Assembly: GCA_964546695.1 (NCBI GenBank)
Contig: CAZJKS010000002.1
Span: forward strand, 5,999-34,861
DNA: 28,863 bases
Source of the DNA: an uncultured Muribaculaceae bacterium
GTDB lineage: Bacteria; Bacillota_I; Bacilli_A; RF39; UBA660
Reading direction: 5' to 3'
Position 1 is the first letter of the stretch; the number at the start of each line of letters is the position of its first letter. Made by a program: the position numbers and the translations under genes. Below, piece by piece: positions 1-28,863 of the stretch. The notes under the pieces are model-generated. The model was not told where the DNA came from, searched no databases, and saw only the letters and a list, made by a program, of their open reading frames with translations.

Positions 1-22
1 CTTAAAAAGTGTTCAAACATAA

Positions 23-51
23 TTGATAAAAAATGAATAATGTGTTAAATT
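23..51 (+). promoter_or_regulatory. Putative sigma-A promoter of the AAA ATPase gene
   Basis: TTGATA (23-28), 17-nt spacer, TG-n-TAAATT (46-51); AGGAGGG SD before ATG 71. Confidence 0.55.
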
Positions 52-70
52 AACAGTAGGAGGGAAAAAT

Positions 71-1351
71 ATGAGTCTAACGGAGAATGGTTATAAAAAA
101 AGGTTAATTGATAGTAAGATTGATCGTTATTTAGATACTTTTGGGGCTATATTGATTGAAGGACCAAAATGGTGTGGTAAAACATGGACTTCTCTTAATC
201 ATGCAGAAAGTGTATCGTATTTAACAGAAGATTCTACTAAAAGATTAGCTTTAATAAATCCAAAAAATATTTTTTCAGATAAAAGACCCCAACTTATTGA
301 TGAATGGCAAATTGTTCCTACTATATGGGATTCAGTAAGACATGAATGCGATAAGGGAAAGGGGCCTGGTAATTTTATCTTAACAGGTTCTACTACTTTA
401 AGAGTGAATGATAGAGAAAAGCAAGTATTTCATTCTGGAGCAGGGAGAATTGCAAGAATGAAGATGCAAACGATGAGTCTTTATGAATCTTTAGATTCTA
501 GTGGTAATGTATCTATAAGTGATATGTTAAAAGGTAAGGATGTTAGTAAAAATACTGGTTCTGTTGAATTAAAAGACCTTGCTAAATTAATTATTAGAGG
601 TGGCTGGCCTGAAAGTTTAAAAATAAAAGAAGAAAACTATTCTTTAATTCCAAAAAGTTATATTGATTCAATACTTGATACAGAGTTAAATGAAAATGAA
701 AGAGTAAGAGATAAAAATAAAATGAGGATGTTATTAAGATCACTTGCTAGAAATGAGTCTACAATTGCCAGTAATAAAACACTTATTAAAGATATAGAAG
801 AATATGAAACTAGTGATGATATTCTTTCTAGTAGAACAACACTACTTGATTATTTAGATTTTCTAGAAAGATTACATTTAATTGAAAATCAAGAGTCGTA
901 TAGTTCTAATTATCGTTCACCTGAACGAGTAGGGAAGTCTGTTAAAAGACATTTTGTTGATCCATCTCTAGCTTGTTCGCTATTAAATTTAAATACTAGT
1001 AAATTAATGGAAGATTTAAATACTTTTGGTTTTTTATTTGAAGCTTTAGTAGAAAGAGATTTAAGAATATATATGGATTATTTAGATGGTAAATTATATC
1101 ATTTTAGGGATAATGTTAGTGGTTTAGAAGTAGATTCTATACTAGAATTTGATGATGGAGAATATGCAGCGATTGAAATTAAGTTAGGGTATAATGAAGT
1201 AGATGATGCAATTAAGAATTTAAATAATTTTTATAATAATATGATAAAAAAACCTAAATTTATGTGTGTTATAGTAGGAGTGTTAGAATCTGCATACAAA
1301 GATCCTGATACATCAATTTATGTAGTACCTATAACAGCTTTAAAACCATAG
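71..1351 (+). CDS. AAA+ ATPase (AAA_14-like) with DUF4143 region and C-terminal PD-(D/E)XK-like nuclease motif
   Basis: Walker A GPKWCGKT, Walker B LIDEWQ, ILTGS, GGWP, KRHFVDPSLA, and EVDSILE...IEIKLG. Confidence 0.85.
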   Translation: MSLTENGYKKRLIDSKIDRYLDTFGAILIEGPKWCGKTWTSLNHAESVSYLTEDSTKRLALINPKNIFSDKRPQLIDEWQIVPTIWDSVRHECDKGKGPGNFILTGSTTLRVNDREKQVFHSGAGRIARMKMQTMSLYESLDSSGNVSISDMLKGKDVSKNTGSVELKDLAKLIIRGGWPESLKIKEENYSLIPKSYIDSILDTELNENERVRDKNKMRMLLRSLARNESTIASNKTLIKDIEEYETSDDILSSRTTLLDYLDFLERLHLIENQESYSSNYRSPERVGKSVKRHFVDPSLACSLLNLNTSKLMEDLNTFGFLFEALVERDLRIYMDYLDGKLYHFRDNVSGLEVDSILEFDDGEYAAIEIKLGYNEVDDAIKNLNNFYNNMIKKPKFMCVIVGVLESAYKDPDTSIYVVPITALKP

Positions 1352-1383
1352 AAAAAAGATAAGTTCAGTTGCTTATCTTTTTT
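1352..1383. terminator. Bidirectional intrinsic terminator between convergent genes
   Basis: AAAAAAGATAAG-ttcagttg-CTTATCTTTTTT perfect inverted repeat between the two stop codons. Confidence 0.85.
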
Positions 1384-1387
1384 GCTG

Positions 1388-3418
1388 TTAGGATGCTTCG
1401 TTTCCAGAACTGTCGCCTCCATCACTGGAGCCACCTTCACCAGAACCATCGCCTCCACCTTCGGAGCCACTGTTTCCTCCAGAATCGTTGTCTCCACTTT
1501 CGGGGCTTCCACTTCCAGTTCCAGAACCATCGCCTCCACTTCCGGAGCTAGGATTGTCCTCTTCATCTGAAGAGCCTCCAGTGCCAGTTGATGGAGTTGT
1601 GTAGTTACTACTAGTAGTACCTCCTCCTAATGTAAGAACTACAGAACCACTTATTAAATCTATTCTTTTATAAGCAGGGTAACTTTGGCTAGTAACATAA
1701 GTTCCATTACCTGTAAAACTAACACTTATACCATTAGCACTAGCATAACTTCTAGCTTGAGATTCAGTATCTCCTGTAAAGTCAGGTAATAAATCATAAG
1801 TGAATGTTGTATCATATGGTCCAGTACCAACTACAGTTTTTTCATAATCTTCATCATTAATTGAGAATGAGAATTCTTTTTCCATTTCTGGTTCTATTTC
1901 TTCTAGATTTATTTTCATCGCTTCTATTATATCAGCAACACTTTCAGGATTAGGAACATAGTCCCATAAAACCATTCTGCTTCTTTCATCATAAATCATT
2001 TGTCCAGTACCTTCTAAATATAATTGTTCAATATTTATTAAGTCTTCTTCATCTTTTTGTAATGAATTATTGATAATATCCTTAGCAATATCGTAGAATG
2101 ATAAAATTTGTTCTTCTGTAAAGTTAGTATCAAGATTATTGGAAATAGTATCTAATATTTCCATTACTTGACTTATACTATTTATATCTTTAACTTTATT
2201 TAATATTCCTTCAATAACTAATTGTTGATTAAGACCTCTATCTAAGTCTCCATTTGTTAATTGTTTTCTATTTCTTGCAAGAACTAAAGCTTGTTCTCCA
2301 TTTAATGTCTGTTCTCCTTCACTGATACATACTTCTCCTTCACGATTAGAATCATCAGTACATAAATCTTGAGGTACATCAACTGTAATACCACCAAGAG
2401 CATCTACAAGACCAACTAAACCTTTGAAATTAATTTTAGCATAGTAATCTATTGTAACATCAAAGTAATTTTCAATAGTATCCATCATACAATCTGTACC
2501 ATAAGCTGCAGCATGAGTAATTTTATTTTCTGCTTGATCACTCCAGCAAGCAATTGGAACATAACTATCTCTTGGAATACTTAACATTGTAGCATTTAAT
2601 GTATTAGGGTTAAAAGTAATTAAGATTAAACTATCACCATTCGCTACAGTATTTGTATCAAGTCCTTCTTCTTCAGAGTCAACTCCCATTAAAAGAATAG
2701 TAAATGGTTCAGTAACAGATTTTCCTGCTGATGAGTCTCTACTACTAGTTTTAGCCATCTTCTTTTCTTGGGTTAAAATTATTGTAGTATCAGAGGAAAT
2801 ATTTTCATATGTTTCCATACTGCTAAACATAGATGGGTAGTCAGTTGGAACAAACATTGCATCTATTTCTCCATCATATAAATCAGCCATAGCACTAAAA
2901 TAATCATCATATTCAATTATTTCATTATTATCATCTAAGTTATTTTCTTCAATTACTTCATTAGGAATAATATTTCCTTCAGGAGATGTTTCATCAGATA
3001 ATATTACAATAGTAGCATCTTCTAAGTCTTCTATATCTTCTATTTCACTACTAGATGAGACAATAAGACTACTTGAATAAGTAACATAACTTCTATTAAT
3101 TTTAGATATAGTACCATATGCATACATTATAACTGCACTAATAGCACAGTTTAATAATAAATATAAAATTAAAAGAGTAGTTAAGAGTCTTACTTTTTTT
3201 TCTTTGTTTTTTCTTTTAGACTTTACTTTAAAAATAATAAGGATATCTAAAATAACAAATATTCCTATAATAATATATCTAATTACTTCTTCAATTGGTC
3301 CTAATAGTAAGATATTATAAATAGCAACTATATTGCTTATTATGACAATAATACTAAAAATTAAGAGCCATAATCTACATTTTTTCTTCTTTTCTTCATT
3401 GTTCTTCTTTTTTCTCAA
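1388..3418 (-). CDS. LytR-CpsA-Psr (LCP) family protein: N-terminal TM helices, CpsA-like accessory domain, LCP domain, PASTA-like domain, Gly/Ser/acidic tail
   Basis: FTILLMGVD, GDSLILIT, SIPRDSYV, KITHA, INFKGLVGLVDALGGITV, ARNRK, GDLDRGLNQQ. The ORF opens at ATG 3433, but a GGAGGT SD favours TTG 3418. Confidence 0.9.
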   Translation of the reverse strand: MRKKKNNEEKKKKCRLWLLIFSIIVIISNIVAIYNILLLGPIEEVIRYIIIGIFVILDILIIFKVKSKRKNKEKKVRLLTTLLILYLLLNCAISAVIMYAYGTISKINRSYVTYSSSLIVSSSSEIEDIEDLEDATIVILSDETSPEGNIIPNEVIEENNLDDNNEIIEYDDYFSAMADLYDGEIDAMFVPTDYPSMFSSMETYENISSDTTIILTQEKKMAKTSSRDSSAGKSVTEPFTILLMGVDSEEEGLDTNTVANGDSLILITFNPNTLNATMLSIPRDSYVPIACWSDQAENKITHAAAYGTDCMMDTIENYFDVTIDYYAKINFKGLVGLVDALGGITVDVPQDLCTDDSNREGEVCISEGEQTLNGEQALVLARNRKQLTNGDLDRGLNQQLVIEGILNKVKDINSISQVMEILDTISNNLDTNFTEEQILSFYDIAKDIINNSLQKDEEDLINIEQLYLEGTGQMIYDERSRMVLWDYVPNPESVADIIEAMKINLEEIEPEMEKEFSFSINDEDYEKTVVGTGPYDTTFTYDLLPDFTGDTESQARSYASANGISVSFTGNGTYVTSQSYPAYKRIDLISGSVVLTLGGGTTSSNYTTPSTGTGGSSDEEDNPSSGSGGDGSGTGSGSPESGDNDSGGNSGSEGGGDGSGEGGSSDGGDSSGNEAS
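1404..1550. repeat. GC-rich imperfect tandem repeat (4 units of about 30-42 nt) encoding the Gly/Ser tail
   Basis: Units start with CCAGAA at 1404, 1440, 1479 and 1521; CCAGAACCATCGCCTCCAC is identical at 1440 and 1521. Confidence 0.8.
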
Positions 3419-3460
3419 TTTTAAAACCTCCATGCTTTAAACATAAATCTATACCTTATA

Positions 3461-3489
3461 ATTATAGACTATATTTTATTATCTTTCAA
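3461..3489 (-). promoter_or_regulatory. Putative sigma-A promoter of the LCP gene
   Basis: Minus strand TTGAAA (3489-3484), 17 nt, TATAAT (3466-3461). Confidence 0.65.
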
Positions 3490-3654
3490 CCATTGTATTT
3501 TTGTTTGTATTGTAAAGTTTACGATTATTATTTCCTTTTTACGGTAAAATATTAAAGTTTTTGATATAATACTATTTAGAAAAAAGATATATTTAATAAC
3601 TTTTAATAGATTTTACATACTATAAATAATTTATTGGAAAGTAGGAGTTTAAAG

Positions 3655-4293
3655 ATGAGAGTAAAACAAAATAGTAAACATCTAGGGATAGTAATATTTA
3701 TAGGATTTTTATTAATTATTATAGGAATTGTTTCTTATTTAGTTATTAATTATAGTAATGATCAAGCAGAAGTACAAAAAAGAATGGAAAAAGTCTTGGA
3801 GATTTATGATACATTCAAAGAAGATGTTCAAGCTTTTAATGATATAAGAGATGAAATTTATGAAGAATTTTTACAAGAAGTATATTATCAAATGTTAAAA
3901 GATAATGATGCTTATTATAAAGAGTTATTTCTTAATTATGAAGAAAGTTTAGAAGTGATAGATCTTGATTATGAGTCAGTTGAAGATAAATGTGTTAATG
4001 TTTTACATCCTAAAGCTGATATTAATAGTAAGTGTGAGAAGATTATTTCTACTTATGAAGAAGTAGTTAATACTTATGTAAGTGATGTTAATAATTATAA
4101 TAGCTTGATTGATGCTTATAATGAGTGGCTTTTAGAAAATGATAGTAGTGATAGCGAGTTAGAGAAAATAAAATTAGATAGGGATTTTTTAGATATTAAT
4201 GGGGATAGAGAATATAATGGAAGAGCTGATATTAATACAGAAATAAAAGATGAAGAAGATGATAATGATACTGTTGGTGATTTAGATGAATAG
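3655..4293 (+). CDS. Membrane-anchored hypothetical protein, predicted helical/coiled-coil with an acidic tail
   Basis: AGGAG SD before ATG 3655 (ORF track starts at TTG 3634); one N-terminal TM; heptad-like helical body; overlaps the next gene by 8 nt. Confidence 0.8.
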   Translation: MRVKQNSKHLGIVIFIGFLLIIIGIVSYLVINYSNDQAEVQKRMEKVLEIYDTFKEDVQAFNDIRDEIYEEFLQEVYYQMLKDNDAYYKELFLNYEESLEVIDLDYESVEDKCVNVLHPKADINSKCEKIISTYEEVVNTYVSDVNNYNSLIDAYNEWLLENDSSDSELEKIKLDRDFLDINGDREYNGRADINTEIKDEEDDNDTVGDLDE

Positions 4294-5365
4294 AAATTTA
4301 GATAAGACAATTTTAATGCCTAGTATTGCTAATGAAATAAAAAGAGAAAAAAGAAAAGAAAATAATTTGCTTATAAAAATAATAATAACTTTATTTATAA
4401 TTGGGAGTTCTTTTTCTTTATTTCTTTTTTATGGACCTATAAGTGATTTTAGAGATTTTTATATAACATCAGCGATGACTTCTTTTTCTCATCAATATTT
4501 AGCGACTTGGTTTTATAATGAGGATATAATTAATGAAGTTCTTGCTAATAATAATATAATTGAAGTAGATGAAACTACTAATACTGATTTAATTAATTTT
4601 AAAGATTATGATAGTTCAAAAATATATGAAAATGAATATGAAAAAGAAATATTAACAAAAGATCCAGGTAATGATTTATATAAAGTTATTGAAGTAAGTG
4701 GAAGTGGTTATCAAGGATATTTAGTGGCAATATATGATCCATCTAGAGTTTCTATTGCTACAACTGCTTATCTTGGGGTTAAAGGTGAAGCGATTACGAC
4801 AGTTGCAAAACGTGAAAATGCTGTTATTGCTATTAATGCTGGAGGTTTTTATGATCCTGATTGGAATAGTAATGGGGCGATACCTCATGGAACTGTTATT
4901 AAAGATGGAGAGATTGTAAGTGATTATGAAGATTCAGGTATGGGTGGAGGTTTTGTTGGTTTTACTTATGATAATAAGCTAGTATTAGGTAAAATGACAG
5001 CTGAAGAAGCTATAGAGATGGGGATACGTGATGCAGTTGAATTTGGGCCTTTTTTAATTGTTAATGGTAAGAGTAGTTTTATTAAAGGTAATGGTGGTTG
5101 GGGTATTGCTCCAAGAACTGCTATTGGACAAAGAGAAGATGGTATAGTATTATTTTTAGTAATTAATGGGCGACTTGCAACATCAATTGGTGCTGATATG
5201 AGTGATTTAACAGAGATAATGGAAAACTATGGTGCTGTTAATGCTGCTAATATGGATGGTGGTAGTTCTAGTGCTTTAGTTATCAATAATGAAATTATCA
5301 ATACACCAGTTGCAGGTGGAGAGAATGGTCTTAGAGATATACCAACATTTTGGATAGTTAAATAA
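4286..5365 (+). CDS. Phosphodiester glycosidase family protein (NAGPA/EpsL-like), membrane-anchored
   Basis: AINAGGF, EFGPFLIVNG, APRTAIGQREDGIVLFLVINGR, NAANMDGGSSS motifs; N-terminal TM. Confidence 0.9.
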   Translation: MNRNLDKTILMPSIANEIKREKRKENNLLIKIIITLFIIGSSFSLFLFYGPISDFRDFYITSAMTSFSHQYLATWFYNEDIINEVLANNNIIEVDETTNTDLINFKDYDSSKIYENEYEKEILTKDPGNDLYKVIEVSGSGYQGYLVAIYDPSRVSIATTAYLGVKGEAITTVAKRENAVIAINAGGFYDPDWNSNGAIPHGTVIKDGEIVSDYEDSGMGGGFVGFTYDNKLVLGKMTAEEAIEMGIRDAVEFGPFLIVNGKSSFIKGNGGWGIAPRTAIGQREDGIVLFLVINGRLATSIGADMSDLTEIMENYGAVNAANMDGGSSSALVINNEIINTPVAGGENGLRDIPTFWIVK

Positions 5366-5380
5366 TTAACTATTCGTTAT

Positions 5381-5468
5381 GCAAGGATGGCGGAATAGGT
5401 AGACGCGCTACTTTGAGGGGGTAGTAGTTTATATAACTGTGGGAGTTCGAATCTCCTTCCTTGCACCA
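5381..5468 (+). tRNA. tRNA-Leu(GAG)
   Basis: Acceptor stem GCAAGGA/TCCTTGC, D-arm TGGCGGAATAGGTAGACGC, anticodon arm CTACT-TTGAGGG-GGTAG (GAG 5415-5417), long variable arm, GTTCGAATC T-loop, encoded CCA. Confidence 0.97.
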
Positions 5469-5556
5469 TTTTAGAAAAATATTAGAGATTTTGTATTATA
5501 TTAGTTAAAAAATGAATTAATTAGATGTGTCCGAAGGATTAAGAAAGGAGCAATTT

Positions 5557-5888
5557 ATGTTAGAAAAAAATAATATACATATGATTGAAGAAATTAAAGT
5601 TGTAATTATTAACAATAGAAATAAAATTGCTTATGAAGTAAATAATATAATGTTACTAGCGTATTGGATGTTGATAGAAATATTAAAGCTGAATATGGCA
5701 AACGGTTTTAAAGGAGATTTTATCTTAAATATTCAAAACAGCAGACACTGTCTGTTAAATTGAATTGATCCCATTATTGTGAATTATTAAGCATTGAAAA
5801 CGATGATGAAAGAAGTTTTTATGAAAAAGAATGTGTTAATTCAAATTGGAGTGTTAGATAGTTAAAAAGGCAATTATCAACTTCTTTT
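5557..5888 (+). pseudogene. Degraded YhcG/DUF1016 N-terminal domain gene
   Basis: AAGGAG SD plus ATG 5557; frame 1 IAYEVNNIMLLAYW, then another frame KAEYGKRF*RRFYLKYSKQQTLSVKLN*SHYCELLSIENDDERSFYEKECVNSNWSVR*LKRQL; three in-frame stops plus deletions. Confidence 0.85.
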
Positions 5889-5924
5889 AATAAACTATGA
5901 AATAAAAATATTAGGAGGTATATT

Positions 5925-6776
5925 ATGTTAATAATTGGTTCTCATGTAGGATATAAAAAAGATTTGGGTTTAGTAGGTAGTGTTATGGAGGCTTTGAGTT
6001 ATAAAGCTAATACTTTTATGTTTTATACTGGAGCTCCTCAAAATACTATTAGAAGTAGCATAGATTTAGATAATGTATCTCGGGCTTTAACTTTAATGAA
6101 TGATAATAATATTGATAAGGATAATATTATTGTTCATGCACCTTATATTATTAATCTTGCTAATAGTGATGAGCATAAATTTAATTTTTCTTGTAATTTT
6201 TTAGCTGAAGAGTTAAAAAGGGTTAATACTTTTGGTTTTAAATATTTAGTTTTACATCCAGGAAGTCATGTTGGGTTAGGTGTTGATGTAGGGATATCTA
6301 ATGTTATTAAAGCACTTAATATAGTCTTAGATAATGATAATAGTAATGTGTTAATATTACTTGAGACAATGGCTGGTAAGGGGAGTGAGTTAGGAAGAAG
6401 TTTTGAAGAGTTAAAAGCTATTATAGATGGTATTTCTAAAAAAGATAGAATTGGGGTGTGTCTTGATACTTGTCATTTACATGATGCTGGTTATGATTTG
6501 ACTAACTTTGATGATGTGTTAGATTCTTTTGATAAGCTTATAGGTATAGATAAAATTAAATGTATTCATATTAACGATAGTAAGAATTTAATATCATCTC
6601 ATAAAGATAGACATGAAAATATTGGTAAGGGTACTATTGGAATAGATACTTTAATGAAGGTAGTTGATAGTCCTAAATTAAAAGATGTTCCTAAAATATT
6701 AGAAACACCTTATATAGATGGTATAGCTCCATATAAAGAGGAAATAGAGTTAATTAGAAGTCTTAGTAAGCAGTAA
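5925..6776 (+). CDS. nfo: Endonuclease IV (AP endonuclease)
   Basis: IGSHV, VHAPYIINL, VLHPGSH, LETMAGKG, CLDTCHLHDAGYD, HINDSK, DRHENIG, ILETP zinc-ligand motifs; AGGAGGT SD. Confidence 0.97.
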   Translation: MLIIGSHVGYKKDLGLVGSVMEALSYKANTFMFYTGAPQNTIRSSIDLDNVSRALTLMNDNNIDKDNIIVHAPYIINLANSDEHKFNFSCNFLAEELKRVNTFGFKYLVLHPGSHVGLGVDVGISNVIKALNIVLDNDNSNVLILLETMAGKGSELGRSFEELKAIIDGISKKDRIGVCLDTCHLHDAGYDLTNFDDVLDSFDKLIGIDKIKCIHINDSKNLISSHKDRHENIGKGTIGIDTLMKVVDSPKLKDVPKILETPYIDGIAPYKEEIELIRSLSKQ

Positions 6777-7200
6777 CTGTACAGGTTATATCTGATATTT
6801 CACTAGATTGGTATACTGTTTCACTTGTTGTGGTATTAATACAAGTTAAATTTATGCTATAACTTTCTTTATTACTATCTTTAGTATATCTAATAGTAGC
6901 ATTACTACAATCAACTTCATCACTAGTAAATGGTTCAATTAAATCAGCATCTATTAAATCTTGGTATGTTATATCTACACAACCTATAAAGTTTATTGTA
7001 CCTAAAGAAGTTATATCATCTCCTTCTTTTGTTACATATACTTTAGCAGCTTCTATTAAGCTATCACCATAGTATTCATATTGTTTTTCTTCACTGCTTC
7101 TTCTTAAAGATACTATAGAGGGCATTACTAGGATAAGTATTAAAGCCATGATTACGATAGTAATTATCAATTCTATTAGTGTAAATCCTTTTTCGTTCAT
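6763..7200 (-). CDS. Type IV pilin / competence pseudopilin-like protein
   Basis: Class III signal MNEKG|FTLIELIITIVIMALILILVMPSI with Glu at +5; four Cys in the globular domain; AGGTGA SD. Confidence 0.9.
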   Translation of the reverse strand: MNEKGFTLIELIITIVIMALILILVMPSIVSLRRSSEEKQYEYYGDSLIEAAKVYVTKEGDDITSLGTINFIGCVDITYQDLIDADLIEPFTSDEVDCSNATIRYTKDSNKESYSINLTCINTTTSETVYQSSEISDITCTVTAY

Positions 7201-7209
7201 ATTATCACC

Positions 7210-7246
7210 TATGATAAATTATATCATAATTTTAACTTATAGATAA
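7210..7246 (-). promoter_or_regulatory. Extended -10 promoter of the pilin gene, overlapped by a 7-5-7 inverted repeat
   Basis: Minus strand TG-A-TATAAT (7226-7218), weak -35 TTATCT (7246-7241); IR TATGATA-aatta-TATCATA 7210-7228. Confidence 0.5.
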
Positions 7247-7485
7247 GTGTTCTTTAAGGTCATTATAATCTTTGACACTTCTTTATAAATTTCCTCTCTA
7301 ATATTTCCTTTTAAATTAAGAAGAATACTATTATCTTTTAGTAGAGTATTATAATTTTCTTTAAGAAAATTTGTAATAATAATCGCTTCATCTTCTGTAG
7401 GGTAAATACTTTTACTTTCTAAGTATCCCATTACAAGATGGAAATTTAGTAATTTAATATTATTTTTTATTATTTTTTCTATCAA
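7237..7485 (-). CDS. Small helical protein resembling DUF2624/YqfT
   Basis: AGGTGA SD favours TTG 7485 (MIEKIIKNNIKLL...PTEDEAIIITNFLK); pattern and position near nfo and pbpA recall the B. subtilis nfo-yqfT...pbpA region. Confidence 0.5.
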   Translation of the reverse strand: MIEKIIKNNIKLLNFHLVMGYLESKSIYPTEDEAIIITNFLKENYNTLLKDNSILLNLKGNIREEIYKEVSKIIMTLKNTYL

Positions 7486-7562
7486 AATTATCACCTTTAA
7501 TAATTTATATGTAGTAAATTTAAAAATATGTGATAAACTAATAAGGGAGGAGGTTGTTATAT

Positions 7563-9650
7563 ATGAGAATAAAACAAAGAGTAAATAGTAAAAATATTAA
7601 TAAAAAAGAAAGAAAATATACTGTTGATAGATTAACTTATAAAAAAAGATTTTTATTTATTGGTGGTGTAATAATAGTTTTATTTTTAGTTATAACACTT
7701 CGTCTTTATCAAGTAATGTTAAGAGAACAATCTTATTATGAAGAAGAACTTACTACTCTTGCTACGACAATAGTAGAAGGTTCTAGTGCTCCAAGAGGGA
7801 GGATACTTGATAGAAATGGAAAAGTGATTGTTGATAATAAAGCAGTTAAGACTATTTATTATACTAAAGATAGTGATAGAACTACTGAAGAAGAAATAGA
7901 ACTTGCTTATACAGTATCTAGTCATTTATCTTTAGATTATGATAAAGTTACTGATAGGAATAAAAGAGAGTTTTTTGTTGCTAAGTATGAAAGTGATTTA
8001 GATGATAGGATAACTGATGAAGAGTGGGAACAATATAATAAAAGAAAAATTGATAGTGATGATATATATGAACTTAAAATAGAAAGAGTAACGGATGAAG
8101 AGTTAGAGGCTTTTAGTGAAGAAGATAATAAGGCAAGTTACTTATATTATTTAATGAATAAAGGATATTCTTATGATGATAAAATTATTAAAGATGAAGA
8201 TGTTACTGATGAAGAGTATGCTTATATAGCTGAGAATAATGCTGATTTACCTGGTTTTAATACAGAACTTGGTTGGGAAAGGGTATATAATTATGGTGAT
8301 ACTTTTAGAACTATTTTAGGTAATATTGGTAGTATTCCTAGTGAAGAGAAAGAAGAATATTTAGCTAAGGGGTATTCTTTGGATGATATAGTTGGTACTA
8401 GTTATATAGAAGAACAATATGAAGAGTATTTAAAAGGAACTAAGGCAATATATAAGACAGTTAATTCTCATGAATTAGAGCTTGTTAGTGAAGGGCAAAG
8501 AGGTAATGATATTGTACTTACTATAGATATAGAATTACAACAACAATTAGAAGCAATATTAGATGAAGAAGTAATTTCTACAAAAAGTCAAGCTAATACT
8601 GAGTATTATGATAGGAGCTATGCTATTATACAAGATCCTACTACAGGAGAAATATTAGCAATGGCAGGACGGCAAGCTGTTAGTGATGGGAATGGTGGAT
8701 ATAAAACTATAGATTGTACTGCTGGTATTATGACTGATCCTATGACAAGTGGTTCTGTTGTTAAGGGGGCTAGTATGTTGGTTGGATATAATACAGGAGC
8801 GATTAGTATAGGAGAATATCAGTTAGATGAATGTATTAAGATTGCTAGTACACCTTTGAAGTGTTCTTGGAAAACTTTAGGATTGATTAATGATATTGAT
8901 GCTCTAGCTTTATCTAGTAATGTTTATCAGTTTAAAACAGCGATTAAAGTAGCAGGGGCAACTTATCAATATAATCAACCTTTAGTAATAAATGATGAAG
9001 CTTTTGATATTTATAGAAATACCTTTAAAGAGTTTGGGTTAGGGGTTAAAACGCAAATAGATTTACCGGTTGAGTCTTTAGGATATACTAGTGATAATAA
9101 GACGCCTGGTCTTTTACTTGACTTTGTTATGGGACAGTATGATACTTATACCCCGATTCAACTATCGCAATATATCTCGACGCTTGCTAATGGTGGTAGT
9201 AGATTACAACCTCATTTATTAAAAGAAGTTCATGCTGCTACAGATGATGAGAGTTTAGGGGAGACGATATATACATTTGAAACTAACGTTTTAAATACAG
9301 TTACAACACAAGAAGAATATCTAAATAGAGTAAAAGAAGGTTTTTATGCGGTTATGAATTATAGTTATGGCTTAGGTGTAGGTTATATAGATGATTCTTA
9401 TGATCCTGCTGGTAAGACTGGTACTAGTCAAAGTGCAACTGATACAGATGGAGATGGTATTAATGATACAGATACAGTATCTACAGCTTTCGTTGGTTAT
9501 GCACCAGCTAGTAATCCTACTATGTCTATAACGGTTACTAGTCCTAATTCTACTTGGGAAAATTCTAGTAATAGTTATTCAACATTAGTAACAAAAAGAA
9601 TTTCATCAAGAGCAAGTGCTGCTTATTTTGCCTTATATCCAATAGAATAG
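7563..9650 (+). CDS. pbpA: Class B penicillin-binding protein (PbpA/PBP2a-like transpeptidase)
   Basis: N-terminal TM, APRGRILDRNG dimerisation motif, SxxK (GSVVK), SxN (SSNVY), KTG (GKTGT); GGAGG SD before ATG 7563. Confidence 0.85.
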   Translation: MRIKQRVNSKNINKKERKYTVDRLTYKKRFLFIGGVIIVLFLVITLRLYQVMLREQSYYEEELTTLATTIVEGSSAPRGRILDRNGKVIVDNKAVKTIYYTKDSDRTTEEEIELAYTVSSHLSLDYDKVTDRNKREFFVAKYESDLDDRITDEEWEQYNKRKIDSDDIYELKIERVTDEELEAFSEEDNKASYLYYLMNKGYSYDDKIIKDEDVTDEEYAYIAENNADLPGFNTELGWERVYNYGDTFRTILGNIGSIPSEEKEEYLAKGYSLDDIVGTSYIEEQYEEYLKGTKAIYKTVNSHELELVSEGQRGNDIVLTIDIELQQQLEAILDEEVISTKSQANTEYYDRSYAIIQDPTTGEILAMAGRQAVSDGNGGYKTIDCTAGIMTDPMTSGSVVKGASMLVGYNTGAISIGEYQLDECIKIASTPLKCSWKTLGLINDIDALALSSNVYQFKTAIKVAGATYQYNQPLVINDEAFDIYRNTFKEFGLGVKTQIDLPVESLGYTSDNKTPGLLLDFVMGQYDTYTPIQLSQYISTLANGGSRLQPHLLKEVHAATDDESLGETIYTFETNVLNTVTTQEEYLNRVKEGFYAVMNYSYGLGVGYIDDSYDPAGKTGTSQSATDTDGDGINDTDTVSTAFVGYAPASNPTMSITVTSPNSTWENSSNSYSTLVTKRISSRASAAYFALYPIE

Positions 9651-9657
9651 AATATGA

Positions 9658-9686
9658 GAATAAAACCATTTTCTCGATAATAAAAT
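9658..9686 (+). promoter_or_regulatory. Candidate sigma-E (mother-cell sporulation) promoter
   Basis: GAATAAA, 14 nt, AATAAAAT versus the B. subtilis sigma-E consensus ZHATAXX-N14-CATACAHT. Confidence 0.4.
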
Positions 9687-9696
9687 TAAAAGAGAG

Positions 9697-10566
9697 GTGG
9701 TTCATATTAAAAAGATTATGGAGGTACTTATAGCAGTAATTCTTGTTCTTTTTTCTTTTTATTATACTGAAAAAGTTATTATTATATTAGAGTCTAATGA
9801 TCCTATTATGAAGGAAATTAAAGAAAAAGGGAGCGAAAAGGAAGAAGATGCTATTGATGCTACGATTAGTGGGGACTATTTAATACCAGGATATAGTGGA
9901 CTTGTAATCAATTTAGAAGAAAGTTTTCTTAAAATGAAAAAGTATGGTAGTTATAATGAGACGTTATTAGTCTTTGATGAAGTTGAACCTAATATATCTA
10001 TTGATGATTATTATGATAAGTATATAAGTAGTGGTAATGGAATAAGTACAAGTATTGCTTTAGTTTTTACTGTTGATACTAGTAGTTATGTAAATAATCT
10101 TTTAAATATATTAAAAGAATTAGAAGTAGTAGGAACATTTTTTATAGATGGTAAGTTTATTGATAGTAATACTTCTTTTGTAACAGAGGCAGTTATTAAT
10201 TCTAATGAAGTAGAAGTACTTAGTTATGATAATACCTATGATGAATTATTATTTAAAGCATCTATTGATAAAATAAAAATGCTTACTAGTACTACACCAA
10301 AATATTGTTATGCTACTTATGATAATGAGGAAGTATTAAATTTATGTAGTAAGTTGTCTATGCATACTATTATTCCTACATTAAGATTAGATAGTAATAT
10401 TTATAGTAATCTTAAGGGGAACTTAAGAAGTGGTAGTATAATAAGTGTTAAATTAACTGAATCTAATGTATTGGAATTAAAAGTATTAGTTAATTATATA
10501 AAACAAAGAGGTTTTACGTTAGTAACACTTGATACTCTTTTAAATGAAGGAAGAAGTGAGAAATAG
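9697..10566 (+). CDS. YlxY/SwsB-like polysaccharide-deacetylase-fold protein with degenerate active site
   Basis: N-terminal anchor, then DPIMKEI...IDA...LIPGYSGLVINLEESFLKMKKYGSYNETLLVF matching the YlxY N-region; NodB-like C-terminus (GSIISV, KQRGFTLVTLDTLLNE); start codon uncertain. Confidence 0.75.
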   Translation: MVHIKKIMEVLIAVILVLFSFYYTEKVIIILESNDPIMKEIKEKGSEKEEDAIDATISGDYLIPGYSGLVINLEESFLKMKKYGSYNETLLVFDEVEPNISIDDYYDKYISSGNGISTSIALVFTVDTSSYVNNLLNILKELEVVGTFFIDGKFIDSNTSFVTEAVINSNEVEVLSYDNTYDELLFKASIDKIKMLTSTTPKYCYATYDNEEVLNLCSKLSMHTIIPTLRLDSNIYSNLKGNLRSGSIISVKLTESNVLELKVLVNYIKQRGFTLVTLDTLLNEGRSEK

Positions 10567-10600
10567 GACGGTATTAGGGTATCGTCCTTATATTTTTATA
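10565..10600 (+). terminator. Intrinsic terminator-like hairpin
   Basis: AGGACGGTA-ttaggg-TATCGTCCT followed by a T-rich tract. Confidence 0.65.
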
Positions 10601-10675
10601 GGAATAGTGTAGACTTTTTAATCATTATATGATGATACTTATTTGATATTGTTAAAGGGTTTTATATTTTGTCCA

Positions 10676-10704
10676 TTGAAAAAATAATCTGATTATGCTA
10701 TTTT
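10676..10704 (+). promoter_or_regulatory. Putative sigma-A promoter of the ABC island
   Basis: TTGAAA (10676-10681), 17 nt, TG-C-TATTTT (10699-10704). Confidence 0.45.
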
Positions 10705-10729
10705 AGATGTAGTAAGATAGTATTGGTGA

Positions 10730-10938
10730 GAGGCTATAGTTGTTATAATAGGAGTAACTAGTGTTGTAGTGCCTAAGGTATATTTTAGTTTGTAGTTTTT
10801 TTAGAGTCTTTATTATGATTCAACTGCATATAAAGAGACTAGAATTAAGCAGATGTAGAACATGGTATAAAGATTAGAACTGGTACAAGTTTAGTTACTG
10901 GTTCAAGTTTTTATGGTGATTGGTATTTTGCTTATTAA
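10730..10938 (+). pseudogene. Decayed small secreted-protein gene upstream of the ABC exporter
   Basis: Fragments EAIVVIIGVTSVVVPKVY (signal-like), SLYYDSTAYKETRIK, then frameshifted ADVEHGIKIRTGTSLVTGSSFYGDWYFAY* with host-like codon usage. Confidence 0.5.
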
Positions 10939-10994
10939 ATAAATATAAATCCAGTACTTCCTACTATTATTTATGTAATGAATGGAGGGCATAT

Positions 10995-11909
10995 ATGATA
11001 AAGAAATATATATGGTCTATTTTAGTAGTATTAATATTAATTGGATGGTTTGGGGTAGCTGAATATAGGGATATTAATAATAGAGAAAACTTATATGAAA
11101 TAGAACTTGAATATTATAATAAACAATGTAATGAAAATAGTGATAAGTGTGAAGAACTTATAAAACCGGCTCATTATAAGATGGATGCAATTGGACAAGC
11201 TTTATATACAATTAAAACTTCTAATTTTAATTATATGATTTTATTTTTTATACTATTTATTGCTATTCCAGGTGTATATCAATTTTATAAAGAATTTAGG
11301 AGTGGTTATGTAAAGAACGTATTAATTAGAGAGTCATACAGTAAATATATGAAAAACGTTGTTTTAGATTCATTGAAGAAAACTATTTTTATTCTTCCTT
11401 TGACTTTATTAGGATGTTTTATAATTTCTTATATTTTATGTGATGGAATTGTTGATATTAATTATACTTTTAGTCATGCTATGAAAGGAATATCATTACC
11501 ATCAGAAATATATTTGGAATCATTACCTTTATTTTTAGGGACATATATTTTGAACTTGGTTTTGTTAACTATAATTTGTGTTAATATTAGCCTTATTTGT
11601 GTAAAAAAGTCTAAAAATTTTATTTTAGTTATAATAATGAGTCTTTTAGTATATTTTTTATCAAACATAGTATTAAGTGTCGGTTTAGGTAATATAATAT
11701 TTGAAATGATCTTTCGTATTGATGGTGCTGTGTATTATACAAGTTTTTATAACTTGATTTCTTATGAAGCTCCTCTTAACAATGCAACAATTTATGGTCT
11801 TTTATATATGATTATATTTATGATTGCCTCTACAGTAATATCATATATCTGTTTGTATTGGTGTTATTCTAGTAAAGAAAAGGTGTTGATGGAAGTTGAA
11901 AAAGGATAA
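10995..11909 (+). CDS. ABC-2-type exporter membrane subunit
   Basis: GGAGG SD before ATG 10995 (ORF track starts at 10920); about 6 TM segments; EFRSGYVKNVLIRESYSKY resembles the ABC-2 permease coupling motif; sits upstream of an ABC ATPase. Confidence 0.7.
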   Translation: MIKKYIWSILVVLILIGWFGVAEYRDINNRENLYEIELEYYNKQCNENSDKCEELIKPAHYKMDAIGQALYTIKTSNFNYMILFFILFIAIPGVYQFYKEFRSGYVKNVLIRESYSKYMKNVVLDSLKKTIFILPLTLLGCFIISYILCDGIVDINYTFSHAMKGISLPSEIYLESLPLFLGTYILNLVLLTIICVNISLICVKKSKNFILVIIMSLLVYFLSNIVLSVGLGNIIFEMIFRIDGAVYYTSFYNLISYEAPLNNATIYGLLYMIIFMIASTVISYICLYWCYSSKEKVLMEVEKG

Positions 11910-13323
11910 GATAATAACAAAATATTTATTAAAGCAACAAAAGATTAAATTTATGTATATACTAGTAATTATTTATTCTATATATTCAGCATTAGTTTAT
12001 GGTGGAGTTTCAACTAATACAACAGATGCCATACTTTTTTGTTTTACTAATGTTTGGTCTAATATATTTTTACTATTATTATTGGCATTAGTTGGAATTC
12101 AAATTACAAAAGTTTTAAATGAAATGTCTGTTTTTAAAATAAGAAATAAAAATAAGATGGAAGAGATAACTTCTATTAATAAACAGGTAGTGCTTATTAC
12201 CTTATTAATAATATTATCCTTTAGTATAATGCAAATTTTTATAATAATAATTACGCATGGCTTTAATAACGTCAATTCCTATATAATTGCTTACAATATG
12301 CCATATATATATTTAATAATATTTATAGTAAGATATATAATAATTATGACTTTATATTCTATGTTAATTGCTAGTTTATCATATATAATTCCTAATATTG
12401 TTATGATTGTAATAATTACATTAAATGCTTTTTTATTATATATATACCCCTATAATTTTAATATAATAGTAAATGGGTTAAGTAATATTAAATTATATAT
12501 AGGATATTATTTTTCTATTTTACCTTATAGTAGTATTAGTACGGAATTGTTTTGTTCTTCATTTTATATAATAATTTTAATAATATTATATATGATATTA
12601 TTAAAACTCATATTTACTAGAAATAAATTTAAATATTATATAAATATAATAAAAATAATTTTAAAAAGCGATATTAGCTCGTTAAAATGTAATTTAAAAA
12701 AAGTCTTGTTATGGACATTTATCATTATATTTTGTTTCTATATATTTAAAATATTAACTAATAGCTTATATAGTGAAAGTTCAATATATAAACTATTAGG
12801 ACTAAATTTAACTAAAGATACTGATATAATTTCTATTTTTTTACTTCTTGTATATATATTTTTATTTCTTTATATGGGATTTTATTTGTTTGTAAAAGAT
12901 ATTTTATATCAACTATGTAATTATTTTTTAAGAATAAAATTAAATACTTGGTATTACTATAAAGTTTTTTCAATTACTTTTATTAGTTGTATATTTAAAG
13001 CAATTTTTTATATAATTGTATATATAATTTCAATATTATGTTCTATAAAGGTTCATAATCTATTAAATTTTTATTTGTATGATTGTATAATAACAACATT
13101 TTTACAACAATTTTTAATTTTACTATATATGTGTAATCAAAAAGAAAAAATATTATTAGTTGTATTATTAATAAGTGGACTCTCATTTACGGGTTTATCA
13201 ATTATAGATGTCAATAATAAAATAGTTGTCTATATTATATTTTTGTTATTAACACTTTATTTTATAAGAAAAAAATGTATAAAGAGTAAAGAAATATTAT
13301 TTGAAAGGAAAGTTAAAATATGA
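11896..13323 (+). CDS. Polytopic membrane protein, probably two fused permease-like halves
   Basis: About 12 hydrophobic segments in two blocks separated by a basic linker; overlaps both neighbours. Confidence 0.65.
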   Translation: MKKDKIITKYLLKQQKIKFMYILVIIYSIYSALVYGGVSTNTTDAILFCFTNVWSNIFLLLLLALVGIQITKVLNEMSVFKIRNKNKMEEITSINKQVVLITLLIILSFSIMQIFIIIITHGFNNVNSYIIAYNMPYIYLIIFIVRYIIIMTLYSMLIASLSYIIPNIVMIVIITLNAFLLYIYPYNFNIIVNGLSNIKLYIGYYFSILPYSSISTELFCSSFYIIILIILYMILLKLIFTRNKFKYYINIIKIILKSDISSLKCNLKKVLLWTFIIIFCFYIFKILTNSLYSESSIYKLLGLNLTKDTDIISIFLLLVYIFLFLYMGFYLFVKDILYQLCNYFLRIKLNTWYYYKVFSITFISCIFKAIFYIIVYIISILCSIKVHNLLNFYLYDCIITTFLQQFLILLYMCNQKEKILLVVLLISGLSFTGLSIIDVNNKIVVYIIFLLLTLYFIRKKCIKSKEILFERKVKI

Positions 13324-13976
13324 AAAGAGATAATAAAAGAGTAGTTGTAGAAGTAATAGATGTATCAAAAAAATTTAGGGAAGTTACTGTTTTAGAACAT
13401 ATAAACTTAAAATTAGAATCTGGTAATATATATGGTTTTATTGGACCAAATGGAAGTGGGAAAACAGTACTATTAAAAATGATTTGTGGTTTTTATGCTC
13501 CTTCGTCTGGGAAAATTTTAATTAATTCTAAAAATATTATTGAAGAAAAAACTTATCCAGATAATACGGGTGCTTTAATAGAAAAGCCAACTTTTATTCC
13601 TGATTTAACAGGAAAAGAAAATTTAATGTTATTAGCAAAGATACAAAATAAAATAACAGAGAAGGATATTGATAAAATTGTAGAAATAGTAGGGCTAAAT
13701 AAATATATAAATAATAAATATAATACTTATTCTCTTGGTACTAAACAGAAATTAGGTATAGCTCAAGCTATAATGGAAAATCCTGATTTAATAATTTTAG
13801 ATGAACCGTTCAATGGACTTGATGATATAAGTGCTAAAAATATAAGAAATTATTTATTAGAAAAGAAAAAGGAAGATAAGTTAATTATAATATCAACACA
13901 TATAAAGGATGATATAGCTCTATTGTCTGATAAAACATATTTATTTGAAAATGAGAATGTTATTTTTCAAAAATAA
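13320..13976 (+). CDS. ABC transporter ATP-binding protein (BcrA/CcmA-like exporter type)
   Basis: Walker A GPNGSGKT, signature variant YSLGTKQKL, Walker B/D-loop IILDEPFNGLD, H-loop ISTH. Confidence 0.93.
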   Translation: MKRDNKRVVVEVIDVSKKFREVTVLEHINLKLESGNIYGFIGPNGSGKTVLLKMICGFYAPSSGKILINSKNIIEEKTYPDNTGALIEKPTFIPDLTGKENLMLLAKIQNKITEKDIDKIVEIVGLNKYINNKYNTYSLGTKQKLGIAQAIMENPDLIILDEPFNGLDDISAKNIRNYLLEKKKEDKLIIISTHIKDDIALLSDKTYLFENENVIFQK

Positions 13977-14016
13977 TGTTTTATGTCGGAAAAGTACGTT
14001 TAAAAATAGAAAAATA

Positions 14017-14058
14017 AAAGGGACTGTTGAGTAATTGATTTTTCAGCAGTTCCTTTCT
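14017..14058 (+). terminator. Intrinsic terminator-like hairpin after the ABC operon
   Basis: AAAGGGACTGTTGA / TCAGCAGTTCCTTT, 14 bp with two G-U pairs, 12-nt loop. Confidence 0.65.
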
Positions 14059-14121
14059 ATTTGTATAATAAGTACCTAAAATATTAAAATTATTTTATTC
14101 TAATTTTAATATTTGTTTTTG

Positions 14122-14150
14122 TTGACTATTTGCCTTTGGAATGTTAGAGT
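14122..14150 (+). promoter_or_regulatory. Putative sigma-A promoter
   Basis: TTGACT, 17 nt, TG-T-TAGAGT. Confidence 0.55.
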
Positions 14151-14170
14151 AATAAGTCGAGGTGAATGGA

Positions 14171-15505
14171 ATGAAAAAAGTATTGGTGTTTTTGATAGTT
14201 TTATTTGCTAGTATAATGATAGTACCAAATGCTTATGCAGCAGAGGGTGCAGTTGCTAGTTTAGATGGTGTTGAGTATACTAGTTTACAAGATGCTATTG
14301 AAAATGCAAATGGAAAAACTGTAACATTACTTTCTGATGTTACTGAGAGTATAACTATTTTTGAAGGTATAACAGTTACTTTGGATTTGGGTAGTTATAC
14401 AATTACGAATGAAGAAGGGTATGATACGATTACTAATTATGGTAATCTTACGATTGTTGGAAGTGGGACTGTTGATAATGTTTCTCATGGAAAAGCAGCT
14501 TTAAAAAATGAAGAAAAAGGTGTAGTTGTCTTAGAGTCAGGTACTTATATAAGAAGTAAGGAGACTGGTGTTAGTGCTGATGTGTCTGGTGGTAATTCAT
14601 TTTATACTATTCAAAACTATGGATATATGACAATTAAAGATGGTGTTCAAGTTTTAAATAATGGTAGTTTTTCAAGCTTACTAGAAAATGGTTTTTATAA
14701 TGGTAGTGAAAAGCAGTATGATGGTACTCCAACTTTAATTATTGAAGGAGGATACTTTAGTGGTGGTTTAAACACAATTAAAAATGATGACTGGGGTGTT
14801 TTAGTAATTAATGGAGGAACATTTACTAATGTTGCTCAAGCAGCAGTTCTTAATTGGAACAAAGCTACTATTAATGGTGGTACTTTTGAGTCTTCAAACT
14901 ATGTTATTTTAAATGGCAAATTAGATGATGTTATGGATACTGGAGAGTTAATAATTACTGGTGGTACATTTATTGCAGGAAGTGGTGATATTATTGGTTC
15001 CATGCGAGGCAATGATGATGATTTAGTTAATGTATTTGTTCAAGGTGGTATTTTTAATAAAGAAGTTAGTGCTAATCTATTAGATATTAACGATGATGAG
15101 GCTTTATTACTAAATGCTAATGGATATTATGAAATTGCTAAAAAACAGGCTGATTATAGTCAAGTTTATGAATTAATAGAAGAAGCTGATAATATTGATA
15201 AGTCATTATATACTGATGAGAGTGTAGAGGTATTAGAAGATGCTATTGCTAGTGTTGATTATAGTAAGAATGGCTTAGAACAGAGTGATGTTGATGCTAT
15301 GGCTTTAAATATTAAATTAGCAATAGATAGTTTAGTTAAAAAAGTAGAGGTAGTAGACCTAACAACTTCTCTAGAGGCTACTGTAGAGACTAATCCTGAG
15401 ACAAGTGATCCTATTTTACTTATAGTACTTGTTTTATTAGTAAGTAGTGTTGGTATTGTATTTACTGGTAGAGAATTATGTAATTTTCTATCTAAAAATA
15501 TTTGA
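14171..15505 (+). CDS. Surface protein: signal peptide, GGTF-repeat beta-helix-like region, FIVAR-like helical domain, sortase-like NPETSD motif plus TM
   Basis: MKKVLVFL...AYA signal; repeated IxGGxF motifs; ADYSQVYELIEEA...YTDESVEVLEDAIAS...QSDVDAMA FIVAR pattern; NPETSD then a hydrophobic helix; GAGGTG SD favours ATG 14171. Confidence 0.75.
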   Translation: MKKVLVFLIVLFASIMIVPNAYAAEGAVASLDGVEYTSLQDAIENANGKTVTLLSDVTESITIFEGITVTLDLGSYTITNEEGYDTITNYGNLTIVGSGTVDNVSHGKAALKNEEKGVVVLESGTYIRSKETGVSADVSGGNSFYTIQNYGYMTIKDGVQVLNNGSFSSLLENGFYNGSEKQYDGTPTLIIEGGYFSGGLNTIKNDDWGVLVINGGTFTNVAQAAVLNWNKATINGGTFESSNYVILNGKLDDVMDTGELIITGGTFIAGSGDIIGSMRGNDDDLVNVFVQGGIFNKEVSANLLDINDDEALLLNANGYYEIAKKQADYSQVYELIEEADNIDKSLYTDESVEVLEDAIASVDYSKNGLEQSDVDAMALNIKLAIDSLVKKVEVVDLTTSLEATVETNPETSDPILLIVLVLLVSSVGIVFTGRELCNFLSKNI

Positions 15506-15529
15506 CAACTTAATAATTTGTAGTAAAAT
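15502..15529 (+). promoter_or_regulatory. Sigma-A promoter of the T-box/orphan/thrS transcript
   Basis: TTGACA (15502-15507, containing the upstream TGA stop), 16 nt, TAAAAT (15524-15529). Confidence 0.65.
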
Positions 15530-15544
15530 AATATTTATAAATAC

Positions 15545-15745
15545 GTTATTAGTTAGGGACTTGATGAGAGAATACTTTTAATCTTAGAGACTTAACGGTT
15601 GGTGAAAGTTAAGAAAAGCTCTTTTGTTACTACCTTAATGAGTAGAGTTATGCAAAGTAATTCCGGTTAAAGCCGTTATTTTAATTAAGTTAAAAAAGGA
15701 TGGTATCGTGTAGTGTATGGCACTCCTATATATCATCCTTTTTAT
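15545..15745 (+). ncRNA. T-box riboswitch (Thr, specifier ACU)
   Basis: Stem I with AGAGA bulge and GGTTGGTGAAA loop (CTTAAC/GTTAAG, CTTTT/AAAAG, GAGAG/CTCTT helices); ACT-A at 15629-15632; AGTA stem II; CCGTTA box; antiterminator AGGA-TGGTATC-GTG...CAC-TCCT. Confidence 0.92.
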
Positions 15746-15768
15746 TATATAAAGATAGGAGAAAATAT

Positions 15769-16260
15769 ATGGGAAAGAAAAAAGCTTATTATAAGAGTTC
15801 AAAATCATGTGAAAATATTCATGTATTTATGGAAAGTTGGTATGGTGTTAAAAGTCATCGTCGTAAAAGAACAAGATTTCATCATAATGATATGCCGCTA
15901 TATTTTATCAATAGGGGAGTTACACCTCCTAAAGCTGTTTCATTAGATGTAGCATCTAAAGATAATTCTGATAAATATATTTATGTTAGGGATGATGATA
16001 ATAATATTAGATGTTATGGTAATAGTTTAGCACTTAATAAAGAAGATATCTTAAGAGGTAATTTAAGTGTTAAAGAAAGAGATAAAAAAAGAAGAGAGAT
16101 ACTTAATGATTTAGGTTATGGTTATGATGAGATAACTGGAGAAGTAGAATTGCTAGAAGTATTAGAAAATGAAAGATATATTGATGAGTTAGTGCCTACT
16201 GAAAAGGTTAATAGGCAAAAAACTATAAGTAAAAGACATTATTATGGAGGTGGAAGATAA
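15769..16260 (+). CDS. Orphan 163-aa protein between the T-box and thrS
   Basis: AGGAG SD (15757-15761) 7 nt before ATG 15769; host-like codon usage; stop 1 nt before the thrS ATG; no family recognised. Confidence 0.75.
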   Translation: MGKKKAYYKSSKSCENIHVFMESWYGVKSHRRKRTRFHHNDMPLYFINRGVTPPKAVSLDVASKDNSDKYIYVRDDDNNIRCYGNSLALNKEDILRGNLSVKERDKKRREILNDLGYGYDEITGEVELLEVLENERYIDELVPTEKVNRQKTISKRHYYGGGR

Positions 16261-16261
16261 A

Positions 16262-17998
16262 ATGGTAAATATTAAAGAAAGTGAATTGTTAATGCCACTT
16301 AATCATTCTTGTGCTCATTTGTTAGCAGAGGCAGTTAAGAAATTATATCCTGATGCTAAGTTTTGGGTAGGACCTGTAATAGAAGATGGTTTTTATTATG
16401 ATATTGATTTAGGAGATAAGACTCTAACAGATGAAGATTTACCTAAAATAGAAAAAGAGATGAAGAAGATTGCTAAAGGTAATAAAAAAATCATTCGTCA
16501 TGAGTTAACTAGAGAAGAAGCACTTGAGAAATTTAAGGATGATCCTTATAAAATAGATTTAATTAATAATATGCCAGATGATGAAGTAATTACTTGTTAC
16601 ACTCAAGGAGACTTTACTGACCTTTGTCGTGGTCCTCATGTAGATTCAACAAAAGAATTAAGACATTTTAAACTCTTAAGAGTAAGTGGTGCTTATTTTA
16701 AGGGAGACTCTAAAAATAAAATGTTGCAACGTATTTATGGGGTTTGTTACTATAGTGAAGATGATTTGAATAAGCATCTAGAATTCTTAGAGGAAGCGAA
16801 ACGTCGTGATCATAAAAAATTAGGTAAAGAACTAGGTTTATTTATGATTAGCGAATATGGACCAGGTTTTCCTTTCTTTTTACCTAATGGAATGGTTTTA
16901 AGAAATATTTTAGAAAATTTTTGGTATGAAGAACATACTAAAGAAGGATATGAATTTATTAAAACTCCTATTATGTTAAATCAAGAATTATGGGAAAGGT
17001 CTGGTCATTGGGATAATTATAGAGAAAATATGTATACATCTACAATAGATGATAGAACTTTTGCTATTAAACCAATGAATTGTCCAGGGGGTATGTTAGT
17101 ATATAAAAATTCTTTACATTCATATAAAGACTTACCAATAAGATGTGGTGAGTTAGGTCAAGTTCATCGTCATGAAGCAAGTGGAGCTTTAAATGGACTA
17201 TTTAGAGTAAGAACATTTACTCAAGATGATGCTCATATTTTTATGAGAGAAGACCAAATAGAAAGTGAGATAATTAGATTAATTAAATTTATTGATAGAA
17301 TTTATAGTTTATTTAACTTATCTTATGATATAGAATTATCTACAAGGCCAGAAGATAAATTTATAGGTAGTATAGAATCTTGGAACAAATCTGAGGAAAT
17401 TTTACAAAGAGCGTGTAAAGAAGCTGGGCATGATTGTAAGATAAATCCTGGTGATGGGGCTTTTTATGGGCCTAAACTAGATTTTCATATTAAAGATTCC
17501 TTAGGTAGAGTATGGCAATGTGGTACTATTCAATTAGATAATAATTTGCCAGAAAGGTTTGATTTAACGTATATAGATAAAGATGGTTCTAAAAAAAGAC
17601 CTATTATGTTACATCGTGTTATATTTGGTTCTATTGAAAGGTTTATTGGTATATTAATAGAACATTTTGCAGGATTATTTCCTCTATGGTTAAGTCCTCT
17701 TCAAGTAATAGTTATTCCAGTATCTAGTGAATATCAAAATGATTATGCTACTAGAGTATATGAAGAATTAAAGAATAATAATATTAGAGTAGAGTTAGAT
17801 AACCGTAACGAAAAACTAGGCTATAGACTAAGAGAAGCTCAAACTAGAAAGATTAATTATACTTTAATTCTTGGCGATAAAGAAAAGACCGATAATACAA
17901 TTAGTTATAGACGTCATGGTGAAAAAGATACTACAACAGTAAGTATAGATGAATTTATCAAACTATTAAAAGAAGAAATAGATACTAAAAAAATATAA
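16262..17998 (+). CDS. thrS: Threonine--tRNA ligase lacking the N-terminal TGS domain
   Basis: HSCAH and DLCRGPH editing motifs, RDHKKLG, KPMNCPG, HRHEASG, FRVRTFTQDDAHIF, GAFYGPKLD, WQCGTIQLD, HRVIFGSIERF; GGAGGT SD. Confidence 0.98.
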   Translation: MVNIKESELLMPLNHSCAHLLAEAVKKLYPDAKFWVGPVIEDGFYYDIDLGDKTLTDEDLPKIEKEMKKIAKGNKKIIRHELTREEALEKFKDDPYKIDLINNMPDDEVITCYTQGDFTDLCRGPHVDSTKELRHFKLLRVSGAYFKGDSKNKMLQRIYGVCYYSEDDLNKHLEFLEEAKRRDHKKLGKELGLFMISEYGPGFPFFLPNGMVLRNILENFWYEEHTKEGYEFIKTPIMLNQELWERSGHWDNYRENMYTSTIDDRTFAIKPMNCPGGMLVYKNSLHSYKDLPIRCGELGQVHRHEASGALNGLFRVRTFTQDDAHIFMREDQIESEIIRLIKFIDRIYSLFNLSYDIELSTRPEDKFIGSIESWNKSEEILQRACKEAGHDCKINPGDGAFYGPKLDFHIKDSLGRVWQCGTIQLDNNLPERFDLTYIDKDGSKKRPIMLHRVIFGSIERFIGILIEHFAGLFPLWLSPLQVIVIPVSSEYQNDYATRVYEELKNNNIRVELDNRNEKLGYRLREAQTRKINYTLILGDKEKTDNTISYRRHGEKDTTTVSIDEFIKLLKEEIDTKKI

Positions 17999-18050
17999 AA
18001 AGATAGCTAGTCCTATAAATAAAATATAGGTCCATTACTATCTTTTTTTT
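17997..18050. terminator. Bidirectional terminator between thrS and the convergent small gene
   Basis: Outer stem AAAAAGATAG/CTATCTTTTT, inner stem CCTATA/TATAGG, long T tract. Confidence 0.7.
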
Positions 18051-18297
18051 CACTATAATTTGTATTATTTTCATCAATATTAATATTACTTTCTTCTTCA
18101 TCGTTATTGTTATTAATAGCAGATGCTACTTTCATTAGAGTTTTAGCATTGCTAAATAATGGTTTAATTTGATATACAATAGGTATTGCTTGATTAATTA
18201 TTCCAAGTGTTCTTTGGGTATTATTTAAAATATTGTTCCAATTGATTCCTCGTTTTGGTATATAGTTAGGTATTCCCATATTATAATCATTATACAT
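18013..18297 (-). CDS. YqfQ/VrrA-family-like small protein
   Basis: LNNTQRTLGIINQAIPIVYQIKPLFSNAKTLMKV helical core, acidic Asn-rich linker, and a C-terminal GPIFYL resembling the family PKLYI end. Confidence 0.65.
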   Translation of the reverse strand: MYNDYNMGIPNYIPKRGINWNNILNNTQRTLGIINQAIPIVYQIKPLFSNAKTLMKVASAINNNNDEEESNINIDENNTNYSEKKDSNGPIFYL

Positions 18298-18321
18298 ATA
18301 AACACTACCTTTCCCTTACTT

Positions 18322-18350
18322 TAATATATGATTAATTTTTACTACTTGTG
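18322..18350 (-). promoter_or_regulatory. Candidate sigma-K promoter of the yqfQ-like gene
   Basis: Minus strand CACA (18350-18347), 16 nt, CATATATTA (18330-18322); fits mACm-N16-CATANNNTA. Confidence 0.6.
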
Positions 18351-18374
18351 ATTAATTTAAGAGAGTGGTATAAT
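18346..18374 (+). promoter_or_regulatory. Sigma-A promoter of pilC-pilD
   Basis: TTGTGA (18346-18351), 17 nt, TG-G-TATAAT (18369-18374). Confidence 0.65.
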
Positions 18375-18401
18375 TATTTTAAGAATAAGGAGGAGAGGGT
18401 T

Positions 18402-19856
18402 ATGGAAATAATAGCAATGCCATTTATTTTGATATATCATATAGTCCATTATATTTTACTTTCTCCTAAACGAATACTTGGTTATGCTTATACTGGTTTT
18501 TTGGCAATTATTGATAGATTGAGTCGTGGAAAGGTAAGTAAAAGAAGAGAAGAACGTGCCGAAGAAGAACAAGCTATCTTAGAAGTAGAAAAAATGATGA
18601 GTGCAACGGTAGATACTGCTAAAGAAAAACTTACTCTTGATAAAGAGCCTGTTACTTCTTATCGTTATAAAGTAAGAGGTAGTAATGGGAAAATTATAAA
18701 TGGTACTTTTGAAGGACCTAGTGCTGATGAGGTTAAAAACTTTTTAAAAAATGAAGGTTATGAAGTTTTAGAAGTAGTTCCTCGTAAGTTTTATGATGTT
18801 GATGTAAATATAGGAGGAAAATTTAATGCTGCTGATCTTTCGTTTTCTCTTACACAGTTGTCAACTTATTTAAAAGCTGGTATTGCTTTGATAGATTCAG
18901 TTAGAATATTAGAAAAACAAAGTGAAAAACCAGAACAAAGAAAGGTTTATCAAAAAGTTGTTTATGAACTTTTAAAAGGACAAGATTTATCTGTTGCAAT
19001 GGAAAAGCAAGGTGATAAGTTTCCTGTATTATTAGTAAATATGATTAAAACAGCAGAGTTAACGGGTGATTTGACATCGGTTTTAGATGATATGGCTGAG
19101 TATTATACTTCTAAAGAGGAAACTAGAAAACAGATGGTTTCGGCAATGACTTATCCTGTTATTGTTTTATGTATTGCTATTGGAGTTATTATCTTTATTT
19201 TAGTTAGTATTGTTCCTAGTTTTGTTGATATGTATGAAGATAATAATGCAGAAATACCTGGTATTACTAGGTTTGTTATGAATGCTAGTGATTTTATAGT
19301 TAATTATTATTTCTTAATTATTATAGGACTTGGAGTATTTGTAGGTATATTTATTTATTTATATAAAAAGAAAAGGAATTTTAGAAGGAATGTTCAATTA
19401 GTTCTTATGCATATACCTGTTTGTAGTCAGATTATTATTTATAATGAAGTATATAATTTTACTAAAACTTTTGCTTCTCTTTTAAATCATGGGGTATTTA
19501 TTACTGATAGTATGGAAGTATTATCAAAGATTACTAATAATGAAATATATAAAGAAATGATTGCAAGGACTATTATTAATCTTAATAAGGGAGTTAATAT
19601 ATCTGAATCATTTAAAGGTCAATGGGCTTTTCCTATTGCTGCTTATGAGATGATTGTAACAGGGGAGAGGACAGGACAGTTAGGATTAATGATGGAGAAA
19701 GTTGCTAATTATTATCAAGTGTTACATAAGACTTTAGTTAAACAAATGCAAAGTTTTATAGAGCCTCTTATGATAGCTTTTCTAGCTTTAATAGTAGGTA
19801 CTATTCTTTTATCAGTAGTTGTACCGATGTTTGATATTTATGGACAAATTCAGTAG
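18402..19856 (+). CDS. pilC: Type IV pilus / T2SS F-family inner membrane platform protein (PilC/ComGB-like) with N-terminal extension
   Basis: YRYKVRG..GKIINGTFEG N-motif, LSTYLKAGIALIDS, AELTGDL..VL..MAEYY, AMTYP, GERTGQLGLMMEKVANYY, IEP..I, VVPMFDIY; AGGAGG SD and promoter position favour ATG 18402. Confidence 0.85.
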   Translation: MEIIAMPFILIYHIVHYILLSPKRILGYAYTGFLAIIDRLSRGKVSKRREERAEEEQAILEVEKMMSATVDTAKEKLTLDKEPVTSYRYKVRGSNGKIINGTFEGPSADEVKNFLKNEGYEVLEVVPRKFYDVDVNIGGKFNAADLSFSLTQLSTYLKAGIALIDSVRILEKQSEKPEQRKVYQKVVYELLKGQDLSVAMEKQGDKFPVLLVNMIKTAELTGDLTSVLDDMAEYYTSKEETRKQMVSAMTYPVIVLCIAIGVIIFILVSIVPSFVDMYEDNNAEIPGITRFVMNASDFIVNYYFLIIIGLGVFVGIFIYLYKKKRNFRRNVQLVLMHIPVCSQIIIYNEVYNFTKTFASLLNHGVFITDSMEVLSKITNNEIYKEMIARTIINLNKGVNISESFKGQWAFPIAAYEMIVTGERTGQLGLMMEKVANYYQVLHKTLVKQMQSFIEPLMIAFLALIVGTILLSVVVPMFDIYGQIQ

Positions 19857-19864
19857 GTGATGAT

Positions 19865-20632
19865 ATGGAAGTTTTGTATATAATATGTTTTTTTATAATA
19901 GGCCTAGTTTTTGGGTCTTTCTTTTGTTGTGTGGGATTAAGGTTATCTGTTAATACTTCTTTTATTAGAGGAAGAAGTTATTGTGATAGTTGTCATCATG
20001 AGCTTAAGGGAAGAGATTTAATACCTTTATTTTCATATTTGTTTTTAAAAGGAAGATGTAGATATTGTCATAAGAAAGTTAGCTTATTAAATCCTTTTAT
20101 TGAAGTTGCTACAGGAATATTATTTGCACTATCTTATTATAGTTTTGGTTTTTCTTTAGAATTAATATTAGCATTGTTATTGATATCTTTATCTATGATT
20201 GTTTTTGCTAGTGATTTAACTTATATGATTATACCTGATGAAGTTATTATTTTTTTTAGTATAACTATTTTAGTTATAAAGTTCTTTTTAGAGGGAATAG
20301 TAGGGGTAGGTTTTTCTTTACTAAGTGGGGCTTTACTTTTCTTTTTTATGTATGTTTTAATGTTATTTGGTAATTCTTTGTTTAAAAAAGAATCTTTAGG
20401 GGGAGGGGATGTTAAATTATTCTTTGTTTTAGGTCTTGTTATAGATCCTTTCTTAGGGCTTATAACTATCTTTTTAGCATCTTTAATAGCATTGCCAGTA
20501 TCTTTATATTTACTTTATAAAAATAAAGAGCATGCAATACCTTTTGGGCCTTTTATTTTAATTGCTTTTCTTATTATTTTCTTTAGTAAAATTACTACTA
20601 GTGATATTTTTGAATTTTTGACATTATTTTAA
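19865..20632 (+). CDS. pilD: Prepilin peptidase / N-methyltransferase (A24)
   Basis: GSF...RL, RSYCDSC, IPLFSYLFLKGRCRYC, D....IPD, GGGDVKL, IPFGPFI. Confidence 0.93.
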   Translation: MEVLYIICFFIIGLVFGSFFCCVGLRLSVNTSFIRGRSYCDSCHHELKGRDLIPLFSYLFLKGRCRYCHKKVSLLNPFIEVATGILFALSYYSFGFSLELILALLLISLSMIVFASDLTYMIIPDEVIIFFSITILVIKFFLEGIVGVGFSLLSGALLFFFMYVLMLFGNSLFKKESLGGGDVKLFFVLGLVIDPFLGLITIFLASLIALPVSLYLLYKNKEHAIPFGPFILIAFLIIFFSKITTSDIFEFLTLF

Positions 20633-20640
20633 AATTATTA

Positions 20641-20669
20641 TTGACGAACGTTTATTCTAATGTTAAGAT
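20641..20669 (+). promoter_or_regulatory. Sigma-A promoter with a LexA-box-like sequence in the spacer
   Basis: TTGACG, 17 nt, TG-T-TAAGAT; CGAAC-gttt-ATTC at 20645-20657. Confidence 0.55.
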
Positions 20670-20819
20670 AATAAGCATTAAAATATTTATATAAAAGTAA
20701 AATAAACAAAATTAAACTTGAGAAAAGTTTTTGTATTATAGGAAATTAACGCTTAAAAACTAAATAAATAAAAAATAGTTAATATAAGTGATTTAATGAA
20801 TAACAAAAAAATAACAGTA

Positions 20820-20844
20820 AGTATCAATATCACTGATTGATACT
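20820..20844. repeat. 9-7-9 inverted repeat upstream of the RhuM remnant
   Basis: AGTATCAAT-atcactg-ATTGATACT. Confidence 0.55.
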
Positions 20845-20903
20845 GTATAGGTAACTTTCTATATAAATTTTATTATAAGCTTGTAAAGAAAGGAGATGAT
20901 TTC

Positions 20904-21394
20904 GTGGTAAAAAATTTAATGATTAGAAGTAGTAGTGCAGAATTTTTAATATTTGAAAGACAGCCACATGATAAAGGGGTTCAAGTCAGATTTGAAAATG
21001 ATGATTTATGGTTAACTCAAAAAGCTATGAGTGAATTGTATAATTGTACTACGGACAATATTTCATTACACTTAAAAAATATATATAATGATTATGAACT
21101 TGATAGGAATTCTCGATAGTTCAAAAAGAAGGTAACAGAGAAATAAAAAGAAAACTTTCATACTATATTTAGATGCTGTTATTTCTGTTTTATATAGGGT
21201 CAATTTTGATAGAGCAATTCAATTTAGGAGATGGGCTACTAATATATTAAAAGAAGTTTCAAAAAAAGGTTATATTATTGACAAAAAAAGAATATGAGAA
21301 ATATAAAAATAGAATTGCATTAAAGCCAAGTGAAGTAGAACTTCATTACTTACAAAGTATTAAAGATTTAGAAATGATTGATACCAAAAATTAG
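20904..21394 (+). pseudogene. RhuM-family gene remnant 1
   Basis: IRSSSAEFLIFE...LWLTQKAMSELY...ISLHLKNIY..ELDRNS / EFSIVQKEGNREIKRKLSYY / LDAVISVLYRVNFDRAIQFRRWATNILKEVSKKGYIIDKKR / EYEKYKNRIALKPSEVELHYLQSIKDLE in shifting frames; middle region deleted. Confidence 0.85.
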
Positions 21395-21582
21395 TCATTT
21401 ATTTGGACTTACAAACTGGAAGAATTCTCCTAAAGGTAAAATATTAGAAAATGATGTTGACTATTTGTATATTTATGATTTGTTAGAATCTAAAGACCTA
21501 TTTGATGGTTTACATCCTAATAATGCAGGACATCAAAAAAATCTGTGATAAAGGGAAAACTAAAATAAGTAAATATTTTTAA
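21378..21582 (+). pseudogene. SGNH/GDSL hydrolase C-terminal remnant
   Basis: LFGLTNW...YLYIYDLLESKDLFDGLHPNNAGHQK with the DxxH motif; +1 frameshift in an A7 run; no N-terminal GDS motif. Confidence 0.7.
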
Positions 21583-21605
21583 TATGTTTTTGAGGAAGTG
21601 ATATA

Positions 21606-22880
21606 ATGAGAGTATGTGTTTATACCTTAGGTTGTAAAGTTAATACTTATGAAAGTGAATACATAATGTTAAAACTAATAGAAGCAGGTTATGATGTTGT
21701 AAATAATTTAGATGAGGCTTCTGATATTTATATAATTAATACTTGTACTGTTACTAATACTGCTGATATTAAGAGTAGAAAGATAATAAATCGTATTAAA
21801 AGAAATAATCCTAATGCTTGTATTGTTGCTTTAGGTTGTTATGTAGAAGATCATCCTGATGATTTTGATGATATAGATATTTATATTGGTAATAAAGATA
21901 AGAGTATGATTATAGAATTGTTAGATAAATATTTTACTAATAAAGAGTCTATTAGAAGAGTAGGACTTAATAAAGATAGTTTTGAAGATATGTATATAAC
22001 AGATTTTAAAAATAGATGTAGAGCCTTTGTTAAAGTACAAGATGGATGTGAGAATTTTTGTAGTTATTGTATTATTCCTTATGTTAGAGGTAAGTGCAGA
22101 AGTAAAGATTTAGATACAGTAGTTATGGAAGTTACTGCATTAGTTAATAAAGGTTTTAAAGAAATAGTATTAACAGGTATTCATACAGGGCACTATGGTG
22201 TTGATATTGATACTAGTTTTGCATCTTTACTTAAGGCTTTAATTAAAATAGAGGGACTAAAACGTCTTAGAATCTCTAGTATAGAAATAACAGAATTAAA
22301 TAGAGAAGTTTTAGATATAATAAAAAATAGTAATATAATAGTAGATCACTTACATATTCCTTTACAAGCTGGTAGTGATAAAATATTAAAATTAATGAAT
22401 AGAAAGTATGATTTAAAATATTTTGAAGATAAATTAAAAGAAATAAGAGATATTAGGCCTGATATATCTATAACTACTGATATAATTGTAGGCTTTCCTA
22501 TGGAGAGTGAAGAGGACTTCTTAGAAACTATAGAAAATGCTCGTAAGTTTGGCTTTTCTAAAATACATGTTTTTCCTTATTCAGATAGAAAAGGTACTGT
22601 TGCAAGTACTATGGATGGACATATAGATGGTAATATTAAGAAGATGCGAGCAAGGAGACTTCTTCTAGTTTCTCATGAATTAGAGAAGGAATATGCTAAT
22701 AAATTTATTGGTAAGACTTTAGAAGTTTTATTTGAAGAAGTTAAAGATGGTGTTAGTATAGGTCATACTAGTAATTATTTAAAAGTTAAAGTAAAGGCGT
22801 GTATTCCTTCTAATACTTTTAGAAACATTAAGATTAAAAGTTATTTATTAGATAGTTTAATAGGGGAAGTAGATAACTAA
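21606..22880 (+). CDS. mtaB: tRNA t6A37 methylthiotransferase MtaB
   Basis: TLGCKVNTYES, INTCTVT, GCY, KVQDGCENFCSYCIIPYVRG radical-SAM CxxxCxxC, LTGIHTG, IHVFPYS. Confidence 0.93.
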   Translation: MRVCVYTLGCKVNTYESEYIMLKLIEAGYDVVNNLDEASDIYIINTCTVTNTADIKSRKIINRIKRNNPNACIVALGCYVEDHPDDFDDIDIYIGNKDKSMIIELLDKYFTNKESIRRVGLNKDSFEDMYITDFKNRCRAFVKVQDGCENFCSYCIIPYVRGKCRSKDLDTVVMEVTALVNKGFKEIVLTGIHTGHYGVDIDTSFASLLKALIKIEGLKRLRISSIEITELNREVLDIIKNSNIIVDHLHIPLQAGSDKILKLMNRKYDLKYFEDKLKEIRDIRPDISITTDIIVGFPMESEEDFLETIENARKFGFSKIHVFPYSDRKGTVASTMDGHIDGNIKKMRARRLLLVSHELEKEYANKFIGKTLEVLFEEVKDGVSIGHTSNYLKVKVKACIPSNTFRNIKIKSYLLDSLIGEVDN

Positions 22881-22888
22881 TATCTTAA

Positions 22889-23120
22889 CAGAAAAAAGTT
22901 TTTTGGAGAAAAATCCTTGATATTTATGCAACATCTATTGATTATGATTATAAGAAAGAGATAACTATTAACTTTTTTAAGACAAACAGTTTCTCATGAA
23001 GATACCTTAAAAAGCTTGTGAAGAGTACGATAAATATATGAAAAAAATTTAACAAAAGATGAGAAAGACTATTTAGAAATAATTAATATTGATATTAAAG
23101 AAATTGAAACTAATTATTAA
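22889..23120 (+). pseudogene. RhuM-family gene remnant 2 (middle and C-terminal pieces)
   Basis: KVFWRKILDIYATSIDYDYKKEITINFFKT / TVSHEDTLK / ACEEYDKYMKK / LTKDEKDYLEIINIDIKEIETNY* across frameshifts. Confidence 0.8.
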
Positions 23121-23133
23121 TATAGGAGAAGAT

Positions 23134-25314
23134 ATGAGTAAAGTAACAGGGAATTTTAAAAAGACAATTTTTAGAAGTAATACTAATAATTACTTAATAG
23201 GATTATTTAAAGTAAAAGAGACTAGTCCTGATTTAGATAAATTTATTAATAAGACTATTACTATTACTGGATATTTACCTGATTTAAATGAGATAGATAC
23301 CTATGTTTTAGAAGGTAATATTACAAGTCATGCTAAGTATGGAGAACAGTTTGTAGTTAATACTTTTGAGAGAATTATGCCAAAAGAAGTTGATTCAATT
23401 GTTAGTGTGTTAAGTAGTGATATGTTTAAAGGGATAGGTAAGAAAACAGCTGAAGCGATAGTTGATATGTTTCATGAGGATACTTTTAATGTAATATTAG
23501 AAAATCCTAATAATTTATTATTAGTTAAAGGTGTTAGTGAAAAGCAAGTAAGAGTTTTACATGAAGCTTTAAAAAATTATCAGGGTAGTTATGAGATAAT
23601 TCTTAATCTATCTAAATTAGGTTTTAGTACAAGAGATAGTCTTAAAATATATAGTAAATTTAAAGAAAAAAGTTTTGATATTATAAATGATGATATATAT
23701 AAAGCATATTATTTTATAGATGATATTTACTTTAAGACCTGTGATTATATTTTTGAAAAACATAGTGAAGATAAGTTAGATGTTAAAAGAATTAGAGCAG
23801 TGTTTATATATATTTTAAGAGAAATTACAAATGTAGTTGGTAATACTTACTTTTACCTAGATGAAATTAGACCTTATTTTATTAGAATAATTGGTACTGA
23901 TATTAGTGATGAGTTATTATTAGAAGCCTTAAATAATTTAATTAATTTAGAATTAATAGTTGTAAGGGAAGATAAAATATATTTAAAAGAATATTATGAT
24001 GCAGAAATATTTATTGCAAGGCGTTTGAGAGTTCTTGCTCATGAGAAGAGTGAAGTTTTAAAAAATTATGATAAAATTTTAAAAGAAATAGAGTTTAAAA
24101 ATAATATTATATATAACGAAGAACAAAATAATGCTATAAATGAAGCTTTAACTAATAAATGTTTAATTATAACAGGTGGTCCAGGTACTGGGAAAACTAC
24201 AATTATTAAAGGTATTATAGACTTGTTTCAAGCGATGAGGAAATATAATACTAAGGACTTAATGGAAAAACTTGTATTACTTGCACCTACTGGAAGAGCT
24301 AGTAAAAGAATGAGTGAAGTTACTAATTTAACTGCATCTACTATTCATAGATTCTTAAAGTGGAATAAAGATTCTAATAAGTTTCAAGTTAATGAGTATA
24401 ATAAAAGTAAAGCTGAGTTTGTTATTATAGATGAGGCTAGTATGTTAGATACACTATTACTTTGTAATTTATTAAAAGGATTATCTACTAATACTAAAAT
24501 TATTTTTGTAGGTGATGCTAATCAATTACCTAGTGTAGGTGCAGGTAATGTTTTACAAGATATGTTAAATAGTGAAGAGTTAAAAGTTATTAAATTAAAG
24601 AATTTATATAGACAAGGGAAAGATTCTAATATTATAACTTTCGCTCATAATATTAATGAAGGAGTACTTGATGTAGATATTTTTAATAAAGGAGAAGATT
24701 TGAAGTTTATAAAATGTCTTGATAATAAAGTAATAGATACTATTAAAGATGAAGTATCTAAAATAAAAGATACTGACTATCAGGTGCTTGCTCCTATGTA
24801 TAAAACTATTAATGGGATAGATAATATTAATAGTTCTTTACAAGAGTTATTAAATCCTAAGAAATCTACTAAAAAAGAGATAACTATTAATAATACAGTT
24901 TATAGAGAAAGTGATAAAGTAATTGAACTTACTAATATGCCTGATGATAATGTTTTTAATGGAGATATCGGTAATATAGATAAAATAAAACTTGCTCCTA
25001 AAAAAGAAGTTTATATAGATTATGATAACAATATAGTTAAATATACACCAACTGTGTTTAATAATTTCTCTTTAGCTTATGCAATATCAATACATAAAAG
25101 TCAGGGAAGTGAGTTTAAGGCTATAATTATACCAATAGTAAAGGGATATAAAAAGATGTTATATAGAAAACTTATATATACAGGAGTTACTAGAAGTAAA
25201 GAGAAGCTTATATTAATAGGAGATATTAAAGCTTTAGAATATGCTATTAATAATACTAATGAACAAAAAAGAAGAACTAGCTTAGATTATTACTTAAAAA
25301 ATGGTATAATTTAA
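23134..25314 (+). CDS. recD2: RecD2 (YrrC-like) SF1B DNA helicase
   Basis: HAKYGEQF, FKGIGKKTA HhH, GGPGTGKT, APTGRASKR, STIHRFL, IIDEASM, GDANQLPSVG, YRQ, YAISIHKSQGSEF, YTGVTR; AGGAG SD before ATG 23134. Confidence 0.95.
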   Translation: MSKVTGNFKKTIFRSNTNNYLIGLFKVKETSPDLDKFINKTITITGYLPDLNEIDTYVLEGNITSHAKYGEQFVVNTFERIMPKEVDSIVSVLSSDMFKGIGKKTAEAIVDMFHEDTFNVILENPNNLLLVKGVSEKQVRVLHEALKNYQGSYEIILNLSKLGFSTRDSLKIYSKFKEKSFDIINDDIYKAYYFIDDIYFKTCDYIFEKHSEDKLDVKRIRAVFIYILREITNVVGNTYFYLDEIRPYFIRIIGTDISDELLLEALNNLINLELIVVREDKIYLKEYYDAEIFIARRLRVLAHEKSEVLKNYDKILKEIEFKNNIIYNEEQNNAINEALTNKCLIITGGPGTGKTTIIKGIIDLFQAMRKYNTKDLMEKLVLLAPTGRASKRMSEVTNLTASTIHRFLKWNKDSNKFQVNEYNKSKAEFVIIDEASMLDTLLLCNLLKGLSTNTKIIFVGDANQLPSVGAGNVLQDMLNSEELKVIKLKNLYRQGKDSNIITFAHNINEGVLDVDIFNKGEDLKFIKCLDNKVIDTIKDEVSKIKDTDYQVLAPMYKTINGIDNINSSLQELLNPKKSTKKEITINNTVYRESDKVIELTNMPDDNVFNGDIGNIDKIKLAPKKEVYIDYDNNIVKYTPTVFNNFSLAYAISIHKSQGSEFKAIIIPIVKGYKKMLYRKLIYTGVTRSKEKLILIGDIKALEYAINNTNEQKRRTSLDYYLKNGII

Positions 25315-25332
25315 AACTATTTATCCATAATA
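25304..25332 (+). promoter_or_regulatory. Candidate sigma-G (forespore) promoter
   Basis: GTATA (25304-25308), 17 nt, CATAATA (25326-25332) versus consensus GHATR-N17/18-CATWHTA. Confidence 0.55.
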
Positions 25333-25349
25333 GTTGTAGGAGGTTAATT

Positions 25350-25514
25350 ATGGATAAGAAAAAAATGATGATAACAGCAGGAGTTATGGCAGGTGCTTGT
25401 TATGGGATGTATAAATATTTTAAGAATAATCCTGCTAAGCTTAATATGATGAAACAAAAAGTTAAAAATGTTGCTAATGCTGTTAATAATTTTGAAGATG
25501 AGATGATGATGTAA
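25350..25514 (+). CDS. 54-aa Met-rich small protein, YrzQ/DUF3918-like (not in the ORF track)
   Basis: AGGAGGT SD; MDKKKMMITAGVMAGACYGMYKYFKNNPAKLNMMKQKVKNVANAVNNFEDEMMM; follows recD2, as yrzQ lies shortly after yrrC in B. subtilis. Confidence 0.75.
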   Translation: MDKKKMMITAGVMAGACYGMYKYFKNNPAKLNMMKQKVKNVANAVNNFEDEMMM

Positions 25515-25589
25515 AATTGTCATCTTTTTGTTGATTAGATAATTAATAATATAGTACAATCTATATGTAAAGATAAGGTGAATTAGATT

Positions 25590-26138
25590 ATGAATAATAA
25601 GAAAATAATTGTTATAGCAATTGTTACTATATTAGTAGTATTATTGTTAATTAGTTTTTCTTTTGCTTATTTAAAAACTTCTTTAGAAGGGGAAGGGGAA
25701 TATATAATTAAAGTAGGATCTTTAGAATTAGAACTTGATGATGCAAATGAATTAACACTTGAAAGTCAAATTCCTATAGAAGATTCTTCAGGGCTTAAGT
25801 TAACTGGTTTTAGTTTTAAATTAACTAATAATAGCAATATTGCTAGTGATTATACAATATACTTAGATGATGTAGCTTTAGATGATGGGGAAATAAAAAT
25901 GGCAGATAGTGCTCTTAGATATAGTTTAACTATTGATAATATAGAAAAAGAACCTGCTAGTTTGCTTAGTATGGGAGATAGTTCTAATAGAATAGTGGAT
26001 AAGGGGACAATAGGAGCTTTAGAAACAATTACTTATACTTTAAAGATATGGATAGATTATGATGCTACTGTTGATGAGGCTAGTGGTAAAGTTTTTAAAA
26101 CTAAATTGAGAGTTGAAGCAAGTCAAACTTTAGAATAA
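25590..26138 (+). CDS. Secreted TasA/CalY-like protein
   Basis: Signal ending SFSFAYL (SipW-type-like), VGSLEL, FKLTNNSNIASDY, YTLKIWIDY, GKVFKTKLRVEASQ terminal beta-strand. Confidence 0.6.
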   Translation: MNNKKIIVIAIVTILVVLLLISFSFAYLKTSLEGEGEYIIKVGSLELELDDANELTLESQIPIEDSSGLKLTGFSFKLTNNSNIASDYTIYLDDVALDDGEIKMADSALRYSLTIDNIEKEPASLLSMGDSSNRIVDKGTIGALETITYTLKIWIDYDATVDEASGKVFKTKLRVEASQTLE

Positions 26139-26175
26139 AAAAATATCAAGACTTATAATAAGCTTGATATTTTTT
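26137..26175. terminator. Bidirectional intrinsic terminator
   Basis: AAAAAAATATCAAG-acttataataag-CTTGATATTTTTT. Confidence 0.85.
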
Positions 26176-26256
26176 AGATGTAAAGATAGGATATCTAAAT
26201 AAATTAACTTTAACTTGGTAGTTATTAGTAAAATTTAAGTTTATAGAAAAGAGAAG

Positions 26257-26949
26257 TTACATAAATATTGATAAAAGTATTAGGGAACTATTATGTATGG
26301 CATGCATTATAATAGATGGATAGATACTTTTTGTATCATAATAAGTTAAAGCAAAGAAGAAACCTAAACTACCATAAGGAATAACGTATAAATACTCTAA
26401 AATATTAGTGCTACCTATTACGTGTAATAAACCAAATATTAAGCCTGAAGCAGTAGCATATACCCATTTGTTTTTAAATATTTTAGCAATTCCTTTTCTA
26501 AAAGTTATCTCTTCTGCTATTGGGGCAAGGATACCTGCTGTAAATAACATTAAATAAGGGCTAGTACTAACTAATGATTGAACAGCAGTTTCATTACTTG
26601 ATGTTCCTAAACTGGTTATTATACCTATTGCTATATTAGATATGCACATTATTATTAGTCCTATAAACCAATATTTAAAAGCTGTATCTAAGCTTTTCTT
26701 AATACTATTTTTAAAAGTATTAAACTCTTTTTTTAATTCCTTAAAATATAAAATAATTAAAATTATAACTAATAATAAATCTACAAATGAATTAACAATA
26801 GCTAGGTCAGTACTCGTATAATCATTAACATCAATATTAAATAATAATATCGGAATTATTTGTAGATAACTACTAAAATAAAATATAAGAAAGGTTAGTA
26901 GTCCTTTACATATTTCTAATATTCTTTCCTTTGTAATCATATCTTTCAT
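26257..26949 (-). CDS. CPBP (CAAX protease/Abi) family intramembrane metalloprotease
   Basis: APIAEEITFRK (EExxxR), FGLLH (FxxxH), MHAIHN (HxxxN); AGGTGA SD favours ATG 26949 (ORF opens at 26958). Confidence 0.92.
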   Translation of the reverse strand: MKDMITKERILEICKGLLTFLIFYFSSYLQIIPILLFNIDVNDYTSTDLAIVNSFVDLLLVIILIILYFKELKKEFNTFKNSIKKSLDTAFKYWFIGLIIMCISNIAIGIITSLGTSSNETAVQSLVSTSPYLMLFTAGILAPIAEEITFRKGIAKIFKNKWVYATASGLIFGLLHVIGSTNILEYLYVIPYGSLGFFFALTYYDTKSIYPSIIMHAIHNSSLILLSIFM

Positions 26950-26967
26950 TTTCATCACCTACTATAT

Positions 26968-27018
26968 AATATATCATTAAATAATAGTTTTGACAAAAAT
27001 AATTTTATATAGTATAAT
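26968..27018. promoter_or_regulatory. Divergent sigma-A promoters sharing one -35 site
   Basis: Plus: TTGACA 26990-26995, 17 nt, TATAAT 27013-27018. Minus: TTGTCA 26996-26991, 17 nt, TG-A-TATATT 26973-26968. Confidence 0.75.
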
Positions 27019-27028
27019 CTATAACAAG

Positions 27029-27063
27029 AAAGGAGTGAAGTTATTAAAAGACTTCACTCTTTA
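27029..27063 (+). promoter_or_regulatory. rimP leader hairpin (attenuator-like)
   Basis: GAGTGAAGT-tattaaaag-ACTTCACTC followed by TTT, between the promoter and the rimP SD. Confidence 0.6.
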
Positions 27064-27080
27064 ATATGTAAGGAGGAGTT

Positions 27081-27329
27081 ATGGAAGAGAAAGTAAAATC
27101 TTTAGTAGAAGATAAGATTAAAGACTTAGGACTATTCGTTAGTAGTGTTTATTATGCTACAGATGAAGGAGTTAAATCATTAAATATTGAACTTGATAGT
27201 GATGAAATAATTGATGTTAATAAAATAACAGAAGCGACTAAAATAATTAATCCTATTATGGATGAGAATAATTTATGTGATGATATAGATGTACTTGATA
27301 TACATTCTAAAGAGAAAGGAGATAATTAA
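27081..27329 (+). CDS. rimP: Ribosome maturation factor RimP, N-terminal domain only (82 aa)
   Basis: First gene of the nusA operon; LNIELDSD..IDVNKITEATKIINPIMD...VLDIHS maps to the RimP NTD; AGGAGG SD. Confidence 0.75.
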   Translation: MEEKVKSLVEDKIKDLGLFVSSVYYATDEGVKSLNIELDSDEIIDVNKITEATKIINPIMDENNLCDDIDVLDIHSKEKGDN

Positions 27330-27330
27330 A

Positions 27331-28551
27331 ATGGATGGAAAAGAGTTTCTTAAAGCAGTTGATTTAGTAGTTAAAGAAAAACATATTGATAAAGAGATAA
27401 TTTATGAAGCGATGAGAAATGCCTTAGCTAGTGCTTATAAGAAGAATGCTAAGAGTAAAAATAATAATGTAAAAGTCTTAATTAATGAAAATAATGGGGA
27501 TATTAAAGTATACTCATATTTAACTGTTGTATCTGATGATAAACAAACTAAAGAAGAATATGAAGATGCTTTATTTGAGCGTTATGCTTTAGATGATGAT
27601 TTAGATACAGAAATTAGTGAAAAAGAATTTAAAGAAGAAGAGAAAGCAAAGGAAAAAGAAGAGGATTTAAAAGAAAAAATCAGTTTCTTTAATCCTGGTA
27701 CTGAGATTAAACTTAGTGATGCTAGAAAGATTGATAAGAGTGTTAATATAGGAGATACTATAGACACAGAAGTTACTCCTAAAGATTTTGGTCGTGTGGC
27801 TGCTTCTACTGCTAAGCAAGTAGTTATTCAAAAAATAAGGGAAGCAGAGCGTAGTAGTATTACTTCAGAATTTGGTGATAAACAAGATGAATTATTAGTA
27901 GGTACTGTTGCTTTGGAAGATACAGATAATTACTTTATTGATTTAGGTCGTACTAATGGTATTTTACCTAAAAAAGATATTATACCTGGTGAGAAGATTA
28001 AAATGGGTAGTCAAATTAAAGTTTATGTTACTAAAGTAGACAATAATGGTAGAAGTTTGCTTGTATTACTTAGTAGAAGACATTATGGTTTTGTTAAAAG
28101 ATTATTTGAAAGTGAGATACCAGAGTTATCTGATGGAACAGTACTACTATATAGTGTTGCAAGAGAAGCAGGGGTTAGGAGTAAAGTAGCAGTTTATTCT
28201 GAAAATTCTAAAGTTGATCCAATAGGTGCTTGTATAGGAGAGAAAGGTAGTCGTATTGCTGCTATTATTACGGAGTTAAATGGTGAGAAAGTAGATATAG
28301 TTAAATATGATAATGATCCTGCTATTTTTATTGCTAATGCTCTAAGTCCTGCTAAAGATGTGAAAGTTTTAATTACTGATTTAAAGAAGAAAGAAGCTTT
28401 AGTAATAGCAGATGGTGATAATTTTTCACTTGCTATAGGTAAGAGAGGTCTTAATGCTAAACTTGCAACTAGACTTACTAAATATAAAATAGATATTAAA
28501 ACAACAGAACAAGCTAAAGAGATGGGTATTAGTATTAAAAGTGAAGGATAG
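27331..28551 (+). CDS. nusA: Transcription termination/antitermination factor NusA with an acidic insertion
   Basis: KEKHIDKE...ALASAYKK, FGRVAASTAKQVVIQKIREAER, S1 domain, KH motifs AREAGVRSKVAV, GACIGEKGSRI, SLAIGKRGLNAKLA; AAGGAG SD before ATG 27331. Confidence 0.97.
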   Translation: MDGKEFLKAVDLVVKEKHIDKEIIYEAMRNALASAYKKNAKSKNNNVKVLINENNGDIKVYSYLTVVSDDKQTKEEYEDALFERYALDDDLDTEISEKEFKEEEKAKEKEEDLKEKISFFNPGTEIKLSDARKIDKSVNIGDTIDTEVTPKDFGRVAASTAKQVVIQKIREAERSSITSEFGDKQDELLVGTVALEDTDNYFIDLGRTNGILPKKDIIPGEKIKMGSQIKVYVTKVDNNGRSLLVLLSRRHYGFVKRLFESEIPELSDGTVLLYSVAREAGVRSKVAVYSENSKVDPIGACIGEKGSRIAAIITELNGEKVDIVKYDNDPAIFIANALSPAKDVKVLITDLKKKEALVIADGDNFSLAIGKRGLNAKLATRLTKYKIDIKTTEQAKEMGISIKSEG

Positions 28552-28560
28552 GAGGTAATT

Positions 28561-28821
28561 ATGAAAAAAAGAAAAATTCCTCTTAGAACCTGTGTTGTAA
28601 CAGGGGAAAAATTAGATAAAAGAGAATTGCTTAGAATTGTAAGAGATAAAGATTTGAATGTTAAAGTAGATTTAACTGGAAAAATGAACGGTAGAGGTGC
28701 ATATATTAAAAAAGACATAAAAGTCTTAGAAGAAGCAATAAAGAAGAAAAGCTTAGAAAGAAAACTAGAGTGTAAAATTAGTGATGAGGTATATGATGAA
28801 GTAAGAAAAATATTAGAGTGA
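28561..28821 (+). CDS. ylxR: YlxR/DUF448 family RNA-binding protein (RnpM)
   Basis: RKIPLRTCVVT, KRELLRIVR, VDLTGKMNGRGAYI; position after nusA. Confidence 0.92.
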   Translation: MKKRKIPLRTCVVTGEKLDKRELLRIVRDKDLNVKVDLTGKMNGRGAYIKKDIKVLEEAIKKKSLERKLECKISDEVYDEVRKILE

Positions 28822-28830
28822 GGTGATTAT

Positions 28831-28863
28831 ATGACAATTAAAGAATATGCTATAGATGTAAAT
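28831..28863 (+). CDS. infB: 5' end of translation initiation factor IF-2 (partial)
   Basis: GAGGTG SD; MTIKEYAIDVN resembles the IF2_N start (cf. RVYEYAK); expected operon position; only 11 codons visible. Confidence 0.6.
   Translation, partial: MTIKEYAIDVN

Follow-up and report, generated by a model that had tools for sequence, protein, structure and literature searches.

How does a T-box leader terminate transcription when its only terminator-like helix pairs with the very bulge that should receive the tRNA 3' end? The T-box is the standard example of RNA sensing by RNA, and its switching rule and its dependence on Stem III are both regarded as general. The question is raised by a Thr (ACU) T-box leader at positions 15539-15743 (+) of the window (the whole stretch of DNA analysed, 28,863 nucleotides), located upstream of a 163-aa ORF and thrS. 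The draft genome measures 1.3 Mb and belongs to an uncultured gut bacterium, a member of the Bacilli that some records list as Tenericutes or Mollicutes. The answer favoured here, held with a probability of roughly 0.7, is that the leader is a transcriptional Thr T-box with a rewired platform (class A), in which a downstream strand uses the bulge as a toehold to displace helix A1; that transcription ends here, the sequence of steps and the competition with tRNA are all inferred.

The Rfam T-box model RF00230 aligned with positions 15539-15730 over its full length (model positions 1-219; 51.6 bits, E = 1e-10). This score lies below the gathering score of 93, so that the corresponding membership criterion was not met and standard annotation misses the leader; the low score also counts against the class A explanation. 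The alignment recovered the Stem I distal motifs AGAGA and GGUUGGUGAAAG (family motif AGAGA / GGUNGNUG) and a conserved purine, A15632, directly after the ACU specifier. The original prediction had placed an antiterminator of the form AGGA-UGGUAUC-GUG...CAC-UCCU at 15697-15727, and the base check found all of its elements at these positions. With helix A1, a 7-nt UGGN bulge and helix A2 present, the membership test on the antiterminator was met, and A1 and A2 were 97-100% paired in relatives. The 3' part of the bulge reads AUC, compared with ACC in the consensus. Within the genus, the UGGUAUC bulge occurred in 21 of the 25 distinct class A Thr leaders and UGGUACC in 16/16 canonical ones, and the U of UGGUAUC (versus UGGUACC) pairs with A or G in the terminator strand. 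Both tRNA-Thr species of the genome (GGU and UGU anticodons) end in ACCA, the match to UGGU. The test on the discriminator base was met as well, N of UGGN being complementary to that of the cognate tRNA (Thr, UGGU/ACCA; serS, UGGC/GCCA), as was the test on the target, since the amino-acid gene under the leader, thrS, matches the ACU specifier. As far as sequence alone can tell, the identity of the leader as a Thr T-box is supported.

The features of the leader and of the genes below it are listed in Table 1. The transcript may start just upstream of the T-box, a placement resting on a promoter-like site recognised by consensus match only. Downstream, the stop codon of the 163-aa ORF lies 1 nt upstream of the thrS ATG, and this ORF was therefore considered translationally coupled with thrS and under Thr control. 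The ATG at 16262 is preceded by GGAGGTGG, and the longest ORF begins at 16244. The first ORF differs within the genus, being a homologue starting with MGKKK in some members and an unrelated ORF starting with MNIIELL in others. The threonyl-tRNA synthetase is short (578-584 aa; window 16262-17998) and carries, according to Pfam, the second additional domain, the class II core and the anticodon-binding domain; the N-terminal TGS domain was not found with Pfam. Elsewhere in the window, a long-arm tRNA was detected at 5381-5465 (49 bits with Rfam), which ARAGORN identified on the genome copy as tRNA-Leu(GAG).

Table 1. Features of the Thr T-box leader and its downstream genes, in window coordinates.
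Feature	Position	Strand	Basis
Promoter-like site TTGACA-16-TAAAAT	15502-15529	+	11/12 consensus matches; consensus match alone
T-box Stem I and shortened Stem II region	15539-15662	+	Rfam RF00230 alignment
Specifier codon ACU (Thr)	15629-15631	+	RF00230 alignment position; downstream thrS; tRNA-Thr GGU and UGU in genome
Stem IIA/B and F-box region, CCGGUUAAAGCCGUUA	15663-15678	+	RF00230 alignment
A-rich unstructured linker in the place of Stem III	15679-15696	+	RF00230 alignment; zero folding energy in relatives
Helix A1 5' strand AGGA	15697-15700	+	Base check; in both antiterminator and terminator
T-box bulge UGGUAUC	15701-15707	+	Base check and RF00230 alignment
UGGU, site for the tRNA ACCA end	15701-15704	+	tRNA-Thr 3' end is ACCA
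Helix A2 hairpin, GUG (15708-15710) ... CAC (15721-15723)	15708-15723	+	Folds and covariation; present in both conformations
Helix A1 3' strand UCCU	15724-15727	+	Paired in antiterminator (100% in relatives), bulged out in terminator fold
Terminator 3' strand AUAUCAUCC	15730-15738	+	Pairs with GGAUGGUAU (15698-15706); folds and covariation
U-tract UUUUUAUUAU (U5, 15739-15743)	15739-15748	+	Conserved in every class A and class B orthologue
Shine-Dalgarno AGGAG of the first ORF	15757-15761	+	By eye
163-aa ORF, first gene under the T-box	15769-16260	+	No Pfam or NCBIfam match
thrS, threonine--tRNA ligase	16262-17998	+	TIGR00418, 746 bits

As the original prediction had described, GGAUGGUAU and AUAUCAUCC form 9 bp with one G.U pair directly before U5, and AUCA (15732-15735) faces UGGU in the same register as the tRNA ACCA end. 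The minimum free energy fold of 15685-15770 contained this same helix, extended by an A-run/U-run to 14 bp, the last five A of the linker (15693-15697) being able to pair with the U-tract. In this fold (-20.1 kcal/mol; z = -3.3 versus shuffles), 15693-15706 is paired with 15730-15743 and the small A2 hairpin sits on top. A canonical platform would take the 5' strand of its terminator from the A1 and A2 3' strands; this criterion was not fulfilled, as 15693-15706 comprises the A1 5' strand and the bulge. Either structure needs the A1 5' strand, so antiterminator and terminator cannot form together. When growing transcripts were folded, a weak antiterminator-like state (-4 to -6 kcal/mol; only -2 to -6 kcal/mol for the antiterminator alone) was kept until 15734 and flipped to the terminator once 15736-15738 had been made, consistent with the predicted switch. 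The claim that this is the only terminator-like helix also held within 15400-16300, where a simple scan found no other; that the scan called nothing there is due to its loop limit of 3-8 nt. The terminator 'loop' is 23 nt long including the A2 hairpin, which is atypical for intrinsic terminators and counts against the class A explanation. At the RNA level, only gut metatranscriptome contigs were available, from relatives only and from the four runs examined (6-15% of words shared; no molecule ends): two short contigs ended within the U-tract or immediately past it and two others continued beyond, which does not amount to usable 3'-end evidence. The lack of an experimental or read-based 3' end counts against the class A explanation.

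The conservation of this arrangement was assessed in the 53 genomes of the genus, which supplied 45 orthologous Thr leaders and a paralogue, and two terminator platforms were found. The bulge-pairing terminator (class A) was present in 29/45 orthologous leaders, with GGAUGGUAYC pairing with GRUAUCAUCC ahead of a U-run, and a canonical terminator on an unchanged aptamer (class B) in 16/45, with CACUCCUA pairing with the downstream UAGGAGUG, again followed by a U-run. As these 16 leaders have a canonical terminator and U-tract at the same place, the class A helix fills the functional slot of the terminator. Covariation of the predicted 15698-15706/15730-15738 helix was also borne out: it was 97.3% paired in the 25 distinct orthologous sequences, with compensatory changes at one variable bulge position (U-A 11, U-G 10, C-G 3) and at another (C-G 21, A-U 1, U-A 1). 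No shuffle reached as high a value (0/500), and slid controls were paired at 46-67%. The A1 helix of the antiterminator was invariant across the same 25 sequences. Judged by its covariation, the helix is beyond chance. A weakly supported aptamer tree implied at least three switches between platform types; its well-supported branches force only one, and no claim is therefore made on their direction or number.

The serS T-box of the same genome is wired as the Thr leader is. All of the serS leaders fetched from the genus were class A (30/30), with AAGGAUGGC pairing with GCCAUUCUU before a U-run, and UGGC was usually faced by GCCA, the sequence with which both tRNA-Ser genes end. When Thr and Ser leaders were aligned together, N of UGGN formed U-A in 24 sequences and C-G in 13. 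With U-A for Thr and C-G for Ser, this pair indicates that the terminator strand tracks the nucleotide that reads the discriminator base of the tRNA.

The mechanism proposed for class A is as follows. In the ON state, the antiterminator would consist of A1 (AGGA/UCCU), the 7-nt bulge and A2, with the acceptor end ACCA of uncharged tRNA-Thr paired to UGGU and stacked on A1. In the OFF state, the strand 15730-15738, which begins only 3 nt past the closure of A1, would nucleate on the free bulge as on a toehold, and branch migration through the 4-bp A1 would expel UCCU into a 3' bulge. The resulting helix of 9-14 bp would keep the A2 hairpin unchanged as its cap and place a G-C base against the U-tract, and transcription would end upstream of the 163-aa ORF and thrS. 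Uncharged tRNA bound to UGGU and A1 would leave the toehold occupied. As one and the same tetranucleotide is required by the tRNA end and by the terminator strand, it is proposed that the tRNA blocks the toehold directly, besides stabilising A1. The analysis itself shows that the two helices exclude one another and are conserved with covariation, and it identifies the U-tract, tRNA ends that match, and the gene under control; direct competition between the tRNA and the terminator strand is an inference.

The original prediction had gone further and called the terminator strand an internal mimic of the tRNA end. The register and the match at the N pair stand, and the identity of the sequence does so only in part: among 39 family-wide examples, an exact NCCA opposite UGGN was present in only 7, and the partner was AUCA, weakened by a G.U pair, in 19, so that the 'mimic' is usually weaker than the tRNA, which may reflect tuning or merely a drift towards AT. 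The reverse statement, that the internal strand is never exact NCCA, was rejected on the same 7/39 and on the GCCA of serS leaders.

The inferred competition is the point on which the best-surviving alternative differs. It accepts the same structure with ordinary logic: the tRNA would only stack on and stabilise A1, and the bulge pairing would just lengthen the terminator helix, without real competition for UGGN. This is considered unlikely, yet it has arguments on its side. The presence of the A1 5' strand in both helices already makes them exclusive, and as A1 exclusion alone would suffice for switching, bulge competition is not required by the data. Moreover, the UGGN partner is usually the wobble-weakened AUCA rather than NCCA, and class A and canonical platforms have been exchanged among close relatives with the aptamer unaltered. 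It is at odds, however, with the N position, which is never left unpaired and changes in step with the identity of the tRNA, with a helix that spans the whole 7-nt bulge in most members, and with the fact that a bulge occupied by tRNA cannot join the terminator helix.

The position of the U-tract bears on a second alternative, translational or dual control, in which the freed CUCCUAU (15723-15729) would pair with AUAGGAG (15755-15761) and hide the ribosome-binding site as in actinobacteria. The window does contain this perfect 7-nt complement, and UCCU is freed in the OFF fold; nevertheless, 5 of the 7 pairs are expected from the fixed UCCU of any T-box against any AGGAG. The Shine-Dalgarno region varies in relatives (UAAGGAG, UGGGGAAG, GGUGGGAG) without compensating changes, and sequestration by CUCCUAU was rejected as not conserved there. 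Together with the terminator helix, the pairing would also form a pseudoknot with a short linker. The criterion for a translational T-box was not met, as the U-tract adjoins the helix, and does so as a conserved element in every member, and the Shine-Dalgarno lies 14 nt further, outside the helix. Such control was accordingly given little credence.

The distribution of class A was further inspected with R1, a covariance model of the class A helix built from this genus. In the genome of the window R1 gave three matches, one of which is a T-box unlisted by the RF00230 search at E ≤ 0.01. The third class A T-box of the genome lies at G000:C145:1682-1731 (-) (locus L138; 51.6 bits with R1). Across the order, R1 matched in 123 of 151 genomes and 68 of 86 genera, with up to seven matches per genome, and the positive genomes belonged nearly all to one family of gut Bacilli with genomes of about 1 Mb. 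Among the R1 matches listed, about 150 scored at least 45 bits, and the best 28 loci all folded as class A (28/28), mostly with the canonical UGGUACC bulge. In the 39 family-wide leaders (alignment A3, which was fitted to the model and hence favours the structure), the terminator was 97.7% paired and the antiterminator 100% paired, both with the same 5' strand. At one locus (L134, G086:C1:27432-27479) a three-way covariation was observed, the 5' strand being GGAAUGG instead of AGGAUGG, with A1 3' UUCC and terminator CAUUCU to match. Overall, covariation extended over more than 60 distinct sequences from about 30 genera. On these comparative data, class A is real and conserved; where the original prediction had a single case, it is the standard design of a bacterial family and goes along with the loss of Stem III. 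A chance or relic complementarity, with the real terminator elsewhere or a T-box in decay, to which the Rfam score below the gathering cut-off and the AT-rich sequence could point, is very improbable in view of this covariation, of the absence of another terminator in the simple scan of 15400-16300, and of intact aptamer motifs with thrS downstream.

Outside the family, R1 gave weak matches only, and class A was nearly absent in the genomes sampled; as R1 was built from this genus, its misses in distant lineages are weak evidence of absence. True class A was found there in two leaders (L124 and L126; family f11, genus g119; AGGAUGGU/ACCAUUCU) and a class-A-like arrangement in one (L121, family f8), the rest having plain or canonical terminators, so the rewiring is not strictly confined to the family of the window. 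As a baseline, 20 other families were sampled through their 29 best Rfam T-boxes: at least 15 were clearly canonical, two were of the enclosing type described below, 29/29 had Stem III, and none was class A (0/29). For other families the geometry was assigned with an automatic classifier whose output was noisy, as it took up U-runs lying immediately behind A1; counts are restricted to clear cases.

Stem III was the second element in which the leader departs from the model. The criterion for its presence, with purines at its flanks, in the discriminator was not fulfilled: its place is taken by an 18-nt A-rich linker without a conserved hairpin, with 1 nt against the 19-nt insert of the RF00230 model. 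Likewise, the linker between the F-box and A1 was about 20 nt long (median 20), A-rich and of zero folding energy (dG 0) in 27/27 family members. According to a 2020 review (PMC7583486), the terminator draws its 5' strand from the A1 and A2 3' strands, and the discriminator cannot bind tRNA without Stem III. Class A follows neither the terminator rule nor the Stem III requirement of that review. The absence of an element reported as required for tRNA binding (PMC7583486) also counts against the class A explanation, as the way in which the tRNA end is held is left unexplained.

Stem III is present in six further T-boxes of this genome (L002-L007; G000 contigs C35, C31, C41, C104, C3 and C78), together with 'enclosing' terminators. 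In these, the segment ahead of the U-tract is paired to the linker and to either the 3' strand or the whole of Stem III, which is thereby unfolded; A1, the bulge and A2 remain undisturbed above. Between paralogues, Stem III covaries with the partner that lies downstream of it (AACUAU/AUAGUU versus AUCUAU/AUAGAU). Enclosing terminators were also observed in another family of the class (L243 and L249; family f14). In both enclosing and class A leaders the terminator hairpin wraps A2 and its 3' strand pairs 5' of the 3' strand of the antiterminator; however, enclosing terminators keep A1 and a free bulge and compete with Stem III, whereas in class A Stem III is missing, A1 is dissolved and the bulge is paired. 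Class A looks like the Stem III-less counterpart of enclosing terminators, with the invading strand landing on the bulge instead.

Compared with the canonical class I T-boxes (Bacillus subtilis tyrS and glyQS; RF00230), class A shares the Stem I specifier and elbow-binding motifs, the F-box region, the 7-nt UGGN bulge, the A1/A2 antiterminator, a U-tract terminator, an aminoacyl-tRNA synthetase target and the match between N and the discriminator base. It differs in the origin of the terminator 5' strand, which is the A1 5' strand and bulge instead of the A1/A2 3' strands (PMC7583486), and in that A2 persists in both states, the A1 3' strand is bulged out and Stem III is missing. The translational T-boxes of Actinobacteria (ileS of Mycobacterium and Nocardia) share the discriminator idea and an alternative helix set against A1/A2, but they hide the Shine-Dalgarno with the 3' strand of the antiterminator and keep Stem III, whereas class A has a U-tract terminator with the ribosome-binding site outside the helix. 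Toehold strand displacement is known from the ZTP and purine riboswitches, where an invading strand made later in transcription starts to pair at a single-stranded stretch and then ousts a helix that the ligand stabilises. In class A, by comparison, the toehold would be the Watson-Crick site of the ligand itself, and the ligand is a tRNA.

The original prediction had set the geometry against a single canonical rule and did not recognise it as described. The rule is the only one given in the 2020 review (PMC7583486), and no description of a bulge-pairing T-box terminator was found in the literature searched, which was limited to open-access papers. The database TBDB locates terminators by means of RNALfold and has no classes for their geometry.

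Class A thus represents a natural, widespread and covariation-supported design that breaks both T-box rules, and the canonical orthologous leaders of sister species provide ready-made controls. Three questions become testable: the gating of a terminator by a tRNA end through toehold occupancy, a discriminator without Stem III, and the exchange of platforms on a fixed aptamer. The compact 47-nt platforms could also serve as parts for engineered tRNA-responsive switches. For the family as a whole, a tentative proposal, put at somewhat less than an even chance, is that most T-boxes are run without Stem III, the OFF strand taking UGGN and A1 by a toehold, so that switching would be competitive rather than allosteric and the G.U weakening of AUCA would tune it toward the tRNA. 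As the leaders fall under the Rfam cut-off, T-box regulons are under-annotated in this abundant gut lineage.

Follow-up and report, generated by a model that had tools for sequence, protein, structure and literature searches.

Introduction

The T-box operon is a textbook RNA switch, in which the leader runs straight into genes for a synthetase, biosynthesis or transport. The closest described counterparts of the locus analyzed here are thrS and thrZ of Bacillus subtilis, for which tRNA-Thr-dependent transcription antitermination was reported (Putzer et al. 1992, as cited in PMC2494555). The leaders of thrS and thrZ and the present locus have in common a threonine specifier, a T-box antiterminator/terminator, and the control of thrS by uncharged tRNA-Thr. 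Unlike the B. subtilis genes, this locus has a coupled 163-amino acid cistron, termed orfX, inserted after the terminator, its threonyl-tRNA synthetase (ThrRS) has no TGS domain, and its leader scores only 51.6 bits.

Anti-TRAP is a 53-amino acid, zinc-binding protein whose partner is TRAP. Its gene, rtpA, belongs to the at operon of B. subtilis, in which a tryptophan T-box controls this small regulatory protein, as listed in PMC2494555 (Table 2, ref. 34). In the at operon, as at the orfX locus, the first gene behind the T-box encodes a small non-enzyme protein; in contrast to anti-TRAP, orfX precedes the synthetase gene itself, and the two proteins are dissimilar in sequence. According to Wels et al. 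(2008; PMC2494555), the gene behind approximately 8% of T-boxes has an unknown or unrelated function, and small hypothetical open reading frames (ORFs) between a T-box and an aminoacyl-tRNA synthetase (aaRS) gene have been listed as "tRNA ligase related hypothetical", for example S. pneumoniae spr1471 behind a threonine T-box (PMC2494555). Those cases and the orfX locus both place the synthetase second in a T-box operon. However, those ORFs are single annotations, whereas orfX belongs to a family of 119 clusters with purifying selection and a confidently predicted fold that has no match.

The locus lies in a 28,863-nucleotide stretch of contig CAZJKS010000002.1 (assembly GCA_964546695.1), which is referred to as the window. 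All coordinates are positions in the window, and all features described are on the + strand.

Results

The best + strand promoter-like site between positions 15400 and 18400 is TTGACA-16 nt-TAAAAT at 15502-15529 (11 of 12 matches), and no further + strand promoter-like site was found between it and position 17301, hence none within orfX. Downstream lies a Thr-specific T-box leader at 15539-15730, which matched Rfam RF00230 over the full model (1-219) with 51.6 bits and an E-value of 1.2e-10; the gathering score is 93, and the leader is unlisted by Rfam at this threshold. The specifier codon, in the Stem I specifier loop, is ACU (15629-15631, Thr) followed by A, a purine, and five leaders of distant relatives carry ACUACC at the corresponding model position. 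The T-box sequence GGAUGGUAUCGUG at 15698-15710 is contained in the 5′ arm of a terminator hairpin at 15693-15743 (minimum free energy -20.1 kcal/mol, z -2.3; inverted repeat I2) that ends in U5; the antiterminator with its UGGN bulge would compete with this hairpin. The pairing scheme of this terminator is unusual, and the hairpin is absent from the listing of a simple terminator scan. At related loci, the homologous leaders score 50-114 bits against RF00230. The T-box is real, although it scores below Rfam's gathering cut-off.

The AGGAG-bearing orfX follows the T-box terminator at a distance of 10 nt. Read directly in the sequence, its Shine-Dalgarno AGGAG (15757-15761) is located 7 nt upstream of the ATG at 15769, and ORF calling placed the gene for the 163-amino acid protein (P0001) at 15769-16260, with a TAA stop at 16258-16260. 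The Shine-Dalgarno of thrS, GGAGGTGG at 16246-16253, lies within the final orfX codons (GGAGGT being 16246-16251), and a single spacer base, 16261, separates the orfX stop from the thrS ATG at 16262. According to Pfam and NCBIfam, thrS (16262-17998) encodes a 578-amino acid ThrRS without the N-terminal TGS domain. The first-pass annotation had described a 163-amino acid ORF with a good Shine-Dalgarno between the T-box and thrS, the thrS Shine-Dalgarno in its last codons, and a stop one base short of the thrS start codon; the sequence bears out each of these points.

A single promoter would feed the T-box, orfX and thrS, so that both genes would be transcribed only when uncharged tRNA-Thr blocks termination. 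Because thrS encodes the main ThrRS of the cell, read-through of the T-box is probably continuous and homeostatic rather than a burst confined to starvation, and the level of orfX would then follow that of ThrRS. Translation of thrS is likely coupled to that of orfX, since ribosomes terminating on orfX sit on the thrS Shine-Dalgarno, 1 nt before the ATG.

With a conserved frame, a median dN/dS of 0.19 at a dS of 0.64 (130 pairs), and an AlphaFold2 model with a pLDDT of 85.6 (82 sequences), orfX is a genuine protein-coding gene, far beyond chance. For comparison, dN/dS for the thrS N-terminus was 0.06. In the first 40 orfX codons, omega was 0.03-0.05 at a dS of 0.8-1.0, and such a low omega at high dS indicates that selection preserves the protein rather than the RNA. 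The lack of purifying selection that the first-pass annotation had allowed for is thus contradicted. An attenuator leader peptide was also considered and was rejected on the basis of the length of 163 amino acids, the dN/dS of 0.19, the conserved motifs, the folded model, and the position after the terminator. In a chicken gut metatranscriptome, which was the only RNA data set found and consists of contigs only, the relatives present have thrS directly behind either the T-box or the gene for RNase R and carry no orfX, and these data are therefore uninformative on orfX expression.

The charge of the orfX protein is unevenly distributed. Residues 1-60 have a pI of 10.2 with an H/R/K cluster, residues 61-145 have a pI of 4.5, and the C-terminal tail has a pI of 11.1, which agrees with the basic, His-rich N-terminal third and acidic later part noted previously and adds a basic tail to them. 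Threonine is mildly depleted (3.7% in the orfX family versus 5.7% in the window ORFs). The predicted fold combines two hairpins and five helices in an alpha/beta arrangement. The basic tail has low model confidence and carries a conserved N-R-x-K motif, and the G/R-rich C-terminal residues are conserved in family alignments.

No family match for orfX was found in Pfam, NCBIfam or PHROGs, nor in Pfam for any of the 82 members, and two profiles searched against PDB sequences retrieved chance-level matches or none. Two orfX models had no structural relatives in the PDB, AlphaFold DB clusters, BFVD or the ESM Atlas (Foldseek E >0.1 in every library), the best Z in VIA-align against 48,161 PDB chains was 3.0, and an Atlas feature search with orfX gave no usable match. 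Several weak structural matches of residues 30-87 to an ATP-grasp enzyme subdomain were not trusted. A Cys/His metal site or HNH-like motif (C14, H18, H30/31, H38/39) is speculative: the pattern is genus-specific, with only H39 kept family-wide and no nuclease family match. A trans-editing factor (tRNA_SAD/AlaX/ThrRS-ed, YbaK/ProX) was rejected because there is no Pfam/NCBIfam or fold match; the linked ThrRS retains its own tRNA_SAD editing domain. A Trbp111/Arc1p-type OB fold cofactor (PF01588) was rejected because there is no Pfam match, the model is alpha/beta, and the best Z is only 3.0. The trans-editing or tRNA-binding role suggested in the first-pass annotation therefore gains nothing from these searches, in which orfX showed no similarity to trans-editing, tRNA-binding or TGS domains. 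The prediction of a ThrRS-orfX complex scored 0.01 against a mark of 0.32, a result that speaks neither for nor against binding.

Although it was initially regarded as an orphan, orfX has 32 close homologues, and a profile search at E<=1e-3 gathered 119 representative clusters (50% identity), so that it is an orphan only with respect to annotated families. The homologues are approximately 130-230 amino acids long, and apparent domain fusions in the longer ones were traced to wrongly called starts, from which the frame runs on through the T-box. Identity within the family falls to 13%, and motifs are kept among members that are 20-30% identical. The family spans many genera, all within a single taxonomic family of gut Bacilli with small genomes, and extends to a lineage in which TGA encodes Trp. 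It is an undescribed and fast-evolving family.

The location of these homologues was nearly uniform. In the search of relatives, all 11 orfX-carrying genomes have orfX beside thrS, nine of them with an Rfam T-box. The same holds for the distant metagenomic members, which lie directly before thrS in 7 of 7 cases, and for 11 of the 13 class-level genome matches, the window's own counted. Leaders were identified at 15 such loci, at 13 by Rfam and at the remaining two by eye. Nearly all homologues whose context was read thus have a Thr T-box on one side and a TGS-less thrS on the other, and the proposed link to the T-box and thrS is kept.

Within the genus (Candidatus Onthousia-like gut MAGs), an orfX member is present at 20 of 30 thrS loci and missing at 10. 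At eight of the latter, thrS overlaps the RNase R stop codon, and the four of these that were scanned with Rfam have no T-box; at the other two, a T-box is present. The gene is also missing from most genera of the taxonomic family, and a query search found no match elsewhere in genomes without a thrS-linked copy. At L055, L059 and L067, orfX copies are interrupted by internal stops. In sister genera, the slot between the T-box and thrS holds a dUTPase, a GNAT, 64-69-amino acid helical ORFs, an unrelated 154-amino acid ORF, or nothing, always with the T-box ahead, and every occupant, related to orfX or not, terminates only a few bases away from the start of thrS. A 91-amino acid ORF (L103) resembles a truncated orfX member (E 5e-5 in a tiny database), and the idea that the helical mini-ORFs are decayed orfX was rejected (hhalign probability 0.1%). 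Because relatives have unrelated genes or nothing at the slot, orfX is probably an optional add-on and not a part of the enzyme, and for the same reason position alone is no argument for a threonine-related function. As far as seen, orfX is the most widespread and oldest tenant of the slot.

The thrS product has tRNA_SAD, tRNA-synt_2b and HGTP_anticodon domains and no TGS in Pfam (TIGR00418, 746.5 bits); the editing, catalytic and anticodon-binding domains are thus present. In most other families of the class, ThrRS has an N-terminal TGS extension of approximately 60 amino acids. TGS-less ThrRS also occurs in families f5, f7 and f23, where the orfX profile matches no member, and both ThrRS core types are found with and without orfX. 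No likeness of orfX to TGS (PF02824) was detected, either as a Pfam match in the 82 members or with hhalign against 12 same-class TGS domains (0.3% probability). The gene does not co-occur with thrS as one for an obligate ThrRS subunit would, being missing at 10 of the 30 genus loci and in most genera.

The identity of orfX correlated with that of the ThrRS N-terminus (Spearman 0.40; reached by 2 of 999 permutations), and its synonymous divergence resembles that of thrS, as expected under vertical descent. At some loci, orfX copies that are approximately 80% identical lie beside ThrRS of 94% or 68% identity, a mismatch that raised horizontal transfer or co-conversion of orfX. This was rejected: ThrRS itself is mosaic and the orfX-side flank of thrS has 84-93% DNA identity everywhere, so the incongruence is no sign of orfX transfer.

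Discussion

We give about an even chance to the explanation that orfX is a lineage-specific, optional accessory gene, gated by the T-box, coupled to thrS, perhaps encoding an RNA-binding protein, and kept by its position. The protein would be an accessory and neither a ThrRS subunit nor a stand-in for TGS. By this reasoning, a gene that has a riboswitch on one side and an essential gene on the other would be trapped, as the site would allow clean deletion or replacement only and not moving, and orfX would stay mainly because relocation would break the control of thrS. The weakest step is the molecular activity. That this small protein binds nucleic acids, with tRNA, rRNA or mRNA as its target, is a tentative and somewhat doubtful assignment, for which the highly constrained basic N-terminal domain and the basic C-terminal tail (N-R-x-K) are the proposed binding surfaces. 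Judged from charge distribution and small size alone, orfX may bind RNA; however, no fold relative backs any activity, and strict linkage across deep divergence might alternatively reflect a genuine functional tie to ThrRS or tRNA-Thr.

Such a tie would make orfX a dedicated helper that binds ThrRS, tRNA-Thr or the leader and serves as a cofactor, a tRNA-Thr chaperone, or an anti-TRAP-like feedback reporter of tRNA-Thr charging. The near-invariable position between the Thr T-box and thrS over 119 clusters, down to 13% identity, points in this direction, as do the tight or overlapping stop/start junctions, which are common for subunits made in a fixed ratio, and the conserved short motif in the basic, low-confidence tail, which is typical of a docking peptide. 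A T-box-controlled regulator also has a precedent in B. subtilis anti-TRAP (PMC2494555). We nevertheless consider a helper unlikely, since orfX is lost at a third of the genus loci and in most genera of the family with the ThrRS architecture showing no visible change, both core types occur with and without it, unrelated slot genes show the same coupling, and other families have a TGS-less ThrRS and no orfX member. The earlier proposal of a threonine-starvation factor or ThrRS partner is upheld in that orfX is a real gene, placed under the T-box and coupled to thrS, and weakened in that the gene is missing at a third of the genus loci and its slot is swappable. In its most specific form, which we hold to be quite improbable, the family is a new-fold ThrRS/tRNA-Thr cofactor or charging reporter produced in a fixed ratio with the TGS-less ThrRS, and its basic N-domain and N-R-x-K tail may bind tRNA-Thr, ThrRS or the T-box RNA. 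If so, anti-TRAP or the Arc1p/Trbp111-type helpers would have in it a bacterial counterpart that shares their logic but not their descent.

Three further explanations fare considerably worse. That every slot occupant ends a few bases from the thrS start, and that the thrS Shine-Dalgarno dictates C-terminal orfX residues, would also be expected if only the act of translation mattered, through ribosome loading onto thrS or shielding of the long leader-thrS transcript, with the amino acid sequence irrelevant. This is largely refuted by the selection pattern (a low dN/dS overall and lower still over the first 40 codons, where dS is high), and with motifs conserved at 20-30% identity, a fold predicted with confidence, and loci at which the T-box stands straight before thrS and works without any ORF, we regard it as very unlikely. 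Replacement of the missing TGS domain by orfX, either through a split gene or by functional substitution, fits the fact that all linked ThrRS lack TGS, but it is highly improbable given the profile-profile result against same-class TGS domains, a predicted secondary structure unlike that of TGS, and the TGS-less ThrRS that functions at orfX-free loci of the same genus and of f5, f7 and f23. A selfish or mobile gene that exploits an essential transcript, such as a free-standing homing endonuclease, part of a toxin-antitoxin pair, or an insertion remnant, was suggested by the patchy presence inside the genus and, at first sight, by the identity mismatch between orfX and ThrRS. The mismatch stems from the mosaic ThrRS, however, no nuclease, integrase or toxin family or viral fold was matched, flanking repeats were not found, and orfX divergence follows the host gene, which leaves this possibility barely credible. 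Of the selfish gene put forward in the first-pass annotation, the signs of mobility did not materialize, while a milder version, in which orfX is a passenger on an essential transcript, fits well.

In this clade of uncultured gut Bacilli, the gap of a few bases between the Thr T-box terminator and thrS has turned into a slot that is occupied by different small genes from lineage to lineage. This calls for caution in guilt-by-association, as strict synteny with an aaRS gene can reflect a hard-to-move gene wedged after a riboswitch. Should orfX turn out to target ThrRS or tRNA-Thr, synthetase accessories would gain a new type with a previously unseen fold. Annotation pipelines miss both the T-box, which is below the Rfam cut-off, and orfX, which has no family, and a conserved cistron of an essential operon has thereby been invisible.

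Organization of the orfX locus

The orfX reading frame begins with an ATG at 15769 on the forward strand, continues for 163 codons and ends with a TAA at 16258-16260. The features that the first-pass annotation had described at this gene were all present: an AGGAG SD (15757-15761, +) lies 7 nt 5' of the start codon, the final codons contain GGAGGTGG (16246-16253, +), and a gap of 1 base separates the stop codon from the thrS ATG at 16262. The thrS gene (16262-17998, +) encodes a 578-aa ThrRS with tRNA_SAD editing, class II catalytic and anticodon-binding domains, and no TGS domain was found in this enzyme. A 94-aa YqfQ-like ORF (PF14181, E 5e-8; 18013-18297, -) converges on the end of thrS, and no terminator-like site was found between the two.

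The leader upstream of orfX gave a full-length Rfam match to the T-box (15539-15730, +; 51.6 bits, E 1e-10), which was reported only by E-value threshold because the gathering score is 93. T-box leaders across the Onthousia loci scored 50-64 bits against this gathering score, and default annotation therefore misses them. The specifier codon is ACU (15629-15631), followed by A, and an ACUACC string at the specifier position of the model is common to five distant relatives. The T-box sequence GGAUGGUAUCGUG (15698-15710) lies within a hairpin at 15693-15743 (-20.1 kcal/mol) that has a U run at its end. The 5' arm of this terminator hairpin is the T-box sequence itself (GGAUGGUAU); elsewhere this arm usually comes from the 3' half of the antiterminator, as in a relative, locus L044. 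In terms of promoters, the best forward-strand candidate was TTGACA-16-TAAAAT (15502-15529, +), ahead of the leader, and no promoter-like site was found on the forward strand within orfX. With the promoter-like site ahead of the leader and the terminator ahead of orfX, the first cistron that read-through reaches is orfX, and thrS appears, as far as the sequence can tell, to have no promoter of its own.

orfX belongs to a selected, lineage-restricted protein family

The label of orphan given in the first-pass annotation did not hold, as a search of a 5.8-billion-protein collection returned 32 close homologues with lengths near 160 aa, and a profile run against 1.84 billion representatives returned 119 clusters at E<=1e-3 (67 at E<=1e-10). 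That orfX is a real gene was borne out by purifying selection: the median dN/dS of orfX was 0.19 at a dS of 0.64 (130 pairs within the genus), and that of the adjoining N-terminus of thrS was 0.06 at similar dS. In a sliding window, omega for codons 1-40 was 0.03-0.05 with a dS of 0.8-1.0, which makes the N-terminal part, basic and rich in His, the most strongly constrained and indicates that the constraint acts on the protein and not on an RNA element. Nearly invariant positions across the family are H39, L46, V73, Y83, N85, R108 and L112, and many members have in common an N-R-x-K motif in the basic tail; the pI along the protein changes from 10.2 to 4.5 to 11.1. Thr makes up 3.7% of residues in the family versus 5.7% in the ORFs of the window, a mild depletion that fits, weakly, with synthesis under Thr-tRNA shortage. 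orfX is thus a member of a real protein family.

No family match was found in Pfam, NCBIfam or PHROG for the orfX protein or any of 82 members, and two family profiles had no match among PDB sequences. AlphaFold2 modeled orfX with a pLDDT of 76.5 from 17 sequences and 85.6 (pTM 0.58) from 82, with an identical set of secondary-structure elements in both models. Neither model resembled any structure in PDB, AlphaFold DB clusters, BFVD or ESM Atlas. The best structural Z, 3.0 against 48,161 chains, is well below the tool's usual value even for unmatched models, and together with the pTM it suggests that orfX may have an open, non-globular arrangement.

Family members are found between the T-box and thrS, and are often absent

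Family members lie downstream of the Thr T-box and abut thrS. In the search of relatives, orfX was directly before thrS in all 11 genomes with a match, and Rfam called a T-box at 9 of these loci; the distant metagenomic members were directly before a TGS-less thrS in 7 of 7 cases. A class-level profile search covering 399 genomes located the family in the taxonomic family to which the window belongs, in 11 of the 49 genomes sampled there and in the genome of the window itself (an assembly of 1.34 Mb in 233 contigs), 12 in all; 11 of the 13 hits of this search were before thrS. The sole match outside that taxonomic family was a false hit inside a glycosyltransferase, and in the remaining exception (L065) a family member follows the RNase R gene and thrS is absent. 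A T-box was ahead of the family member at all 15 loci inspected, 13 by Rfam and the other two by eye. At locus L053 one of the seven distant members sits with its thrS on a contig where the genes can be translated only if TGA codes for Trp, and thus the family extends into a recoded lineage. At L049 (distant genome GCA_028694645.1) an additional 71-aa ORF (4601-4816) separates the family member from thrS.

orfX is nevertheless dispensable in many relatives. Among 30 thrS loci of the genus, a typical orfX was present in 17, and 3 had a member that was divergent or longer (147-229 aa), while 2 had a T-box with orfX absent. In the other eight (L022, L024, L026, L029, L030, L032, L035 and L041), orfX is missing and the start of thrS overlaps the RNase R stop codon as ATGA, and an Rfam scan of four of them found no T-box. 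Because distant relatives keep the order RNase R gene, T-box, orfX, thrS, these loci look like a clean deletion of leader and orfX, one that puts an essential synthetase under the control of another operon. Copies at L055, L059 and L067 contain internal stops.

Other occupants of the slot and the role of orfX

A T-box was present at all 20 further TGS-less thrS loci that were checked. The slot between the T-box terminator and thrS was compared among ten sister genera of the same taxonomic family. Its occupants included a dUTPase (PF00692; L098), three helical ORFs of 64-69 aa (L099, L102 and L104) that hhalign showed to be unrelated to orfX, an unrelated 154-aa ORF (L106), a 91-aa ORF matching the C-terminal half of the family profile and one of 275 aa that weakly matches its N-terminal half; in some sister genera the slot is empty. 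A GNAT acetyltransferase occupied it in 2 of 3 genomes examined from another taxonomic family of the class (L107 and L109), and such a gene under a Thr T-box next to thrS may deserve separate attention. All these occupants end at, or a few bases from, the thrS start, and it is thus the slot, and not orfX, that accounts for the tight coupling.

The window's thrS is probably the main ThrRS, because a second ThrRS-like gene is on a 2-kb contig and was seen in just 4 of 53 genomes from the genus, and T-box read-through must therefore be continuous. Such read-through would give the slot a housekeeping-level expression that follows ThrRS demand, which would also account for a dUTPase at this position. 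Once a gene lies between a riboswitch and the essential gene under its control, it could only be precisely deleted or replaced, as relocation would break control, and strict synteny would therefore be expected even without a functional tie. The first-pass annotation had proposed a Thr-starvation factor or a selfish gene coupled to thrS. Its interpretation is partly supported: the gene does lie behind the T-box and close against thrS, but the dispensability of orfX and the equally close unrelated occupants weaken any argument from position; a dedicated helper of ThrRS or tRNA-Thr, which the conserved position could suggest, is the less likely reading. Substitution for the TGS domain was rejected, with an hhalign probability of 0.3% between the family and 12 TGS domains of the same class. 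TGS-less ThrRS occurs in every sampled genome of the taxonomic family and in three others where the family profile gives no match. Most likely, orfX encodes an accessory protein that is optional and has become trapped in the leader of thrS. From its charge pattern, size and conserved basic tail, nucleic-acid binding is the best, if tentative, guess at its role.

In a published survey (Wels et al. 2008, PMC2494555), the genes that follow 8% of T-boxes have an unknown or unrelated function; among those listed are hypothetical ORFs ahead of aaRS genes, and anti-TRAP, a protein under T-box control. The T-box/ORF/thrS architecture is a variant of this known arrangement. Our literature search found no paper on the orfX family or on the slot; the novelty lies in the protein family, which is undescribed, and in the slot phenomenon.

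Descent of orfX and the mosaic ThrRS

orfX is about 80% identical in genomes whose ThrRS is either 94% or 68% identical to that of the window. Transfer of orfX was rejected as the cause, since sliding identity along ThrRS showed that the enzyme itself is a mosaic. Across loci L012 and L015-L043, residues 1-190 are roughly 90-96% identical in most of the genus, and identity is about 90% over residues 500-550, so that the editing and anticodon-binding domains are for the most part ~90-96% identical between genomes, while the catalytic core (about 190-500; about 16830-17760 of the window) is of two types that are 34-46% identical over most of their length. Either type is found with and without orfX, and independently of T-box presence. 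Recombinational replacement of the core could explain the mosaic, and one may speculate that pressure from natural ThrRS inhibitors was behind it. The split seems to span the whole taxonomic family (56-57% versus 66-79% overall identity).

Among orfX-positive loci, DNA identity is 76-93% for the T-box, for orfX and for the initial 300 nt of thrS. Over 26 loci, orfX identity (0.13-0.93) correlated with ThrRS N-terminal identity (0.64-0.98) with a Spearman coefficient of 0.40, a value reached by 2 of 999 permutations, and orfX has therefore been inherited with its neighbor while evolving much faster. The second ThrRS-like gene (512 aa; locus L013, on contig C145 of genome G000) shares 40% identity with the main enzyme (residues 136-576 of the latter) and has a different N-terminus. 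It may be a paralogue, contamination or a copy of the resistance type, and is slightly nearer to the alternative core type (43-44% versus 36-39%).
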